Source: Bacteroidales bacterium
GTDB lineage: Bacteria > Bacteroidota > Bacteroidia > Bacteroidales > UBA7960
Length of the DNA: 64,000 nt
Assembly: GCA_019429365.1 (NCBI GenBank)
Contig: JAHYJD010000008.1
Coordinates: forward strand, 948-64,947
Reading direction: 5' to 3'
Both the position numbers and the translations under genes were made by a program. Shown in pieces: positions 1 through 64,000 of the stretch. Numbering within the stretch: the first letter of the stretch is position 1; the number at the start of each line of letters is the position of its first letter. The notes under the pieces were generated by a model that ran no database searches, was not told the origin of the DNA, and saw only the letters and a program-made list of their open reading frames with translations.

Positions 1-1880
1 AACAACTTGTTGATATCTACCCCATTGATCCGGGCTTCGCAGCCAACGGTAAAGTAGTCGTCGCGAATTCCGTCGATATAACCAGAAGCCCTGATCTGCC
101 CATCCATGGCCCGGAAGGCCACATCCTGGGCAAGAAAGCGCTTGTTTTGCAGGTTGGCGCGGCCCATCACATGGGTTGCTTCAAATTTCCTGAAAGTCAG
201 GTGTACCACATTGGCTTCGAGGTTAAAACCCAGGCGGTCGGAAAAACTCAAACGGTAGGTGGTGTCGCTGCCGCTTACGCTGTATTTTAGCAACTCGTTA
301 AAGTTGAGGTTGTTGCTGTAGAGGCTTGCCACAATGTTCAGTTTTTCGTTTTCGAGAAAAAGGAATGGCAACACGTTTCGGAAGAAACCTTTAAGCTCGA
401 AGTCGCTGCTACCTGCGTGGCCGCTGAAATTTTCGATGACCAGGTCGTTATTGCTGAAGAGGAATGCTCCGTTAAATTCACGAAAAGCCAGGGGATTTTC
501 CTTAATCTCGAACGATAAATTCTCGTAGCTGAATGTGCCGGTGGCCCTGGCCGATACAAAATCCTGCCCTGTGAAGCGGTTCTTCTCGCTCATGCCACCC
601 TTGAAGTTCAGGTCCATATGTATCCGGCCCTTTGCCTTGCTGATGGTGTCGATGCGAAACAGTTTGACCAGGTCGCCGGCATCGGCATCGGCAAACATTT
701 TAAAGTCGAGTCTGGGCTTGGTAAAGTCGAACAGGGTAAAGTTGCCGCGCATCACGCCCTTGTTGATGGTGGTGTGGAAATCGGAAAAAGAAAGCGTAGA
801 GGTTGAAAGCCTGTTTGCTGCACCATTGTCGAAGGCTCCGTCGAAGTTCATTTTGCGAAGATCGAGGCCGCTGGCCCGGTGCAAAAGCTCCCCGCCCGAA
901 ACATTGAAAACAAGGCTGATATGCGGATTTTCTGTTGCACTCAGCAGGCCTTTTATTTCAGCCTCGGCCTTAAGAATGCCTTTGCCACGATAGCCCTCCA
1001 CATAGGGCAAAAGAATTTCCGGGAGATCGCCCAGCAACTGTCCCAGTTGAAGTTGGTTTCCTTTCACCTGGGTATCGAAAAGCAATCCTTCCTCCAGGTT
1101 GCTCATGCTGCCTGTTACATCAAAGCTGTTCTGGTTGATTTTTAGATTGCCTTTTTTGAAAACAAACTCGCGATAGTTGGCAACCTCCATTACCATATCG
1201 AGCTCAACGGGCCTTTCCCTGATAAACACCGCCGAATCGATGGCCAGCATATGGGCCATTAGGTTTCCACGGGCGGTTAGCTGGAAAAAATCATTGCGGA
1301 AATTCCCGCTCATGTTGGCCCTGCCAATATCGAGGTCAACAAGGTGGTTTCCTGCTTTGTCATGGTAAACGAAATGAACGCCATTGAGCAACACTTTTTT
1401 CAGGTCGAAGGCAAATTCGCCCTCTTCCTCACCTTCGTGCTTCTGCCAGATTTCGTAATTGGGTTTGCCTTCTTTGCTGATTTCAAGGTTCAGTTGTGCC
1501 CTGTTTATCTCTACTTCGCGAATGGTATAGTTGCCAAGCAAAAGGCTCCAGAGGTTAAACTTAAGGTATATACGGCTGGCTTCAAGCAAATTATTCTCGC
1601 TTAAGGGCTGCCCTGGCTCTGCTACTTTTATTCCTGAAAAGGTAACCGAAGCCAGCGGAAAGCGCCGGATCAGGTCAAGTTTAATATTGTCAACCGCAAC
1701 CTCGGTGGTGAGGTTACGGTTGATGTTTTCCACCACAATGTCTTTGATCCTGTTTTGGAATATCAGGGCCATCAGACTCAGGATCAGAAAAAGTGCTGCA
1801 ATAAACAATCCGCCTGATATTCCTGCAATTTTCAGAAATTTCAGTGTCAACTGTTTTTTATTGAGCCCTGTCTGCTCCAT
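1..1880 (-). CDS. AsmA-family outer-membrane assembly/translocation protein. The N-terminus is complete; the 3' end runs off the window.
   Basis: I translated the minus strand by hand from the ATG at 1880 (MEQTGLNKKQLTLKFLKIAGISGGLFIAALFLIL...). There is one N-terminal TM segment, and the frame was checked as still open at position 3 (...DDYFTVGCEARINGVDINKL). The plus-strand ORFs here are short and overlapping. The family call rests on architecture and memory only. Confidence 0.6.
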   Translation of the reverse strand, partial: MEQTGLNKKQLTLKFLKIAGISGGLFIAALFLILSLMALIFQNRIKDIVVENINRNLTTEVAVDNIKLDLIRRFPLASVTFSGIKVAEPGQPLSENNLLEASRIYLKFNLWSLLLGNYTIREVEINRAQLNLEISKEGKPNYEIWQKHEGEEEGEFAFDLKKVLLNGVHFVYHDKAGNHLVDLDIGRANMSGNFRNDFFQLTARGNLMAHMLAIDSAVFIRERPVELDMVMEVANYREFVFKKGNLKINQNSFDVTGSMSNLEEGLLFDTQVKGNQLQLGQLLGDLPEILLPYVEGYRGKGILKAEAEIKGLLSATENPHISLVFNVSGGELLHRASGLDLRKMNFDGAFDNGAANRLSTSTLSFSDFHTTINKGVMRGNFTLFDFTKPRLDFKMFADADAGDLVKLFRIDTISKAKGRIHMDLNFKGGMSEKNRFTGQDFVSARATGTFSYENLSFEIKENPLAFREFNGAFLFSNNDLVIENFSGHAGSSDFELKGFFRNVLPFLFLENEKLNIVASLYSNNLNFNELLKYSVSGSDTTYRLSFSDRLGFNLEANVVHLTFRKFEATHVMGRANLQNKRFLAQDVAFRAMDGQIRASGYIDGIRDDYFTVGCEARINGVDINKL

Positions 1881-1898
1881 AGGTTTATTTCTGTGTTT

Positions 1899-3281
1899 TT
1901 ACCCAAGCATTCTCAGGTAGTTAACTTCTTTTTCAGTGAGGAAACGCCACTTTCCGCGGGGCAGGTCCTTTTTTGTCAGGCCTGCAAAAATAACGCGATC
2001 GAGTTTTGTCACCTTGTAGCCAAACTGCTCGAAGAGGCGCCTTACCACGCGGTTCTGACCCGAGTGCAATTCAATACCCACTTCTTTCTTTGTTTCGGCC
2101 TTATCAATATATGATACGGCATCGGGCACCACAAGGTTATCGTCAATCTTCACTCCATTGGCAATTTGTTCCAAATCGGCTTTGGTAACGGCCTGGTCGA
2201 GATGCACGTGGTAAAGTTTTCTTACGCCATGACGCGGGTGGGTGAGTTTTTTGGCCAATTCGCCGTCGTTGGTAAGTAGCAGCAGTCCGGTAGTGTTGCG
2301 GTCGAGCCTTCCCACGGGGTAAACGCGCTCGCGGCCAGCATTTCTGATCAATTCCAGCACGGTTTTACGGTCCTGTGGGTCGTCGGAAGTGGTTATATAA
2401 TCCTTTGGCTTGTTGAGCAGGATATATACTTTCTTTTCGTTCACCAGTCGCTGGGTGCCATACATCACTACGTCGCCGGGCATTACTTTTACGCCCATCT
2501 CGGTCACGATTTTGCCGTTTACGGTAATGGCGCCGTTTTTAATAAGCATGTCGGCTTCGCGCCTGGAGCATACGCCGGCATTGGCAATGTATTTATTCAG
2601 CCTGCTGCTGTCGTCGAGTATTTTGCGGGGTTCTCTGCTACTTCGGTCGGGTTTGCCTTTGGCATAAGGTCGTCCGGAAGCCGGACGATCTTTCGAGTAG
2701 CTGCGTTCGCTACGTTCTGGTCGGTCACTTGAATAGGGCCTGTCGGAGGAGTAGCTGCGTTCGCCCCTGCCGCTGCGATCGCCAGAAGAAGGCCTTCCGG
2801 GAGATTGCCTGCGATCACCAGTCTGCGGACGGTCCTTTGAAAAAGGTTTTTCCCTGGAGAATTTACGGTCACCGGCTTCTGGTCTGTCTTTCGAATAGGG
2901 TTTTTCCCTGGAAAATTTGCGGTCGCCAGTACTTGGACGATCTTTGGAATAGGGTCTTTCTTTGGAGAATTTACGATCGCCCGATTCGGGTCGATCTTTC
3001 GAAAAGGGTCTTTCCCTGGAAAATTTGCGGTCGCCAGTATTTGGACGGTCTTTCGAAAAGGGTTTGTCTTTGGAGAATTTGCGGTCGCCCGATTCGGGTC
3101 GATCTTTTGCATGTGGCCGATCTTTCGAAAAAGGCCGATCTTTTTTGTAGGGGCGGCCTTCGGTGCGGGGCCTGTCGGAACGGGCCTCACGGCCGGTGCT
3201 TTTTCCGGTGGTTTTTGAGCCAGGGCGGCCCGGACGTGCCTTACGCCGGTCTCCACCGGGCCTGGCAGATGTGTTTCTCAT
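1899..3281 (-). CDS. rluB: RluB/RsuA-type 23S rRNA pseudouridine synthase with a long basic, repeat-rich N-terminal extension
   Basis: S4 domain (LNKYIANAGVCSRREADMLIKNGAITVNG) and catalytic motif (GRLDRNTTGLLLLTNDG). About 215 N-terminal residues are R/K/D/P/S low complexity. Confidence 0.85.
   Translation of the reverse strand: MRNTSARPGGDRRKARPGRPGSKTTGKSTGREARSDRPRTEGRPYKKDRPFSKDRPHAKDRPESGDRKFSKDKPFSKDRPNTGDRKFSRERPFSKDRPESGDRKFSKERPYSKDRPSTGDRKFSREKPYSKDRPEAGDRKFSREKPFSKDRPQTGDRRQSPGRPSSGDRSGRGERSYSSDRPYSSDRPERSERSYSKDRPASGRPYAKGKPDRSSREPRKILDDSSRLNKYIANAGVCSRREADMLIKNGAITVNGKIVTEMGVKVMPGDVVMYGTQRLVNEKKVYILLNKPKDYITTSDDPQDRKTVLELIRNAGRERVYPVGRLDRNTTGLLLLTNDGELAKKLTHPRHGVRKLYHVHLDQAVTKADLEQIANGVKIDDNLVVPDAVSYIDKAETKKEVGIELHSGQNRVVRRLFEQFGYKVTKLDRVIFAGLTKKDLPRGKWRFLTEKEVNYLRMLG
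2820..3089 (-). repeat. Five head-to-tail 54-nt (18-aa) coding repeats, GDRKFS[KR][DE][KR]P[FY]SKDRPxx, inside the rluB N-terminal extension
   Basis: Residues 65-154 parse into 5 units of 18 aa. I verified the first unit's codons at 3078-3089 (GDRK). The antisense frame also shows an 18-aa period (ENLRSPDSGRSFEKGLSL). Confidence 0.85.
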
Positions 3282-3323
3282 TCGTTTCTAAAATTGAGGT
3301 GTTTAAATTCAACGGTAAATCCG

Positions 3324-4004
3324 TTAAAAAAGTGTCAGGTTTGGATCCTGCCATGGTTTAATTAATTCGGGGGTGTTCAATGCCGCACTGTTCACTTTGG
3401 GCGACACTTTGTAGCTTTCCATTTCCCCGGAAGGGAAAGGAACGAGCAGATCATTGAGTTTTTCTGTTTCGGGTTCATTCAGCCATGCCATGCTTTCCTC
3501 TTTGCCGAGGATAACAGGCATGCGGTCGTGAATGCCACCCAGTAATTCGTTTGCCCTTGTGGTGACAATGGTAAAGGCAAAAGCAGTGGAGCCATCGGGC
3601 TGCACCAGCTGGTCAAAAAGTCCTGCAAAGGCAAAAAGGCCGTCATTTTTGAGCACAAAACGCCAGGGTTGTTTTGTTTTTCCAAGCTTTTCCCATTCAA
3701 AAAAACCATCAGCAGGTATCAGGCAGCGCTTACGTGGAAGCAGCACTGAAAACATTTTTTTCTGGTGCAGCGATTCTGACCGGGCATTGATCACTATGGG
3801 CGGCGTTCGGGAAGTGCTTTCCCATGGTGGTTGCAGCCCCCAGCGAAAATGCTGCAGCCTGTCGGGCTGGTTCATTGCGATAACCGGCAGCAACTGGGTT
3901 GGGGCAGCATTGTAAAGCTCGCCTTCAAAGGCCGCAGGAATGGTAACACTGAAATGATCGCCAATTTCCCTGGCTTTTTTACTTATCGAATATCGGCCAC
4001 ACAT
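3324..4004 (-). CDS. yedK: SOS-response-associated peptidase (SRAP/YedK, abasic-site DNA-protein crosslink protein)
   Basis: Starts MCGRYS with the family's Cys2 nucleophile. Length of 226 aa is typical of DUF159/SRAP. Confidence 0.8.
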   Translation of the reverse strand: MCGRYSISKKAREIGDHFSVTIPAAFEGELYNAAPTQLLPVIAMNQPDRLQHFRWGLQPPWESTSRTPPIVINARSESLHQKKMFSVLLPRKRCLIPADGFFEWEKLGKTKQPWRFVLKNDGLFAFAGLFDQLVQPDGSTAFAFTIVTTRANELLGGIHDRMPVILGKEESMAWLNEPETEKLNDLLVPFPSGEMESYKVSPKVNSAALNTPELIKPWQDPNLTLF

Positions 4005-4020
4005 AAAAGCTGGTTTCTAC

Positions 4021-4044
4021 AAAAAAAGGCGCTGGAAGCGCCTT
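4021..4044 (-). terminator. Rho-independent terminator for the 4068-4349 gene
   Basis: GGCGC-TGGAA-GCGCC stem-loop at 4028-4042. On the minus strand it is followed by a T7 run (A-run 4021-4027 on plus). Confidence 0.6.
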
Positions 4045-4067
4045 CGTAACTTTTCAGAATGCCTGGC

Positions 4068-4349
4068 TTAGCCGGCTATCTTGTTCAATTGGTCAAAAGC
4101 GCCATTAACTTTCTCGAGCAATTCATCAAACAGGGCCCGGTAGTAGTTTTTCAGGCTCTGACCGTTTTCATTCACCTCAGGATTGTTGATGCGGGTGATA
4201 AGACTCTCGCGGTACTCGATCATCTCGTTTATGATCTGATCCAGCTCTTCTTGCTTGTCCTGCTGGGTGTACTGATGAATCATGCAGGTACCGATCACTT
4301 CGTCGATCAGGTAGTTAAGGTCTTTCTTAAGGTTTTTGATGCTTGCCAT
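4068..4349 (-). CDS. Hypothetical small helical protein (93 aa)
   Basis: ATG-initiated ORF with its own terminator. I recognised no motif. Confidence 0.5.
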   Translation of the reverse strand: MASIKNLKKDLNYLIDEVIGTCMIHQYTQQDKQEELDQIINEMIEYRESLITRINNPEVNENGQSLKNYYRALFDELLEKVNGAFDQLNKIAG

Positions 4350-4423
4350 TGTTGTGTATTATTTTGGCTGCAAAATTAACAATTGTTTTTGAGCCTTTTC
4401 ACAAAAAAATTTAATAGTTGCGA

Positions 4424-4894
4424 TTAATTGAAATCGATCAGTTCAATTTCGAAAATCAGGACGGCATTCGGCGGTATGGTATAGGTTCCATTGGGGCCGT
4501 AACCCAGCCCGGAGGGCATCAGAAGTATGCCTTTGCTGCCTTTGTCAAAAAGGGGAAGTCCGTAACGAAAACCCAGAATGGTGTTTTGCAGGTTGAACTG
4601 GGCGTTATTTTGTCCATCAAATTCTTTTCCACTCAGCAATTTGCCTGTGTAGTTTAATCTCACCGTGGAGTTTTGCGTTGGAAATGTTGAAGAGCCTTCT
4701 TTGGTAACTAAATAAAACACGCCCGATTCGTGTTCAATGGCATCAAGGTTGTTTTTTTCGAGGTATTCGATGATTTTTTCACGGTCTTTTGCTGCAATTT
4801 TTTCAGGATCGTCAGAGCCACATGCAGCAAACAAAAAAACTACCGCAAGCATTGCCAACCATTTGACCGGATTTAAGATGCTGATTTTTTTCAT
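4424..4894 (-). CDS. FKBP-type peptidyl-prolyl cis-trans isomerase, lipoprotein
   Basis: Lipobox LFAAC|GSDD after the ATG at 4894. FKBP C-terminal core (GLGYGPNG...IPPNAVLIFEIELIDF). The track ORF starts at an upstream TTG (4912). Confidence 0.8.
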   Translation of the reverse strand: MKKISILNPVKWLAMLAVVFLFAACGSDDPEKIAAKDREKIIEYLEKNNLDAIEHESGVFYLVTKEGSSTFPTQNSTVRLNYTGKLLSGKEFDGQNNAQFNLQNTILGFRYGLPLFDKGSKGILLMPSGLGYGPNGTYTIPPNAVLIFEIELIDFN

Positions 4895-4968
4895 TATAGG
4901 GAAACAGTTCAAAAACTTTTTTCAGTTGCAAATTTACAAAGAAAAGTTGAGAGCATGGGTTAAAAATA

Positions 4969-4995
4969 GAAAAAGCCGGACGAGCCGGCTTTTTC
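4969..4995 (-). terminator. Terminator at the end of the dcw operon (symmetric, potentially bidirectional)
   Basis: AGCCGG-ACGAG-CCGGCT hairpin at 4974-4990, flanked by an A-run and a T-run, about 60 nt downstream of the ftsZ stop. Confidence 0.65.
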
Positions 4996-5054
4996 TGAGA
5001 AAACAAAACCAAAAGAACACTAAACAAAAGTTACATAAGGAAAACGGAAAAGCA

Positions 5055-6590
5055 TTAGTCTACATTATCATGCAGAAACGAATTGTTCGATTTAATCTGG
5101 GTTGTATTGTCGTCGCCTTCGTTGAGAGTATATCTCGAAACTTGCGATTCTGAGCTGAGGGGGGTGTTGTTAAGCACCACATTTCTCCTTACAAATGCGG
5201 GTTGTCTTTCGAGGTCCTGCAGCCCTTCAGGGGTTTTGAGCTTCATGCTGAGTTCGCGAAGCCTTTGCTCGCGATCCATCATTTTGCGTTTGAGTTCAGC
5301 TTCGGAAACCGGGTTGGCAGTAGGCTCGTCGTCGTAATGGGTTTCCCGGGCGGGCCGCTCGCTGCTTTGCATCCTGGTTTCAGAGATGGCTTGGCCTTGG
5401 TCGTTTTCCGAAACCGGGAACTCGAAGGTAACGGGAGCCGGCTCGGGCCTTACCTCGGGTTTGCTTTCGGCGGGTGTATCTGAAGGGGTGTTTTGCTTAA
5501 GGAATGGCATGCCGGGTTTGTTCTCCTGCTGGCCGGCTTGCTGGTAAACAGCTTCAGTGGTTTTTTCAGGCATTTTTACCACCGTTTTTTCAGGTATCTG
5601 TTCGGTATGAAACATTTTGCCTGATGAGAATCCTGTGGCAACCAGGGTTACATTGATATTGCTGCCAAGCGATTCATCCTTGCCAAGGCCCCAGATAATT
5701 TCGGCAGTCGAACCGGATTCTTCCTGGATGTAATCGGTAATCTCGCTGATCTCGTCCATAAGAATCTCTTCGGTACCGCTGGTAATATTGAGCAGGATAT
5801 TTTTTGCACCCTTGATGTGGTTGTCGTTGAGCAGGGGAGAGGAGAGTGCCATCTCGATTGCTTTAATGGCGCGGTTTTCGCCTTCGGCGCTTCCGCTGCC
5901 CATAATGGCTACACCGCTGTTCGACATAACGGTGCGCACATCGGCAAAGTCAACATTGATATTCCCCGTAAGGGTAATGATCTCGGCAATGCCTTTGGCT
6001 GCCGTGGTGAGCACATTGTCGGCCCGGGCAAATGCCTCGCTGACCGATAAGTTACCGTAGAGCTCGCGCAAGCGGTCGTTGCAAATTACCAGCAGGGTGT
6101 CTACATGCTCCTGCAGCTGTTTAATGCCTTCTTCAGCTTGCTGGCGGCGCTTGCGTCCTTCAAACATAAAAGGGATGGTGACGATGCCCACGGTGAGGAT
6201 GCCCATTTCCTTTGATGCACTGGCAATTACAGGCGCTGCACCGGTGCCGGTGCCCCCGCCCATGCCTGCGGTAATAAACAGCATTTTTGTGCCTTTTTCC
6301 AGCATTTCCTTGATGCGGTCCAGGTCCTCAATGGCGGCATTTTTGCCCACTTCAGGTAGGCTTCCTGCTCCGCGGCCGTCGGTAAGGCTTACGCCGAGTT
6401 GGATTTTGTTGGGAACAGGGCTCATGTCCAGGGCCTGGCTATCGGTATTGCACACAAGAAAGTCAACACCTTCAATACCTTGCTTGAACATATGGTTCAC
6501 GGCATTGCTGCCGCCGCCACCAACTCCCAGCACTTTAATAATGGAAGACTGGTTCTTTGGCAGGTCGAATTTGATCATGTCTTTGGTCAT
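5055..6590 (-). CDS. ftsZ: Cell division protein FtsZ
   Basis: GVGGGGSNAV and GGGTGTGAAP tubulin signature motifs, followed by a long disordered C-terminal linker. ATG at 6590 is preferred over the track's TTG at 6623. Confidence 0.97.
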   Translation of the reverse strand: MTKDMIKFDLPKNQSSIIKVLGVGGGGSNAVNHMFKQGIEGVDFLVCNTDSQALDMSPVPNKIQLGVSLTDGRGAGSLPEVGKNAAIEDLDRIKEMLEKGTKMLFITAGMGGGTGTGAAPVIASASKEMGILTVGIVTIPFMFEGRKRRQQAEEGIKQLQEHVDTLLVICNDRLRELYGNLSVSEAFARADNVLTTAAKGIAEIITLTGNINVDFADVRTVMSNSGVAIMGSGSAEGENRAIKAIEMALSSPLLNDNHIKGAKNILLNITSGTEEILMDEISEITDYIQEESGSTAEIIWGLGKDESLGSNINVTLVATGFSSGKMFHTEQIPEKTVVKMPEKTTEAVYQQAGQQENKPGMPFLKQNTPSDTPAESKPEVRPEPAPVTFEFPVSENDQGQAISETRMQSSERPARETHYDDEPTANPVSEAELKRKMMDREQRLRELSMKLKTPEGLQDLERQPAFVRRNVVLNNTPLSSESQVSRYTLNEGDDNTTQIKSNNSFLHDNVD

Positions 6591-6689
6591 AATTTCGGAG
6601 TTGAAGGTAAATATTTTAAGCAAAAAGGTTGGGCGGAATTTCTTTCTTTTATTAACAGGTTTTTCCGCCTTATTGTTAATAAAATCGGA

Positions 6690-7958
6690 TTAAATGGGTT
6701 GGTCTTTTTCAAAGAATTCCATACCTTGGTTGAATAACTTTGAAAAAAAGTTACCTCTAATGATTGGCCTGGAAGTTTTTGGATTTTGTCCTTTCTTCCT
6801 TATTTCAGTATTGTCGAGGCCTTTGATAACCAGACCGATGCCTGTGGCATGCATGGGGCTTCCGTTTTCTCCTGCAAGGGTTTTGGCCAAATGTTCGTTA
6901 GGGTAGCCAATGCGTGTATCCATACCTGTGATAAACTCGGTAAGTTGGGCGGCGTGGCGCAGCTGGCTGCCGCCTCCGGTTAATACAATGCCTGCAATAA
7001 GTTTTTTCTCGAAGCCCGAGTTTTTAATTTCGTACAAAACGTGTTCAATGATTTCTTCCATTCGCGCCTGAATAATGTGGGCCAGGTTTTTGCGCGAAAT
7101 TTCCTTGGCGCCGCGTCCCCTGATGCCTGGAATGGAAATGATCTCCTCATCTTTGTTTTCGCTGGCCAGGGCCGAACCGAACATTTTCTTGAGCTCTTCG
7201 GCCTGGCTGCGGATTATGGAACAGCCTTCCTTTACGTCATCGGTAATCACGTTACCGCCAAGTGGAATCACCGCCGTGTGGCGTATGATATCGTCCTGGA
7301 AAATGGCAATGTCGGTGGTGCCCCCGCCAATGTCGACAAGGGCTACGCCGGCTTCTTTTTCTTCATTGCTTAAAACGGCTTCGGCCGAAGCCAGCGGCTC
7401 AAGGATCATGCTTGAAATCTCGAGCCCGGCTTTCTTAACACATTTTTCGATGTTTTTGGCTGCAGCCACCTGCCCGGTGATGATATGGAAGTTGGCTTCC
7501 AGACAAATTCCCGACATGCCAACCGGTTTGCGGGTCCGCTGCTGGTTGTCGATTATGAAATCCTGCGGAATCACATGAATGATTTCTTCGCCGGGAGGCA
7601 GCACCAACTTATACATGTTTTCTATGAGGTTGGTCACATCATCCTGGCTAATGTCATCATCGAGGCTGTTTCGCATGATGCTGCCGCGGTGCTGAAGGCT
7701 GCGAATGTGCTGCCCGGCAATGCCCACATTTACCAGCTTAATGTCGATGTCAGAAGCTTTGCTGGCCTCCTCTACCGCTTTTAATATCGAATCGACCGTG
7801 TCTTGTATGTTCTCTACCACGCCGCGGTTCACCCCCAGGGAGTCCGACCGCCCGAGACCTAAAATCTCCACCTTTCCGTATTCGTTTTTCCGGCCAACGA
7901 TACATGCGATCTTGGTTGATCCAATGTCTAATCCGGCGACAATTTCTGATTGTGTCAT
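6690..7958 (-). CDS. ftsA: Cell division protein FtsA
   Basis: Actin-like ATPase motifs (GLDIGSTK, VDIGGGTTD). Sits between ftsQ and ftsZ. Confidence 0.95.
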   Translation of the reverse strand: MTQSEIVAGLDIGSTKIACIVGRKNEYGKVEILGLGRSDSLGVNRGVVENIQDTVDSILKAVEEASKASDIDIKLVNVGIAGQHIRSLQHRGSIMRNSLDDDISQDDVTNLIENMYKLVLPPGEEIIHVIPQDFIIDNQQRTRKPVGMSGICLEANFHIITGQVAAAKNIEKCVKKAGLEISSMILEPLASAEAVLSNEEKEAGVALVDIGGGTTDIAIFQDDIIRHTAVIPLGGNVITDDVKEGCSIIRSQAEELKKMFGSALASENKDEEIISIPGIRGRGAKEISRKNLAHIIQARMEEIIEHVLYEIKNSGFEKKLIAGIVLTGGGSQLRHAAQLTEFITGMDTRIGYPNEHLAKTLAGENGSPMHATGIGLVIKGLDNTEIRKKGQNPKTSRPIIRGNFFSKLFNQGMEFFEKDQPI

Positions 7959-7965
7959 AACAATT

Positions 7966-8757
7966 CTATTTTGAACAAATTACCTGATTACTATACTTCA
8001 CATTTATCCTTCTGTAATGACTCCAGCCAGTTCTGGTCAGACCATTCTGATAAAAAGCCATCAGTTTTTTGAATTTATGCTCCATTTGGTCAATGCCTCC
8101 AAATTCCACAATGTGCCCGCCGTTTTTCGGGGTAAGTTCGAACTGTCCGTTGGGCGTAACATAAACATGATCTATAAAAGCGTTCCAGAAGGGGTCGTTT
8201 TCAATATAAAGGGCCAGCCGATGCAAATTCCTGAGTCTTTGTTCGTTCGACGATATTTCGCGCTGGTCCTTTTCCTCGAGTAAGTCGGTCAGTGGCGAAT
8301 ACCCGGCATTTATGTGTCCGGTGGCTATCAGCACCCTTGCCGTGTAATCGTTGCTCAGGGGCATCATGCGGCCGGCGCGATCGATATAAAACCCCTGGTT
8401 GTGGGCATTGATTACTCTAATTAAGGGTTGCCGCTGCGTAATGTTTACATGCAACTCACCGTTGATGTTGCGAAATACACTTGCTTTTTGCACATAGGGT
8501 ATGCCTGTTACCACCGACTCTATTTGCCTCAGTTTGCCATCGGCAATGGGCTTGCCCTCAATTTCGCTGGTGGCATTCAATACCCTGGCTCTCACTGTTT
8601 CGGGCTGAATGAAATGATGCCCGCAGCGGTAATCTACGCTTACCTGCAATGGGCTGCTTGGAAGCTGTCGATTCTGCTCCACGGCAAAGCCCAGCAGCAC
8701 AAACAAACCTGCTGGAATAGCAATCAGGAGCAATATGTTGATTATTTTTCTGATCAT
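7966..8757 (-). CDS. ftsQ: Cell division protein FtsQ (POTRA-containing)
   Basis: N-terminal TM anchor, appropriate size, and position between murC and ftsA. Its start overlaps the murC stop by 4 nt. Confidence 0.8.
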   Translation of the reverse strand: MIRKIINILLLIAIPAGLFVLLGFAVEQNRQLPSSPLQVSVDYRCGHHFIQPETVRARVLNATSEIEGKPIADGKLRQIESVVTGIPYVQKASVFRNINGELHVNITQRQPLIRVINAHNQGFYIDRAGRMMPLSNDYTARVLIATGHINAGYSPLTDLLEEKDQREISSNEQRLRNLHRLALYIENDPFWNAFIDHVYVTPNGQFELTPKNGGHIVEFGGIDQMEHKFKKLMAFYQNGLTRTGWSHYRRINVKYSNQVICSK

Positions 8758-10112
8758 AATCTTTTGTCCTTCAAAAACAAAGCAATTTCAGGCACCAGGC
8801 GGTCAATATCGCCGGCGCCCATGGTTAGCAGAACCTCCGGAGGATTTTTCTCCAGCTCATAAAAAATGTCTTCCTTATTTATAAATTTCTTTTCGCTCAT
8901 GTCGATTTTTTCGAGCAGCATTTGCGATGTTACCCCTTCAATTGGCAACTCCCTTGCGGGATAAATGTCGAGCAGCAAAAGACGGTCGGTCAGTGCCAGA
9001 GTTTGCGCAAACTGCTCGGCCAGGTCTCGGGTGCGGCTGAAAAGATGTGGCTGGAAAATGGCCGTGATCTGCCGTCCGGGGTATAGTTCTCTTACAGCTT
9101 TGACGCAAGCCCTGATTTCTTCCGGATGATGAGCGTAATCATCAATAAATACCGTTTTTTCGTCCTGGTAGCAGGTTTCGAAGCGGCGCTTCACACCCCT
9201 GAAGGTAGATAAGGCAGTGGTAATCTGGCTGGCATCCACGCCCAGTGTCCATGCAATGGCAGCGGCACCCAGGGCATTTTCAAGGTTGTGACGCCCCGGC
9301 AGGCCCAGCGCAAACTGACTGGTTTTCAGTAAGCCATCAATAGCCGCCAGGTAACAGCCCTCCTTTACCTCCACGTTTTTTGCCATAAAATCGGCTTCCT
9401 GCTGGGTATGGTAGGTCAGGGTGCGGCCCGAAAAAGCCCGGGCTGCGCTTAGACCTTTCTTCAAAACCAGGGTGCCTGCGGGCTTAATACGTTTGACAAA
9501 ATCATCGAAGCTGGCCCGTAGTGCCAGCTCCGTGCCATAAATATCGAGGTGGTCGGCGTCGATGGCGCTTATGAGCGCAATGTCGGGCCTGAGGTTCAGA
9601 AATGAGCGGTCAAATTCGTCGGCTTCCACCACCATCCACTCCGGCTGCTCATCGTCAAGGAAATTGGTTTGGTAGTTGGTGCTGATTCCCCCGAGGAAGG
9701 CAGTGGTTTTAATGCCGGCAGTTTTTAAAATATGGGCCACCATGGTGCTGATGGTAGTTTTTCCGTGGGTGCCGGCAATGGCAATGGTAGGCAGCTGGCC
9801 CGAAATAAGACCGAGCAGTTCGGCACGTTTCATCAAAGGCACGCTTTTCGCGGAAAGCGCTGCAAACAAAATGGTGCTTTTGGGTACTGCCGGAGTATAT
9901 ACAGCCAGGTCGATCTGCTCCGGAAGTATGCTTTCCTTGTCATCAAACCAAACCTGGATCCCTTCATTTTGCAAGGCCTGGGTAATGGGCGAGGGGGTTC
10001 GGTCGTAACCACTTACTTCAATTCCCCGGGCATGGAAATAGCGTGCAAGGGCGCTCATGCCAATGCCGCCAATACCCAGGAAAAAGATGTTATGTAAGCG
10101 GTTCAGATCCAT
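8754..10112 (-). CDS. murC: UDP-N-acetylmuramate--L-alanine ligase
   Basis: GIGGIGMS and GTHGKTT Mur ligase motifs. ATG at 10112 is preferred; the track's TTG at 10151 would overlap murG. Confidence 0.95.
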   Translation of the reverse strand: MDLNRLHNIFFLGIGGIGMSALARYFHARGIEVSGYDRTPSPITQALQNEGIQVWFDDKESILPEQIDLAVYTPAVPKSTILFAALSAKSVPLMKRAELLGLISGQLPTIAIAGTHGKTTISTMVAHILKTAGIKTTAFLGGISTNYQTNFLDDEQPEWMVVEADEFDRSFLNLRPDIALISAIDADHLDIYGTELALRASFDDFVKRIKPAGTLVLKKGLSAARAFSGRTLTYHTQQEADFMAKNVEVKEGCYLAAIDGLLKTSQFALGLPGRHNLENALGAAAIAWTLGVDASQITTALSTFRGVKRRFETCYQDEKTVFIDDYAHHPEEIRACVKAVRELYPGRQITAIFQPHLFSRTRDLAEQFAQTLALTDRLLLLDIYPARELPIEGVTSQMLLEKIDMSEKKFINKEDIFYELEKNPPEVLLTMGAGDIDRLVPEIALFLKDKRL

Positions 10113-10113
10113 T

Positions 10114-11238
10114 TTATTTTGTTTTAATAAGCCCAAGGGCCTCGCCGGCAATTACGTTGGCTGCATCGCGAAACGATAATCCGACAAGCCGTTCCTTCAG
10201 CCTGAATTTCTTTTCTTCGTCCTTTATCAGGTCTATCACAACGGGTCCCAGCTTTTCAATGGCCTCATGGTCTTTTACAAGTAAGGCTGCGTGATGATTA
10301 ACAAGTGCCAGCGCATTTTTTGTCTGGTGGTCTTCGGCCACATTGGGCGAAGGGATAAGAATGGCTGGTTTTTGTACGGCACAAATTTCAGAAACTGCAA
10401 TGGCGCCTGCGCGGCTCACCACGGCGTCGGCTGCGGCATAGGCAAAATCCATGCGGTCAATAAACTGGTTCACATACACACCCTTTTCGTACCCTTTGGC
10501 CTGATCGAGGGCTTGCTGGTAGTAAGTGGTGCCCGTTTGCCAAATCAGTTGTATATCGTTTTGCACAAACAACGGAAGGTTTTTGCTGATGCTTTCGTTG
10601 ATGGTGCGGGCACCAAGGCTGCCACCGGTAACGAAAAGCACGGGCTTATCCGGCGTAAAGCCAAAGAACGCCATGGCTTGCTCGTATTTTCCTTCCAGGC
10701 TCACTATATCCTGTCTTACCGGATTTCCCGTAAGGAAAAGCTTTGATTTGTCGAAGAAGCGCTCCATGCCATCATAGGCCACACATATTTTGCTTGCTTT
10801 TTTGCCCAGTAACCTGTTGGTAAGGCCAGGAAAAGAATTCTGCTCCTGGATTAGGGTAGGAATGCCCTGTTTCGCTGCAGCCCTCACCAAAGGTCCGCTG
10901 GCATAACCACCCACGCCGATTACCACATCTGGTTTAAAGCGCTTAACAATGTTTCTGGCCCTGATCAAACTGTCGCAAAGCTTAAAGGGAACCTCCAGGT
11001 TTTTCCAGGTGAGCCTGCGCTGCAGACCAGAAATATTAAGCCCGATAATATGGAAACCTGCCGCAGGAACCTTTTTCATCTCCAAACGGCCCTTGGCCCC
11101 TACAAAAAGAATTTTGGCATTGTACACCTTCTTTTTTATGGCCAGGCCAATGGCAATAGCCGGGAACACGTGGCCCCCGGTTCCTCCGCCGGCAATGATT
11201 ACCCGCAGTACCTTAGCTTGTTGTAATTGCTCTTCCAT
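10114..11238 (-). CDS. murG: Undecaprenyl-PP-MurNAc-pentapeptide GlcNAc transferase
   Basis: GGGTGGHVFPA N-terminal motif and dcw context. Confidence 0.95.
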   Translation of the reverse strand: MEEQLQQAKVLRVIIAGGGTGGHVFPAIAIGLAIKKKVYNAKILFVGAKGRLEMKKVPAAGFHIIGLNISGLQRRLTWKNLEVPFKLCDSLIRARNIVKRFKPDVVIGVGGYASGPLVRAAAKQGIPTLIQEQNSFPGLTNRLLGKKASKICVAYDGMERFFDKSKLFLTGNPVRQDIVSLEGKYEQAMAFFGFTPDKPVLFVTGGSLGARTINESISKNLPLFVQNDIQLIWQTGTTYYQQALDQAKGYEKGVYVNQFIDRMDFAYAAADAVVSRAGAIAVSEICAVQKPAILIPSPNVAEDHQTKNALALVNHHAALLVKDHEAIEKLGPVVIDLIKDEEKKFRLKERLVGLSFRDAANVIAGEALGLIKTK

Positions 11239-12361
11239 TTAATTCGTCTTCTTCAACCTTTCGGCTAACACTTAAAATGATACCAATGGCCAGGCTCGAA
11301 AACCAAAGTGAGGTACCGCCCATGCTGATAAGTGGCAGGGGCTGCCCCGTTACCGGGAAAATATTTACGGCTACTGCCATATTAATCATGCCCTGAAATA
11401 CCAGGCTGAAACTCAAGCCTGCCACCAACAATGCCCCGAACGTGCCGGGGCTTTTCTTGGAGATTTTTATGGCGCGGTAAAATAAAATGAGATACAGCAG
11501 CAGCACAAAAAAACCTCCCACGAAGCCGTACTCTTCAATAATAATGGCATAAATAAAATCGGAGTAGGCGTGTGGCAGGAAATTACGCTGGGTGGAGTTG
11601 CCGGGCATTTTTCCGATGGCGCCACCTGAGGCAATGGCAATTTTGGCCTGCTGGGTTTGATAAGTATCGCCTGTATTGGTAACAAAGGTGGTCACGCGCT
11701 TGCCCCATACTGAAACCCTGCTTTCAGGCATTTTTGAAGCCACAAAAACAAATAGCAGCAGGCTTAGCAATCCGATACCGCCAAAAGCAGCCAGGTATTT
11801 AATGTTCACTCCGCCAATAAACATCAAAATGGCGCAGGTAACGAAAAGAATGGCAGCTGTAGACAGGTTGGCCGGAAGAATCAGCATCGTAATGATCAGC
11901 ACTGGCACCAGCACCGGCATAAAGGCTTCCTTAAAGTCTTTGATGGTTTCCTGTTTTTTTGTCAGCATCCTGGCAACATACATAATCAGAGCCAGCTTGG
12001 CAAAGTCGGAACTCTGAAAACTAATGTTTATAATGGGAAGGGTAAGCCAGCGGCTGGCTTCGTTTATGTTGGTTCCCCTTACCAGGGTGAGCAGCAGCAA
12101 GGGTGCCGCCACCCATAAGGCCAATTGAGAGATGCGCGAGTAATAGGTGTATTTAATGCGGCTTGCAAGCAACATGAGGCCCAGGCCAAGCAGCATAATA
12201 ATAAAGTGCTTGATGATATAGTACTCCGTGTTTCCCGAACGGTATTTGTAGGCCAGGGTTCCTGTGGAGCTGTAAACCGCCAGCAGTGAGAAAATAGACA
12301 GGAAAATCACCACCATCCAGATGGCCCTGTCGCCTTTAATTTTTTCCAGCACTTTATTCAT
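11213..12361 (-). CDS. ftsW: SEDS-family peptidoglycan polymerase / lipid II flippase FtsW
   Basis: Polytopic membrane protein with SEDS-like motifs (SDFAK, PLPLISMGGTS). Sits between murD and murG. Confidence 0.9.
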   Translation of the reverse strand: MNKVLEKIKGDRAIWMVVIFLSIFSLLAVYSSTGTLAYKYRSGNTEYYIIKHFIIMLLGLGLMLLASRIKYTYYSRISQLALWVAAPLLLLTLVRGTNINEASRWLTLPIINISFQSSDFAKLALIMYVARMLTKKQETIKDFKEAFMPVLVPVLIITMLILPANLSTAAILFVTCAILMFIGGVNIKYLAAFGGIGLLSLLLFVFVASKMPESRVSVWGKRVTTFVTNTGDTYQTQQAKIAIASGGAIGKMPGNSTQRNFLPHAYSDFIYAIIIEEYGFVGGFFVLLLYLILFYRAIKISKKSPGTFGALLVAGLSFSLVFQGMINMAVAVNIFPVTGQPLPLISMGGTSLWFSSLAIGIILSVSRKVEEDELNGRAITTS

Positions 12362-12373
12362 TACCCTAATTTT

Positions 12374-13714
12374 TTACAGATCATATACAGCCTGCTTGAA
12401 CTGCTTGCCACGGTCTTCGAAGTTTTCGAAAAGGTCGAAGCTTGCGCAAGCCGGCGAAAGAAGCACTACGTCGCCCGGCGCACCTGCCAGGTAGGCTGCC
12501 TTTACGGCATCGCGGGCAGTGCGGGTTTCGAAAATGGCCGGAACAATGGCTCCAAAAACTTCCTTTATACGGCTGTTATCCTTGCCCAGGCATACTATTG
12601 CCTTAACCTTTTTCTCTACCAACTCAAGCAGGCCGCTGTAGTCGTTGCCTTTGTCCTGTCCGCCCACTATCCAAATCACGGGTTTGTTCATTGACTCCAG
12701 GGCATACCAGGTGGAGTTGACGTTGGTGGCCTTGCTGTCGTTAATGAACTCAATGCCACGCACAAAGCCCAGGGGCTCCAGCCTGTGCTCCACATTCTGA
12801 AAGTCGCTCAGGCCTTCGCGTATAACCTCCTTGCGGATGTCGAGCAGGCGAGCAGCAATACCGCTTGCCATACTGTTGTAGATATTATGTCTTCCCTTCA
12901 GGCTCAGTTCAAGGATATCCATGTTGAATTCCTCAGTATTTAAGTTAATATTCAGTTTCCCATCATTACTGGTCCAGGCTCCTTCCTTCAGAGGGTGTGC
13001 TATGCTGAAAGGAATCAGCCGTGGTCCATTATTTTTTTGCACCATCTTCGTTTGCAGCACCGGGTCGTCAGCACAATAAATGCAGTACTGTTCGGGTGTC
13101 TGGTTTTGCATAATGCGAAGCTTTGATTCGGTGTATTTTTCAAAGCTGTGGTCGTACCGGTCGAGGTGATCTGGCGTTATATTGAGCAGCACGGAAATAT
13201 CGGCTCTGAATTCCAGCATTCCATCGAGTTGAAATGATGAAATTTCCAGCACATACACATCATGCTGCTGTTCTGCCACCTGCCATGCAAAACTGCTTCC
13301 CACATTGCCCGCTATCCCCACGTTCAGTCCGGCTTTTTTCATGATATGGCCGGTGAGCAGGGTAGTGGTGGTTTTTCCGTTGCTGCCGGTAATGCAAATG
13401 GTGCGTGCATTGGTATACCTGCCGGCAAACTCAATTTCTGAAACCACCGGAATGCCTTTGGCGCGAATAGCTTTCACCAAAGGCACCCTATCGGGTATAC
13501 CCGGGCTTTTCATCACCTCGTCAGCATTCAGGATGGTTAATTCTGAATGCCTTCCTTCTTCCCAGCTTATGTCATTATGTATAAGAGCGTCCTTGTAATG
13601 TTTTTTTATGGGCTGCAGGTCCGAAACAAATACCTCCCAGCCTTTTTTGCGGGCAAGAATGGCCGTTCCTGTTCCGCTTTCTCCTGCTCCCAGTATGACC
13701 AGCCGCCTGCCCAT
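12374..13714 (-). CDS. murD: UDP-N-acetylmuramoylalanine--D-glutamate ligase
   Basis: GAGESGTG Rossmann motif, GSNGKTTT P-loop and dcw position. Confidence 0.95.
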   Translation of the reverse strand: MGRRLVILGAGESGTGTAILARKKGWEVFVSDLQPIKKHYKDALIHNDISWEEGRHSELTILNADEVMKSPGIPDRVPLVKAIRAKGIPVVSEIEFAGRYTNARTICITGSNGKTTTTLLTGHIMKKAGLNVGIAGNVGSSFAWQVAEQQHDVYVLEISSFQLDGMLEFRADISVLLNITPDHLDRYDHSFEKYTESKLRIMQNQTPEQYCIYCADDPVLQTKMVQKNNGPRLIPFSIAHPLKEGAWTSNDGKLNINLNTEEFNMDILELSLKGRHNIYNSMASGIAARLLDIRKEVIREGLSDFQNVEHRLEPLGFVRGIEFINDSKATNVNSTWYALESMNKPVIWIVGGQDKGNDYSGLLELVEKKVKAIVCLGKDNSRIKEVFGAIVPAIFETRTARDAVKAAYLAGAPGDVVLLSPACASFDLFENFEDRGKQFKQAVYDL

Positions 13715-13719
13715 GTTTG

Positions 13720-14976
13720 CTACCTCAGTTTGAGGGTAATCACACTGAACACCGCCAGTATGATGCCCACAATTAAAAATCGCTGCACAATCTTGGCCTC
13801 ATGGTAACCCATTAACTGGTAGTGGTGGTGCAGGGGGGCCATTTTGAAAATACGCCTTCCTTCGCCAAAGCGCCTTTTGGTATATTTGAACCAGCTTACC
13901 TGCATTACTACCGATAGGTTTTCCATGAAAAACACACCGCAAAGCACCGGAATGAGCAACTCTTTGCGAATTACAATGGCAAACACCGCGATAATTCCAC
14001 CGAGAGCCAGGCTGCCGGTATCGCCCATAAAGACCTGGGCCGGGTAGGTGTTATACCACAAAAAGCCAATGCAGGCCCCAACAAAGGCGGCAATGAAGAT
14101 TACCAGTTCGCCCGTCATGGGTATGTACATAATGTTGAGGTAGTTGGCAAAAACGGTGTTGCCCGAAACATATGCCAGTACCCCAAGGGTTACCCCGATA
14201 ATAGCCGAGGTGCCTGTGGCCAGCCCATCGAGTCCGTCGGTGATATTGGCACCGTTTGAGACGGCTGTAATAATGAGGATGACAATGGGGATAAATATAA
14301 GAAAGGCCCATTTTGTGTAACCCTCGCCCAGAAACCTGAGCAGCACGGCATAATCAAATTCGTTGTTCTTGAAAAAGGGAATAGTCGTCTTGGTCGATTT
14401 TACTGATTCCCTTGAGAACGTTGCCGCCGGGCTTGCCGCATCGTCAATGACCAGTATTTCGCTGGTGGTTTCAAAAGCCAGATTTTCCTGGCCTTTTTCG
14501 CGTATTACCACCGAATCGTTAAAATACAGGGTAACGCCAACAATGATGCCCAGGGTGATCTGCCCAAGGATCTTGAACTTTCCGTGCAGGCCTTTTTTAT
14601 CTTTTTTAAAAACTTTGATATAATCGTCAATAAAGCCGATGATCCCCAGCCAGATGGTCGAAACCAGCATCAGGATAATATAAATATTGTCGATTCTGGC
14701 AAACAGCAGGGTAGGAATTACAATGGCGGCTATTATTATTATTCCTCCCATGGTTGGCGTTCCCTGCTTTTTCATTTGCCCCTCCAGTCCGAGGTTTCTC
14801 ACCTCTTCGCCCACCTGCTTTTTCTGCAGGAGGCGGATAATGCGACGGCCCGAGATCATGGTGATAAAGAGTGAAAAGATCACCGCCATGCCTGCCCTGA
14901 ACGAGATATACTGAAACACCCCCGTGCCGGGAATGTCAAAGGCTTTATCAAGGTATTCGAACAAGTAATACAGCAT
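13720..14976 (-). CDS. mraY: Phospho-N-acetylmuramoyl-pentapeptide transferase
   Basis: Polytopic protein with [12 protein letters not shown] and [12 protein letters not shown] motifs. Confidence 0.95.
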
Positions 14977-15004
14977 CTTTTGGCTTTTTTAATTTTTCAG
15001 TTTT

Positions 15005-16456
15005 TCAGGCCAGGTATTCCAGTAAAATTTCTTTGTCGTCAAAGGGGTGTTTCATCCCCTTGATCTCCTGGTATTTTTCATGCCCTTTTCCTGCCACCAG
15101 AATAATGTCGCCCGGGTTAGCCATGGCACATGCGGCATTAATGGCTTCGCGGCGGTTAAGCACGGTTATGGTGATGCGGTTGCTCACCGGGTCGAGTCCG
15201 GATTTCATATCTTCAATAATTTTTTCCGGATCCTCAAAGCGTGGGTTGTCGCTGGTGAGTATCAATTTGTTGCTCAGCCTGGCGGCAATGGCAGCCATGG
15301 CGGGTCTTTTGGCGGCGTCGCGATTTCCTCCGCAGCCCACCACGGTGATGAGCTTTTCCGTTCCGGTACGCAAGCTTCCAATGGTGTTAAGCACATTTTC
15401 AAGGGCATCAGGGGTGTGGGCGTAATCTACAATACCAATAATATTATCCCTTCCGGTGAAAAAGTCGAAGCGGCCTTCCGCAGGTCGGCAAGAGCTCAGA
15501 GGTGCAAGCACTTCATCGGGCTCTTGTCCCAGCATACGGGCCGCTGCATATACTGCCAGCAGGTTGTAGGCATTAAAATCGCCCACCAGTTTGCACCACA
15601 CCTCCCGGCCTTCAATCAGCAACTGCTGGCCCGCAAAGCCATTTTCGAGCACCTTGCCTTTAAAGTCGGCAATGGTGCGAAGGCTGTAAGTCTTTTTGCC
15701 GGCGCGGGTGTTTTGAAGCATTACCCAGCCGTTCTTGTCATCGATATTGGTAATGGCAAAAGCCTTGGCATCGAGCTGGTCGAAGAAGGTTTTTTTGGCT
15801 TTAAGGTATTCACTGAAGGTTTTGTGAAAATCCAAATGGTCGTGTGTGAGATTGGTGAAAATGCCACCAACAAAATGAATTCCGGCAATACGCTGTTGGG
15901 CTACAGCGTGTGAGCTCACTTCCATAAAGGCAAACTCACAACCTGCCTCCACCATTTGGCTGAGCAGTTCGTTGAGTTGCACCGGGTCGGGGGTGGTGTA
16001 ATTAGCCGGAATCTCAGTCTGCCCAATCAGGTTGCGAACCGTAGAGATCATTCCACAAACATATCCTAACTGGGTAAACAATTCATGAAGCAGGGTAACC
16101 ACCGTAGTCTTGCCATTGGTTCCTGTTACTCCAACAAGCCTAATCTTTTCGGAAGGATTGCCAAAAAAGTTCGAAGCAATAATTCCCAGCGCCTGGGCCG
16201 AATCTTTTACCCTTATAATTGTGGCCTTTTCGCTGATTTTCTCGGGTATCTCCTGGCAAACGATGGCCGTAGCACCACTTTCGATGGCTTTATCAATATA
16301 CAGATGCCCATCGGTGGTGAGACCTTTTACCGCAACAAACAAAGTTCCGGGCTTAACCTTACGCGAGTCGAAATCCACAGCAAGCACTTCCCTGTCAAGC
16401 ACCCCATGGGTTTCGAGCAGTTCGGCCTTATATAATATGTCGCGTAGGTTTCTCAC
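15005..16456 (-). CDS. murE: UDP-MurNAc-L-Ala-D-Glu--2,6-diaminopimelate ligase
   Basis: GTNGKTT P-loop, the DNPR motif (TSDNPRFEDP) characteristic of the meso-DAP type, and a GTG start. Confidence 0.93.
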   Translation of the reverse strand: MRNLRDILYKAELLETHGVLDREVLAVDFDSRKVKPGTLFVAVKGLTTDGHLYIDKAIESGATAIVCQEIPEKISEKATIIRVKDSAQALGIIASNFFGNPSEKIRLVGVTGTNGKTTVVTLLHELFTQLGYVCGMISTVRNLIGQTEIPANYTTPDPVQLNELLSQMVEAGCEFAFMEVSSHAVAQQRIAGIHFVGGIFTNLTHDHLDFHKTFSEYLKAKKTFFDQLDAKAFAITNIDDKNGWVMLQNTRAGKKTYSLRTIADFKGKVLENGFAGQQLLIEGREVWCKLVGDFNAYNLLAVYAAARMLGQEPDEVLAPLSSCRPAEGRFDFFTGRDNIIGIVDYAHTPDALENVLNTIGSLRTGTEKLITVVGCGGNRDAAKRPAMAAIAARLSNKLILTSDNPRFEDPEKIIEDMKSGLDPVSNRITITVLNRREAINAACAMANPGDIILVAGKGHEKYQEIKGMKHPFDDKEILLEYLA

Positions 16457-16465
16457 TATGAAAAA

Positions 16466-18565
16466 TTAGTTCAGTTCAACGTAAATCTGGTTGCCCGGGT
16501 TAAACCTTATTCCGGGTTGCAGGCTTTGCCGCCTAACGGTGCCGCGTCCGCTAAAACGCACCCTAAGTCCGGCATTTTCCAGCACGAAGAGGGCATCTTT
16601 GAGGCTCATGCCAACAACGTCGGGAACCAGGTTGTCAATGAAGTTCTTTTCCCAAAAACTCACCGTGTCGTTTTTGGCAATGGTGGTGGCCCAGGTGCTC
16701 TGGATATTGTCGATAAGCTTGCAGTCGAAGGCAGAATAAATAGTGCGTAAATCTTCGGCGTTGCCATTGCGGAACGATGGCAAAGAGGCCAGCAGGTTTT
16801 CGTAACCTGGCTGTGGGTAATTCAACTGGGTAGCAAAAATTTTGTCGGAAATTTCTTTAAAAACAGGTGCTGCCAGCTGCCCGCCACTGTATAAAAGTCC
16901 CCTGGGGTTGTGTATAACCACAATGATGCTGTAAGCAGGATTGTCGGCGGGGAAGTAACCTACAAACGATGAGCGGTAGGACGTGCGGCCGTGCACGTTG
17001 CGATATCCCTGGCTGGTGTTGGCCACCTGGGCGGTACCTGTTTTTCCGGCAATTGGGTAGAGGGGGCTGTAAATATTCTTGGCAGTGCCGTTTTCGACCA
17101 CACCAATGAGCATCTCCCGGATTAATTCGAGTGTTGAGTTGCTGGCAATGCTGCGGTTAATTACCTGTGGCTGGAATCGCCTGATGGTTTTTCCGGTTTG
17201 CCTAATTTCTTCCACAAACATGGGCTTCATCATGCGGCCATTGTTGGCCACTGCATTGTAAAAAGCGAGCGTTTGAAGGGGGGTGAGCGCTACGCCGTAG
17301 CCTATCGACATCCACGGAAGTGAGACACCCGACCAGGATGGGCTCTTCGGATCGCTGATAAAAGGCTGTCCCTCGCCGGTGATCTCCAGGCCCAGCGGCT
17401 TGTCAAGGCCCATGGACTTCAGCCTGTCAACAAAATGCTGTGGTTTGTCCTTGTAAGCCTTGACTACGAGTTGCGAAATTCCCACGTTAGACGAAACTTC
17501 GAATGCATGCCTGGCAGTGATGCTTCCATAACCGCCCTCCTTAGCATCGCGCATCACGCGGTCGGCATAAGCAAGCGTTCCGTTGCCGGTATGTACCATT
17601 TCTTCGGGTTTCACTTTGCCGTCTTCCAGCAGCGAAATCATGCTGGCCAGTTTGAAAGTGGACCCTGGCTCGGTACTCTCGCCCACGGCGTAGTTGAAAG
17701 TTTCTTCGTAGTTGCCCGCTGGCCGGCGGGTGAGGTTGGATATGGCCTTTATCTTTCCGGTGGAAACCTCCATGACCACGGCGGTTCCAAACTCTGCTTC
17801 GGCACGGGTTAGCTGCCTCAGCAGGGCATTTTCAACAATATCCTGTATGTTTATATTTATAGTGGTGATAAGGTCTTTGCCGTTTTCAGGCTGTATCTCA
17901 TTCTCGTCGTTAATGGGCACCCAGTTTCCTCCTGATACTCGCTGCATCAGCCGCTTGCCCTGAATTCCTTCGAGTTCACTTCGGTAAGCGCCCTCCAGAC
18001 CCACATAAACACCTTCGCGTTCGTAGCCAATGGTGCGCTGTGCCATGGTGCGGTAGGGCATTTCGCGCCGTGCCCGTTCAATAGGGATAAAGCCTCCCCG
18101 GAATTTTCCCAGCCTGAAGATTGGAAAGTTTCGCAATTCCTGCAACTGATGGTAAGAAACATTGCGCTTCACCAGAAAATACCGGTCCTGGTTGCTGCGG
18201 GCATTGGTCAGTTCGGAAAAATACCTGGCTTTCGACCTGTCGCCAAATAGTTGTGAAAGCATCAAGGCCAGCGAATCGACACCCTGCCTGAATATCTTAT
18301 CATCAATAACATCTTTGCTAAGGTCCATTCTGATTTCGTAAATGGGCACACTGGTTGCCAGCAAGCGGCCGTCCTCGGCGCATATGTCGCCTCTTATGGC
18401 ATCGATGTTTTCGTAACGGATGGTCGAGGCCTTGGCCATCTCGCGCCATTTGTCACCTTCAACAGTTTGGATATAAATCACCTTTACCAGTATGGCTAAT
18501 CCCAGCAATACCATGGAAAAATATACCAGGTAAAGGCGTCGCATTATGTTCTTCTTCTCGTCCAT
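16466..18565 (-). CDS. ftsI: Penicillin-binding protein 3 / FtsI transpeptidase with C-terminal PASTA domain
   Basis: STFK (GSTFKLAS), SSN and KTGT motifs. C-terminal VPDVVGMSLKDALFVLENAGLRV...GTVRRQSLQPG looks like PASTA. Confidence 0.93.
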   Translation of the reverse strand: MDEKKNIMRRLYLVYFSMVLLGLAILVKVIYIQTVEGDKWREMAKASTIRYENIDAIRGDICAEDGRLLATSVPIYEIRMDLSKDVIDDKIFRQGVDSLALMLSQLFGDRSKARYFSELTNARSNQDRYFLVKRNVSYHQLQELRNFPIFRLGKFRGGFIPIERARREMPYRTMAQRTIGYEREGVYVGLEGAYRSELEGIQGKRLMQRVSGGNWVPINDENEIQPENGKDLITTININIQDIVENALLRQLTRAEAEFGTAVVMEVSTGKIKAISNLTRRPAGNYEETFNYAVGESTEPGSTFKLASMISLLEDGKVKPEEMVHTGNGTLAYADRVMRDAKEGGYGSITARHAFEVSSNVGISQLVVKAYKDKPQHFVDRLKSMGLDKPLGLEITGEGQPFISDPKSPSWSGVSLPWMSIGYGVALTPLQTLAFYNAVANNGRMMKPMFVEEIRQTGKTIRRFQPQVINRSIASNSTLELIREMLIGVVENGTAKNIYSPLYPIAGKTGTAQVANTSQGYRNVHGRTSYRSSFVGYFPADNPAYSIIVVIHNPRGLLYSGGQLAAPVFKEISDKIFATQLNYPQPGYENLLASLPSFRNGNAEDLRTIYSAFDCKLIDNIQSTWATTIAKNDTVSFWEKNFIDNLVPDVVGMSLKDALFVLENAGLRVRFSGRGTVRRQSLQPGIRFNPGNQIYVELN

Positions 18566-18589
18566 TGCTTGTTTGCCTGCCGTAATTTG

Positions 18590-19006
18590 CTAGTTCAACA
18601 ACCTTCTCAAAATACTTGCATTAGTTCTCTGATCCGAAATTTGTCTTGGTGGTACCGTGGATTCAACAAAACCCCTGCTTTGCAACCTGCGCGCAATTTC
18701 CGACTGGTTACTCAGGTACATCAACTCCGACTTGGTGAGGGTGTGCCGTGTTCGAAGTTCTACGATCTCTTTGCGCAGAGCTTCTACCTCACGAGCCTGT
18801 TTTTCAGCGTAATAGGTGTTTGAAATGAAGAAAAGAGCCAGACCGGCCAGGAAAAAGAAAAAAGGCAATAAAGCTGCCACCTTATCGCGGGTGAGCATGG
18901 TACCATCGAGCAACGACTGGATGAAACGCGAAACAGCTCCCTTTTTGGTTGCTGTTTTTTCTTTCTTTCTCTTTTTGAAACTGTTTTCCCCCATTGGTTT
19001 CTCCAA
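18590..19006 (-). CDS. ftsL: FtsL-like cell division protein (Bacteroidetes type)
   Basis: Basic N-terminus, a single TM segment and a coiled coil (REVEALRKEIVELR). Sits between rsmH and ftsI. The track start is TTG; an in-frame ATG lies at 18994. Confidence 0.75.
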   Translation of the reverse strand: MEKPMGENSFKKRKKEKTATKKGAVSRFIQSLLDGTMLTRDKVAALLPFFFFLAGLALFFISNTYYAEKQAREVEALRKEIVELRTRHTLTKSELMYLSNQSEIARRLQSRGFVESTVPPRQISDQRTNASILRRLLN

Positions 19007-19012
19007 ATATTT

Positions 19013-19912
19013 TTATTCTCTTTTTTCAGCTATCCTTAGCCTTGCGCTGCGTGCCCTGTTGTTGCGGTCAATTTCTTCCTGTTCGGGCATGATGGTTTTG
19101 CCAACAGGTACCATGGGTGTGAGCGGATTGCCGTAGAAGTCCTTCTCCATTTCTCCCCTGAAATTGCCCGATTTCATAAAGTGCTTTACCAGGCGGTCTT
19201 CGAGCGAGTGGTAGGATATGACGACGAGCCTTCCCCTGGGTTTGAGCACCTCGACACTTTGCTCCAGGAATTCCTTCAGGGCATCCAGCTCTTGATTAAC
19301 TTCAATTCGCAGGGCTTGAAAAACCTGCGCAAAAAACTTGTTTTCCTTTCCCCTGGGCGCCAGCCTGGTAAGCAGGGCTGTGAGCTGGGTGGTGGTGTCG
19401 ATGGCCTCTGTTTTTCGCTGCTTGTCAATGACTCCTGCAATCTTGTAGGCATTACGCAGCTCTCCGTAAAGGAAAAACAGGTCGGCCAGTTTCTCAGTGG
19501 GATATTCATTAACCACATCCCTTGCGGTAAGCCCAGCATCCATATTCATTCGCATGTCGAGCGGCCCCTCGAAGCGGGTCGAAAAACCCCTTTGGGCCTG
19601 GTCGAACTGGTAGGAAGAAACGCCGAGGTCTGCCAGAATGCCATCTACAGGCAGTTGCCCGTAAAGTTTCAGAAAGTTCCTCATGTACCTGAAGTTCTGA
19701 TTCAGGAAAAGGATTCGCTCATCGTCGGGAACATTGGCAGCCGCATCCTTGTCCTGATCAAAGGCAATAAGTTTTCCTTGGGGAAGCTTTTCGAGGATAA
19801 TTGCCGAATGTCCGCCACCGCCAAAGGTGGCGTCTACGTAACGACCGCCAGGGCTGATGTTAAGGCCTTCAACGGCGGCTTCTGCCAGTACCGGGTCATG
19901 ATATACTTTCAT
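19013..19912 (-). CDS. rsmH: 16S rRNA (cytosine1402-N4)-methyltransferase
   Basis: YHDPVL start, DATFGGGGHS SAM-binding motif, DLGVSS, and position after mraZ. Confidence 0.95.
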   Translation of the reverse strand: MKVYHDPVLAEAAVEGLNISPGGRYVDATFGGGGHSAIILEKLPQGKLIAFDQDKDAAANVPDDERILFLNQNFRYMRNFLKLYGQLPVDGILADLGVSSYQFDQAQRGFSTRFEGPLDMRMNMDAGLTARDVVNEYPTEKLADLFFLYGELRNAYKIAGVIDKQRKTEAIDTTTQLTALLTRLAPRGKENKFFAQVFQALRIEVNQELDALKEFLEQSVEVLKPRGRLVVISYHSLEDRLVKHFMKSGNFRGEMEKDFYGNPLTPMVPVGKTIMPEQEEIDRNNRARSARLRIAEKRE

Positions 19913-20372
19913 CTCCGGATTGGTTTTTTATTTTGCCCATTACATCCTCTGCAAGAGAGGAGAAGTCTTCCGGTTCATTGTTCATCATCGACTCATACAC
20001 ATCCTTAGCCCAGATCTCAACCCTTTGTCCGTAAGCAAAAAGAACAATTTCCTTATCAATACCTGCGTAATCAAGCAAAGTTTTAGGCAGGAGTAATCGA
20101 CTGGCTGCATCAAGGGTAATTTCGGAGGCACCCCTGAAAAAGTACCGCACAAACTCGCGGTTCTTCTTGTTATAAAGGTTCAGCGAGTTTACCTCCCGCG
20201 AAATCTTTTGCCATTCGCTCTCCGGGTAAAGCGTAAGGTTCTTTTCAAAACCACGGTTAATGACAAAACGCTCCTGGTCACCTTCCGATAATTGCTTTTT
20301 CAAGCCGGAGGGCAACATGAAGCGGCCTTTGGAGTCGACCTTACAATCAAATTCTCCAAGTAGATAGGTCAT
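19896..20372 (-). CDS. mraZ: Transcriptional regulator MraZ
   Basis: Duplicated SpoVT/AbrB-like halves (DSKGRFMLPS... and DAASRLLLPK...). The ATG at 20372 gives 158 aa. The track's TTG at 20411 abuts the repeat boxes. Confidence 0.92.
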   Translation of the reverse strand: MTYLLGEFDCKVDSKGRFMLPSGLKKQLSEGDQERFVINRGFEKNLTLYPESEWQKISREVNSLNLYNKKNREFVRYFFRGASEITLDAASRLLLPKTLLDYAGIDKEIVLFAYGQRVEIWAKDVYESMMNNEPEDFSSLAEDVMGKIKNQSGDESIS

Positions 20373-20411
20373 TTTCCCACGTGTTGGTTTTGGATTGTAA
20401 ATATAAAGCAA

Positions 20412-20441
20412 TTTTTACCACTTTTTACCACTTTTTACCAC
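20412..20441 (-). promoter_or_regulatory. Three perfect 10-bp direct repeats (GTGGTAAAAA on the mraZ strand): candidate MraZ operator
   Basis: TTTTTACCAC x3 on plus at 20412-21, 20422-31 and 20432-41, which is 40-69 nt upstream of the mraZ ATG. The GTGG core with 10-bp phasing resembles the MraZ-box arrangement described for E. coli and Mollicutes. Confidence 0.6.
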
Positions 20442-20690
20442 ATTGTTAATAACTTTTCGCCCTCTAAAGACACTATTTTAAAGAAAAAAATCGTAAACAA
20501 CTGATAATCAATGAAAAATACATGTAACGCATTTACACTCAAAACACATGTTTTTGGAATACAGATTATTAGCTATTGCGGTGTTTTTTCTTGAATAATC
20601 CTTAATTTTGCAACTGGGTAAGTGTTTTCTGAGGTGAGCCTCACAAAAACCGATACCCGGAACCCCGGCGTTTTTATAATTTTTAAGACC

Positions 20691-21560
20691 ATGTCAGACA
20701 GTCAGTTGACGGAAGAAAGTGAAGAGATCAGGGATTTTCTAAATGTGGACAGTGTTTTCCGCAAAAAAGGCAGAAAGATTTATCCTTACATTCCTGGGTT
20801 CTTGATACGTTACATTGCGCGCATTGTGCATCAGGATGAACTGAATGCGGCCATTAAGCGGCTGCATCACAAAAAGAACCTGGAATTTCTCGAGCATGTT
20901 CTTCTGAATGAATTTGGAGTGGAGATAGTGGTAAGGCATTTTGAAAACCTGCCAACCGACGGAAGGTTTATCGTAGCTGGTAATCACCCACTTGGGGGTA
21001 TGGATGGCATGGCTTTGATGCATATAGTTGGGAAGAAGCGGCCCGATTTGAAATTTCTGGCCAACGATATTTTGCTTGAAATACCCAATTTGCGCGAGTT
21101 GTTTGTGCCCGTAAATAAGCATGGCCGCAGCACCCATGAAACAGTGCGCATAATGGATGAGCTTTTCAGCTCAGATGATGTGGTACTTGTTTTTCCGGCA
21201 GGGCTGGTTTCGCGCAAGCAAAAGGGTGGTATTTCCGACCTCGACTGGAAAAAGACCTTCATTACCAAAGCCATTAATTACCAGCGTGATATTGTTCCGG
21301 TACACATCGATGGCGAAAATTCACAGTTTTTTTACAACCTTGCCCGCTGGCGTAAGCGGCTCAGGGTCAAGGCAAACATTGAGATGCTTTACCTGCCCGA
21401 TGAAATGTTCAAGCAGAAAGGGAAAAAAATTACGATTACCTTTGGTGAACCTGTATCATATGCTACCTTTACAAGAGCGTTAACCCATCAGCAATGGGCT
21501 GACCGCATGAAAGCACACGTTTACGGTTTGCCGGGGGGTAACTTGCAGTTTAAATTTTAA
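20691..21560 (+). CDS. PlsC/OlsA-like acyltransferase (candidate lyso-aminolipid O-acyltransferase, GlsA-like)
   Basis: HX4D motif (NHPLGGMD). Adjacent to the OlsB/GlsB-like N-acyltransferase. ATG at 20691 is preferred over the track's GTG at 20622. Confidence 0.65.
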   Translation: MSDSQLTEESEEIRDFLNVDSVFRKKGRKIYPYIPGFLIRYIARIVHQDELNAAIKRLHHKKNLEFLEHVLLNEFGVEIVVRHFENLPTDGRFIVAGNHPLGGMDGMALMHIVGKKRPDLKFLANDILLEIPNLRELFVPVNKHGRSTHETVRIMDELFSSDDVVLVFPAGLVSRKQKGGISDLDWKKTFITKAINYQRDIVPVHIDGENSQFFYNLARWRKRLRVKANIEMLYLPDEMFKQKGKKITITFGEPVSYATFTRALTHQQWADRMKAHVYGLPGGNLQFKF

Positions 21561-21584
21561 GGATCCAAAAATGGAGAAAGAAAT

Positions 21585-22532
21585 ATGAAGGAGCTGGAAG
21601 ATGGTCTGATCCCACCCGTAGGCAGGGATCTGCTAAAGGCTGAACTTACCAGGGAGCGTTTTCTGCGAAATACAAACAATGCTTCCAATGAAATATATGT
21701 AGTGAATGCCCACAATTCGCCCAATGTAATGCGCGAAATTGGCAGGCTGCGCGAACTTTCTTTTCGTACCGCCGGCGGAGGTACTGGCAAGGCGCTCGAC
21801 ATTGATCATTACGATACCGATGTCAACCCCTATGAGCAGCTCCTCGTTTGGGATCCGGCAGCCGAGGAGATTCTCGGAGGTTACAGGTATATCATTTGCA
21901 AAAATGCCCCTGTCGACAGCCTGGGCGTTCCCAAACTCGCCACATCGGGCATGTTCCGGTTTTCTGAAAAATTCCTTTCTGAATATATGCCCTACACCAT
22001 TGAGCTGGGTCGCTCCTTTGTTCAGCCAGCCTATCAACCCGCCCGCGAAAATCGCAAAAGCATATATTCGCTGGATAATTTGTGGGATGGTTTGGGTACG
22101 CTGATGGTTGACCATCCGGATGTGCGCTACTTTTTCGGAAAAGTGACCATGTACACCCATTTCAATATTTATGCCCGCGACCTTATCCTCTATTTCCTGG
22201 GAAGGTTTTTTCCCGATCCCGATAAACTGGTTTATCCTTTAAAGCCCATCAACCTCAAAACTCCTGTAGAAAAGCTGGAGAAGGTTTTTACCGCCGATAC
22301 CCTGGAGGAAAACTATAAACTTTTATCAAAAGAGGTTAGAAAGCTCAAGGAGAATATTCCGCCGCTTATCAGTGCTTACAGTGGTCTCAGTTCAACCATG
22401 AAAACCTTTGGAACAGCTATTAACGAGGAGTTTGGCGGTGTGGAGGAAACAGGCATTTTAATTACCATTGCCGACATTCATGAGGGAAAAATTGAGCGTT
22501 ATGTAAGGAATTACATCGATTCAAGAAAATGA
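21585..22532 (+). CDS. OlsB/GlsB-like GNAT-fold N-acyltransferase (hemolysin-like aminolipid synthase)
   Basis: The N-terminal region (EIGRLRELSFRTAGGGTGK..DID.YD) matches what I remember of this family. Paired with an acyltransferase 24 nt upstream. Confidence 0.6.
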   Translation: MKELEDGLIPPVGRDLLKAELTRERFLRNTNNASNEIYVVNAHNSPNVMREIGRLRELSFRTAGGGTGKALDIDHYDTDVNPYEQLLVWDPAAEEILGGYRYIICKNAPVDSLGVPKLATSGMFRFSEKFLSEYMPYTIELGRSFVQPAYQPARENRKSIYSLDNLWDGLGTLMVDHPDVRYFFGKVTMYTHFNIYARDLILYFLGRFFPDPDKLVYPLKPINLKTPVEKLEKVFTADTLEENYKLLSKEVRKLKENIPPLISAYSGLSSTMKTFGTAINEEFGGVEETGILITIADIHEGKIERYVRNYIDSRK

Positions 22533-22574
22533 AACTAATTCTCGCCAGGATTTCCTGGTTGGTAAACAATAGAG

Positions 22575-23189
22575 ATGATAATCCGCACGGCCGAATTTAT
22601 TAAAAGTTCACCCTCGTTGAGCGAGTGTCCTGAATCAACGCTTCCTGAATATGCTTTTATCGGGAGGTCTAATGTGGGCAAGTCTTCGCTTATTAACATG
22701 ATCACAGGTCATGGTAAGCTGGCCAAGATTTCCGGCACCCCTGGCAAAACCCAGCTAATCAATCATTTTCTGATTAACGAATCGTGGTTTCTTACCGACT
22801 TGCCCGGCTTTGGCTTTGCAAAAGTGCCCTTAAAGATCAAGCGTAAGTGGGATAATATGATTCGCAACTTTTTGCTGAAGCGCTCCAACCTGGTTTGTTC
22901 CTTTTTATTGATTGACATAAGGCACGAACCTCAGAAAAACGACCTTGAATTTATGGCCTGGATGGCTGGCAGGCAAATACCCTTTTACATTGTTTTCACC
23001 AAGGCCGATAAACTTTCTCATAACCAGCGACAATCGGCCGTGGCGCAATATATGAAAGTGCTGTCGCAACAATGGGAACCACTTCCGCCTCATGTAATTA
23101 CGAGCAGTGAAGCCAACCTTGGCCGCGAAGAGTTGCTCGCCCTGATAGAATCATTCAACCAGAGCTCTGTGGCTGAAGGCCTGGGCTAA
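22575..23189 (+). CDS. engB: Ribosome biogenesis GTPase YihA/EngB
   Basis: GRSNVGKSSLIN P-loop, DLPGFG and TKADK motifs. Confidence 0.92.
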   Translation: MIIRTAEFIKSSPSLSECPESTLPEYAFIGRSNVGKSSLINMITGHGKLAKISGTPGKTQLINHFLINESWFLTDLPGFGFAKVPLKIKRKWDNMIRNFLLKRSNLVCSFLLIDIRHEPQKNDLEFMAWMAGRQIPFYIVFTKADKLSHNQRQSAVAQYMKVLSQQWEPLPPHVITSSEANLGREELLALIESFNQSSVAEGLG

Positions 23190-24209
23190 TCAGGGCCTGA
23201 ATCCTGAACGGCTCAGAATCTTTTGCGAATCATTCTCCCTGAATAAGTCCTGCAGGCTTAGATCCTGATTTTTCTTCATATACTCCCTTACTATTTGCCA
23301 GCCAATAAATGCTGCCGTTCGCGGAGGCGCGTTGCGGGTAAATGGTGCAGTAAAAGGGGCATCGCCAATAAACTTAATGATAATTTGCCGGTCGCTTGAA
23401 TAGAGCATTTCGTTCTCAAGAAAATACGACCAGACGCGCCCCACATTGGCTTGCAACCAACGGAGCTGCTCGTTGCTATAGGCAATTTTCAGGGTGTCGT
23501 GATGCTGCGGCAGCATACAATCGAGAAAATACAGCACCTTGCCTTCGTAAATCATAAAGTCGAGAAAGCGCTCAGGCATGGCAGTAACTTCCTGCAGGTG
23601 CTTCTCTCCCAGCATTTTCATCACATCGATGGCCACAAAAGGCGGCTGCATGCCAAAAGTCTGGTAAGCCGGCACCCCAACCTTAGGGTAATAATGATAG
23701 TCTTGGCCAAGGTACATATCGAGGCCAATTACCATAGTGTTTTCGTAATACTTAACAGGATAGTTGTAGTCGAGTCCCGAAATGTAGGTAAAGACCCCGG
23801 GCAAGGGTTGATTCGGATAATGGTACCTGTAGTACCTGAAGGCCGTGGTAAGCTCTTTCTCCAGGTTTTCCACATCGGGCCATACCTCCCGTGTGTCGAG
23901 GTATAGTTCGCGGGTTTGCGGATCGGTAATATAATCGAACAACTGCTGCTGGCCGGCTTCAGTATTAATTTCATCACCCAAAAAAATAAAAAAGCGGTCG
24001 ATGTAGGGACCGATATCTTCCCTGAGGGCGTATGGGTTGAGGTTGAAAAGCACTTCTTCATATCGCCCAATAGAAACAGCATCGATGCTGATGTCCGATA
24101 TATCGGCCTGGTAATGAGGTTTTTTTCCAAAACCGCCACACGAAGAAAGGCTCAGGGTTATTACAAACAATAAGGTGACAAGAGAAACTAAGCGGGCTTT
24201 AATTTTCAT
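23190..24209 (-). CDS. gldB: GldB-like gliding-motility-associated lipoprotein
   Basis: Lipobox LSLSSC. The C-terminal pattern YFLENEMLYS...FIGDAPF...IGWQIVREYMKKN matches my recollection of GldB. Confidence 0.65.
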   Translation of the reverse strand: MKIKARLVSLVTLLFVITLSLSSCGGFGKKPHYQADISDISIDAVSIGRYEEVLFNLNPYALREDIGPYIDRFFIFLGDEINTEAGQQQLFDYITDPQTRELYLDTREVWPDVENLEKELTTAFRYYRYHYPNQPLPGVFTYISGLDYNYPVKYYENTMVIGLDMYLGQDYHYYPKVGVPAYQTFGMQPPFVAIDVMKMLGEKHLQEVTAMPERFLDFMIYEGKVLYFLDCMLPQHHDTLKIAYSNEQLRWLQANVGRVWSYFLENEMLYSSDRQIIIKFIGDAPFTAPFTRNAPPRTAAFIGWQIVREYMKKNQDLSLQDLFRENDSQKILSRSGFRP

Positions 24210-24314
24210 GCTGGTAAAAGAATTTTTGGTTTAAATGCCAAAACTAGGGTTTTGAAAGCGCAAAAAAATAAAAAATAATGGTTAATATTGTATGTAATTA
24301 TAAATGTCAAAATT

Positions 24315-24986
24315 ATGAAAAAATTACTCTTATCGGTTTTATTGGTAGCAATGCTGGCTCCTATGGCGCTGGCTGTTGATATGGGTGGGTTTCGCTTTGG
24401 TTTAAAAGCATCGCCTTCAGTGGCTTGGATGAAGCCCGAAACCAGTGGTTATGAGCCGGATGGAGTTCGCATTGGTTTTTCTTATGGCTTTATTAGCGAT
24501 GTGGCCTTGGGCGATTTTTATTCCTTCTCTACGGGATTGAATATAAATATTATTGGCGGAAAACTGTTGTATCCGGAAATATTAGCACCCACCGAACCCG
24601 CTGTTACGTTGAGCAGGAATTATAATCTGCAATATCTTGAAATTCCTCTAACCATAAAAATGCATACCCAGGAAATAGGCTACCTGACCTATTACGGTCG
24701 GTTTGGTTTTGGGGCAGGTGTCAATTTGCGGTCCAAATCAAAAGACAGTTATAATAACGTTACCATTGAACAGGATGACATAAAAGGCGATACCCGCCTG
24801 TTTCGCGCCTCACTCATAGTGGGTCTTGGAGTAGAGTATTCGCTGGGTGGCAAAACTGCATTGGTTGGCGGGGTGACCTTCAACAATGGCTTCACCAATG
24901 TGCTGAAAGGCACCAATGAAGCCCTGAACAGGAAACCCAGCGCCATCAATAATTTCCTGGAACTCACTTTAGGCATAATGTTCTAA
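24315..24986 (+). CDS. Outer-membrane beta-barrel protein (porin/OmpA-barrel-like family)
   Basis: Signal peptide MKKLLLSVLLVAMLAPMALA, alternating beta-strand pattern and a C-terminal aromatic residue (..LGIMF). Confidence 0.7.
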   Translation: MKKLLLSVLLVAMLAPMALAVDMGGFRFGLKASPSVAWMKPETSGYEPDGVRIGFSYGFISDVALGDFYSFSTGLNINIIGGKLLYPEILAPTEPAVTLSRNYNLQYLEIPLTIKMHTQEIGYLTYYGRFGFGAGVNLRSKSKDSYNNVTIEQDDIKGDTRLFRASLIVGLGVEYSLGGKTALVGGVTFNNGFTNVLKGTNEALNRKPSAINNFLELTLGIMF

Positions 24987-24996
24987 ATTATAACTG

Positions 24997-26643
24997 ATGA
25001 AAATAGCCCTTGCCCAGCTAAATTATATTGTAGGGCATTTTGAGCATAATACACGTTTAATGATCGATGCCCTGGCTCAAGCACAAAGCCGGGGCGTTGA
25101 TTTAATAGTGTTTTCCGAACTTTCGGTATGCGGGTATCCGCCGCGCGATTTGCTCGAAATGGATCACTTTATTGATCAGTGCGAAGCGGCCGTTAAAAAA
25201 ATTGCCGGGCACTGCCAGGGTATCGCCGCAATTGTGGGTGGTCCCAGCCGCAATGCACAAACCTTTGGAAAAAGGCTGCTGAACTCGGCTTTCCTTTTAA
25301 GCAATGGTGCAGTGGAAGAGGTTTATCACAAAGGCCTTCTGCCTACCTACGATGTGTTTGACGAATACCGATACTTCGAGCCGGCAACCACTTTCAAAAC
25401 CATCCTCTTTCAGGGGAAAAGGATTGCCCTGACCATTTGTGAGGACTTGTGGAACCTCGATGAACCAGCGCTATATCGCATTAGTCCCATGGATGAACTT
25501 ATAAAGGAAAAGCCTGATTTAATGATCAATATCTCGGCTTCGCCTTTTGCCTGGAGCCATTTGGCCGACCGCCATTTTACCTTCAGCGAAAACGCCCGAA
25601 AGTATAAACTGCCCTTATTTGTTTCCAACCAAATGGGTGGACATACCGAGCTTCTGTTCGACGGAAAGTCGGCTGCCTACAATTCGCAGGGTGGACTGGT
25701 GGGCTTTATCGATTCCTTTAAAGAAGGTATAAAGATATTTGACCTTGAAGAGGTGGCTGAAAGCAAAGTGCCGGCTTCTGTGCTCTCTTTAAGCGAAAGC
25801 GAAAAAAACGACATCATTTATAAGGCCCTGGTGTTTGGAATCAAAGAGTATTTTGGCAAGCTGGGGCTGAAAAAAGCCATTCTGGGTTTGTCGGGCGGAC
25901 TCGACTCGGCCCTTACCCTGGTGCTTGCGGCCGAGGCCCTCGGACCTGAAAACTGTCGTGCGGTGCTGCTTCCCGGCCCTTTCAGCAGCAACCACTCTGT
26001 GGCCGATGCCGAACAACTTGCCTGCAACCTGGGTGTGCCTTACGATATTATTTCAATAAATGAAACCGTGGATGCCCTGCAACAATCGCTCGGGCCTTAC
26101 TTTAAAGGAACCCCGGCAGGAATTGCCGAGGAAAACCTGCAAGCAAGAGCCAGGGCAGTTATCCTTATGGGGCTGGCCAATAAATTCGGGTATGTGTTGC
26201 TAAACACCTCCAACAAGAGTGAAACGGCCGTGGGTTATGGCACCCTGTACGGCGATATGTGTGGCGGGTTGGCCGTAATCGGCGACATATACAAAACCGA
26301 AGCCTACAGCCTGGCGCGTTTTATCAACCGCGAAAAGGAAATCATTCCGGCTAATACTATCGACAAGCCCCCTTCGGCCGAGTTAAAACCCGATCAGCGC
26401 GACACCGACTCACTTCCGCCTTACGAAATACTGGATGATATTCTTCAAAAATATATTGAGAAAAAAATGTCGGCTGCACAGATTGCTGCCAGCGGACATG
26501 ACCCTGAGCTGGTAGAAAAGGTTTTGCGAATGGTCAATAATAATGAATACAAGCGGCATCAAACCCCGCCTATTCTGCGGGTATCGAAAAAAGCCTTTGG
26601 CAGCGGCCGCAAAATGCCCCTGGTGGGCAGGTTCCCTGAATAA
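24997..26643 (+). CDS. nadE: Glutamine-dependent NAD+ synthetase
   Basis: N-terminal nitrilase/CN-hydrolase domain plus a synthetase domain with the SGGLDS PP-loop. Confidence 0.93.
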   Translation: MKIALAQLNYIVGHFEHNTRLMIDALAQAQSRGVDLIVFSELSVCGYPPRDLLEMDHFIDQCEAAVKKIAGHCQGIAAIVGGPSRNAQTFGKRLLNSAFLLSNGAVEEVYHKGLLPTYDVFDEYRYFEPATTFKTILFQGKRIALTICEDLWNLDEPALYRISPMDELIKEKPDLMINISASPFAWSHLADRHFTFSENARKYKLPLFVSNQMGGHTELLFDGKSAAYNSQGGLVGFIDSFKEGIKIFDLEEVAESKVPASVLSLSESEKNDIIYKALVFGIKEYFGKLGLKKAILGLSGGLDSALTLVLAAEALGPENCRAVLLPGPFSSNHSVADAEQLACNLGVPYDIISINETVDALQQSLGPYFKGTPAGIAEENLQARARAVILMGLANKFGYVLLNTSNKSETAVGYGTLYGDMCGGLAVIGDIYKTEAYSLARFINREKEIIPANTIDKPPSAELKPDQRDTDSLPPYEILDDILQKYIEKKMSAAQIAASGHDPELVEKVLRMVNNNEYKRHQTPPILRVSKKAFGSGRKMPLVGRFPE

Positions 26644-26646
26644 AAA

Positions 26647-26681
26647 GAGAGGCTGAAAATTTTGCTTTCAGCCCCTCTTTT
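26647..26681. terminator. Bidirectional terminator between convergent nadE and nfu
   Basis: GGCTGAAA (26651-58) pairs with TTTCAGCC (26666-73), extended by AGAG/CTCT. An A-run lies before it and a T-run after it. Confidence 0.65.
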
Positions 26682-26696
26682 GCATTTCTTAATTGC

Positions 26697-26936
26697 TTAT
26701 ACGGCTTCTACGGCCTTGATTTCGGGGATGGCCTTTTTCATGGCTTGTTCCACGCCGTTTTTCAGCGTCATGGTGCTCATGGGGCAGGAGCCGCATGCGC
26801 CAAGCAATTCAACGTTAACTACATTGTCATCTGTTAATTCAACAAAGCGGATATTGCCGCCATCGGCCTGCAGATAAGGGCGAATCTGGTCAATAACATT
26901 CTCCACTTTTTTAATTAATTCAACATTCTGGTTCAT
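26697..26936 (-). CDS. NifU-like (Nfu C-terminal domain) Fe-S cluster carrier
   Basis: CGSCPMS motif, 79 aa. Confidence 0.85.
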   Translation of the reverse strand: MNQNVELIKKVENVIDQIRPYLQADGGNIRFVELTDDNVVNVELLGACGSCPMSTMTLKNGVEQAMKKAIPEIKAVEAV

Positions 26937-26970
26937 GGAAACGGGTTTTTATGGTTTATTAAATTTCTTT

Positions 26971-28068
26971 TTAAACTGTTTTTACGGCTTGCAAACCTTC
27001 TTTTTTCGCATTGGAAATGGAGATTTGCTGTGCCAGTTTTTGGGCCAGGCTTTCGAAATAAGGTTTTGCCAGGCTTTGGTCGTTGAGGACTTCGGGCTTG
27101 CCGTTGTCGCCGGCTTCGCGCACCGACTGTATGAGGGGTATCTGCCCCAGCAGCGGCAGGTTCATAGCTTCGGCCATTCTTTTGCCACCTTCTTTGCCGA
27201 AAATGTAATACTTGTTTTCAGGCAGTTCGGCCGGGGAAAACCAGGCCATGTTTTCTACCACACCCAGCACGGGCACGTGTATATTCTCGTTCGAAAACAT
27301 ACTCACCGCCTTTCGGGCGTCGGCCAGGGCCACTTCCTGCGGGGTGGTAACAATAATGGCACCGGTAAGGGGCACGGTTTGCACCAGTGAAAGGTGGATA
27401 TCGCCTGTGCCTGGCGGCAAGTCAACGATCATATAGTCGAGTTCGCCCCAATCGGCATCGGTAAAGAGCTGCTTCAGTGCGCCCGAAGCCATGGGACCCC
27501 GCCAGATCAGCGCCCGCGAAGCATCCACAAAAAAGCCTATGGAAAGCAGGGAAACGCCGTATTTCTTTAGTGGAATGACTTTGGTTTGGCCGTCAATTTC
27601 CACCGCTGAAAGCTGCACGTTCAAGGCTTCGAACATCAAGGGCACAGAAGGCCCGTAAATGTCGGCATCTACCAGGGCTGTCTTGGCTCCGCTGCGTGCC
27701 AGGGTAATGGCCAAATTGGCTGCAATGGTCGATTTGCCCACGCCGCCTTTGCCGCTGGCCACCGCCACAATGTTTTTAACACCTTTAAGCAAAGGCTCAT
27801 CGTTTTTGCGCGTGCTGGTAACCTTGGAAGTGAGGTTTACAGAGACCTCTGCTTCCTTGCTTACCAGCTCGTGAATGGCTTGGATACAGGCATTTTTAAT
27901 GCTCTCCTTCAGGGGGCAGGCCGGGGTAGTTAATACCACAGAGAAACGCACCTGGTTTCCTTCAATCTCCAGGTCGCGAATCATTCCCAGGCTTACCAAA
28001 TCCTTTTTGAGGTCAGGTTCAATAACCTGGCTCAGCGCGTTTAACACTTGTTCCGTTGAGATTTTCAC
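26971..28068 (-). CDS. apbC: Mrp/ApbC/NBP35-family Fe-S cluster carrier ATPase
   Basis: DUF59-like N-terminus, deviant Walker A (SGKGGVGKST) and a GTG start. Confidence 0.9.
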   Translation of the reverse strand: MKISTEQVLNALSQVIEPDLKKDLVSLGMIRDLEIEGNQVRFSVVLTTPACPLKESIKNACIQAIHELVSKEAEVSVNLTSKVTSTRKNDEPLLKGVKNIVAVASGKGGVGKSTIAANLAITLARSGAKTALVDADIYGPSVPLMFEALNVQLSAVEIDGQTKVIPLKKYGVSLLSIGFFVDASRALIWRGPMASGALKQLFTDADWGELDYMIVDLPPGTGDIHLSLVQTVPLTGAIIVTTPQEVALADARKAVSMFSNENIHVPVLGVVENMAWFSPAELPENKYYIFGKEGGKRMAEAMNLPLLGQIPLIQSVREAGDNGKPEVLNDQSLAKPYFESLAQKLAQQISISNAKKEGLQAVKTV

Positions 28069-28146
28069 GGTTATCTTTATTTAGACTGTGTAAAAGTAAT
28101 GCTTTTTTTGCTGTTGCGCAGAAAAATGGGGCAGGAAAAAAGTACT

Positions 28147-28482
28147 TCAATACTTTAATTCGGTAGCCGGATTCCAGAAATGTTTTTTGAAATCTACAAT
28201 CTGGTCATTGTTTACTTTTATGCCTTCTGATTCGAGAAGTTGTTTCATGACATTGGGTCCGCCAAAATGGTGCTTGCCGGTAAGCACGCCGTTGCGGTTT
28301 ACTACCCTGTGTGCCGGAACATAGGTTTCGGTACCGTGCGAGCTGTTCATGGCCCATCCCACCATGCGCGACGAGCCGGCACTTCCCAGGTAGCTGGCAA
28401 TGGCACCGTATGAGGTTACGCGCCCGTAGGGGATCTGCCTCACCACCTCATACACTTTTTCGAAAAAGGAGGGATCAGCCAT
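28147..28482 (-). CDS. Alkyltransferase-like (ATL) protein: MGMT DNA-binding fold without the acceptor cysteine
   Basis: The motif reads PAHRV where MGMT has PCHRV. Size is 111 aa. It overlaps the 3' end of trmB by 8 nt. Confidence 0.75.
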   Translation of the reverse strand: MADPSFFEKVYEVVRQIPYGRVTSYGAIASYLGSAGSSRMVGWAMNSSHGTETYVPAHRVVNRNGVLTGKHHFGGPNVMKQLLESEGIKVNNDQIVDFKKHFWNPATELKY

Positions 28483-29161
28483 TTTGCCTGTAATTGAGCG
28501 AAAAACGCAGGTATTTTATGGGAATGTCTTTGGCCCGGTAAATGCTTTCGTAGTGCGTCTGTGTTTCCTTGATCAGGGGCTCATCTATATTGCCTTTTTC
28601 GTAAAGATCGGACGTATGGTAAATAAGCTGGTGGCCAAGTTGGTCAATAATTTCCAGGGTGTATTCAAACAGTTCGGTACTGTCAGTCTTTAAATGAATA
28701 GGGCTTCCCGGAGCCATTATGCCTTCGTAACGTTCAAGGAATTTTGGAGAAGTGAGCCGCTTCTTCTCTCGCGACTGCCTGGGCTGGGGATCAGGAAAAG
28801 TAATCCAGATGCCTGATATCTCGTTTTGATCAAAAAAGTAGTTAAGCCTTTCGGCTTGGATGCGCAAAAAGGTTGCATTGGAAATTCCTTCTTCCAGTGC
28901 TCGCCTGGCACCTTTCCAAAGGCGCTCACCCTTGATGTCGACACCAATAAAATTAATATTGGGAAACTTGCGGGCCAGCGCCACGGTGTATTCTCCTTTT
29001 CCGCAGCCTATTTCAAGTATAATCGGGTGCTGGTTTTTAAAATATGAGAGGTTCCACTTGCCCTTAAACGAATGATCTTCGACCGGATAACGGTCGTTAG
29101 GCTGAATCACGTTCGCAAAGGTTTCGATCTCGGCAAAACGCTTCAGTTTCTTTTTTCCCAC
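28475..29161 (-). CDS. trmB: tRNA (guanine46-N7)-methyltransferase
   Basis: LEIGCGKGEY SAM motif, FPDPQP-type motif (FPDPQPRQSREKKRL) and a GTG start. Confidence 0.9.
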   Translation of the reverse strand: MGKKKLKRFAEIETFANVIQPNDRYPVEDHSFKGKWNLSYFKNQHPIILEIGCGKGEYTVALARKFPNINFIGVDIKGERLWKGARRALEEGISNATFLRIQAERLNYFFDQNEISGIWITFPDPQPRQSREKKRLTSPKFLERYEGIMAPGSPIHLKTDSTELFEYTLEIIDQLGHQLIYHTSDLYEKGNIDEPLIKETQTHYESIYRAKDIPIKYLRFSLNYRQNG

Positions 29162-29189
29162 GACAAAAACAAAATGATTTGGTCAACAA

Positions 29190-30326
29190 TTAGCGGTGAA
29201 GGATCCAGGCGGTGGAGTTTATATCCTGCTGCACGCGCGGCAGGGCTGCTTCGGCTTCGGCCAGGTCGTAGAAAAAAGCGTAACTGACCCGGTGAAAACC
29301 GCTGGAAGTCCTCATAAAAACGCTTGCCTGGCTGGCGCCTTTGCCCTTGAGTTCTTCAACGAACCGGTTTGCCTGGCCTTCGTCCTGGAAGGCGCCCACT
29401 ACAATATGGTACACTTTACGGCCAGCTTCGGGCCGGGCTGGGGCTGCAGCCGTGGTTTGGGGCGTAGTGGCAACAGGGGCTGCTACGGCAGTTTCTGCAC
29501 TTTCTGTTGTTTCGGCAGGCATTTCGGCGGGTTGCGAGGCGGCAGGAGCAGGGGCTGCAGTCTCAGTTTGGGGTCGCGCAGCCGGGGTCTGGCTCTTTTT
29601 CCCAAAAATAAAGTTCCAGTTGAAAGCCAGAATGATCAATATTACCAGTAATGGAATAATAACCCATGCCAGCCATTTTATTGCAGGCGGCAGGTCCTGC
29701 TTCACAGGTTCCTGGGCAGCAGCCACGGGGGCTATGGGTGCAGGCGTTTCTTCATCAGGTTCTGGAATTGGCTCGGTAGCAGGTGGCGTTTCAACAACTT
29801 CTTCCTCAAATTCAGGCTGGGCCTCTTCTATTATTGGCTCCGGTGCCGGTGGTTCGACAAAAACCGGTTCTTCAGGAACCGGCGGAGGTGGTGCAACGGG
29901 TGGCGGGCTAACCCGGGTCGGTTCGCTGATGGCCCCTAAACCGGCTGAGTCGGCAAGGTAGTTAATGGATTTGTCGGCCTCAAAAGCGACATTGCCTTCG
30001 GCGTCCAGGCTGAAAATGCCCACACGTTCCAACTCTACCTTCTGGCCTGAAGCCAGGGTTTCCTTGATCTCGGAAACAAAGTCATCAATGAATTTTTTTA
30101 CCTGATCTACCTCTTTATGCTCCTTTGAGGCCATATGCACAATCAGGGGGGTGTCGCCTTCCTTCTTTGCGGCATCAAAAGAGATAACCTTCGAGGGCGA
30201 CTCAATTTTTTTCTCTTCCGGGATAAAACGCGCCGGAATGTATTTTGTTGAGAACTCACCAAATCCGGGAAGGGTCACTTGTTCATGGTCGAAAAGCAAT
30301 TCGCTGATGTAGGTTCCGATTTTCAT
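29190..30326 (-). CDS. HU-like N-terminal domain / Pro-rich linker / TM / SPOR-domain protein
   Basis: N-terminus LPGFGEFSTKYIPARF (HU-CCDC81-like), a PPPVAPPPPVPEEP linker, one TM segment, and a C-terminal SPOR-like YHIVVGAFQDEGQANRFVEELK. Confidence 0.7.
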   Translation of the reverse strand: MKIGTYISELLFDHEQVTLPGFGEFSTKYIPARFIPEEKKIESPSKVISFDAAKKEGDTPLIVHMASKEHKEVDQVKKFIDDFVSEIKETLASGQKVELERVGIFSLDAEGNVAFEADKSINYLADSAGLGAISEPTRVSPPPVAPPPPVPEEPVFVEPPAPEPIIEEAQPEFEEEVVETPPATEPIPEPDEETPAPIAPVAAAQEPVKQDLPPAIKWLAWVIIPLLVILIILAFNWNFIFGKKSQTPAARPQTETAAPAPAASQPAEMPAETTESAETAVAAPVATTPQTTAAAPARPEAGRKVYHIVVGAFQDEGQANRFVEELKGKGASQASVFMRTSSGFHRVSYAFFYDLAEAEAALPRVQQDINSTAWILHR

Positions 30327-30518
30327 AGGTGTAAAATTTTTTTCCTGCTATGGCCGGTTTTTGCGGGTTTTTAAAAATAGTCGGGTTTGCCTGCATGGCC
30401 TTCTGTAAACCAGTTATTTCAGTAAACAAAAAGCGCTTTTTTTAAACGTCTAAATTAAGAAAAACTATTTACAATATGTAGATTCTACGCAAAATTGCAG
30501 GCAAAGTTACCCGGTGTT

Positions 30519-31271
30519 TTACACCCAGCCCGGTGGAATCTTCTTCAGGTCTTCGGGGGTATCGATGCCCGGCGATTGATGATTGGTCTCGGCCACCTGT
30601 ATTTTGAAGCCGTTTTCGAGCCAGCGAAGCTGTTCGAGCGATTCGGCCTTTTCGAGTGGGCTCAGTGCCAGGCCGGCCAGTTCTTTTAAAATGCCATGGC
30701 GGTAGCCATACATGCCCACATGCCGGTAATAGGTATGGGCTTTTGGCCATTCGGTCTGCTCCTTGCCCCTGATAAATGGTATGGCCCAGCGGCTGAAATA
30801 AAGGGCCTGACCACGGCGATCGAAAACAACTTTGACGATGTTGGAATTGAAAAGATCGTGCGGGTCTTCAATTTTCTTTGCCAGGGTGCCTATGCTGGTG
30901 CTGGTATCTTTGAAAAGACGACAGAGCATTTCAATTTGTTCGGGGAGAATAAATGGTTCGTCGCCCTGAATGTTTATCACCACGTCTGATTCGCTGAGTT
31001 CAAGGTTGTCGGAGAGCAGGCTCGAGGCTTCGAGGCAGCGGTCGGTGCCACTTTCGTGGTGGCTGCCGGTCATTACTGCTTTGCCAAAGTTTTGCACGTG
31101 GCTGAGGATGCGCTCATCGTCGGTGGCCACAACAACCTGGCTCAGCAAAGTGCATTTCGAGGCCTGCTCATACACCCGCTGTATCATCGATTTATTGCCG
31201 ATTATGGCCAGTGGCTTGCCCGGGAAGCGGGTGGAGGCATAGCGGGCAGGTATTATACCAATATACTTCAT
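30519..31271 (-). CDS. kdsB: 3-deoxy-manno-octulosonate cytidylyltransferase (CMP-Kdo synthetase)
   Basis: IIPARYASTRFPGKPL N-terminus and the NIQGDEP motif. Confidence 0.92.
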   Translation of the reverse strand: MKYIGIIPARYASTRFPGKPLAIIGNKSMIQRVYEQASKCTLLSQVVVATDDERILSHVQNFGKAVMTGSHHESGTDRCLEASSLLSDNLELSESDVVINIQGDEPFILPEQIEMLCRLFKDTSTSIGTLAKKIEDPHDLFNSNIVKVVFDRRGQALYFSRWAIPFIRGKEQTEWPKAHTYYRHVGMYGYRHGILKELAGLALSPLEKAESLEQLRWLENGFKIQVAETNHQSPGIDTPEDLKKIPPGWV

Positions 31272-31282
31272 GCCCAAGAATA

Positions 31283-31897
31283 TTAAAACAAACCGTGAAT
31301 TTCGGCGTCGATGCGCTGAATGATATGTCCCAGGTCATCGGGTTTTTCGCTGAATTTGATGGTGTCAACGTTTACTACCAGCAGTTTGCCCAGGTCGTAG
31401 CCGTTAATCCATTCTTCATAGCGTTCGTTGAGGCTTTTCAGGTAGTCGAGCCTGATGGAATTTTCATAATCGCGTCCCCTCTTCTGAATCTGGCTCACAA
31501 GGGTACCCACCCCGGCCTTGAGGTAAATGAGCAGGTCGGGCGGTTGAATAAAGGAGCTCATCAGCTCGAAAAGACTTTTATAGTTATCGAAATCGCGCGA
31601 CGACATTAAACCCATAGCGTGCAGGTTGGGTGCAAAAATATTGGCATCCTCATAAATGGTGCGATCCTGAATCACCGTTTTATTGCCCTTGCGAATGTCG
31701 ACAATCTGCCTGAATCGGCTGTTGAGAAAATAAATCTGCAGATTGAATGACCAACGCTGCATGTCTTCATAAAAATTGTTCAGGTAAGGGTTGGTGTCTA
31801 CGTCTTCGTAGTGGGCCTCCCAGCCGTAGTGTTTCGAAAGCAGTCCTGCAAGCGTTGTTTTTCCTGAACCAATGTTTCCGGCAATGGCTATGTGCAT
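31283..31897 (-). CDS. Deoxynucleoside kinase (dAK/dGK family)
   Basis: GNIGSGKTT P-loop directly after the ATG at 31897, plus a DR(T/S)IYED-type motif. The longer track ORF would overlap the upstream gene. Confidence 0.85.
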   Translation of the reverse strand: MHIAIAGNIGSGKTTLAGLLSKHYGWEAHYEDVDTNPYLNNFYEDMQRWSFNLQIYFLNSRFRQIVDIRKGNKTVIQDRTIYEDANIFAPNLHAMGLMSSRDFDNYKSLFELMSSFIQPPDLLIYLKAGVGTLVSQIQKRGRDYENSIRLDYLKSLNERYEEWINGYDLGKLLVVNVDTIKFSEKPDDLGHIIQRIDAEIHGLF

Positions 31898-31923
31898 GGC
31901 GATTGATTTACTTAGGTTAAAAA

Positions 31924-32748
31924 CTAAAACAGCCTGCCGGCTGCCTGATAAATACGGATGTCGTTTCCGGTATGAACCCATATCTTTGAGCCACTTACCA
32001 GTCCCGACCTTATTTTCGTTTCTGGCAACAAAAATAAGGTTTCCTCCTGAAGCACAAAATCAAAATTGATCAATTCTTTTTCAGAAAACCAGACAACATG
32101 GTTTCCCTGAACCTGAAAGCGTTCAATCCCTTTTTTTTCAATAATAAAAAGAAAATTTCCGAAGGTGTCGAAAACGGCGATGCCAGCATTGGGTTCGCTG
32201 ACATACAGCCTTGCGTTGGCTTCGGTAATAAAGGCGGGTTCGCCAAATGCGGGCAGGATTTCAAAAAACGGGAGACTTTGCGCCTGAAGACGGAAGTCCT
32301 GGCTATATTGCTGCAGGCGCATATCCTGGGGAACAAATACCCAAAAGCCGCCCAAAGCGGAGCTACATACAACCCCGGGAAAACCTGGCAGGATGCCAGC
32401 AGCAGAATGAGGCGCTTCCTTTTCGGCCAGGTTGCGGTCGAGCCAAACAATGTGCATAAAATCGCGGTGATAAACCATCACGTTCAGCGGGTCGCTGGCA
32501 TCGACTAAATGTATTTGCCCGAAGCGCGGATTGGAATAATGCAGGTAAGTTTTGCTGGCGGGCTCATATTTGGTGAGTCCCTCCCGGTTGGTCCAGTAAA
32601 GGTTGCCCAGAGGATCGACGGTAAAAAAATCGCTGTTGGCTGCAATACTTTCCACCAGGGTTAGGGCGGGGCTTGATTGGGCCAAAGTTCCCTGGCCTGC
32701 CATTAACCCTAAGAAGGTAAAGAAAATATAAACGGTTAAAGATCTCAA
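31924..32748 (-). CDS. Hypothetical secreted protein
   Basis: TTG start with a signal-peptide-like FFTFLGLMAGQGTLAQ. Translationally coupled to GH3 (4-nt overlap). I recognised no family. Confidence 0.5.
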   Translation of the reverse strand: MRSLTVYIFFTFLGLMAGQGTLAQSSPALTLVESIAANSDFFTVDPLGNLYWTNREGLTKYEPASKTYLHYSNPRFGQIHLVDASDPLNVMVYHRDFMHIVWLDRNLAEKEAPHSAAGILPGFPGVVCSSALGGFWVFVPQDMRLQQYSQDFRLQAQSLPFFEILPAFGEPAFITEANARLYVSEPNAGIAVFDTFGNFLFIIEKKGIERFQVQGNHVVWFSEKELINFDFVLQEETLFLLPETKIRSGLVSGSKIWVHTGNDIRIYQAAGRLF

Positions 32749-34259
32749 TCGTTTATGAATTTAAGGATCTCGTCAACGTATTTACGCTCATTGTAAAGGC
32801 GCGGTACTTTGTTTTGCCCGCCTATTTTACCTTTCGATTTCAGCCAGCGGAAAAAAGTTTCGTGAGGCACACTGTGCACCAGGGGCAACTTAAGCATAAG
32901 GTTAGAGCTGCGTTTGGCCTCGTAGTCAGAGTTCAGATTTTGCAATTCTTTATCGAACACTTTGGTAAACTTTTCCAGGCTGTCGGGCTCCACTTCAAAC
33001 TCAATAAGATATTCGTGGGCGGCCGATTCATTGTCTTTAAGATAAACCGGTGCGGCAGTATACTCTGAAATGATGGCCCCTGTGGCTTGGCAGGCAGCAT
33101 CCAATGCATTGTCAGAGTTGTCAACAATCACTTCTTCGCCAAAAGCGTTAATAAAGTTTTTGGTGCGTCCGCTTATTTTGATGCGGAAGGGCGATAGGCT
33201 GGTAAACCGGATGGTGTCGCCGATCATGTATCGCCACAGGCCGCCGTTGGTAGTAATCACCAGCGCATAGTTGGTTTCGGTGTCCACGCCTTCCAGTGTC
33301 ACCACCCTGGGGTTGGGCTTGCCAAATTCCTCCATGGGGATGAACTCGTAGAAAATTCCGAAGTCGAGCATCAGCAGCATTTCATCGGAGCAGGCGCGAT
33401 CCTGTATGGCAAAGAATCCTTCGGAAGCATTGTAGGTTTCCAGGTAATACATTTGGCTTGAAGGGATGATCTTCTGGAATTGCTCGCGGTAGGGGATAAA
33501 GCTTACACCGCCATGATTGAAGAGTTCAAGGTTTGGCCAAACCTCTAAAATGTTTCTTCGGCCGGTAATCTCAAGAATCCTTTTCAGCAGCACCAGATTC
33601 CAGGATGGTACCCCGCTAATGCTGGTAACGTTTTCGGTAATGGTGGCTTTGGCAATTTTGTCGAGCTTCACTTCCCAGTCGTCGAGCAGGGCCAGGGAAA
33701 GATCCGGGGTGCGGAAAAACTCTCCCCATGAGGGGAAGTTCTGCAGCAAAATGGCCGACAGATCGCCGAAATAAGCCCGGTTGTTAAACTCACTCACTTT
33801 GTGGCTACCGCCCAGCACCAGGCCCTTGCCGTTAAAGACCATGTTGTCAGGGCGATTGTGGCAATATAGTGCCATAACATCCTTGCCTCCTTTCATGTGG
33901 CAGTCTTCCAGCGCTTCATCGCTCACCGGGATAAATTTGCTTTTGTCGCTGGTAGTACCACTCGATTTGGCAAACCATCTGATCTCGCTGGGCCAAATCA
34001 GGTTGTTTTCGCCCTTGCGCAAGCGTTCAATGTATGGTTTTACATCTTCGTAATCCTGCAAGGGCAGCCTTTCCTTAAAATCTTTGTAACTGCGTATGCT
34101 TGCAAAATCGTACTTCTTGCCCCATTCGGTGTCTTCAGAAAAAGTAATGAGTTTCATCAACAGGTCTTCCTGTACCTCGTGGGGGTAATCCATAAAGTAT
34201 TCGATTTGCGAAATTCGCTTCTTCAGGTACCAGGAAATAACGCTGTTAATAAAGGGCAT
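32745..34259 (-). CDS. GH3-family (auxin-responsive-promoter-like) adenylating acyl-acid amido synthetase homolog
   Basis: 504 aa. The N-terminal INSVISWYLKKR...EQ pattern and the FAKSSGTTS adenylation motif are typical of bacterial GH3 homologs. Confidence 0.75.
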   Translation of the reverse strand: MPFINSVISWYLKKRISQIEYFMDYPHEVQEDLLMKLITFSEDTEWGKKYDFASIRSYKDFKERLPLQDYEDVKPYIERLRKGENNLIWPSEIRWFAKSSGTTSDKSKFIPVSDEALEDCHMKGGKDVMALYCHNRPDNMVFNGKGLVLGGSHKVSEFNNRAYFGDLSAILLQNFPSWGEFFRTPDLSLALLDDWEVKLDKIAKATITENVTSISGVPSWNLVLLKRILEITGRRNILEVWPNLELFNHGGVSFIPYREQFQKIIPSSQMYYLETYNASEGFFAIQDRACSDEMLLMLDFGIFYEFIPMEEFGKPNPRVVTLEGVDTETNYALVITTNGGLWRYMIGDTIRFTSLSPFRIKISGRTKNFINAFGEEVIVDNSDNALDAACQATGAIISEYTAAPVYLKDNESAAHEYLIEFEVEPDSLEKFTKVFDKELQNLNSDYEAKRSSNLMLKLPLVHSVPHETFFRWLKSKGKIGGQNKVPRLYNERKYVDEILKFIND

Positions 34260-34435
34260 AAGCTAAGTTTTCAGGTGTTGGGCCAACATGCAAAAATAAG
34301 GATTTAGCTGCATAATGCACCCAAAGCAGCTATTTTAAAGTAGAATTTATTGGTAGTTATTTTCATTTCGCATTCCTTAAGGGTAAAAGTTTTATATTTG
34401 ATAAACCGCAACCGAGCATTAAATACCCTATTGTT

Positions 34436-35314
34436 ATGGATTTTGTAAAAACGTTTTGTTACGACCCCACCCAGTCCCTGGCTGATTATGGAACAGATTA
34501 TTCAGGTCCTTTTCGCAAGAAAAAAGATACCGAAGAGATCTTCCAGGAAGGCATATTGCGCTTGCGCGAATTGCAGAATATGATGTACGCCCAGGGCAAA
34601 CATGGGGTGCTGATCATACTGCAGGCCCTCGATGCAGCCGGCAAAGATGGCATTATTAAGCATGTAATGAGCGGCGTGAATCCCCAGGGCTGCCAGGTAA
34701 AAAGCTTCAAAACTCCCTCGGGCGAAGAGCTGGCCCACGATTTCATGTGGCGCTGCTTCAAGGCATTACCCGAAAGGGGAAACATTGGCATTTTTAACCG
34801 TTCATACTATGAAGAAGTACTTGTGGTAAGGGTCCATCCGGGGTTTTTGCTTAAACAGAATATTCCCGGGCTCGATCATGTGGACCAGGTCAATCAGGCG
34901 TTTTGGGAAACCCGCTTTCGCGATATTTCGAACTTTGAGCGCTATTTCTCAAACAACGGCTACCTGGTGCTGAAGTTTTTCCTCAACGTTTCGCGCAAAG
35001 AGCAGAAAAAGCGTTTCCTTTCGCGCGTCAATGAGCCTTCAAAAAACTGGAAATTTACCATGGCCGACGTAAACGAACGTCAGCATTTTGAGCAATACCA
35101 CTTAGCCATTGAAGATATGCTGAAGCACACCAGCAGCGACTTTGCTCCCTGGTATGTGATTCCTGCCGACAAAAAATGGTTTATGCGCACAGCCGTTTGC
35201 CGGATTATTGTCGATCACATGGAAAAACTCGATCTGGCTTATCCCGACCCTGGCCCTGCGCACCTGCAGGACATTGAAAGGGCACGCATAATGCTTGAAA
35301 ATGAAAAGGAGTAA
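34436..35314 (+). CDS. Polyphosphate kinase 2 (PPK2) family polyphosphate:nucleotide phosphotransferase
   Basis: Walker-A-like ALDAAGKDG, FNRSYYEE and single-domain size (292 aa). Confidence 0.85.
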   Translation: MDFVKTFCYDPTQSLADYGTDYSGPFRKKKDTEEIFQEGILRLRELQNMMYAQGKHGVLIILQALDAAGKDGIIKHVMSGVNPQGCQVKSFKTPSGEELAHDFMWRCFKALPERGNIGIFNRSYYEEVLVVRVHPGFLLKQNIPGLDHVDQVNQAFWETRFRDISNFERYFSNNGYLVLKFFLNVSRKEQKKRFLSRVNEPSKNWKFTMADVNERQHFEQYHLAIEDMLKHTSSDFAPWYVIPADKKWFMRTAVCRIIVDHMEKLDLAYPDPGPAHLQDIERARIMLENEKE

Positions 35315-35363
35315 ATACTAACTTCTGTTAATAATCGTTTAATTTGCATATATCCCCTGCCCA

Positions 35364-36902
35364 TTGAACTTTTTCCGTAGCATAGCCGGTTTGGAAATTT
35401 ACTCGAGCAAACAGCGCTGGAAGCTGTTTTTGCTTGTATTTGCCGCACTGATTGTAATCGTTTCGCTTTTTTTTACTGATATTCTGGTAAAGAAAGTGGC
35501 CGAAGACGAGCGCCAGAAGGTGTTGCTCTGGGCCGATGCAGTGCAGCGAAGGGCCAGCCTGGTGGTTTACACCGAAGACCTGTTCGAAAACATTAAGGAT
35601 GAAGAACGAAAGCGGGTGGAACTATGGGCCATGGCCAACCAAAAGGTTTGGGAGCCTACCACCGAAAACGTCGATAATTTCTTCCTCGAGATACTTCAGT
35701 CGAACACCACCATCCCGGTGCTGGCTACCGACGACCGCGGAGACGTTATTACCCACCGAAACCTGGGCCCCGAGTTTGGCGATCCCAGGATGTTCGATGA
35801 GCAATTGAAAAATTACTTTTCCGTTTACGAGCCCATACCCATTACTTATTTCTCAGGGGTTTCTTACGAAACACTTTACATCTATTACCAGGACTCTCAT
35901 GTTTTTACCGAACTGCAAAGCCTTTTCGATGACCTGATAGAATCATTTATTTCGGAGGTGGTGGTAAATTCGGCCAATGTGCCCGTTATTATTGTTGACA
36001 ACTCGAGGAGAAAGATCATTGCCGCTGGCAATATTGAACAGCCTGAGCCTACCGATTTGCTGGCTGTAAGGCAGGTAATACAATCGCTGGCCGACAAAAA
36101 TCCGCCCATCACTATTCAACTGCCCATGTATGGCACCTGTCATGTGTTTTATACAAACTCCTTCCTGCTCACCCAGCTCAAGTATTATCCCATTGCCCAG
36201 TTTCTGGTCATCGGCATTTTTCTGATCGTGGCCTACATAATGTTCAGCACCTCGCGCAATGCCGAGCAAAACCAGGTTTGGGTGGGTATGTCGAAAGAAA
36301 CTGCCCATCAGCTTGGGACCCCGCTTTCGTCACTTGTGGGCTGGCTGGAGATTCTGAAGATGAAAGGTGTGGACCAGGGCACGATCAAAGAGATCTCAAA
36401 AGATTTAAAAAGGCTGGAAAATATCACCGAGCGCTTTTCAAAAATCGGGTCTCCGGCCAGGTTGGTGCCGGTCGATATTATTGAAACTACCCGCGAAGCG
36501 GTAGAATACATGAAGAATCGTACTTCTAAAAAAGTGAAGTTCAAGATTCTTTCTTCCGACAAGGAGGTGATGGTGCCGCTCAACACCAACCTTTACGAGT
36601 GGGTAATCGAAAATATCTGTAAAAATGCGGTAGATGCCATGGACGGGGTTGGAAACCTTACCATCGAAATTGAAGACCAGCCAAGGAATGTAATCATTGA
36701 CATTACCGATACCGGGAAAGGCATTGTGGCATCAAAGCACAAAACCGTTTTCACGCCCGGTTACACCAGCAAGCAAAGGGGCTGGGGTCTCGGACTGTCG
36801 CTCAGCAAGCGGATCATTGAAAATTACCACAAAGGCAAGCTTTTTGTCAAACGGTCAGAAATCAATAAAGGCACTACTTTCAGAATAATATTCAATAAAT
36901 AG
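35364..36902 (+). CDS. Membrane sensor histidine kinase with no adjacent response regulator
   Basis: Two TM segments flank a domain of about 230 aa. H-box ETAHQLGTPLSSL, N-box NAVDAM, and G-boxes DTGKGI / GWGLGLS. TTG start, so the start is uncertain. Confidence 0.8.
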   Translation: MNFFRSIAGLEIYSSKQRWKLFLLVFAALIVIVSLFFTDILVKKVAEDERQKVLLWADAVQRRASLVVYTEDLFENIKDEERKRVELWAMANQKVWEPTTENVDNFFLEILQSNTTIPVLATDDRGDVITHRNLGPEFGDPRMFDEQLKNYFSVYEPIPITYFSGVSYETLYIYYQDSHVFTELQSLFDDLIESFISEVVVNSANVPVIIVDNSRRKIIAAGNIEQPEPTDLLAVRQVIQSLADKNPPITIQLPMYGTCHVFYTNSFLLTQLKYYPIAQFLVIGIFLIVAYIMFSTSRNAEQNQVWVGMSKETAHQLGTPLSSLVGWLEILKMKGVDQGTIKEISKDLKRLENITERFSKIGSPARLVPVDIIETTREAVEYMKNRTSKKVKFKILSSDKEVMVPLNTNLYEWVIENICKNAVDAMDGVGNLTIEIEDQPRNVIIDITDTGKGIVASKHKTVFTPGYTSKQRGWGLGLSLSKRIIENYHKGKLFVKRSEINKGTTFRIIFNK

Positions 36903-36991
36903 AAGGTTGATTTCTTGATTTGGCTGTTCCGTTTCAGTTTTTCTTCTCCATCTTGTTTTTTTTCTCAACTTTGTGTTGTAAAAATTTTTCT

Positions 36992-37450
36992 ATGAAACAC
37001 AAGGCGACCATTTTCTTTGTTTTGTTTTTTGCATTTTCTGCAATGGGTTTTCATTTCCTTAGCGTGGAACGCATAATGCTGCAAATGCACAGTCAGAGCC
37101 TTCACAAAGGCAAAAGGGCAGATGTGAATGCAGATCTTTTTTACCAATCGCTTGATGGCAGGCTTGTTACCCGATATACTGAGCCGGTAGATCAGGTAAT
37201 GATCACCAACAACAAAGGCGAAATGGCCATCTACAACGAAAAGGACAACACGGTTTATCGCACCCAGAGCCTGGAATACAGCTCGGAGAATAACCTGATC
37301 TATTTCTTTTTGCAGGGGAAAGCCAGCGATTTGGGGCTGGGGCAAATAGGATTTCAGTTAATGGAAACTCTGTTTGAAGACGGGCTGATGATTACCAGGT
37401 GGTTTCCACCTTCAGGGATGTATCATCTTTTTAATTTCTGGGCAAAATAA
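36992..37450 (+). CDS. Hypothetical exported protein
   Basis: The ATG at 36992 gives a signal-like MKHKATIFFVLFFAFSAMGF. I recognised no family. Confidence 0.45.
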   Translation: MKHKATIFFVLFFAFSAMGFHFLSVERIMLQMHSQSLHKGKRADVNADLFYQSLDGRLVTRYTEPVDQVMITNNKGEMAIYNEKDNTVYRTQSLEYSSENNLIYFFLQGKASDLGLGQIGFQLMETLFEDGLMITRWFPPSGMYHLFNFWAK

Positions 37451-37456
37451 AAAAAA

Positions 37457-37480
37457 GCCGTCTTCTGCATTTTAGACGGC
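37457..37480 (-). terminator. Terminator for the peroxiredoxin gene (also follows the convergent plus-strand gene)
   Basis: GCCGTCT (37457-63) pairs with AGACGGC (37474-80). On the minus strand it is followed by a long T-run (A-run 37449-56 on plus). Confidence 0.7.
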
Positions 37481-37504
37481 CTTCTGAATTCATAAGCAAC
37501 GGAA

Positions 37505-38194
37505 TTACTTTTCTTTTTTGAAGCACATAAACCAGTCGAGGCAATAGGTGTTGTCGTCCTGGCTCTCCATGCGCTCTTTTGCCGATCCGCATGAACCGGG
37601 AGGGGGGATGATCACGTCGTCGCCGGGCTGCCAATTGGCAGGAGTAGCAATTTGTTCTTTATCAGCCTTCTGCAAGGCAATGATCATTCGCATAATTTCG
37701 TCCATGTTACGGCCCATGCTGAGCGGATAATACAAAATGGCACGCACCTTGGCCTCGGGGTCCATAATAAATACGGCACGAACGGCTTGGGTAGTGCTGG
37801 CATTTGGCTGAAGCATGCCAAATGCTTTGGCTACATCCATTTTCAGGTCCTCGATCACGGGGAACAATACTTCCACGTTCTTCATTCCCTTGTATTCGAT
37901 CTTTTCTTTTATTGTACGCAGCCATGCAATGTGCGCATAAATGCTGTCGATAGAAAGGCCGATCAACTCGGTGTTCCGCTTGCGGAAATCTTCCTGCATG
38001 GTGGCAAAAGTCATGAATTCGGTAGTGCAAACCGGCGTAAAGTCGGCCGGGTGGCTAAAAAGGATGACCCATTTGCCCTTGTAATCTTCGGGGAAATTGA
38101 TGTCGCCCATGGTTGTTTTGGCCTTAAACGAAGGGGCCAGGTCGCCGATCAGGGGCATTCTTGGTGCTTCCTGCATTGGTGTGTTTTGTTCCAT
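37505..38194 (-). CDS. Peroxiredoxin (Prx6/1-Cys-like subfamily)
   Basis: HPADFTPVCTTE peroxidatic-Cys motif. ATG at 38194 (MEQNTPMQ...) is preferred over the longer track ORF. Confidence 0.88.
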   Translation of the reverse strand: MEQNTPMQEAPRMPLIGDLAPSFKAKTTMGDINFPEDYKGKWVILFSHPADFTPVCTTEFMTFATMQEDFRKRNTELIGLSIDSIYAHIAWLRTIKEKIEYKGMKNVEVLFPVIEDLKMDVAKAFGMLQPNASTTQAVRAVFIMDPEAKVRAILYYPLSMGRNMDEIMRMIIALQKADKEQIATPANWQPGDDVIIPPPGSCGSAKERMESQDDNTYCLDWFMCFKKEK

Positions 38195-38395
38195 AATTAA
38201 TAAATTATAAAGGGTTAATATTAAATATCCAGAAATATAAGACTGGAAAGATATTTCTCCTGTCAAAATTAATGGACTTGCCCTACAATAACAAGTTTAT
38301 TAAGACTTATTCTAAATAAGAAAATCGGGAAACTAATTTTTTTAACATGGTGATTTTTGCCCTTCCTGGAAAGGAGACGGGCAGTGAGCAAAGCC

Positions 38396-38758
38396 TCAAA
38401 GGGTAGGGTAGAAGGCGTCTTCGATATGGGTTACACGGTATTTTTCGCCTTTGAACAGCACGCTGATAATATCGAAGCGCACTTCCAGGTCGAGGTCGTG
38501 TTTGGCAAGGTAATGGTTGGCTGCGGCGATAAGCATTTTTTGTTTACTTCGGGTAACAAACTCTTCGGGCTCACCAAAGAAAGCGGTTTTGCGGGCTTTT
38601 ACCTCAACCACCACCAGCAAATCGCCTTTCTGGGCAATGATATCAATTTCCTTATGGCTCGATTGCCAGTTGGTTTCGAGGATGGTAAAACCATTTTGCC
38701 GCAGGTGATCGGCAGCAAGGGCTTCGCCTTTTTTTCCTGTTTCGTGAAATTCGGCCAT
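38396..38758 (-). CDS. yraN: YraN-family (UPF0102) endonuclease-fold protein
   Basis: GKKGEALAADHLRQNGFTILETNW....EIDIIA...LVVVEVKAR pattern, 120 aa. Confidence 0.85.
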   Translation of the reverse strand: MAEFHETGKKGEALAADHLRQNGFTILETNWQSSHKEIDIIAQKGDLLVVVEVKARKTAFFGEPEEFVTRSKQKMLIAAANHYLAKHDLDLEVRFDIISVLFKGEKYRVTHIEDAFYPTL

Positions 38759-38791
38759 GGGTTCAGGTTTTTTTACAACCCCGCCCTGCTC

Positions 38792-39046
38792 TTACTGGTT
38801 TTCGAAAAGCTCAAATTCGAAATATTCCATAATGGGGTTTGCCAGCAGCTTCTGGCAGGCGGTCTCAACCTTCTGGTGCGCTGCCTGTTGGCTTTCGGCT
38901 TCTACTTCCATTGTAATGTGCTTGCCCATCCTCACATTGGTGATTTCGGGCAGACCCAGGTTTTTCATGCTTTTGGTTATGGCTTTTCCCTGGGGGTCGA
39001 GCAGGGCTTTCAGGGGCATTACATTAATTTCAGCGCGAAATATCAT
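38792..39046 (-). CDS. purS: Phosphoribosylformylglycinamidine synthase subunit PurS
   Basis: 84 aa with the LDPQGKAI motif. Confidence 0.85.
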   Translation of the reverse strand: MIFRAEINVMPLKALLDPQGKAITKSMKNLGLPEITNVRMGKHITMEVEAESQQAAHQKVETACQKLLANPIMEYFEFELFENQ

Positions 39047-39074
39047 ATTGTTTTTCTTTTGGCTGGTTCAGTTT

Positions 39075-39800
39075 TCAGTGTTCGGCGAAAGCCGTGTTTA
39101 ACAGCGACAAAATTAGGTAAAAAATTACTATCAGCGCCACGGCCTGCAAACCGAATAAGAGCAGTGATAAAGCGATCAGGCCAACAAATATGTAACGGGT
39201 GCGGTTTTCGGCCCATTTGAAGTTTTTAATTTTTAGCGAAAAGGTGGGTATGGGCGACACCATGAGCCACGAAAAAAGCAAAATAATAAACAGCATAGCG
39301 GGCACACTTGCGGTAATCATGTCAACCCAGTGAAAGATAAAACCCTGCCTTCCGGCGAAAGCCAGCACAAAAGGCAAAGAAGCAAAAAATGCCGCATTGG
39401 CCGGGGTAGGCAAACCAATAAAGGAGCTGGTCTGCCGGGTGTCGATGTTGAAAATGGCCAGGCGAAGGCCGGCAAAGGTGGCAAGCAAAAAGGCAGCGAA
39501 GGGCAAAACATTTTGAAGGGTCGGGTGGTTAATTGATTGTGCTGCAGCCTGCAGGTAATAATACATTATGGCCGAGGGTGCCAGACCAAAACTTACCAGG
39601 TCGGCAAGGCTGTCGAGCTGCTGACCCAGTTCCGAGCGGGCATTGAGCAGGCGAGCCAACATGCCGTCGGCAAAATCGAGCACCGAACAAAAAGCAATGA
39701 GCAGGGCCGAATAATGTGGTAGTCCTTCAATGGCAAGCACCACGGCTACAGAGCCTAGAAAAAGGTTGAGCAAGGTTACAGCATTTGGCAAATGTTTCAT
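39075..39800 (-). CDS. pssA: CDP-diacylglycerol--serine O-phosphatidyltransferase
   Basis: CDP-alcohol phosphatidyltransferase motif DFADGMLAR...G..LDSLADLVSFG in a polytopic protein. Confidence 0.85.
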   Translation of the reverse strand: MKHLPNAVTLLNLFLGSVAVVLAIEGLPHYSALLIAFCSVLDFADGMLARLLNARSELGQQLDSLADLVSFGLAPSAIMYYYLQAAAQSINHPTLQNVLPFAAFLLATFAGLRLAIFNIDTRQTSSFIGLPTPANAAFFASLPFVLAFAGRQGFIFHWVDMITASVPAMLFIILLFSWLMVSPIPTFSLKIKNFKWAENRTRYIFVGLIALSLLLFGLQAVALIVIFYLILSLLNTAFAEH

Positions 39801-39840
39801 TATTGAATTTTTTTGAATATTTTTTATTCAACCCCGGATT

Positions 39841-40089
39841 ATGGAAAGATCAGCATTCGAACAAGCTTCCTTTAAGGATAAGGTTTATATTGTGCTGGAA
39901 CAGGGAAAGGAAATCTCAAGCAGGCAATTCTTGTTTTACAACATTAAACTTTACAGCCTTTCCGACTATTTTGCCGAGATATGGTATATTCCCACTTCCA
40001 ATAAAATCGACAAGGTGGAGGTGCTCAATATCGACGAGATGCTCCACATTTACCGCAACGATTTCGATATTTCTTCCCTGCTAAAGTAA
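39841..40089 (+). CDS. Hypothetical small protein (82 aa)
   Basis: ATG ORF divergent from pssA. I recognised no motif. Confidence 0.4.
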   Translation: MERSAFEQASFKDKVYIVLEQGKEISSRQFLFYNIKLYSLSDYFAEIWYIPTSNKIDKVEVLNIDEMLHIYRNDFDISSLLK

Positions 40090-40183
40090 ACAGATTTTTT
40101 TCGTACGGCCCCTGTTTATTCAATTTTTTGAACGGTTTTCAGCCATCAGTTTTTGTTTTTTTTCTTTTCCCTTCCGGGGAATG

Positions 40184-40214
40184 TTTTGTAATCCGCCCTA
40201 AACTGATATTTTTG
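40184..40214 (+). promoter_or_regulatory. Bacteroidetes-type promoter candidate for the DPP-IV gene
   Basis: TTTG (40184-87), then 19 nt, then TATTTTTG (40207-14). This matches the -33 TTTG / -7 TAnnTTTG consensus and lies 40 nt upstream of the ATG. Confidence 0.5.
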
Positions 40215-40253
40215 TGGCCACCAAAGTTCAGAACAAACCTTTAGAAAATCAAC

Positions 40254-42458
40254 ATGAAACACACAATGAGCAAAACATTTGGGCACATGCTGCTGGCTTA
40301 CATGCTGCTGGTCCCTGCCGTTTTATTTGCCGGACAGCCTTCGATCAGCCTGGAGCAGATTTGGAAAGACCGCTATTTTTCACCAAAAACCATTCGCCTG
40401 GGCAAATCCATGAACGATGGTCTGCACTACTCCATCGTCGAAAAACAAACCGATATCAATATTTATGCTTACGAAAGCGGTGCGTTTGTTCGCACGTTTT
40501 TTTCGACCGAAGGAAAACTTTCTGACGAAAGAGGCCGGCCAGCCCGCATTGAAGCCTACTACTTCAGCCCCGACGAAAAATCCATGCTCGTTGGCATAGG
40601 CCGTGAGGCCATCTATCGCCGTTCTTACCTTGCCGAATATCACGTGTGGAATTCCGAAAGCCAAACCCTGAGCCCCCTTTCAGAAGGAACCCGGCAGAGC
40701 CTGCCAACCTTTTCGCCCGACGGAACCAAGGTGGCCTTTGTGCGCGACAACAACGTGTTTATTAAAGATCTGGCAACCAATGCCGAATCTGCCGTTACCA
40801 CCGATGGCCTCTTCAACCATATTATTAATGGTACCACCGACTGGGTTTACGAAGAAGAGTTTGGGTTTACCCAGGGCATTCACTGGTCGGCCGATGGCAG
40901 CAAACTGGCCTACTACCGCTTCGACGAGAGTCATGTGAAGGAATTTAATATGGTGATGTATGGCAGTTTGTACCCTGAAGATTACCGTTTTAAATACCCA
41001 AAAGCCGGCGAAGACAACAGCCTGGTAAGCATTCATATTTATGATGTTGCCAGTGGAAACACCGTGCTTGTGGATACTGGAAGTGAAACCGATCAGTATA
41101 TTCCCCGCATTAAGTGGACCCGCGATCCCAATCTGCTGAGCGTTATGCGTATGAACCGCCATCAGAACCAGCTCGAAATATTGCTTGCCGATGCCACTTC
41201 CGGCGCCACCGAAGTGTTGTATTACGAAAACAACCTGTATTATATTGATGTGAACGACGACCTGACATTCTTGGAGGATGGCAGGCATTTTGTCATCAGC
41301 AGTGAAAAGAGCGGTTTTAACCACCTTTATCTGTATGATATGCAGGGCCGCGAGGTGCGCGCCCTCACCTTGGGTGAGTGGGATGTGCAGCGATTTCTTG
41401 GCGTTGATGAAACCCGCCGACTGGTGTATTTCACCTCGCACGAAGAATCGCCACTAACCAATAACCTTTATAGCATAGGGCTCGACGGCCGCCGGAAAAC
41501 CAAACTAACCAGCGGCACCGGCATGCACAACCCTTCTTTCAGTAGTGGTTTCCGGTTCTTCATAAACCAGTTCTCTACTGCCAACACGCCACCGGTATTC
41601 AGTATACACCAGTCCAACGGTAACCTGATAAAGGTGCTCGAAGATAACAGCGAACTCTTGCAAAAAGCGCGCGAACATAACTTCGTAACCCGCGAATTTT
41701 TCAGCTTCAACACTTCCGAGGGTATTTCGCTTAACGGATGGATTATGAAACCCGCCGACTTTGACCCCACCAAAGCCTACCCTGTGTTTATGTATACCTA
41801 TGGTGGCCCCGGCTCCCAAACAGTGGTCGATCGTTGGGATGCTTCCAATGGGGTGTGGTACCAGATGCTTACCCAAATGGGATTTATCGTGGTGTCGGTC
41901 GATAACCGCGGCTCTGGTGCCCGGGGCGAGTACTTTAGAAAAATGACCTACATGGAGCTTGGCAAATACGAAACCATCGACCAGATCGAAGCGGCCAAAT
42001 ACCTTGGCAACCTGCCATATGTCGACGAAAGCCGCATCAGTATTTTTGGCTGGAGCTACGGGGGATACCTTTCTTCGCTTTGCCTGGCCAAGGGTGCCGA
42101 TTATTTTGCCGGAGCTATTGCCGTGGCACCGGTTACCAACTGGCGGTTTTACGATACTATTTACACCGAGCGTTATATGCGCACCCCTCAGGAAAATGCA
42201 AGCGGCTACGATGAAAACTCGCCCATTAATCATGTGGAAAAAATCAGGGGCGCTTATCTGCTGGTGCATGGCTCGGCCGACGACAACGTGCATTACCAGA
42301 ATACCATGGAAATGGCCAGCGCCTTGATTGATGCCAACATACCTTTTGAACTGGCTATTTACCCCAATCACAACCACGGCATAGGAGGTGGCAATGCCAG
42401 GCTGCACCTTTATGAACACATGACACGCTTTCTGCGCAGCAATTTCCTTGATAATTAG
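40254..42458 (+). CDS. Dipeptidyl-peptidase IV (S9B prolyl oligopeptidase family)
   Basis: Signal peptide, DPP-IV N-terminal beta-propeller region, catalytic GWSYGGY, later Asp/His motifs (GSADDNVH, HNHG). Confidence 0.9.
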   Translation: MKHTMSKTFGHMLLAYMLLVPAVLFAGQPSISLEQIWKDRYFSPKTIRLGKSMNDGLHYSIVEKQTDINIYAYESGAFVRTFFSTEGKLSDERGRPARIEAYYFSPDEKSMLVGIGREAIYRRSYLAEYHVWNSESQTLSPLSEGTRQSLPTFSPDGTKVAFVRDNNVFIKDLATNAESAVTTDGLFNHIINGTTDWVYEEEFGFTQGIHWSADGSKLAYYRFDESHVKEFNMVMYGSLYPEDYRFKYPKAGEDNSLVSIHIYDVASGNTVLVDTGSETDQYIPRIKWTRDPNLLSVMRMNRHQNQLEILLADATSGATEVLYYENNLYYIDVNDDLTFLEDGRHFVISSEKSGFNHLYLYDMQGREVRALTLGEWDVQRFLGVDETRRLVYFTSHEESPLTNNLYSIGLDGRRKTKLTSGTGMHNPSFSSGFRFFINQFSTANTPPVFSIHQSNGNLIKVLEDNSELLQKAREHNFVTREFFSFNTSEGISLNGWIMKPADFDPTKAYPVFMYTYGGPGSQTVVDRWDASNGVWYQMLTQMGFIVVSVDNRGSGARGEYFRKMTYMELGKYETIDQIEAAKYLGNLPYVDESRISIFGWSYGGYLSSLCLAKGADYFAGAIAVAPVTNWRFYDTIYTERYMRTPQENASGYDENSPINHVEKIRGAYLLVHGSADDNVHYQNTMEMASALIDANIPFELAIYPNHNHGIGGGNARLHLYEHMTRFLRSNFLDN

Positions 42459-42507
42459 GCAGAAGATGAGATTTTTAAAAAGAAAGTACAAAATAAGTAC
42501 CTGATAT

Positions 42508-42538
42508 TTTGAATAATAAAAAAGTCTTTTTACCTTTG
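42508..42538 (+). promoter_or_regulatory. Bacteroidetes-type promoter candidate for rpsU
   Basis: TTTG (42508-11), then 19 nt, then TACCTTTG (42531-38). Confidence 0.5.
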
Positions 42539-42601
42539 CACTCCCTTTTGGAAAAGATCTTTACAGAAAGTATTTAACATAACACAAAGAAAGAGGTTAG
42601 C

Positions 42602-42799
42602 ATGATCATTGTACCTGTAAAAGAAGGCGAAAACATTGACCGCGTTTTGAAGAAACTCAAACGTAAATTCGAAAAAACCGGTATTCTTAGGGAACTCAGG
42701 GAAAGGCAGAAATTTACCAAGCCTTCGGTGAAGAACCGTGAGCAGCGTTTAAAAGCCATTTACATCCAGCAATTGCAGGATCAGAAAGATTCCATGTAG
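42602..42799 (+). CDS. rpsU: 30S ribosomal protein bS21
   Basis: MIIVPVKEGENIDRVLKKLKRKFEKTGILRELRERQ.F.KPS, 65 aa. Confidence 0.93.
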   Translation: MIIVPVKEGENIDRVLKKLKRKFEKTGILRELRERQKFTKPSVKNREQRLKAIYIQQLQDQKDSM

Positions 42800-42821
42800 T
42801 TTTCCCGCTCAGGCATTTTTT

Positions 42822-42886
42822 AGAAGAAATTTTTGCTTATGCTGCTTTTTTGGCATAATTTTAAGCAAAGATTTCTTCTTTTTTTG
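42822..42886 (+). terminator. Long imperfect hairpin plus T7 run after rpsU; terminator or attenuator 12 nt before the xerC ATG
   Basis: AGAAGAAAT/ATTTCTTCT, TTTGCTTA/TAAGCAAA and ATGC/GCAT nested inverted repeats (42822-42879), followed by T-run 42880-86. Confidence 0.6.
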
Positions 42887-42898
42887 TTTGGTTAAATC

Positions 42899-43789
42899 AT
42901 GACGTTGAATACCGATAATTTTTTGCATTACCTCGAGCGCGAGAAGCGCTATTCGGCCCACACCATCCTGGCCTACCACAACGACCTGCAACAGTTTACC
43001 GATTATTTATCAGATCAATACGGCATTGATGAAATTTCAGTAGCCACTGCGCCCATGATTCGCTCCTGGCTTGCCGGAGCCATGCAGCAGGGCCTTTCGA
43101 GAACTTCCATCAACCGCAAACTTTCTACTCTCAAATCATATTTCCGGTATGCCGGGCGCCGCGATCCTGATCTGAAAAACCCAATGGAAAAAGTTGGAAG
43201 CCTTAAAAAGAACAAAGTGCTGCCAGTGTTTGTTGAAGAAGAAGGAATGAATCAATTGCTCGACCGTTCGGTTTTTGAACCGGGTTTTGCCGGCCAACGC
43301 GACAGGCTTATGCTAGAAATGCTCTATACCACCGGTATGCGACTGTCGGAACTGATTGGTTTGCAGCACCATGATTTTGACACCGAAAAAAACACCATAA
43401 AAGTTACGGGCAAGGGTGCGAAACAGCGTATAGTTCCCGTTATACAAGAGGTAAGTGATCACTATGATGATTATTGCCTTGAAAAGGAAAAGGAATTTGG
43501 ATTGTCAGTAAGCGGCCATATTTTTGTTACCAACAAGGGTAGTAAGATTTATCCGAAATTTGTATATCGGCTGGTAAATGCTTACCTTAGTAAAGTAACT
43601 ACCAGAAGCCGGAAAAGCCCCCATGTGCTCAGGCATACCTTTGCAACACACATGCTAAACCATGGGGCCGATCTGAATGCCATTAAGGAAATTCTGGGCC
43701 ATGCCAGTTTGTCGGCAACACAGGTATACACACATAATAGTATTGAGAAAATCAAGAATGTTTATAAACAAGCCCATCCAAAGGCATAA
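42899..43789 (+). CDS. xerC: Tyrosine recombinase XerC/XerD family (chromosome dimer resolution type)
   Basis: SAM-like N-terminal domain (YSAHTILAYHNDL) and catalytic RHxxR...HxxLGH...Y (HVLRHTFATH, LGHASLSATQVYTH). Confidence 0.8.
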   Translation: MTLNTDNFLHYLEREKRYSAHTILAYHNDLQQFTDYLSDQYGIDEISVATAPMIRSWLAGAMQQGLSRTSINRKLSTLKSYFRYAGRRDPDLKNPMEKVGSLKKNKVLPVFVEEEGMNQLLDRSVFEPGFAGQRDRLMLEMLYTTGMRLSELIGLQHHDFDTEKNTIKVTGKGAKQRIVPVIQEVSDHYDDYCLEKEKEFGLSVSGHIFVTNKGSKIYPKFVYRLVNAYLSKVTTRSRKSPHVLRHTFATHMLNHGADLNAIKEILGHASLSATQVYTHNSIEKIKNVYKQAHPKA

Positions 43790-43806
43790 AAGTGGAGGAC
43801 CAATTT

Positions 43807-44106
43807 ATGAAAGTAAACATCAGTTCATTGCATTTTAAATCAGATGTTAAACTGGAAGAATTTATTAAGGACAAAACTTCGAAACTTTCCAATCACTTCG
43901 ACGGGGTGCTGGGTTGTGATGTTACGCTCAAGCTCGATGCGGCCCAGAACAATGAAAATAAGATTGTAGAGATGAAAGTTATGATTCCGGGCAATGATCT
44001 GTTCTCCAAAAAGCAAGCCCGTACTTTCGAAGAAGCAACCGACAATGCAGTGGATGCATTAAGACGCCAGCTTCAGCGCCATAAGGAGAAAGTAAAGGGT
44101 GTTTAA
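43807..44106 (+). CDS. hpf: Ribosome hibernation promoting factor (HPF/RaiA, short form)
   Basis: About 100 aa sigma-54-modulation/S30EA-like (F..DVKLEEFI..K..KL). The ATG at 43807 is preceded by GGAGGA. Confidence 0.8.
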   Translation: MKVNISSLHFKSDVKLEEFIKDKTSKLSNHFDGVLGCDVTLKLDAAQNNENKIVEMKVMIPGNDLFSKKQARTFEEATDNAVDALRRQLQRHKEKVKGV

Positions 44107-44145
44107 ACTACCTTCGGGATTTTTTTGAAAAAAAAACTTTTTATC

Positions 44146-44176
44146 TTTGGTAGTTTTTAAATCTTTCGTACATTTG
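44146..44176 (+). promoter_or_regulatory. Bacteroidetes-type promoter candidate for the tRNA-tuf operon
   Basis: TTTG (44146-49), then 19 nt, then TACATTTG (44169-76). It overlaps the left arm of the hpf terminator hairpin. Confidence 0.45.
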
Positions 44177-44205
44177 CAGACCTTTTTAACGAGGTCTGCA
44201 TTTTT
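44175..44205 (+). terminator. Rho-independent terminator after hpf
   Basis: TGCAGACC (44175-82) pairs with GGTCTGCA (44193-200), with a 10-nt loop, then TTTTT (44201-05). Confidence 0.6.
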
Positions 44206-44253
44206 GTTGAAAGGCGATCAGCAAAAGGGTCAACAACAGGCAATCAAACAGCT

Positions 44254-44327
44254 GCCGATGTAGCTCAGTTGGCCAGAGCAGCTGATTTGTAATCAGCTGG
44301 TCGGGGGTTCGAATCCCTCCATCGGCT
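44254..44327 (+). tRNA. tRNA-Thr (anticodon TGT)
   Basis: Acceptor GCCGATG/CATCGGC, anticodon arm GCTGA-TTTGTAA-TCAGC, T-loop GGTTCGAATCC. CCA is not encoded. Confidence 0.93.
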
Positions 44328-44346
44328 CGAAAATTAAAAAGGTTCT

Positions 44347-44428
44347 GGGGGGATTCCAGAGCGGTCAAATGGGGCAGACTGTAAATCTGTTGGCTAAGCC
44401 TTCGGAGGTTCGAATCCTCCTCCCCCCA
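44347..44428 (+). tRNA. tRNA-Tyr (anticodon GTA), class II with long variable arm
   Basis: Acceptor GGGGGGA/TCCCCCC, anticodon loop CTGTAAA, T-arm GGAGG-TTCGAAT-CCTCC. Confidence 0.93.
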
Positions 44429-44476
44429 CAAAAAATAACAGGCGGTGAGTCTGGATCATGAGGCCCAAGGCCGAAT

Positions 44477-44493
44477 AATCCTCCTCCCCCCAC
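44477..44493 (+). repeat. 17-nt perfect direct copy of the tRNA-Tyr 3' end (AATCCTCCTCCCCCCAC)
   Basis: Identical to 44413-44429. It lies 48 nt downstream of the tRNA-Tyr 3' end, and the flanking CCGAAT resembles a degenerate T-loop. Confidence 0.8.
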
Positions 44494-44500
44494 GGAATAA

Positions 44501-44573
44501 GCGGAAATAGCTCATCTGGTAGAGCGACAGCCTTCCAAGCTGTAGGTGGCGGGTTCGAGTCCCGTTTTCCGCT
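44501..44573 (+). tRNA. tRNA-Gly (anticodon TCC)
   Basis: Acceptor GCGGAAA/TTTCCGC, anticodon arm ACAGC-CTTCCAA-GCTGT, T-loop GGTTCGAGTCC. Confidence 0.93.
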
Positions 44574-44592
44574 CGAAAGAAAAAAAATAAAG

Positions 44593-44664
<72 letters not shown>

Positions 44665-44718
44665 CAAACGAAAATATGTTGAATCCCTTTTTTTAAAAAC
44701 TTAAACACCCAGTTAGAT

Positions 44719-45906
44719 ATGGCAAAAGAAAAATTCCAACGCAACAAACCGCACGTGAATGTTGGTACCATTGGTCACGTTGACCACGGTAAAACCACCC
44801 TCACCGCTGCGATCACCCAGATTTTGGCTTCCAAAGGTCTTTCAGAAATCCGTTCGTTCGACTCGATCGACAACGCACCTGAAGAAAAAGAAAGAGGTAT
44901 TACCATTAACACTGCCCACGTTGAGTACCAAACCGAGGCTCGTCACTATGCTCACGTTGACTGCCCCGGCCACGCTGACTACGTGAAGAACATGGTTACT
45001 GGTGCTGCCCAGATGGACGGTGCTATTCTGGTGGTTGCTGCGACCGATGGTCCTATGCCACAGACCCGCGAGCACATTCTTTTGGCCCGTCAGGTTGGTG
45101 TTCCCCAGCTGGTTGTCTTCATGAACAAGGTTGACCTTGTTGATGACGAAGAATTGCTGGACCTTGTTGAAATGGAAATACGCGAACTGCTTTCGTTCTA
45201 TAAATTCGATGGCGACAATATTCCAATTATCCGTGGTTCGGCCCTTGGTGGTCTGAACAACGAGCCCACCTGGGTTGCCAAAATTGAAGAACTGATGGAA
45301 GCTGTGGATACTTTTATTCCGCTGCCCGTCCGCGCAGTCGATAAAAACTTCCTGATGCCCGTTGAAGACGTGTTCTCAATTACCGGCCGTGGTACTGTTG
45401 CCACTGGTAGAATTGAAACCGGCGTTATCAACTCCAGTGATCCGGTTGATATCATTGGTATGGGTGCAGAAAAACTTAAGTCGGTTGTAACCGGTGTGGA
45501 AATGTTCCGTAAGATCCTCGACCGTGGTGAAGCTGGCGACAACGTAGGTCTGCTCCTTCGTGGTATTGACAAGGATGCCATTACCCGCGGTATGGTTATT
45601 TGCAAGCCTGGTTCAGTGAAGCCCCACAAAAAATTCAAGGCTGAGGTTTACGTACTGAAGAAAGAAGAAGGTGGCCGTCATACACCGTTCCACAACAAGT
45701 ATCGTCCGCAGTTCTTCTTCCGTACAACCGACGTTACCGGCGAGATTTATTTGCCCGAAGGTGTAGAAATGTGTATGCCTGGCGATAACCTCACCATTAC
45801 CGTTGAACTGATCGCTGAAGTAGCAATGGACAAAGGTCTGCGCTTTGCAATCCGCGAAGGTGGCCGTACTGTTGGTGCTGGTCAGGTAACTGAAATTATT
45901 GATTAA
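44719..45906 (+). CDS. tuf: Elongation factor Tu
   Basis: [18 protein letters not shown] and NKVD GTPase motifs, 395 aa. Confidence 0.98.
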
Positions 45907-45960
45907 ATATATCAGTAGCAAACAGGGAGCAGGTGCCACCATCTGCTCCCTTGTGCGCAC

Positions 45961-46033
45961 ACGGGTGTAGCTCAATTGGTAGAGTAGTGGTCTCCAAAAC
46001 CATTGGTTGAGGGTTCGAGTCCTTCCACCCGTG
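45961..46033 (+). tRNA. tRNA-Trp (anticodon CCA)
   Basis: Acceptor ACGGGTG/CACCCGT, anticodon loop CTCCAAA, T-loop GGTTCGAGTCC. Confidence 0.92.
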
Positions 46034-46058
46034 CAAAATATTAGAATTAAAATTAATC

Positions 46059-46253
46059 ATGAAGAAAATCAGAGCCTATATCCGCGAATCTTACGATGAA
46101 CTCGTTCATAAAGTTTCGTGGCCTACCTGGAGTGAACTGCAGAACAGCGCAGTAGTTGTATCCATTGCTTCCCTCATAATCGCAGTCGTGGTTTATCTGA
46201 TGGATGTCAGCTTCAGCTCCATTCTTAAACAATTCTACCGTCTCTTTTTGTAA
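46059..46253 (+). CDS. secE: Preprotein translocase subunit SecE
   Basis: 64 aa with a single C-terminal TM segment (E..KV.WP.. motif), immediately upstream of nusG. Confidence 0.9.
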   Translation: MKKIRAYIRESYDELVHKVSWPTWSELQNSAVVVSIASLIIAVVVYLMDVSFSSILKQFYRLFL

Positions 46254-46349
46254 TCATTCGGCTATTGCTTGCGCTGTGCGTTCTGATATTTTTCTGATTT
46301 TCGACCATCAGCAAAGCAAGCAGCCGGGATTTAAGTTTTTTACGTTAGT

Positions 46350-46892
46350 ATGAGCGACCAGGTTAAAAAATGGTATGTGGTCCGCGCGGTCAGTGGGAGC
46401 GAGAAGAAAGTCAAGCAATACATTGAAAGTGAGATTTCTCGTCTCGGCCTGCAGGATTACGTATCGCAAGTACTGATCCCCGTCGAAAAGGTCTATCAGA
46501 TTCGCAAAGGGAAAAAAGTGAGCGCCGAGCGCAACTATTTTCCTGGCTACGTGCTGATTGAGGCTGCTTTGGTTGGGGAGATTCCGCACATCATACGGAA
46601 CGTTCCGGGGGTGTTGGGTTTCTTAGGCTCTGGATTGGAACCCGCCCCGCTTCGCCCTGCCGAGGTCAACCGCATCTTAGGAAAGGTTGATGAACTCTCG
46701 GGCAAGGAAGAAGAACTGAATGTACCGTTTATTGTGGGTGAAACCGTAAAAGTGACAGACGGACCGTTTAACAGCTTTACCGGAGTGATCGAAGAGATCA
46801 ACGAAGAGAAGAAAAAATTGAAGGTGATGGTGAAAATCTTCGGTCGTAAAACTCCATTGGAGCTGAGTTTCATGCAGGTTGAAAAAGAGTAA
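46350..46892 (+). CDS. nusG: Transcription termination/antitermination factor NusG
   Basis: WYVVRAVSGSEKKV NGN domain and a C-terminal KOW domain (GETVKVTDGPF). Confidence 0.96.
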   Translation: MSDQVKKWYVVRAVSGSEKKVKQYIESEISRLGLQDYVSQVLIPVEKVYQIRKGKKVSAERNYFPGYVLIEAALVGEIPHIIRNVPGVLGFLGSGLEPAPLRPAEVNRILGKVDELSGKEEELNVPFIVGETVKVTDGPFNSFTGVIEEINEEKKKLKVMVKIFGRKTPLELSFMQVEKE

Positions 46893-46967
46893 ATGTGTTG
46901 TTACGCGCATTTGCCCCAATCGGTATGATGTACTTCGATCCCCTTACTTGTTAAAAAAAATCGAAAA

Positions 46968-47402
46968 ATGGCAAAAGAAGTTAGTGCTTTAATAAAACTG
47001 CAAATCAAAGGCGGTGCAGCAAACCCCTCGCCACCCGTTGGCCCCGCATTGGGCGCCAAAGGTGTGAACATCATGGAGTTTTGCAAGCAGTTCAACGCCC
47101 GTACGCAGGATAAAGCCGGTAAAGTAATTCCGGTTATTATCACCGTGTACAAGGACAAATCCTTTGATTTCATTACCAAAACTCCGCCGGTTGCCGTGCA
47201 GCTGCGCGAGTTTGCCAAGATCAAATCGGGTTCAGCCGAGCCCAACAGGACCAAAGTAGCTACTATTACTTGGGAACAGGTACGGGAAATCGCAGAATCA
47301 AAAATGCCCGACTTAAACTGTTTTACCGTTGAGTCAGCCATGGAAATGGTTGCCGGCACGGCCCGAAGCATGGGTATCAGAATAAAAGGAGCAAAATCCT
47401 AA
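46968..47402 (+). CDS. rplK: 50S ribosomal protein uL11
   Basis: [21 protein letters not shown] motif. Confidence 0.97.
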
Positions 47403-47465
47403 TATGCTGGTATCAGGCAGTTTATCTGTGGGTATTAATTAACTAAAAGCTTAACGGAATCTAAA

Positions 47466-48161
47466 ATGGCTAAATTAACAAAAAACCAAAAAGAAGCTTT
47501 AGCTAAGTTTGATAAGGATGCGGTTTTCTCAATGGCTGATGCGGCTGAAGTCGTAAAAAAGGTCACCTATACCAAATTCGATGCTTCAGTTGACCTGGAC
47601 ATCCGCCTTGGTGTTGACCCGCGCAAAGCAAACCAAATGGTTAGGGGCGTTGTTACCCTGCCGCATGGTACTGGAAAAACCGTCAGGGTACTTGTTCTTT
47701 GTACCCCCGATAAAGAAGACGAAGCTAAAGAAGCCGGAGCTGATTACGTTGGCCTGGATGAATACGTTGAAAAGATCAAAGGTGGCTGGACTGACGTTGA
47801 CGTGGTAATTACCACCCCCAACGTTATGCCCAAAGTAGGTGCCCTGGGCCGTATTCTCGGACCCCGTGGCCTTATGCCAAACCCCAAAGCCGGTACCGTT
47901 ACCATGGAAATTGGTAAAGCCGTGCAGGATGTGAAAGCCGGAAAGATCGATTTCAAAGTGGATAAGTATGGTATCGTTCATGCTTCCATCGGAAAAGTGT
48001 CGTTCGACACTCAGAAGCTGGTAGAAAATGCGAGAGAACTGATCCAGACCATCAACAGGTTAAAGCCTTCAGCCGCTAAGGGAACTTACGTGAAAAGCAT
48101 TTATATGTCGAGTACCATGAGCCCTGGCGTTCAGGTTGAAACCAAATCAGTAACCATTTAA
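47466..48161 (+). CDS. rplA: 50S ribosomal protein uL1
   Basis: [21 protein letters not shown] motif. Confidence 0.97.
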
Positions 48162-48199
48162 ACTTAGGTGGCTAGTCACCTTTAAGATACTGACACTTT

Positions 48200-48721
48200 A
48201 TGAAAAGAGAAGACAAATATCAGATAATCGAGTCGTTGACCGAGAAACTTAAAGGTCGCGAAGTGGTATATCTGACTGACACTTCTGATCTGGATGTAGA
48301 AACCATTAACAAACTCAGGAGGTTGTGCTTCCGTCGTAATGTTACCTTGCAGGTGGTGAAAAACACCCTGCTTCGTAAAGCTATGGAATCCAGCGAAAAG
48401 AACTTTGAGCCGCTTTTCGAAGTGCTTAAAGGCGCTACCTCCATTATGATGGCAGAATCGGCCAACGTGCCCGCCCGCCTCATAAAAGAGTTTCGCAAAT
48501 CCAGTCCGAAGCCGATCCTTAAGGGAGCTTATGTGCAGGAATCTTTCTTCATTGGCGACGATCAGCTCGACACGCTGGTAAGCCTCAAGTCGAAAGAAGA
48601 ACTCCTGGGCGAACTTATCGGATTGCTGCAATCTCCTGCCCGCAATGTGATCTCTGCCCTTCAGTCGGGCGGCACCACCATTGCCGGAGTACTCAAAACC
48701 CTTTCTGAAAAAGAAGGCTAA
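48200..48721 (+). CDS. rplJ: 50S ribosomal protein uL10
   Basis: Position between rplA and rplL, 173 aa, L10-like sequence. Confidence 0.93.
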
Positions 48722-48776
48722 AACTTGTTCAAAACAGAAAATCAAAGAAGTAAAACCAATTAAAACAATTATAAAA

Positions 48777-49154
48777 ATGGCAGATTTGAAAGCTTTTGCA
48801 GAACAATTAGTTAACCTTACGGTAAAAGAGGTTAATGAATTGGCACAAATTTTAAAAGACGAATACGGCATTGAGCCTGCCGCTGCTGCTCCGGTTGCTA
48901 TGGCCGTTGCTGCTGATGCAGCTGGTGAAGTTGTTGAAGAGCAAACTCAGTTCGACGTAATCCTTAAGGCAGCTGGCCCCTCTAAACTGGCCGTTGTGAA
49001 GCTTGTGAAAGAACTCACCAGCCTCGGACTTAAAGAAGCTAAAGAACTGGTAGATGGCGCACCTAAGGCTATCAAAGAAGGCGTTGCTAAAGATGAAGCA
49101 GAATCTTTGAAAAAGCAACTTGAAGAAGCCGGCGCAGAGGTTGAAGTAAAATAA
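48777..49154 (+). CDS. rplL: 50S ribosomal protein bL12 (L7/L12)
   Basis: The ATG at 48777 gives [22 protein letters not shown], an Ala-rich hinge and a C-terminal [24 protein letters not shown]. The track ORF starts upstream, inside the end of rplJ. Confidence 0.95.
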
Positions 49155-49171
49155 ACCTTCGCAAATACTTG

Positions 49172-49222
49172 AAGATTAGACTTCTGCCGAATTCGAAAGT
49201 TCGCTGTGGAAGTCTAATCTTT
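49172..49222 (+). terminator. rplL-rpoB intergenic hairpin (attenuator/partial terminator candidate)
   Basis: 13-bp perfect stem AAGATTAGACTTC (49172-84) / GAAGTCTAATCTT (49210-22), followed by a T-rich tract. Confidence 0.5.
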
Positions 49223-49280
49223 ATTGCTGTTTATTTGTTTCTCTCCTTTAGTTTTTTTTGTAACACAAACACCTCAAACC

Positions 49281-52200
49281 TTGGCAGCAAATATCAAAAC
49301 CGTCGAAAGGGTAAATTTCTCCTCTGTAACAACCCACTTTGAGTACCCCGATTTTCTCGAGGTCCAGCTGAAGTCCTTCCAGGACTTTTTCCAGCTAGAG
49401 ACAACCCCCGAAAATCGTAAGAATGAGGGTCTCTTTAAGGTGTTCAGCGAGAACTTCCCCATTTCCGACGCCCGAAACAATTTTGTTCTTGAATTCTTAG
49501 ATTATTTTATTGACCCCCCGAAATATTCCATACAGGAGTGTATCGAACGCGGACTTACCTACAGCGTGCCCCTGAAGGCAAAGCTGAAGTTGTATTGCAC
49601 CGACCCCGAACACGAAGACTTCGAAACCATTATTCAGGATGTTTACCTGGGAATGATTCCGTACATGACCCCAAGGGGTACCTTCGTGATCAACGGTGCC
49701 GAGCGAGTGGTGGTGTCGCAGTTGCACCGTTCACCCGGTGTGTTTTTTGGTACCAGCCTGCATGCCAACGGTACACAGCTCTATAGCGCCAGGATTATCC
49801 CATTTAAAGGATCCTGGATTGAGTTCGCAACAGACATTAACAGCGTAATGTACGCTTATATCGACAGGAAAAAGAAATTGCCTGTCACCACACTGCTCCG
49901 CGCCATTGGCTATGAAAGCGACAAGGATATTCTTGAAATCTTTGATCTTGCCGATGAAGTGAAAGTGAGCAAAACAGGCCTCAAGAAATTTGTCGGACGC
50001 AAGCTTGCTGCACGTGTGCTGCGTTCGTGGGTCGAAGACTTTGTCGATGAAGATACCGGTGAAGTGGTTTCCATCGAACGCAACGAAGTGGTCATCGACC
50101 GCGAAACCATTCTCGAAAACGAACATATAGACCAGATTGTTGAGTCAGGTGCAAAAACCATTATCCTTCATAAGGAAGATGTGAACCTCAACGACTATGC
50201 CCTGATTTACAACACCCTGCAAAAAGATACTACCAACTCTGAAAAGGATGCCGTAGAGTTTATCTACCGCCTGCTTCGAAATGCCGACCCGCCCGATGAT
50301 GAAACTGCGCGCGGAATGATAGAGAAGCTTTTCTTCTCCGACAAGCGTTACGACCTGGGCGATGTGGGCCGCTACCGCATCAACAAGAAGCTCAACCTCG
50401 ATACCGACATGAACCTGAGGGTGCTTACCAAAGAAGATATCATCTCTATTGTGAAATATCTTATTAAACTGGTAAACGCCAAGGAAGATGTGGATGATAT
50501 CGACCACCTTAGCAACCGCCGTGTGCGGACCGTGGGAGAACAACTCTATGCCCAGTTTGGCGTAGGTTTAGCCCGCATGGCACGCACCATTCGCGAGCGT
50601 ATGAACGTTCGCGATAACGAGGTGTTTGCTCCCACCGATTTGATCAATGCCAAGACCCTGTCGTCGGTAATCAATTCGTTCTTTGGTACCAATCAGCTTT
50701 CGCAGTTTATGGACCAAACCAACCCCCTGGCCGAGCTTACGCACAAGCGCAGGATGTCGGCACTGGGCCCTGGCGGTCTTTCGCGCGAAAGAGCGGGTTT
50801 TGAAGTGCGCGACGTTCACTTTACCCACTACGGGAGGCTTTGCACCATCGAAACGCCCGAAGGACCCAATATTGGTCTTATTTCTTCGCTTTGCGTTTAT
50901 GCCAAAGTCAACGAGCTGGGTTTCATTGAAACACCCTACTTCGAAGTGAAACAAGGCAAGGTTGATTTCAAAGTCGAGCCTATTTATCTCTCGGCAGAAG
51001 AGGAAGAAAACAAAATCATCAGCCAGGCCAATGTGCCCATGAAAAAAGATGGTCATTTTGCCGAAGAGGTGGTAAAAGTGCGATTCATGGCCGACTATCC
51101 CATTGTGGAGCCTGAAAAAATCGACCTGATGGACGTTGGGCCCAACCAGATCGCTTCCATTGCCGCTTCGCTTATCCCATTTCTCGAGCACGACGATGCC
51201 AACCGTGCCCTTATGGGAAGTAACATGATGCGACAGGCCGTGCCCTTGCTCAGCCCCGAAGCTCCCATTGTGGGTACGGGCCTTGAGAAAAAAGTGGCCA
51301 CCGACTCACGCGTGCTCATCAATGCCGAAGGCGATGGGCTGGTTGAGTATGTCGATGCCGAAGAAATCATTATCCGTTATTCGAGAAACGACGATGAGAA
51401 ACTTGTCAGTTTCGAAGACGATGTAAGGGTATACAAACTCATCAAGTTTGCCAAAACCAACCAGAGCACCTGCATTAACCTTCGGCCAATCGTTCGCAAG
51501 GGGCAGAAAGTGACCAAAGGTCAGTTGCTTTGCGAAGGCTATGCCACCAAAGATGGAGAGCTGGCACTGGGACGTAACCTGAAGGTAGCCTTCATGCCTT
51601 GGAAGGGTTACAACTTCGAAGATGCCATTGTGATATCTGAAAAGGTGGTGAAGGAAGACATCTTTACCTCCATTCATATTGAAGAATTCTCGCTCGACGT
51701 TAGAGATACTAAACGCGGTGTGGAAGAGCTTACCAGCGACATTCCCAACGTAAGCGCCGAAGCCATCAAAGACCTGGATGAAAATGGGCTGATACGCATT
51801 GGCGCGGAGGTTAACGAAGGCGACATTCTCATTGGAAAGATTACTCCCAAGGGAGAAACCGACCCCACACCTGAGGAGAAGCTTTTGCGCGCCATATTTG
51901 GCGACAAAGCAGGCGACGTGAAGGATGCTTCCCTTAAAGCGCCACCCTCAACAAAGGGTGTAGTGGTCGACAAGAAGCTCTTTTCGCGCGTTTTCAAAGA
52001 TAGAAAAGCAAAAACCAAGGAAAAGATCATCCTCGAAAAACTCGACGATGAATTCAATGCCGAGGTGGCCGACCTTCGCGCCAAGCTGGTCGATAAGCTC
52101 ATCATTCTTGTTAGCGGAAAAACTTCGCAGGGCGTTATGAATAGCCTGAAAGAGGTGGTTGTAGCCAAGGGTACCAAGTTTACCCAGAAAATTCTGCACA

Positions 52201-53093
52201 ACCTCGATTACGCCAACATTAACCCCAATAACTGGACTACCGATCGCGACCGCAACCTGCTTATCAAGGAATTGTTGCACAACTATTCCATCAAGTTTAA
52301 GGATATTCTGGGTGCTTACAACCGCAAGAAGTTCACTTCTACCGTTGGCGATGAGTTGCCGGCAGGTATCGTTCAGTTAGCCAAGATTTACCTTGCCAAG
52401 AAGCGCAAGCTCAAGGTGGGTGATAAAATGGCAGGTCGCCACGGTAACAAGGGTATTGTAGCCCGTATCGTTCGCGAAGAAGATATGCCATTTTTGGAAG
52501 ATGGTTCGCCGGTTGACATCGTGCTCAACCCCCTGGGCGTACCCTCCCGTATGAACCTCGGTCAGATATACGAAACCGTTCTTGGTTGGGCCGGTCAGAA
52601 ACTGGGAAAGAAATTCTCCAGTCCGATTTTCGATGGTGCTACCATCGACGAAATCAACGAGTATATGCGTAATGCCGGATTGCCCGAAAATGGTAAGGTT
52701 TACCTCTACGATGGCGGCACCGGACAGCGCTTTGACCAGCCGGCTACCGTAGGCGTAATTTACATGCTGAAACTCGGCCACATGGTCGACGACAAGATGC
52801 ACGCCAGATCTATCGGGCCATACTCGCTCATTACTCAACAGCCCCTTGGCGGTAAAGCACAGTTTGGTGGTCAGCGTTTTGGTGAGATGGAAGTCTGGGC
52901 ACTCGAAGCATTTGGTGCTGCCAACATCCTGCAGGAGATTCTTACCGTGAAATCTGACGACGTAATTGGCCGTGCAAAGGCATACGAAGCCATTGTTAAA
53001 GGCGAAAACATGCCCACTCCCGGTGTTCCGGAATCATTCAACGTATTGGTTCACGAACTCAGGGGTCTGGGTCTGAATATCAAATTTGACTAG
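49281..53093 (+). CDS. rpoB: DNA-directed RNA polymerase subunit beta
   Basis: Start is uncertain. There is no in-frame ATG before the conserved [19 protein letters not shown]. The TTG at 49281 gives 1270 aa; the track uses the TTG at 49224. Confidence 0.95.
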
Positions 53094-53216
53094 AACCATT
53101 ATTCTGCCTGTAGCTAAAACCTGCAAGCAGAATATTTCATTAGCATCGTGTTTTGTCTGCTAATTGCTGCTAACGACTAAAATGTTTATTACACTTCCTT
53201 AACAATATCAACCTAT

Positions 53217-56200
53217 ATGGCTTTCAGAAAAGAAACCAACGTTAAAAGCAATTTTTCCCAGATCACCATCAGCCTGGCCTCGCCCGAGTCTGTATTGGAA
53301 CGTTCGCACGGGGAAGTGCTTAAGCCGGAAACTATCAACTACCGTACCTATAAGCCCGAACGCGACGGACTGTTTTGCGAAAGGATCTTTGGGCCGGTAA
53401 AGGATTGGGAATGCCATTGCGGAAAATACAAGCGTATCCGTTACAAAGGAATCGTTTGCGACCGCTGCGGTGTTGAAGTGACTGAGAAGAAGGTTCGTCG
53501 CGAAAGGATGGGCCACATTAAACTGGTAGTGCCCGTGGCACACATCTGGTTCTTCCGTTCGCTTCCCAATAAAATTGGCTACCTGCTTGGATTGCCCTCA
53601 AAAAAACTCGACCAGATCATTTATTACGAAAGGTATGTGGTCGTTAATCCCGGTATCAAGGCCGATGAGCTTAACTTCCTCGATTTCCTTACAGAAGAAG
53701 AGTATTTCAATATCCTGGAGTCGCTTCCGCGCGAAAACCAGATCCTTGAAGACGACGATCCCAATAAATTCGTGGCCAGGATGGGCGCCGAAGCGTTGAA
53801 AGATATTTTACACCGCCTCGACCTCGACCAATTGTCGTACGACCTTCGCCACAAGGCCAATACCGAAACCTCGCAGCAGCGTAAGGCTGATGCCCTCAAG
53901 AGGCTGCAGGTGGTTGAAGCCTTTCGCGAATCGCAAAAAACCATTGAGAACAAGCCCGAATGGATGATCGTGGATGTGGTTCCCGTTATTCCCCCGGAGC
54001 TTCGCCCCCTCGTGCCACTCGATGGCGGCCGGTTTGCCACCAGCGACCTGAACGACCTCTACCGTCGCGTAATCATTCGCAACAACCGCCTGAAGCGTCT
54101 CATCGAAATCAAGGCACCTGATGTAATTTTGCGTAATGAGAAGCGTATGCTTCAGGAAGCTGTGGATTCGCTGTTTGACAACTCGCGCAAGACCAACGCA
54201 GTAAAGACCGAGTCGAATCGTCCGCTTAAGTCGCTCAGCGACAGCCTCAAGGGTAAGCAGGGACGTTTCCGTCAGAACCTTTTGGGTAAAAGGGTCGACT
54301 ATTCGGCCCGTTCGGTTATTGTGGTTGGTCCTGAGCTGAAGCTTCACGAATGCGGTCTTCCCAAAGAAATGGCCTCCGAGCTTTTCAAGCCTTTCATTAT
54401 TCGTAAGATGCTCGAAAGGGGTATCGTCAAGACGGTGAAGTCGGCCAAAAAGATCGTTGACCGTAAGGATCCCGTTGTATGGGATATCCTGGAAAATGTA
54501 TTGAAGGGGCACCCGGTGCTTCTTAACCGTGCGCCTACGCTTCACCGCTTGGGTATTCAGGCTTTTCAGCCCAAACTGATCGAGGGGAAAGCTATTCAGC
54601 TGCACCCGCTGGTTTGTACCGCTTTCAACGCCGACTTCGATGGTGACCAGATGGCCGTTCACGTGCCCCTGGGCAATGCTGCCATTCTTGAAGCACAGCT
54701 TCTGATGCTGGCTTCGCACAATATCCTTAACCCTGCCAACGGGGCACCCATTGCCGTCCCTTCGCAGGACATGGTTCTTGGCCTTTATTACATGACCAAG
54801 GCCCGCAAGAGTACTCCCGAACATCCTGTTAAAGGAGAAGGACTGACATTTTATGGTCCGGAGGAAGTAATTATAGCGCACAACGAAGGTGCTGCCGATC
54901 TGCACGCCATCATTAAGGTTCGCGTTCCCGTAAGGGAAAACGGACAACTGGTGGAACACCTCATCGAAACCACCGTAGGCCGCGTGCTGTTTAACCAGGT
55001 GATTCCCAAAGAGTATGGCTTTATCAACCAGCTGCTTACCAAAAAAGCACTGCGCGATATCATTGGCGCCATCATGAAAGTGACCGGTATTTCCCAAACC
55101 TCGCAGTTTCTCGATGATATCAAAGACCTTGGGTTTACCATGGCATTCAAAGGTGGTTTGTCATTCAACCTGGGCGATATCCTTGTTCCGGAAGAAAAAC
55201 AGATCCTTATTGATCAGGCCAACGAACAGGTTGATGAAGTGCGTGCCAACTACAGCATGGGCTTTATCACCAACAACGAACGTTATAACCAGATCATCGA
55301 TATCTGGACACACACCAACGCCAAGCTTACCAAGGTGCTGATCGAAAAGACCACTGCCGACAACCAGGGTTTCAACCCGGTGTATATGATGCTCGACTCC
55401 GGTGCAAGGGGCTCAAAAGAGCAGATTCGTCAGCTCTCGGGTATGAGGGGTCTTATGGCCAAGCCACAGAAATCGGGCGCCAAAGGTGGTGAAATTATTG
55501 AAAACCCCATTCTTTCCAACTTTAAGGAAGGTCTGTCGGTTCTCGAGTACTTTATCTCCACCCACGGTGCACGTAAAGGTCTGGCCGATACTGCCCTTAA
55601 AACGGCCGATGCCGGTTATCTTACCCGACGTCTGGTCGACGTTTCTCAGGACGTGATTGTAACCGAGCCCGATTGCGGAACCCTTCGCGGTTTAACCGCC
55701 ACTGCACTCAAAAACAACGAGGAAACAGTTGAGCCTTTATTCGACCGTATCCTGGGCCGTACAACCCTGCACGATATCTATCACCCAACCACTGCTGAAC
55801 TTATTGTTAAAGCAGGGGAGGAATTAACCGAGGAGATATCCAGGATTATTGAAGATTCACCCATTGAAGCGGTAGAAATTCGTTCGGTACTTACCTGTGA
55901 GTCGAAACATGGTGTTTGTGCTAAATGCTACGGCCGCAACCTGGCCACCGGACGTATGGTTCAGAAAGGCGAAGCTATTGGCGTTATCGCAGCCCAGTCT
56001 ATCGGTGAACCCGGTACTCAGCTTACACTTCGTACCTTCCACGTGGGTGGTGTTGCAGCTGGCCTTGCCACTGCCTCTAAAATAAACGCCAAGTATGGCG
56101 GTCTCCTTGAGATCGACGAACTCCGCAGCGTACCGTTTACCAATGCTGAAGGGAAATCCTACCACGTGGTTATTGGTCGTTCGGCAGAGATGCGCATTGT

Positions 56201-57512
56201 GGACAAGAGCACCCGCATGGTGCTTACCAGCCAGAATATACCCTACGGTGCCAGCCTGTATTTCGAGGCTGGACAGGAAGTGGAAAGCGGCGACCTGATT
56301 TGCGAGTGGGATCCCTACAACGCCGTGATTATTTCCGATATGAGTGGTAAAGTGGTGTTCAACCAAATGCAGGAAGGCGTTACTTACCGTACCGATTCTG
56401 ACGAACAGACGGGTTACTACGAAAAAGTGATCGTCGAAAGCAAGGACAGAACAAGGAACCCTTCCATTAGTATTGTTGATAAGGATGGCGAAATTCTTCG
56501 CACTTACGACATGCCCGTGGGAGCTCACATTGTTGTGTCTGAAAATCAGGAGATTGTAGCTGGTAAAACGGTAGCTAAGATTCCCAGGGCCGTTGGTAAA
56601 TCTGGTGACATCACTGGTGGTCTGCCAAGGATCACCGAACTGTTCGAAGCCCGTAACCCAAGCGATCCGGCTGTGGTTTCTGAAATCGATGGTGTAGTTT
56701 CGTTTGGCAAGAAGATCAAGCGCGGTAACCGCGAGGTGGTTATTACTTCCAAAACCGGCGATGAGAAGCGTTACCTTATTCCGCTTTCGAAGCAGATCCT
56801 TGCCCAGGAAAATGACTTTGTGAAAGCCGGCACGCCCATGTCTGATGGCCCGATCACCCCGGCCGATATCCTTGCTATTAAAGGCCCCACCGCCGTGCAG
56901 GAGTATATCGTGAATGAGGTGCAGGAAGTATATCGCATGCAGGGTGTGAAGATCAACGACAAGCACTTCGAAGTAATTGTTCGCCAGATGATGCGCAAGG
57001 TAACCATTGACGATCCGGGCGATACCCGCTTCCTCGAAAACGAGATCGTGAACAAGATCGAGTTTATGGAAGAGAACGACAACAATTTCGGCAAGAAGGT
57101 GGTTGAAGATCCGGGTGACTCTGTTCTCAGACCTGGTCAGATTATCACTGCCCGTAAGCTGCGCGACGAAAACTCGCTGCTCAAGCGTAAGGACAAGGCC
57201 ATTGTTGTTGCCCGCGATGCCAGAGGTGCTACGGCACGTCAGCAGCTGCAGGGTATTACCAAAGCTTCACTCCAGACCAAGAGCTTTATCTCGGCTGCTT
57301 CCTTCCAGGAAACCACCAAGGTACTTACCGATGCGGCTGTTAATGCCAAAGTCGATAACCTGGCAGGCCTGAAGGAAAACGTGATCGTTGGTCACCTGAT
57401 CCCAGCCGGTACCGGTCTCAGGGAGTACGAAAACATCATTGTTGGATCAATGGAAGAGTACAACCTGTTGATGGCCTCCAAGCGAAAAGTTGAAGAAGTA
57501 GAAGAAGATTAA
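53217..57512 (+). CDS. rpoC: DNA-directed RNA polymerase subunit beta'
   Basis: Zn-finger CHCGKYK..CDRCG, catalytic NADFDGDQM, 1431 aa. Confidence 0.98.
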
Positions 57513-57541
57513 TTTATTCACCATAAAAAGAAAGGCAAGTC

Positions 57542-57856
57542 ATGTCTGAACAAAAAAAACCCGAAAACCAGATCAATATTGAGTTGGGCGAGGATGTAGC
57601 GGAAGGAATCTATTCTAACCTGGCCATAATTACCCATTCGCACACTGAGTTTGTGGTCGATTTCGTCAGATTGATGCCTGGCGTTCCCAAAGCCAAAGTG
57701 AAGTCGAGAATTGTGCTAACGCCCCAACATGCCAAAAGGCTTATGAAAGCCCTGAAGGAGAATATCGGGAAGTACGAAGCGGTTCATGGACCCATTAAGG
57801 ATGTGGAGGCCCCCAGCCTGCCAATGAATTTGGGTGGCCCCACTGCCCAGGCTTAA
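57542..57856 (+). CDS. DUF3467-family protein
   Basis: YSNLAIITHSHTEFVVDF pattern. A DUF3467 gene after rpoC is common in Bacteroidota (from memory). Confidence 0.7.
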   Translation: MSEQKKPENQINIELGEDVAEGIYSNLAIITHSHTEFVVDFVRLMPGVPKAKVKSRIVLTPQHAKRLMKALKENIGKYEAVHGPIKDVEAPSLPMNLGGPTAQA

Positions 57857-57859
57857 AAA

Positions 57860-57896
57860 ACTAAACCCGGAAGCAAATCGCTTCCGGGTTTTTTAT
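57860..57896. terminator. Bidirectional rho-independent terminator ending the rpoBC operon and the convergent lipoprotein gene
   Basis: CCCGGAAGC (57866-74) pairs with GCTTCCGGG (57880-88). An A-run lies before it and T6 after it. Confidence 0.8.
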
Positions 57897-58337
57897 TTAA
57901 AAGAATCGGAATGCCCGCAGCAAACCCTCTTCATTGTCTCCATACCATACCAGCAGGAACTGTCCCCGGACTTTTGCATCGTTCTTGACCTTCTCCCAGG
58001 TCTCTTCCATCTCCTTTTCTTCCCCATCATCTTTAAAGGTTACAAACCTTCTAACATAATCTTCCACCTGCTCGAGTGACTCCCTGGGGTCTTTGCCTTC
58101 TTTTACCTTAAATACAAAAGCTTTCAGGTTGGCGTCGTGATAAATAAGCAGGTCGTTCACGCCAATCAGGTTCAGCGCCATCTTTTCCAGGGTGCCGTTG
58201 GGCTGGCGGTATTCGCCTGAATATCCGGCCCGCTGCATCTTTTCCTTCAGTACATTCAAATTGCCCGGCTCGCGCTGGCAGGCAAGAAATCCTGCCAGCA
58301 TCAGGCTGAAAACGATCAGGGTTCTAAAAATCTTCAT
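57897..58337 (-). CDS. Hypothetical small lipoprotein (146 aa)
   Basis: The ATG at 58337 gives MKIFRTLIVFSLMLAGFLAC (lipobox). The track's longer N-terminus (MERDRSIVEKDRSIVEK...) is only translation of the 21-nt repeat array. Confidence 0.6.
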   Translation of the reverse strand: MKIFRTLIVFSLMLAGFLACQREPGNLNVLKEKMQRAGYSGEYRQPNGTLEKMALNLIGVNDLLIYHDANLKAFVFKVKEGKDPRESLEQVEDYVRRFVTFKDDGEEKEMEETWEKVKNDAKVRGQFLLVWYGDNEEGLLRAFRFF

Positions 58338-58384
58338 AAGAATTGTTTTTGCGAAGATAATGCAAAAGATTATTCTCGCAGTAG

Positions 58385-58502
58385 GGACAGGTCGCGACCT
58401 GTCCTTTTCCACAATTGACCTGTCCTTTTCCACAATTGACCTGTCCTTTTCCACAATCGACCTGTCCTTTTCCACAATTGACCTGTCCCTTTCCACACAA
58501 TC
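58385..58502. repeat. 20-bp perfect palindrome (GGACAGGTCGCGACCTGTCC, 58385-58404) leading into five head-to-tail 21-bp repeats (GACCTGTCCTTTTCCACAATT, 58396-58502)
   Basis: Copies at 58396-416, 58417-437, 58438-458 (1 substitution), 58459-479 and 58480-502 (degenerate, 2-nt insertion). The palindrome is an inverted copy of the GACCTGTCC core. Confidence 0.9.
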
Positions 58503-58515
58503 GCCCTGACCCTGA

Positions 58516-61452
58516 TCACCCCCTCGGGTCGGGCTTCATGGGCAGGCGGGCCATTTTTTCTACGGTTAATGATGGGAAACCGAACTCTTCAGTTATGGTG
58601 CCCAGCAGCAGGTATATGCCGCTTCCGCGGAAAGGCCAGGCTTTGGAAGCGCCGGGAAAGTGGACGGTGTCGAAGAAGTTGCCCTGCACATCCAGAAAGC
58701 AGCCGAAGTGCATCATTTCGCGCTTTACGGTGCGCACGTATTTGATGGTGACCAGCCAGCCCACCATGCGCACCTTGCGCCCCACCTGCTGCAGCATATC
58801 TGTGGCCATCATCTCGCCGCGGAAGCCGCTCTTTGCCAGGTCGAAGGGACTCATCGACACGGTGAAACCCAGCAGTTCCATTTCATCATAGGCATCCTGC
58901 ACGGGGTCGGTTTCCGGTTCAGGAAAGTGAAAGGCCTTTTCCTGCGCGGCAAACAGCATGGGGCCGGTGGTGGGTTTCTTACCAGTGAGCAGATGCGCCT
59001 TCCACATAAGCTGTGCCTTGGCAATGCCCGTAAACCGGAAAGCATTGACACGAATGAGCAGTATGAGCTGCTCCAGTCCGGCCCCGCTGCGGCGGGCAAA
59101 GTCTTCCAGGCCCAGGTAGGGCCCGCTGCCTTCGCGCTCGGCTGTGATGTGCTGCGCCAGCTTGTATTCCAGGTTCTGTATGTGCACAAAGCCAATGTAA
59201 ATATCACTTCCGTAAATGGTGGTGGTGTAGTTGCTGTGGTTTACGCAGGGCAGCTCGATATTGGCGCCATAGCGGCGGGCTTCGTTGAAATACACCGGGC
59301 TCTGGTAGAAGCCGCCAAAGTTGTTGATCACGGCGGTCATAAACTCGCGCGGATAATAGGCTTTCAGGTAAAGGCTCTGGTAGCTTTCCACGGCAAATGA
59401 AGCCGAGTGGGCTTTCGAAAAAGAGTATCCGGCAAAAGACTCAATCTGCCGCCACACTTCGCTGATGAGGCTTTCGGGATAGCCTTTGGCGCGGCAGTTT
59501 TCGAAAAAGCGGTCCACAATACGCTGCATTTCTTTTTTAGAGCGGTACTTGCCGCTCATGGCACGCCGCAGCACGTCGGCATCGGCCAGGTCGAGCCCGG
59601 CAAAGTGGTGGCATACCTTGATCACGTCTTCCTGATACACCATTACGCCGTAGGTTTCCTTCAGCTGCTGCTCCATAACCGGATGCAGATACTCAAAACC
59701 CTTGGGGTTGTGGAAGCGCTGAATGTATTCGCGCATCATGCCCGAGCGGGCCACCCCGGGGCGTATGATGGAGCTGGCGGCCACCAGGCTGATGTAGTTG
59801 TCGCAGCGCAGCTTCTTGAGCAGCCCGCGCATGGCGGGGCTCTCTACATAGAAGCAGCCGGTGGTCTCGCCCGAGCGAAGCAGCGCCTTCACCTTCTCAT
59901 CTTTTTTGAACATCTCCACCTGGTGCACATCCACGCTGATGCCGTAGTTTTGCCTTACAATCTGGGCGCACTCATTGATATGGCCGATGCCTCGCTGGCT
60001 CAGGATATCGATCTTCTCGAAGGCCAGCTCTTCGGCGGTGTACATGTCCCACTGCACGGTGGGCAGGCCCTTGGGCGGCATGTCGAAGGCTGAGTAGCAG
60101 TTGATAGGCTGCTCAGAGATGAGCACGCCCCCGGCATGGATGCTGCGCATATTGGGAAAGTCGGCCAGCTGTTCGGCCATTCGGAAGATGCGGGCGCCCA
60201 CGGCATCGGGCGTGCGGCGGGCTTCGTGGTTCGACACCAGCATGTCGATCTCGGCTTTGGGCAGGCCCAGCACCTTGCCCAGCTCACGTATCATGCTGCG
60301 GTCGCGAAAGGTGCTGATGGTGCCCAGCAGGGCGGTGTGCTCATGGCCGTAGCGCTTGAAGATGTAGTCGAGCACCTGGTCGCGCTCCTTCCACGAGTAG
60401 TCAATGTCGAAGTCGGGCGGGGTGGTGCGCTTGGGGTTGATAAAGCGCTCGAAGTAAAGGTCGAGCTCAATGGGGTCCACGTCGGTGATGCGCAGGCAGT
60501 AGGCCACGATGCTGTTGGCGCCGCTGCCGCGCCCCACATGGTAGAAGCCGCGCGACATGGAGTAGCGTATGATGTCCCAGGTAATGAGGAAGTAGGACGA
60601 GAAGCCCAGCTTGTCGATGATCTCCAGTTCGTGCTGCACTTGCCGCAGGGCTTCCTTGTTGCGCTTGCCGTAGCGGTATTCCAGCCCGTCCATAGCCAGC
60701 TTGGTAAGCAGGGCACGGTCATCGGCCGGATGGCCGGTAAAAGTCTTTTTGTTTTTGGGTGTGCGGAAGTCGAAGTCCATGTGGCACTGCTCCAGCAGCA
60801 TTTCTGCGTTGGTGATGAGCTGCGGGAAGCTTTGGTAGTGGCTGCGCAGGGCGGCAGGCGAAGGGAGGACTTCGCCGGGGTGGGCGGTATGTTTGCCGGT
60901 GAGGCGGCTCAGCACTATGTTGTGGTCGATGGCGCGCAGGTGGCGGTGCAGTTCAAATTCCCTTTCAGAAAGGAAGGTGATGGGATGCAGGGCCACGAGC
61001 TTCGCAGGGTGGTGGCGCAGGGGAGCGGTGGAGAGACGCGTGAGCTCCCAAGGGCGTATGCCGATATATTCGTTGTTGCCGGGGAACGACCCTGCGCCAC
61101 CCTCCCCGAAAGGGTAAATGACAAAAGTATGATCGCATACCGGAAAGCGTTCGGGCAGTGCTGTCCTGTCAATATTATGCTGGCTCAGGAATGCGTTGAT
61201 GCGGCGAAAGCCTTCGGGGTCGCGTGCCAGCACAATGTACAGCAGGCGGTCGCCCTTGCGAAACTCCATGCCTGCCACGGGTGCAATGCCCTGCTCACGG
61301 CACAGCTTTACGAAATCGGGCATGGCCGTAGCGTTGTTGATGTCGGTCAGCGCCATGCGTTTGATGCCCATCTCAGCGGCCCGTGTCACCAGGTCTTCGG
61401 GGCTTACGGTGCCGTAGCGCAGGCTGTAGTATGTGTGGCAGTTGATGAACAT
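58516..61452 (-). CDS. dnaE2: Error-prone DNA polymerase III alpha-like subunit (DnaE2-type), 978 aa
   Basis: N-terminal PHP domain (CHTYYSLRYGT), a pol III alpha core (FDIDYS catalytic-Asp region; GLLKMDFLG region replaced by KIDILSQRG) and a C-terminal OB-like region. Short length and linkage to a Y-family polymerase and an S24 repressor fit DnaE2. Confidence 0.85.
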   Translation of the reverse strand: MFINCHTYYSLRYGTVSPEDLVTRAAEMGIKRMALTDINNATAMPDFVKLCREQGIAPVAGMEFRKGDRLLYIVLARDPEGFRRINAFLSQHNIDRTALPERFPVCDHTFVIYPFGEGGAGSFPGNNEYIGIRPWELTRLSTAPLRHHPAKLVALHPITFLSEREFELHRHLRAIDHNIVLSRLTGKHTAHPGEVLPSPAALRSHYQSFPQLITNAEMLLEQCHMDFDFRTPKNKKTFTGHPADDRALLTKLAMDGLEYRYGKRNKEALRQVQHELEIIDKLGFSSYFLITWDIIRYSMSRGFYHVGRGSGANSIVAYCLRITDVDPIELDLYFERFINPKRTTPPDFDIDYSWKERDQVLDYIFKRYGHEHTALLGTISTFRDRSMIRELGKVLGLPKAEIDMLVSNHEARRTPDAVGARIFRMAEQLADFPNMRSIHAGGVLISEQPINCYSAFDMPPKGLPTVQWDMYTAEELAFEKIDILSQRGIGHINECAQIVRQNYGISVDVHQVEMFKKDEKVKALLRSGETTGCFYVESPAMRGLLKKLRCDNYISLVAASSIIRPGVARSGMMREYIQRFHNPKGFEYLHPVMEQQLKETYGVMVYQEDVIKVCHHFAGLDLADADVLRRAMSGKYRSKKEMQRIVDRFFENCRAKGYPESLISEVWRQIESFAGYSFSKAHSASFAVESYQSLYLKAYYPREFMTAVINNFGGFYQSPVYFNEARRYGANIELPCVNHSNYTTTIYGSDIYIGFVHIQNLEYKLAQHITAEREGSGPYLGLEDFARRSGAGLEQLILLIRVNAFRFTGIAKAQLMWKAHLLTGKKPTTGPMLFAAQEKAFHFPEPETDPVQDAYDEMELLGFTVSMSPFDLAKSGFRGEMMATDMLQQVGRKVRMVGWLVTIKYVRTVKREMMHFGCFLDVQGNFFDTVHFPGASKAWPFRGSGIYLLLGTITEEFGFPSLTVEKMARLPMKPDPRG

Positions 61453-61457
61453 TTTTT

Positions 61458-61491
61458 CGGATTACGCGGATTGTTACGGATTGCACGGATT
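61458..61491. repeat. Four phased CGGATT hexamers (AAUCCG on the dnaE2 mRNA strand) at 9-10-nt spacing, 6-40 nt upstream of the dnaE2 ATG
   Basis: CGGATT at 61458-63, 61467-72, 61477-82 and 61486-91. Confidence 0.85.
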
Positions 61492-61535
61492 TGGGAAGGG
61501 CACCCCTCGACTTCGCTCGGGGCAGGCAGGGAAAA

Positions 61536-61620
61536 GGAGGTAGCGGCAGGAGGTAGCGGCAGGAGGTAGCGGCAGGAGGTAGCGGCAGGAGGTAGCGGCA
61601 GGAGGTAGCAGCAGGAGGCA
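61536..61620. repeat. 13-nt tandem repeat GGAGGTAGCGGCA, 6 copies plus a partial 7th
   Basis: Copies start at 61536, 61549, 61562, 61575, 61588 and 61601 (variant), with a partial copy at 61614. The period is not a multiple of 3. Confidence 0.9.
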
Positions 61621-61636
61621 GAATACAGTAGCAATA

Positions 61637-61713
61637 AAACCTGAAACCTGAAACCTGAAACCTTAAACCTTAAACCTTGAACCCCAAACTCCAAACTCCA
61701 AACCTGAAACCTA
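61637..61713. repeat. Heptanucleotide tandem array (AAACCTG / AAACCTT / AAACTCC variants), about 11 units
   Basis: Units run from 61637 every 7 nt. The last unit overlaps the stop codon (61711-13) of the Y-family polymerase gene. Confidence 0.9.
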
Positions 61714-62868
61714 TCCCGGTGTCATGGCCACTCCGCGGTGCAGGGCGCTTTCGCCGTGCTTGCGGCGCATGCGGTCGATGGCCTGGTAGAGGCTGATGAG
61801 CTCGGGTGTTTCTTCGAACATATTGAGTTGCTGCACGCCATGCACCAGGCGGCTGAACTGTATGCCCACCAGTCGTATGAGCATGCGGCGGGTGTAAAGT
61901 CGCCGGAACAGCTCCTTGCATACGGGGATGAGCACGTGGTCAAAGGAGGTGTAAGGCACGGTTTGCTGCAGGGTGTGGGTGTCGAAGTTGGCGTAGCGTA
62001 TCTTCACGGTGACGCAGCCGGTGAGCTGCTGCTTCTTGCGCAGGCGGTAGGCCACCTTCTCGCACATGCGCACCAGCAGGTCGTTGATAAAGGCAATGTC
62101 GATGGTGTCGGTTTCGAAGGTGCTCTCGGTGCCGATGGATTTTCGCTCACTCCAGCTCTGTACCGGGCTGCTGTCGATGCCGTTGGCCCGCCGCCATATC
62201 TCGCGGCCGTTCTTGCCCATCATGTTTTCCATCACCTCGGGCGGTATGCGGCTCAGGGTGCCTATGGTGGCAATGCCCATGGTGCGCAGGGTGTAATAGG
62301 TCTTGGAGCCGATCATGGGAATCTTGCGGATAGACAGGGGATCGAGAAAGGGCCGCAGCATGGGCTGCTGCACCTGTATCTGCCCGTTGGGCTTGGCTTC
62401 GCCCGTGGCGATCTTCGACACGGTCTTGTTCATCGAAAGCCCCATGGAGATGGGCAGCCCCGTTTCTTTTATGATGTATTGCCGCAGCTCTGAAGCCCAT
62501 TTGTAGCAGCCAAAGAAGCGATCCATACCCGTGATGTCGAGGTAGTGCTCGTCGATGGAGGCCTTCTCGAATACCGGCGCCCGCTCGGCAATGATCTGCG
62601 TGACCATGTTGGAGTACTTGCTGTAGTCCTGCAGGTCGCCGCGAATGAACACGGCATCGGCACAGAGGTTGCGGGCCAGCTTCATGGGCATGGCCGAATG
62701 CACCCCATACTGCCGCGCCTCGTAGCTGCAGCCTGCCACCACGCCCCGGTCGCCCATACCGCCAATGATCACGGGCTTGCCAACGAGGCTGCTGTTGTGC
62801 AGGCGCTCCACCGACACAAAAAAAGTGTCCTGATCGAGGTGTGCTATGGTGCGGGCAGAAGAGTCCAT
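61711..62868 (-). CDS. dinB: Y-family DNA polymerase (DinB/Pol IV-like) with catalytic acidic residues retained
   Basis: HLDQDTFFVSVE aligns with E. coli DinB HVDMDCFFAAVE (D8/D10), and SIDEHYLD with SLDEAYLD (D103/E104). 385 aa. Confidence 0.85.
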   Translation of the reverse strand: MDSSARTIAHLDQDTFFVSVERLHNSSLVGKPVIIGGMGDRGVVAGCSYEARQYGVHSAMPMKLARNLCADAVFIRGDLQDYSKYSNMVTQIIAERAPVFEKASIDEHYLDITGMDRFFGCYKWASELRQYIIKETGLPISMGLSMNKTVSKIATGEAKPNGQIQVQQPMLRPFLDPLSIRKIPMIGSKTYYTLRTMGIATIGTLSRIPPEVMENMMGKNGREIWRRANGIDSSPVQSWSERKSIGTESTFETDTIDIAFINDLLVRMCEKVAYRLRKKQQLTGCVTVKIRYANFDTHTLQQTVPYTSFDHVLIPVCKELFRRLYTRRMLIRLVGIQFSRLVHGVQQLNMFEETPELISLYQAIDRMRRKHGESALHRGVAMTPG

Positions 62869-62915
62869 AAATATTTTTTGCTCAGGCGCTTGCCGTTTCA
62901 GAAAATGTTTTAACT

Positions 62916-62964
62916 TTGATTAGAATATGATCAAGATTCTGGTTATAATTTAATCAAAAATTGA
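62916..62964. promoter_or_regulatory. Candidate operators in the divergent dinB / lexA-like control region
   Basis: Palindromes TTGAT-N9-ATCAA (62916-62934) and TCAA-N3-TTGA (62954-62964) lie in the AT-rich 144-bp intergenic region. No binding motif was verified. Confidence 0.3.
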
Positions 62965-63012
62965 ATTGTGGTTCTTGTTAAGGGGTGATTTTTTCTGCCA
63001 AAACACAGTATT

Positions 63013-63858
63013 ATGAGTTTCTTTGCATCCAACATCAAGCTTTTGCGCAAGCGGCGCGGCCGCACCCAGGACGATGTGGCCTTTTTGCTTAACATGAAGC
63101 GCCCCACCCTGAGCGGTTACGAGAATGAGGTGGCCCAGCCCGGGCTGGAAGCCCTTGTGACTTTTTCGAAGTATTACAACGTGTCCATCGACACCCTGAT
63201 AAAGGTTGATCTTGCCAGTTTGGCTGAAAGCCAGCTCAGGCAGCTGGAGCGGGGCTACGATGTCTTCGTTTCGGGCAGCAAGCTGCGGGTGCTGGCTACC
63301 ACCGTCGACAGCGACAACGAAGAGAACATCGAGTTGGTGTCGGAAAAGGCCAAGGCCGGCTACCGCACCGGCTTTGCCGACCCGGAGTTCATCAAGGTGC
63401 TGCCTACCTTCCAGATGCCTTTCCTGTCGAAGCAGAAGAAGTACCGCAGCTTCCAGGTCTCGGGCGACAGCATGCTGCCCATACCCGAGGGCTCATGGGT
63501 TACCTGCGAGTTTGTACAGAACTGGAACCTGATACAGAACCGCCATGCCTACGTGATTCATACCCTCGACGATGGGGTAGTGTTTAAGGTGGCGGAAAAC
63601 CTGATAAGGAGCGAAGGCAAGCTGCGGCTCTATTCGCTCAATCCGATATACGAGCCTTACGAAGTGCATGTGAACGACATCCGCGAGGTGTGGAAGTTCG
63701 TCCACTTCATCAGCAGCCAGATACCCGAAGCCAACTCGCCCATGGAGCAGCTCTCAAATCAGTTCATACAGCTAAAGAAAGAGGTGGAGTCCATCAAAAC
63801 CAAGCTAAAGCCAAAGCAGCCCAAAGGAAAAACGGGCAACCTTTTCGGTGATGAATAA
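63013..63858 (+). CDS. CI/XRE-type HTH plus S24 peptidase repressor (non-canonical LexA-like)
   Basis: N-terminal HTH (RRGRTQDDVAFLLNMKRPTLSGYENE). Candidate Ala-Gly self-cleavage site (KAKAGY). S24 Ser (VSGDSMLP) and Lys (VVFKV). Coiled-coil-like C-terminal tail. Confidence 0.8.
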   Translation: MSFFASNIKLLRKRRGRTQDDVAFLLNMKRPTLSGYENEVAQPGLEALVTFSKYYNVSIDTLIKVDLASLAESQLRQLERGYDVFVSGSKLRVLATTVDSDNEENIELVSEKAKAGYRTGFADPEFIKVLPTFQMPFLSKQKKYRSFQVSGDSMLPIPEGSWVTCEFVQNWNLIQNRHAYVIHTLDDGVVFKVAENLIRSEGKLRLYSLNPIYEPYEVHVNDIREVWKFVHFISSQIPEANSPMEQLSNQFIQLKKEVESIKTKLKPKQPKGKTGNLFGDE

Positions 63859-63866
63859 AATGTTTT

Positions 63867-64000
63867 TTACAAACTTTTTATCAGTTCGGTAAAGACCACT
63901 GTCATGTTACGCTCGGCCACCTGGGCCACGTTTTGCACTTCTTCGTGGCTGGTGGGCTTGTCGGTGTCGGCGGGCTTGGCCAGGTTAGTGATGACCGAAA
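63867..64000 (-). CDS. 3' end of an unidentified minus-strand gene (partial)
   Basis: Hand translation gives ...NLAKPADTDKPTSHEEVQNVAQVAERNMTVVFTELIKSL* with the stop at 63867-69. The frame is open to the window edge. Confidence 0.4.
   Translation of the reverse strand, partial: SVITNLAKPADTDKPTSHEEVQNVAQVAERNMTVVFTELIKSL

Follow-up and report, generated by a model that had tools for sequence, protein, structure and literature searches.

What kind of system is encoded where the gene for a CI-like repressor stands back to back with the genes for a Y-family DNA polymerase and a DNA polymerase III alpha homolog? The locus lies in a 64-kb stretch of DNA, here called the window, from an uncultured Bacteroidales-type lineage. 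We consider it likely, as regards both identity and regulatory logic, that the locus represents the error-prone PolY-DnaE2B polymerase module of the Bacteroidetes, in a chromosomal copy controlled by its own non-canonical LexA paralog. We are less certain about a PolY-DnaE2B complex and about how the two polymerases share the work.

The repressor and the two polymerases

The original prediction had placed three genes here, with the repressor gene divergent from a two-gene polymerase unit; on re-check, both the coordinates and the strands were exact (Table 1). All three genes are full-length and strongly conserved, with thousands of homologs, and are not chance open reading frames. Of the 70 related loci whose upstream sequence reached far enough, 66 have the divergent repressor gene.

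Table 1. Features of the cassette and its surroundings (positions in the 64-kb window).
Feature	Position	Strand	Remarks
lexA-like repressor gene	63013-63858	+	281 aa
polY	61711-62868	-	385 aa; Bacteroid-PolY2 group
dnaE2	58516-61452	-	978 aa; DnaE2B-type Pol III alpha homolog
Predicted operator copy nearer the lexA-like gene	62941-62955		GGTTATAATTTAATC on + strand; 1 mismatch to GATTA-N5-TAATC
Predicted operator copy nearer polY	62918-62932		GATTAGAATATGATC on + strand; 1 mismatch to GATTA-N5-TAATC
Match to -7 promoter element	62911-62918	+	TAACTTTG; oriented towards the lexA-like gene; fused to the operator copy nearer polY
Candidate cleavage bond A115-G116	63355-63360	+	AG invariant in homologs
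Putative nucleophile S153	63469-63471	+	GDSM invariant
Putative general base K192	63586-63588	+	FK invariant
PolY beta-clamp-binding-like motif	61816-61833	-	QQLNMF, residues 346-351; inferred function
PolY RecA-NT-like motif	61729-61815	-	EETPELISLYQAIDRMRRKHGESALHRGV, residues 352-380; matches published motif strings
polY-dnaE2 spacer	61453-61710	-	258 bp; almost full of tandem repeats
21-bp tandem repeat, 4.9 copies	58396-58497		directly 3' of the dnaE2 stop codon
Strong bidirectional terminator-like hairpin	57863-57891		first such site downstream of dnaE2 on - strand

The repressor combines an N-terminal helix-turn-helix domain of the CI/XRE type (HTH_3, 1.3e-12) with a Peptidase_S24 domain (1.2e-7; 31.9 bits against a cutoff of 23.3). 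The motifs KAKAGY, GDSM and VFKV start at residues 112, 151 and 190, and A115, G116, G151-D152-S153-M154 and F191-K192 are invariant among 17 homologs; the KAKAGY segment and the S24 Ser/Lys dyad named in the original prediction are thus present. No sequence alignment could be obtained between the S24 domain and the solved structures of LexA, CI and UmuD, and the AF2 model was poor (pLDDT 57); the Ser/Lys assignment therefore follows Pfam and the published alignment. In this low-confidence model, a family-specific extra C-terminal helix lies at about residues 243-264. Over residues 101-262 the repressor shows 44% ungapped identity (E 1e-50) to P. actiniarum WP_025606010.1, an EMSA-validated non-canonical LexA of the Bacteroidetes (Sanchez-Osuna et al., NAR 2021, PMC8565304). 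This likeness in the C-terminal domain supports the reading of the protein as a CI-like S24 analogue of LexA, of the non-canonical kind, and that paper does describe such analogues in Bacteroidetes, as the original prediction stated.

PolY (IMS, 6.5e-43; IMS_C, 9.3e-27) contains the segments LDQDTFFVSVE (residues 11-21) and SIDEHYLD (residues 104-111). HMMER aligns D12 and D14 with D8 and D10 of E. coli DinB (PDB 4ir1), F16-F17 with F12-F13, and D106-E107 with D103-E104; F17 is at the steric-gate position. The catalytic residues and F16-F17 are invariant in 16 family members of 70-98% overall identity. The acidic residues thus stand at the catalytic positions, as had been proposed, which supports a PolY with an intact active site, not an ImuB-like dead polymerase. 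The protein is 61.8% and 56.4% identical to published members of its group from Rufibacter (AKQ45465) and Cellulophaga (ADV50500), and it stops at residue 385 without an ImuB-C domain. All 16 homologs share Q346, Q347, L348 and F351 of the putative clamp-binding motif, and published PolY members have a QxxLF pattern at the equivalent position. The following RecA-NT-like segment, in which L360, Y361, Q362, A363, D365, R368 and G372 are invariant in the 16 homologs, matches the strings tabulated for Bacteroid_PolY2 by Timinskas & Venclovas 2019, e.g., DDTKLINLYQRMDKIRNRYGQNAVQRAS of D. orientale.

The 978-aa protein matched PHP (1.5e-15), DNA_pol3_alpha (1.5e-65), DNA_pol3_finger (1.7e-41) and HHH_6 (2.7e-16), and all five Pfam models proposed for checking the cassette (HTH_3, Peptidase_S24, IMS, PHP and DNA_pol3_alpha) were matched in the expected proteins. 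Its catalytic Asp triad is intact (D347, D349, D482), its PHP metal site is degenerate, with N4 in place of the first His, and it has no C-terminal tau-binding domain; a PxLF sequence is conserved at residues 831-834. The N-terminal 400 aa are 53% identical to AKQ45466 and 47% to ADV50501, both published DnaE2B proteins, whereas identity to Mtb DnaE2A is merely local (26-35%). These features support assignment of the alpha subunit to the accessory DnaE2 lineage and not to DnaE1, in line with the original prediction.

Are further partners encoded nearby? Searches of the window by tblastn with Mtb ImuA, Mtb ImuB and Bacteroidetes RecA, PolY and DnaE2 found no Y-family or Pol III alpha gene besides polY and dnaE2 and nothing like RecA or ImuA, and in a 97-98% identical relative (L001) the 5 kb past the window contained no imuA, imuB, recA or second dnaE. 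The predicted absence of imuA and imuB was therefore borne out over this range.

The predicted operator

The 144-bp divergent promoter region between the repressor gene and polY contains two close copies of the palindrome GATTA-N5-TAATC, with starts 23 bp apart, and these are the only matches with at most one mismatch in the 64 kb. The palindrome was found in 61 of 62 orthologous lexA-polY spacers, mostly as two copies at the same distance. Plebeiibacterium sediminum (L027), which is in culture, is among the carriers of this operator. The 23-bp pair was present in 45 of the 62 spacers and in none of 200 dinucleotide shuffles, and perfect sites occurred in 48 spacers, where the shuffles averaged 0.055. 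The 51-locus consensus, with the 23-bp pairing in 51 loci, also shows conservation of the flank ...TAATCAAAnnTA at the promoter-like element. Across 881 kb of loci and the window, nearly all operator pairs lie directly upstream of polY. Where insertions have split dnaE2 (L075, L052, L069 and L036) or the repressor gene (L034 and L051) from polY, each part retains its own operator. The conserved operator pair is thus tightly linked to polY, dnaE2 and the repressor gene. Neither of the published operator motifs is present here, so the case for repression through these sites draws wholly on comparative footprinting. Within the available sequence, the operator is confined to the cassette's own promoters, and we therefore make no claim of a genome-wide SOS role for the repressor.

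The -7 promoter element of the Bacteroidetes type is TAnnTTTG, and on the strength of this consensus we take TAACTTTG to be a candidate lexA promoter; no position could be assigned to the polY promoter. In phage lambda, the HTH and S24 repressor CI acts on the tandem palindromic operators OR1-OR2-OR3, which lie about 23-24 bp apart, centre to centre, and overlap divergent promoters, a layout that permits pairwise cooperative binding and autoregulation. The present cassette shares the CI-like HTH, the S24 domain and tandem palindromic operators at about that distance, but has two operators, not three, and no phage context. Because the operator spacing is fixed, the repressor may bind cooperatively here as well.

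Between polY and dnaE2, the spacer holds 6.5 copies of a 13-mer (61535-61618) and a series of 7-mers (61637-61712), and no terminator-like hairpin was found in it on the coding strand. A small ORF of 199 aa lies between dnaE2 and the hairpin downstream.

Joint or separate action of the polymerases

How might the cassette operate? In undamaged cells, repressor dimers would occupy both operators and keep the repressor gene and the polY-dnaE2 unit switched off. Upon DNA damage, RecA-ssDNA filaments would stimulate self-cleavage of the repressor at A115-G116 via S153/K192, the operators would be vacated, and all three genes would be induced. PolY, with its intact active site and its clamp-binding-like and RecA-NT-like motifs, would then draw in RecA and DnaE2B to form a translesion complex, within which PolY and DnaE2B could both synthesise DNA. 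We infer all these steps, from repression and RecA-dependent cleavage through damage induction to the formation of the complex and the part played by each polymerase. A paralog in E. anophelis, likewise divergent from an error-prone polymerase gene, binds its own diverged dyad with a 5-bp spacer, and both genes are induced by mitomycin C (PMC8565304). For the complex of PolY, DnaE2B and RecA, AF-multimer support has been published (ipTM about 0.75), as have the co-occurrence and phylogenetic congruence of PolY and DnaE2B.

It is possible, though we think it clearly the less probable reading, that the two polymerases are merely co-regulated and act independently, PolY as a Pol IV-like translesion enzyme and DnaE2B as a separate mutagenic or gap-filling polymerase, with no obligate complex. 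Among the 62 loci with enough downstream sequence, 11 hold polY and the repressor gene with no adjoining dnaE2, which implies that the two polymerases are not bound always to act jointly. Moreover, the polY-dnaE2 gap ranges from 3 to 2750 bp and includes unrelated insertions, PolY and DnaE2B each have a clamp-binding-like motif of their own, and PolY alone clears the NCBIfam cutoff for Pol IV (PRK02406, 285.9 vs 256 bits). Against this stand the same-strand adjacency of polY and dnaE2 in the other 51 loci, the retention of the same operator by dnaE2 where it is split from polY, and the published co-occurrence, congruence and models, which favour a complex.

Rather unlikely is a second alternative, in which PolY would chiefly be an adaptor of the ImuB kind, tethering DnaE2B to the clamp and to RecA, DnaE2B would carry out the mutagenic synthesis, and the pathway could dispense with PolY catalysis. 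The canonical mutasome works in this way, sister DnaE2B systems use inactivated PolYs, and PolY shares the interaction modules of ImuB (clamp and RecA-NT-like motifs). However, the invariance of every catalytic and steric-gate residue across a family of 70-98% overall identity argues for selection on catalysis, some loci have PolY without dnaE2, and the ImuB-C domain is missing.

We regard it as highly improbable that a mobile element or prophage carries the module as cargo, with the S24 protein as the element's CI-type repressor instead of a cellular SOS regulator. The cassette does have a GC3 of 0.76-0.82, vs 0.45-0.63 in the other 46 ORFs; an Adhaeribacter swui plasmid has a 61% identical dinB-dnaE pair beside an SRAP gene; a search with the repressor hit PHROG 4 'transcriptional repressor' (1.2e-18); and the genomic position varies among most loci. 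Nevertheless, no integrase, phage or transfer genes were found flanking the cassette, whose neighbours are rpoC and DUF3467 and, in L001, also the genes for a purine nucleoside phosphorylase and an amidohydrolase. Five related genomes, with RpoC identity as low as 85%, keep the cassette in this position, 2.9 million viral contigs yielded just 3 repressor matches, all confined to the HTH domain, and by its C-terminal domain the repressor falls in with cellular SOS regulators that have been validated. Finally, that the 978-aa protein is the replicative DnaE1, and the locus no mutagenesis cassette, is scarcely credible: some sources name its homologs 'DNA polymerase III subunit alpha' and PRK05673 (DnaE1, 536 bits) slightly outscores PRK05672 (error-prone, 512.6 bits), but both scores fall far below their cutoffs (1002 and 939), the tau-binding region and an intact PHP site are missing, the DnaE2B proteins it resembles come from genomes with a separate DnaE1, 11 of 62 orthologous loci lack it, and its gene lies under a predicted S24 repressor operator.

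Relation to known systems

The mutasome of ImuA, ImuB and DnaE2 is encoded by a lexA-imuA-imuB-dnaE2 cassette (Erill et al. 2006; Warner et al. 2010, as summarised in PMC6511836). Both systems link an SOS-type repressor to a Y-family protein, with clamp and RecA-type interaction motifs, and to a second copy of Pol III alpha. In contrast, the present cassette has no ImuA, its PolY has intact catalytic residues, lacks ImuB-C and shares 22.9% identity with Mtb ImuB across 175 aa, and its alpha subunit is DnaE2B, not DnaE2A.

The novelty that the original prediction implied for such an arrangement did not survive comparison with the literature, in which an active Bacteroidetes PolY2 followed by DnaE2, without ImuA, ImuB or ImuB-C, has already been described. 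The cassette type matches the published PolY-DnaE2B-RecA module (NAR 2019, NAR 2026), formalised in the second of these papers, in that polY precedes dnaE2 on one strand, the active site of PolY is intact and a RecA-NT-like motif is present in the same protein, the PHP domain of the short DnaE2 is reduced, and ImuA, ImuB and ImuB-C are all missing. Nothing essential differs, and regulation lay outside the analysis of those papers. Control of the PolY2-DnaE2 arrangement by a non-canonical LexA was reported in silico for Flavobacteriaceae in 2021 (Sanchez-Osuna et al., NAR 2021, PMC8565304).

Compared with the CTAA-N5-TTAG group of Bacteroidetes LexA proteins in that study, the present repressor is alike in its CI-like HTH, its S24 domain with Ala-Gly, Ser and Lys, its extra C-terminal helix, its gene divergent from an error-prone polymerase gene, and a palindromic dyad at its own promoter whose arms always stand 5 bp apart. 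It differs in the arms of the predicted site, which are GATTA/TAATC and not CTAA/TTAG, GGA/TCC or the TTAC/GTAA of the TTAC-N5-GTAA dyad bound by the E. anophelis paralog, in the presence of two copies at a fixed 23-bp spacing, and in the sites being seen at the cassette only. Both LexA ortholog groups were reported absent from the order Bacteroidales, for which one related dyad, ACTA-N5-TAGT of Draconibacterium sp. M1, is listed in a supplementary table of the same paper (PMC8565304). The present copy thus adds to the published module a member from an uncultured lineage of Bacteroidales type, whose linked repressor has another operator, and the sole new detail is this strongly conserved, predicted repressor-binding site, GATTA-N5-TAATC.

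The cassette and its surroundings

The end of the window carries a LexA-like repressor gene transcribed divergently from a Y-family polymerase gene (polY), which is followed by a gene for a pol III alpha homolog (dnaE2). The three open reading frames lie exactly where the original prediction had placed them, every peptide quoted there is present in the proteins, and the expected Pfam domains were found in all three. The window ends 142 bp past the repressor gene, and the sequence beyond was examined in a related locus, L001 (Bacteroidales bacterium UBA4814), whose cassette proteins are 94-98% identical to those of the window and whose flank is collinear. In L001, the repressor gene is followed within 5 kb by genes for a purine nucleoside phosphorylase, an amidohydrolase, XdhC and a deaminase, and no imuA/imuB pair lies there. 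A tblastn search of the 64-kb window with ImuA, ImuB, RecA, PolY and DnaE2 queries gave no further matches, so that the claim of a cassette devoid of imuA and imuB holds for both the window and this flank.

Features of the cassette, with the positions of split cassettes in related loci (L numbers)
Feature	Position	Strand	Remarks
Pol III alpha homolog (DnaE2B type), 978 aa	58516-61452	-	Pfam PHP, DNA_pol3_alpha, DNA_pol3_finger, HHH_6, above gathering scores
Y-family polymerase, 385 aa	61711-62868	-	Pfam IMS, IMS_C, above gathering scores
LexA-like repressor, 281 aa	63013-63858	+	Pfam HTH_3, Peptidase_S24, above gathering scores
rpoC	53217-57512		upstream neighbour, alongside a DUF3467 gene
Operator copy, polY-proximal	62918-62932		at most 1 mismatch
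Operator copy, repressor-proximal	62941-62955		at most 1 mismatch
Split cassette, L034	5151-5929		HicAB
Split cassette, L075	8701-8752		
Split cassette, L052	8602		
Split cassette, L069	1516		
Split cassette, L036	9859		

Most of the 80 related loci that we compared share this gene order. Where the sequence reaches far enough upstream, the divergent repressor gene is present in 66 of 70 loci; where it reaches far enough downstream, 51 of 62 have a same-strand dnaE2 after polY and 11 have polY without an adjacent dnaE2. No conserved third gene was found between polY and dnaE2 in the loci with a long gap; the inserts (PIN-like and other) are unrelated, and therefore do not conceal an analogue of ImuB-C or ImuA. 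Fragmentary DnaE2 matches in L011, L031 and L052 were not adopted as pseudogenes, as assembly indels are possible in long-read metagenome-assembled genomes.

The composition of the cassette is unusual. GC3 of its three genes is 0.76-0.82, versus 0.45-0.63 in all 46 other window ORFs of at least 110 aa, and the GC content of polY exceeds that of the flanks in all 47 related loci tested (by 8 points on average), with a gradient polY > dnaE2 > lexA-like gene. Candidate causes are biased gene conversion, a gene-specific bias or transfer from GC-rich donors, although the last is unlikely to have been very recent, as five related genomes share a conserved insertion site. Tandem repeats (a 13-mer in 6.5 copies, 7-mers and a 21-mer in 4.9 copies) are packed into the non-coding spacers at 61535-61618, 61637-61712 and 58396-58497, and also occur in L003, L004 and others; across 45 loci, their density is 16.6 bases/kb in the cassette span versus 6.4 in the flanks, with at least one array in 29. 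The 21-mer array also lengthens the small ORF 57897-58496 (- strand) by a spurious, repetitive N-terminal stretch. This ORF matches nothing in Pfam, NCBIfam or PHROG, has a conserved counterpart in L001 alone (88%) and contains an internal sequence resembling a lipoprotein signal peptide (MKIFRTLIVFSLMLAGFLAC). The first strong terminator past dnaE2 on this strand (57863-57891) comes only after the ORF, which might accordingly share a transcript with the cassette. Elsewhere in the window, a 54/108-bp tandem repeat at 2827-3144 (about five copies, 77-85% matches) within ORF 1899-3281 (- strand) suggests a repeat-containing protein.

The two polymerases

To which class does the polymerase pair belong? 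A survey (NAR 2026) from the laboratory responsible for the 2019 work on this system named it DnaE2B-PolY-RecA, and its supplement provides sequences, so that membership could be tested directly. The window PolY is 61.8% identical over 377 aa to Rufibacter AKQ45465 and 56.4% identical over 376 aa to Cellulophaga ADV50500 (BLASTP), both labelled Bacteroid-PolY2 in that supplement, versus only 22.9% over 175 aa to M. tuberculosis ImuB. In a HMMER alignment, D12 and D14 correspond to D8 and D10 of E. coli DinB, D106-E107 to D103-E104, and F16-F17 to F12-F13; all of these residues are invariant across 16 family members with an overall identity of 70-98%. The proposal that the Y-family acidic residues occupy the catalytic positions of DinB is thereby borne out, and PolY is predicted to be of the active type, with a canonical catalytic site. 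Residues 352-380 (EETPELISLYQAIDRMRRKHGESALHRGV) match RecA-NT-like motif strings tabulated for Bacteroid-PolY2 members, the core positions being invariant among homologs, and are directly preceded by an invariant clamp-binding-like motif, QQLNMF. The protein ends at residue 385, and no ImuB-C domain was recognised in it.

For the alpha subunit, direct comparison with classified sequences was used instead of a DnaE1/DnaE2 tree with plasmid and E. coli references; the DnaE2A and DnaE2B references in the NAR 2026 supplement are classified but truncated. The N-terminal 400 aa are 53% identical to the Rufibacter DnaE2B AKQ45466 and 47% identical to the Cellulophaga DnaE2B ADV50501, versus local matches of only 26-35% to M. 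tuberculosis DnaE2A. D347, D349 and D482 align with E. coli D401, D403 and D555, forming an intact triad that is invariant in homologs, and the PHP site is degenerate. NCBIfam models do not separate the classes: with the DnaE1 model (PRK05673) the score is 536 bits, where 1002 is required, and the error-prone model, at 512.6, also falls short of its cutoff. The DnaE1 match stops at profile position 1022 of 1146, which indicates that the C-terminal domain is missing. We therefore consider it very unlikely that this is the replicative DnaE1: the score falls below the DnaE1 cutoff, the protein has 978 aa, no tau-binding domain was recognised, and the gene is absent in 11 of 62 loci. Published carriers of the module have one DnaE1 plus one DnaE2B each (NAR 2026).

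Thus the window shares with the Bacteroidetes module, first, a Bacteroid-PolY2-group polymerase with a canonical catalytic site and a RecA-NT-like motif, and second, a DnaE2B-group alpha gene directly downstream on the same strand. In contrast to the ImuA-ImuB-DnaE2 mutasome, it has no ImuA/RecA-like match, and its Y-family partner appears to be of the active type rather than a dead ImuB with ImuB-C. A further copy of the module was seen on the 117-kb plasmid NZ_CP055155.1 of Adhaeribacter swui (L081, 27964-44885), where a 61% identical dnaE2B overlaps the dinB gene by 4 bp, a SRAP (SOS-response-associated peptidase) gene precedes dinB-dnaE and a replication initiator gene lies about 4.5 kb away, which shows that plasmids can carry the module in Cytophagales.

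The repressor and its operator

The repressor has an HTH_3 domain (1.3e-12), no LexA_DNA_bind match in Pfam, and a Peptidase_S24 score above the cutoff. A115-G116, G151-D152-S153-M154 and F191-K192 are invariant in 17 homologs. Sequence and profile searches of the PDB reached HTH proteins only, of the Xre/CI type, and not the catalytic domains of LexA, CI or UmuD; an AlphaFold2 model from a 17-sequence alignment (pLDDT 57) was too poor for a fold search. Non-canonical LexA proteins of the CI-like S24 kind fall into two groups, one binding GGA-N5-TCC and the other CTAA-N5-TTAG; in the GGA regulon, an operon of dinB with a Pol III alpha gene predominates (Sanchez-Osuna et al. 2021, PMC8565304). 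Using the supplementary alignment of that study for the C-terminal domain, we found that residues 101-262 align without gaps, through the terminal helix, with the EMSA-validated WP_025606010.1 of P. actiniarum (44% identity, E 1e-50), versus 31-36% identity to members of the GGA group, the validated S. agarivorans protein among them. Among 2.9 million viral contigs, full-length relatives are essentially absent, the three matches all being to the HTH domain. On the basis of these identities and the near-absence of viral relatives, the repressor is assigned by sequence to the non-canonical LexA family, nearer to the CTAA group than to the GGA group. It shares with that family the CI/XRE-type HTH in place of the LexA winged HTH, the S24 domain, the Ala-Gly site, the Ser/Lys dyad and the extra C-terminal helix.

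The spacer differs from those of the family. Neither CTAA-N5-TTAG, even with one mismatch allowed, nor GGA-N5-TCC occurs in the 144 bp between polY and the repressor gene (62869-63012), published LexA operator motifs occur at or below chance across the window, and a generic inverted-repeat search of the spacer returned trivial 6-mers only. The operator emerged solely through comparison of orthologous spacers: the palindrome GATTA-N5-TAATC is present in 61 of 62, typically in two copies whose starts are exactly 23 bp apart. The pair occurs in 45 of 62 spacers and in none of 200 dinucleotide-shuffle trials, and perfect sites occur in 48 of 62, against a mean of 0.055 in dinucleotide shuffles. 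The window likewise has two copies, the 64 kb containing no other match when up to one mismatch is allowed, and across 881 kb of loci the pairs are nearly confined to the region upstream of polY.

Genes of cassettes that have been split retain, or have regained, a GATTA-N5-TAATC site or pair of their own. Where insertions part dnaE2 from polY (L075, L052, L069 and L036), dnaE2 carries its own site, and where the repressor gene is parted from polY (L034, by a HicAB pair, and L051), one site is kept on each side. In the available sequence, the operator is confined to the three cassette genes with one exception: a pair in L007 (3342-3380, 24-bp spacing) outside the cassette, some 150 bp ahead of a DUF2461 gene (3490-4155) that may also belong to the regulon in that genome. 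Cultured carriers of the operator include Plebeiibacterium sediminum (L027) and Draconibacterium. The sequence flanking the polY-proximal copy is conserved and, in the direction of the repressor gene, forms TAnnTTTG at 62911-62918 (TAACTTTG), which we take to be the Bacteroidetes -7 promoter element. The polY promoter could not be placed in the divergent region, and a sigma-70-type promoter scan was uninformative for Bacteroidetes promoters.

GATTA-N5-TAATC is absent from the searchable literature. A related dyad, ACTA-N5-TAGT of Draconibacterium sp. M1, is among the 'perfect dyads' of regulators lacking CTAA-N5-TTAG, and motif divergence among non-canonical LexA paralogs is documented (Sanchez-Osuna et al. 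2021, PMC8565304). The direct precedent for the window repressor and operator is the E. anophelis paralog, which has a validated, diverged dyad with a 5-bp spacer and is divergent from an error-prone polymerase gene, both genes being induced by mitomycin C (PMC8565304).

A possible local switch for two polymerases

[quoted passage not shown] How might such a cassette work, given the identities of its genes, the conserved catalytic and cleavage residues and the linkage of the operator to all three genes? Judging from the protein families, repressor dimers would occupy both operators and repress transcription, possibly binding cooperatively in view of the CI-like fixed spacing, and RecA-stimulated cleavage at A115-G116 would bring about induction. 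PolY, DnaE2B, RecA and the clamp would then assemble together; AF-multimer models of PolY, DnaE2B and RecA have been published for other module members (NAR 2026). PolY may contribute catalysis or serve as an adaptor, and the two polymerases may or may not act together, polY lacking an adjacent dnaE2 in 11 of 62 loci. Whether both polymerases are needed catalytically is a question posed already in 2019.

We speculate, while holding it less likely than not, that two propositions hold jointly. The repressor would represent a further non-canonical LexA specificity class, recognising GATTA-N5-TAATC in a CI-like manner on two operators a fixed 23 bp apart and acting in environmental Bacteroidales-type bacteria as a local switch reserved for the polymerase pair, not as a global SOS regulator. 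The controlled pair would be a true two-polymerase translesion machine, in which PolY inserts opposite the lesion and DnaE2B extends, both held by RecA and the clamp. If so, such regulators would exist in an order from which both non-canonical LexA ortholog groups have been stated to be absent (Sanchez-Osuna et al. 2021, PMC8565304), and the two-polymerase design would be unlike that in which ImuB is a dead adaptor.

For the non-canonical LexA family and the PolY-DnaE2B-RecA module, both defined recently, the locus is an incremental addition that extends them to an environmental Bacteroidales-type lineage. Its sharply defined operator unites all three genes in a single regulatory unit across about 60 species-level genomes, and offers a practical starting point for the first experimental work on a hitherto uncharacterised type of mutasome.

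Follow-up and report, generated by a model that had tools for sequence, protein, structure and literature searches.

In most Bacteroidales, the junction between two error-prone polymerase genes is filled with short tandem repeats that are unrelated between loci and remodelled among close relatives

The non-coding gap of 258 nt (61453-61710) between a Y-family DNA polymerase gene (polY) and the dnaE2-type gene that follows it was found to consist largely of three short tandem-repeat arrays in the window, by which we mean the whole 64,000-nt stretch of contig JAHYJD010000008.1 of a Bacteroidales bacterium (assembly GCA_019429365.1) that was analysed. Comparison of orthologous loci showed that this junction is repeat-filled in most Bacteroidales, with units that are unrelated to one another: the property is shared, the sequence is not. 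The arrays belong to the heptamer class of long simple-sequence repeats (LSSRs, similar to the cyanobacterial STRRs). The explanation that we propose, and to which we give roughly an even chance of being right, is that the spacer is a non-coding linker, built by slippage and remodelled, and the function that we infer for it is to uncouple dnaE2 from the upstream gene and to tune dosage.

The features of the region are given in Table 1. The naming of the two genes as a Y-family polymerase and dnaE2 in the initial annotation was borne out by Pfam and NCBIfam domains; the polY product scored above the NCBIfam cut-off for DNA polymerase IV (NF002677, 285.9 bits vs 256), and relatives of the dnaE2-type protein are annotated as "error-prone DNA polymerase" by JGI. 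The polY gene lies directly 5′ of the dnaE2-type gene on the same strand without imuA, an order conserved in relatives, and the divergent repressor gene is kept in 57 relatives. This gene content and order is shared with the PolY2-DnaE2 SOS cassette described for Bacteroidetes (PMC6511836, PMC8565304; the latter describes the non-canonical LexA-type repressor family), the common elements being a divergent HTH/S24 repressor gene, predicted dyad operators upstream, a DinB-like polymerase that appears to be active, dnaE2, and the lack of imuA. The operator itself differs, being GATYA-N5-TAAYC in the window versus CTAA-N5-TTAG or GGA-N5-TCC in the published cassettes. The pair listed in Table 1 accounts for the only zero-mismatch matches to GATYA-N5-TAAYC within the window, and the 23-nt periodic pair was found again upstream of polY in relatives; these palindromes are probably the operators of the HTH/S24 repressor. 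The polymerase-polymerase junction is mentioned in neither PMC6511836 nor PMC8565304, and the word "intergenic" is absent from PMC6511836. The array 3′ of dnaE2 is closed by a perfect 20-nt palindrome (58385-58404), its fold has a z-score of -1.85, and a related 23-mer in 2.5 copies is present in a relative (locus L001).

Table 1. Features of the polymerase cassette and its repeat arrays (positions in the window)
Feature	Position	Strand	Remarks
Heptamer array, 11 units	61637..61713	-	G/U-rich on mRNA; begins within polY stop codon
13-mer array, 6.5 copies as assembled	61535..61620	-	mRNA UGCCGCUACCUCC; Tandem Repeats Finder (TRF) span 61535-61618, 98% matches, score 161
Unique segment, imperfect hairpin	61503..61522	-	CCCCGAGCGAAGUCGAGGGG on mRNA
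Four AAUCCG units spaced 9/10/9 nt	61458..61491	-	TRF period 9, 3.7 copies, 76% matches, score 38
A5 run, -1 to -5 of dnaE2 ATG	61453..61457	-	A-rich start context without Shine-Dalgarno sequence
Y-family DNA polymerase gene (DinB/Pol IV-like)	61711..62868	-	Pfam IMS + IMS_C; Bacteroidetes PolY2 type pairing with DnaE2
dnaE2-type error-prone DNA polymerase gene	58516..61452	-	978 aa; PHP, DNA_pol3_alpha, finger and HHH_6 domains
Repressor gene, divergent	63013..63858	+	Pfam HTH_3 + Peptidase_S24; non-canonical LexA type of Bacteroidetes
Two GATYA-N5-TAAYC palindromes, 23 nt apart	62917..62956		Putative repressor operators
21-mer array, 4.9 copies	58385..58497	-	G-rich on sense strand; starts about 18 nt 3′ of dnaE2 stop

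The alignments of relatives start at residue 1 of the dnaE2-type protein and reach the last residues of the Y-family protein, and therefore the gap is genuine. The three arrays, detected with Tandem Repeats Finder and by sequence inspection, together cover about 195 of the 258 nt (77 + about 84 + 34), close to the figure of roughly 190 nt in the initial annotation, which had also noticed the overlap of the last heptamer with the stop codon. On the plus strand, the heptamers read, in order, AAACCTG three times, AAACCTT three times, GAACCCC, AAACTCC twice, AAACCTG and AAACCTA, the final unit containing the CTA that is the TAG stop of polY on the minus strand; on the mRNA, the units are GUUUCAG, GUUUGGA, GUUUGGG, GUUCAAG and GUUUAAG, and the composition is G 0.31 and C 0.08. 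With regard to G-quadruplexes, the G runs of the window are just two long, and the 5′ arrays of many relatives have no G runs. The CGGATT units nearest dnaE2 start at 61458, 61467, 61477 and 61486 of the plus strand and end 5 nt (AAAAA), and not the 6 nt first given, from the ATG. The further statement that no period is a multiple of 3 does not hold for the nominal period of 9 of these units, whose true spacing is, however, 9/10/9. The arrays are non-coding, as was originally proposed, and a hidden small gene was considered and rejected: the sole ORF across the repeats (61404-61694, minus strand, TTG start) encodes a 96-aa low-complexity peptide with no family match.

Searching the window for a double heptamer (up to 2 mismatches) gave six matches, all within the array, compared to an expectation of 0.78, and none of 100 shuffles reached six. 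In the 13-mer search, six of the ten matches were the array and the other four were scattered matches with 2 mismatches. The CGGATT phasing, taken alone, is weak (2 matches vs 0.34 expected, equalled by 3 of 100 shuffles). Tandem repeats make up 61% of the spacer versus 1.6% of the remaining intergenic DNA of the window.

It is extremely improbable that the arrays are an assembly artefact. Short-read assemblers do break at such arrays, with contigs ending there, and the 6.5 copies of the 13-mer are an assembled count; however, homologous units are found across many independent NCBI, JGI, ENA and Logan assemblies, and repeat-filled spacers are present in chromosome-level assemblies (L023, L025, L028, L031, L041 and L045). 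Furthermore, the window-type allele was recovered from a public metagenome (run X8) as a 233-nt contig that differs by one base across 61328-61560 and stops inside the 13-mer array. A metagenome scan with the spacer-ATG junction as the pattern gave no match, and look-ups of the exact DnaE2 and PolY proteins of the window found no record of either.

The spacer was compared in close-relative cassettes, whose DinB-like polymerase and repressor share 85-98% identity with those of the window, and whose DnaE2 shares 89-97%. The junction lengths were 9 (L092), 104, 140, 144, 168 (L001), 230 and 258 nt. There is one copy of the 13-mer in L088 and there are two in L001 and L082, compared to 6.5 in the window, and the heptamer blocks range from 3 to 11 units, in agreement with the slippage-proneness attributed to the arrays in the initial annotation. 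Runs X1-X4 contain an allele with two 13-mer copies and three additional GGTTCGG units, and in L001 an array of four CCCTGTG units replaces the unique hairpin segment of the window. The spacer of L081 (94% identity) is entirely unlike that of the window. The AAUCCG array is the best conserved part of the spacer and is retained by most relatives whose DnaE2 is 81-97% identical, although it is missing from L081, L086 and L092; more distant relatives have similar AAATCCG arrays. These sequence comparisons show that the spacer alters between close relatives by the gain and loss of whole units, that it is dispensable in that a close relative (L092) links both genes by 9 nt, and that the 13-mer array of the window is a recent expansion specific to the strain.

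The three families had been called unrelated in the initial annotation, which proposed a check of whether they are locus-specific. In run X1, which represents the single genome of a relative, the read depth of the 13-mer was not raised, and therefore it is a single-locus repeat; among the assembled contigs, neither it nor CGGATT was seen to recur at other loci. The heptamer family, in contrast, was found at about 5-fold read depth and on at least two other long contigs.

To place the junction in a wider context, we used a census of 80 orthologous Bacteroidales loci, in which 58 spacers were compared with 156 other co-directional intergenic regions. The relatives obtained by protein search all had at least 57% identity, and a plasmid collection extended the phylogenetic range. 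It was found that arrays are present in 42 of the 58 spacers (72%) and in 10 of the 156 other regions (6%), an odds ratio of 38 with p 7e-22, a value that, like the other p-values of the census, is over-optimistic because the loci share ancestry. After thinning to less than 70% DnaE2 identity, arrays were still present in 10 of 13 spacers. Tandem-repeat bases make up 36.5% of the spacers versus 1.5% of other intergenic DNA over the 80 loci. A period of 7 was seen in 41 of 85 arrays and of 8 in 19 of 85, and the units fall into at least 37 unrelated families; A/T-rich arrays, e.g., of ACTTTTT, occur in many relatives, and the spacers of L017, L018 and L096 are tandem hairpin modules. A GCGAAGC mini-hairpin motif is 12-fold enriched in the spacers, but it is not a general feature, as the enrichment stems from few loci. 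In 10 of 68 relatives, a junction of 2-19 nt suffices, and therefore the function of the spacer, if any, is optional. The corresponding junctions in the outgroup cassettes of Cytophagales and Flavobacteriales that were retrieved measure -4, -1 and +13 nt, and such overlapping or very short junctions would be the arrangement expected for translational coupling.

A possible, although in our view doubtful, explanation of these data is that the arrays are a functionless by-product of a local slippage hotspot or of a site that tolerates insertions, with neutral arrays expanding and decaying and their polarity (see below) resulting from a filter for harmless junk. This would fit the dispensability of the spacer, its complete sequence turnover, and the finding that the remaining non-coding DNA of the cassette is also enriched in repeats (11% in the repressor-polY interval, 10.5% 3′ of the repressor gene and 4.6% 3′ of dnaE2, compared to 1.5% elsewhere). 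The absence of a gain in predicted structure or accessibility (see below) is likewise consistent with a by-product, and heptamer bias is usually explained by the way in which the polymerase slips (Mrazek 2007, cited in PMC4679880 and PMC4692102). However, relaxed constraint alone does not account for the 24-fold excess of repeats over intergenic DNA of similar length, and there is no known mechanism for raised slippage at one single operon. In addition, the complementarity of the two spacer ends, which is locus-specific in about half of the loci, and the flip in polarity within one transcript point to some selection. A bolder idea is that the junction is a lineage-wide hotspot at which arrays have independently arisen on dozens of occasions owing to the error-prone polymerases that the locus encodes, either through a selected rheostat (second-order selection on mutability) or through the polymerases scarring their own SOS-induced locus with slippage products of 7-8 nt; we regard this idea as speculative and rather unlikely.

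The polarity of the spacers was consistent across loci, in that they are G-rich 3′ of the stop codon and C-rich and G-poor 5′ of the start codon in 45 of 54 loci (p 4.5e-9). The window agrees, with a sense strand that is G-rich after the stop and G-poor before the start. Rho loading sites are stretches of some 80 nt in which the RNA is rich in C and poor in G and pyrimidine-C dinucleotides recur about every 12 nt, and a Rho-dependent attenuator within the operon was considered, in which the 13-mer array (about 85 nt) would load Rho and lower dnaE2 transcription, more copies giving stronger polarity. The composition is C 0.52 and G 0.15 for the 13-mer array and C 0.43 and G 0.18 for the last 171 nt of the spacer, and on composition and predicted structure the spacer offers the stretch of about 80 nt of untranslated, C-rich, G-poor and weakly structured RNA; the 3′ halves of the relatives' spacers have a similar composition in the 45 loci just mentioned. 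The support for Rho is nevertheless compositional, the expansion of the 13-mer is recent and strain-specific (1-2 copies in relatives), and many relatives carry A/T-rich arrays instead, and thus an attenuator of this kind is improbable.

We also evaluated whether the arrays form RNA structure, which was part of the second hypothesis of the initial annotation. If the spacer were a structured regulatory RNA, the G-rich 5′ array and the C-rich downstream arrays would form a long stem that joins stop and start, masks the start or provides an RNase III site. In the window, the predicted fold of the spacer RNA was no better than that of shuffled sequences (z +1.87, and +2.27 for the opposite strand), and the spacer matched no Rfam family at the gathering threshold or at an E-value up to 1. 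When the two halves of each relative's spacer were compared, pairing within a locus was stronger than pairing between loci (mean z -1.03 over 54 loci); z fell below -2 at 12 of them and below -1 at 26, but the value for the window was only -0.65. The window lacks such complementarity, whereas about half of the relatives have complementary 5′ and 3′ arrays. For example, L001 has acquired (GGGGUUC)3 together with (CCCUGUG)4, and these matching arrays are paired in the centroid structure; in L081, the AAAAAUG and CAUUUUU arrays are inverted relative to each other. In the window, the array periods (7, 13 and 9-10 nt) are mutually mismatched, the spacer sequence is not conserved, and start accessibility is unchanged across loci, all of which make a regulatory RNA structure unlikely.

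In Bacteroidia, both upstream adenines and structure influence initiation (PMC6847099). Across relatives, the dnaE2 start region had a predicted accessibility of 0.550, compared to 0.547 for controls with shuffled upstream sequence (p 0.43), and so there is no computed sign that the arrays alter initiation. The CCUCC tracts of the 13-mer transcript had been read as anti-Shine-Dalgarno-like, and the AAUCCG units as lying at a ribosome-binding position. This idea is inapplicable because the ribosomes of Bacteroidia ignore Shine-Dalgarno sequences and do not use Shine-Dalgarno pairing (PMC7797042, PMC6847099, PMC9976891).

The other part of the same hypothesis, that the repeats are protein-binding sites, has as candidate binders the LexA-like repressor (its half-site TAATC occurs inside GTAATCCG) or a protein that covers 6-7 nt of single-stranded RNA, such as a cold-shock protein or ribosomal protein S1, as has been proposed for TAACTGA repeats. 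The AAUCCG units beside the ATG in most of the closer relatives, and their recurrence in distant ones, would be consistent with binding, and heptamers 5′ of start codons have been proposed to bind single-strand RNA binders of the cold-shock or S1 type (PMC4679880). However, the repressor operator is an inverted repeat, and no GATYA-N5-TAAYC dyad was found within the spacer. The 37 unrelated unit families make a sequence-specific binder unlikely, and we consider arrays of binding sites to be very improbable.

The first hypothesis of the initial annotation was a contingency-type switch, i.e., a classical locus at which the error-prone polymerase is phase-variable between on and off. Repeat copy number does vary among close relatives, but the arrays are intercistronic and belong neither to a reading frame nor to the spacing of a promoter: a scan for terminator-like and sigma-70-type promoter-like sites found none in the spacer. 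Moreover, units of 7 and 13 nt are unable to toggle any frame here, the source organisms come from bioreactors and sediments and not from hosts, and the spacers of L091 and L093, two samples of the same strain, were identical. A switch of this kind is thus highly unlikely.

Returning to the proposed tunable linker, it would break stop-start coupling, and translation of dnaE2 would then have to begin anew at the start region of that gene, where, instead of a Shine-Dalgarno sequence, an A5 run follows an A/C-rich array with little G. The extended untranslated region, G/U-rich past the stop and continuing into about 85 nt of 13-mers whose high C and low G content resembles that of a Rho loading site, would lower or modulate the output of DnaE2 relative to that of the DinB-like polymerase. 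Through slippage, the dosage of the mutagenic polymerase would change in a heritable, reversible and graded manner, as with a tuning knob and not an on/off switch. The survival of arrays would be filtered at the RNA level according to position, which would explain the polarity of the spacers. A search for RNA sequencing runs that contain the locus found none. Repeat length may set the amount of mutagenic polymerase, and such graded tuning is hard to distinguish from the neutral drift of a tolerated insert.

Error-prone polymerases determine the speed of bacterial mutation under stress, and what is known of their dosage control in Bacteroidota hardly extends beyond the LexA-like repressors that were found recently. 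A repeat-filled junction across most of an order, in which the sequence is never the same, clearly exemplifies the conservation of a property and not of a sequence. It would reflect either convergent selection for an adjustable linker before dnaE2 or a locus-specific mutational process, each of which would be new. The locus is a defined test case for the old question of the role of heptamer repeats in bacteria, and natural alleles of 9, 168 and 258 nt in near-identical cassettes are directly comparable.

Contingency loci and repeat-mediated mutator switches, e.g., the mutL hexamers, act by frameshift, in-frame indels or promoter spacing to give discrete states. The window resembles them in that slippage-prone repeats are physically joined to a mutation-rate gene, but its arrays are intercistronic and would have a graded action at most. 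As in REP/BIME elements, the repeats lie between genes that are presumably co-transcribed and could alter the relative expression of the downstream gene, whereas REP/BIME units are palindromes of 20-40 bp and the arrays of the window are direct repeats of 7 and 13 nt.

A further likeness is to the TAACTGA direct repeats found upstream of start codons in Beggiatoaceae, Cyanobacteria and some Bacteroidetes (PMC4679880), which are also heptamer arrays that end a few nt from a start codon without a Shine-Dalgarno sequence and differ between strains in 7-nt indel steps. One-mismatch variants of TAACTGA (GACTGAA, AACTGAA) lie directly 5′ of the dnaE2 ATG in the Marinilabiliales loci L021 (from the cultured Plebeiibacterium sediminum), L023, L025, L028, L031 and L032. 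The TAACTGA unit was not found in the window spacer, in which the start-proximal unit is AAUCCG with 9-10-nt spacing.

The initial annotation knew of no description of such an arrangement. Intergenic repeats of the heptamer class near stop and start codons have in fact been described (PMC4692102, PMC4679880), but a link to a mutagenesis cassette was not found in the literature searched, and the concentration of such repeats in a cassette of this kind appears to be undescribed. The arrays of the window and its relatives share with LSSRs and STRRs that they are longer than expected by chance, non-coding and variable in copy number, that they are intergenic and head-to-tail, with 7 nt the commonest unit and a preference for sites between co-directional genes, and that their length and sequence differ widely among close relatives while the flanking genes are constant. 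In both, the G-rich strand is the sense strand just past the stop and the antisense strand just ahead of the start, a polarity reported for the GGGNATC and GGGGAYT heptamer repeats of Xanthomonas and Nostoc (Rehm 2015, PMC4692102), the first unit may overlap the stop codon, and inverted sets may form stem-loops. The four-unit preference of LSSRs that has been linked to G-quadruplexes is absent here. Published LSSRs consist of one dominant family per genome at hundreds of loci with no functional preference; in contrast, a single operon junction attracts arrays throughout the order, far more often than comparable regions do, and with dozens of unrelated units.

On sequence grounds, the locus is the "PolY2 plus DnaE2" variant of the mutagenesis cassette described in Bacteroidetes (PMC6511836), with a non-canonical LexA, known as a controller of the Bacteroidetes cassette (PMC8565304), as its predicted regulator. 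A palindrome pair with the same 23-nt spacing as that in the window is present upstream in most relatives. The pair resembles an operator of the non-canonical LexA family that has diverged, and it differs from both published motifs (CTAA-N5-TTAG and GGA-N5-TCC). In one relative (L088:967-1398), an IS200-like Y1 transposase gene sits between the repressor and DinB-like genes. The cassette adjoins rpoB-rpoC, and its G+C content is 54-59% (58001-64000) compared to 43-51% in the remaining window. The nearest genome is the Bacteroidales metagenome-assembled genome L001, with a DnaE2 identity of 97%.

Features of the cassette, its repeats, and other parts of the window
Feature	Position	Strand	Description
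Repressor gene	63013-63858	divergent	HTH_3 and S24-peptidase domains
Two GATYA-N5-TAAYC palindromes	62917-62956		23 nt apart; divergent promoter region, between repressor and DinB-like genes
DinB/Pol IV-like Y-family polymerase gene	61711-62868	minus	IMS and IMS_C domains; above NCBIfam Pol IV cut-off NF002677
Heptamer array	61637-61713		11 units, stop codon inside last unit; Tandem Repeats Finder and direct reading
13-mer array	61535-61618		6.5 copies, 98% matches; Tandem Repeats Finder and direct reading
CGGATT array	61458-61491		four units, 9/10/9-nt spacing; followed by AAAAA, then ATG
dnaE2-type polymerase gene	58516-61452	minus	978 aa; PHP, pol III alpha, finger, and HHH_6 domains
21-mer array	58385-58497		4.9 copies, sense strand AATTGTGGAAAAGGACAGGTC, G-rich; starts about 18 nt downstream of dnaE2 stop
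rpoC	53217-57512
Five clustered tRNA genes	44254-46033
ORF	1899-3281	minus	protein with S4 and pseudouridine synthase domains
54- and 108-nt repeats	2827-3144		within the coding sequence of ORF 1899-3281; N-terminal extension of its protein

The initial annotation had described three tandem arrays in the 258-nt spacer between the two polymerase genes, and this was confirmed by Tandem Repeats Finder and direct reading, the arrays together occupying about 195 nt. The heptamer and 13-mer arrays greatly exceed chance expectation. The phasing of the CGGATT units is weak when taken alone, yet this is the most conserved part of the spacer among relatives. In the 64-kb window, the tandem-repeat fraction is 61% in the spacer and 57% immediately 3′ of dnaE2, but only 1.6% over the 28 remaining intergenic regions.

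Among 80 orthologous loci spread over Bacteroidales (DnaE2 identity 61-97%), the junction ranged from 2 to 641 nt. A tandem array of at least 20 nt was present in 42 of the 58 spacers of 30 nt or more; among 156 further intergenic regions between co-directional genes, only 10 had arrays (odds ratio 38; p = 7e-22, which is too optimistic because the array statistics rest on our own crude gene calls and on related loci). Tandem repeats made up 36.5% of spacer bases versus 1.5% of other intergenic DNA on the same contigs, and the enrichment survived thinning to representatives of less than 70% identity (arrays in 10 of 13 spacers). The remaining non-coding stretches of the cassette were enriched for repeats too, to a smaller degree. 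At least 37 unrelated unit families were distinguished, period 7 occurring in 41 and period 8 in 19 of 85 arrays, and the arrays mostly abut stop codon and start codon alike. Among distant relatives, a repeat-filled junction is conserved as a property and not as a sequence. In Cytophagales and Flavobacteriales cassettes of plasmid origin, junction lengths were -4, -1, and +13 nt; a further outgroup plasmid cassette has a 74-nt junction without repeats, and one Persicobacter cassette a 299-nt junction made of repeated hairpin modules. Thus, given the short outgroup junctions, a tight and probably translationally coupled junction looks like the ordinary state and the repeat-filled linker looks derived.

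Turnover of the spacer was evaluated in cassettes with DinB-like and repressor proteins 85-98% and DnaE2 89-97% identical to those of the window, to which four cassettes at 81-88% DnaE2 identity were added. In the closer of these two groups, the junctions were 9, 104, 140, 144, 168, 230, and 258 nt. The 9-nt junction (L092:10285-10296) reads CCG TAA TCCAAAAA ATG and lies in a cassette with a DinB-like protein 96.9% and a repressor 95.7% identical; this locus shares one source metagenome with L093, from a strain with a 168-nt spacer. The 13-mer is present in one copy in L088 and two in L001 and L082, compared to 6.5 in the window; therefore, the window array is a recent expansion. Slippage is the accepted builder of repeat arrays of this class. 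Heptamer blocks vary between close relatives in count and variant; L001 has three additional GGTTCGG units and a new CCCTGTG array (four units) that replaces the window's unique hairpin segment, and L081 (94% identity) has an unrelated spacer of inverted AAAAATG and CATTTTT arrays. The L001-type allele was found in public sequencing runs X1-X4 and the window-type allele in run X8, in a contig that stops within the 13-mer array. In the single-genome run X1, read depth over AAACCTG was roughly fivefold that of its flanks, and the heptamer was also found at the termini of at least two further long contigs, once directly upstream of an ATG. Therefore, the heptamer family is not locus-specific; the 13-mer and the CGGATT element are single-locus in this run. 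A description of the units as generic microsatellites applies only in part, and to the heptamer alone. The spacer was shown to be a dispensable, fast-changing, non-coding, locus-specific linker where a tight junction would otherwise lie.

The 21-mer array finishes in a perfect 20-nt palindrome (GGACAGGTCG/CGACCTGTCC) and may be the operon 3′ end or a terminator; its L001 counterpart is a related 23-mer (2.5 copies). A telomere-like, G-rich (AGGGGTTAGGGTTT)n array lies on the sense strand about 12 nt past the dnaE2 stop in L022, L027, L030, L041, L045, and L050, and about 750 nt past it in L039, with G runs that would suffice for a G-quadruplex. The GCGAAGC mini-hairpin motif is about 12-fold enriched in spacers (1.18 versus 0.096 per kb), with a sense-strand bias, and occurs in those of L017, L018, L073, L082, and L083; the spacers of L017 and L018 consist of tandem hairpin modules with stems that vary between copies by paired changes. 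In L044, L049, L051, and L066, arrays lie between the operator and the DinB-like gene start. The L049 leader unit (ACTCTAGGC) is identical to the unit before dnaE2, and both L049 and L044 show complementarity between the array that immediately follows the stop codon and the one preceding dnaE2; therefore, the post-stop array of L049 is also complementary to its leader array.

Read as mRNA, spacers have a G fraction of 0.29 and a C fraction of 0.14 in their first fifth, and a C fraction of 0.27 and a G fraction of 0.11 in their last fifth. This polarity was found in 45 of 54 loci (p = 4.5e-9, too optimistic given related loci), and the window obeys it, running from G/U-rich heptamers through C-rich 13-mers to A/C-rich AAUCCG units. 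Arrays 3′ of dnaE2 have a G-rich sense strand, and leader arrays of the DinB-like gene are mostly G-poor. The 5′ and 3′ halves of spacers pair better mutually than with the halves of other loci (mean z -1.03; below -2 in 12 and below -1 in 26 of 54 loci), the window's own spacer being unremarkable in this respect (z -0.65). These regularities argue against pure junk.

The window's spacer RNA gave no stable fold (worse than dinucleotide shuffles, z +1.87), and searches of the spacer for Rfam families, terminator-like sites, and sigma-70-type promoters were negative. Across loci, the dnaE2 start region was predicted to be just as accessible with shuffled upstream sequence as with the native one. 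Control of dnaE2 translation by RNA structure or protein-binding sites, as first suggested, receives no support from folding of the window's spacer, but the array-level complementarity in relatives would fit a structural role. The anti-Shine-Dalgarno argument is inapplicable in Bacteroidia (PMC7797042, PMC9976891). As for a slippage-driven contingency switch, copy number does differ between strains, but nothing points to an on/off mechanism.

A model to which we give about an even chance is that the linker would uncouple dnaE2 translation from the upstream gene. Translation of dnaE2 would then have to start at an A-rich region of its own that has no Shine-Dalgarno sequence (PMC6847099). DnaE2 output would depend on how long the untranslated stretch is and on its composition, which over 85 nt is that of a Rho-loading site, and slippage would therefore be a tuning knob with graded effect. 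The main rival explanation, a functionless build-up of repeats at a local hotspot, is considered less likely, though not remote.

The repeat class and the cassette are each already known, and no literature linking heptamer repeats to the mutagenesis cassette was found among open-access papers. The spacer arrays match a class already described, the long simple-sequence repeats dominated by heptamers, sharing with it an intergenic location, variability among close relatives, and a preference for sites between co-directional genes. Their polarity is that reported for the GGGNATC repeats of Xanthomonas and Nostoc (PMC4692102). There is a further resemblance to the TAACTGA repeats that some Bacteroidetes have immediately upstream of start codons (PMC4679880), and Marinilabiliales relatives carry TAACTGA variants with one mismatch before dnaE2.
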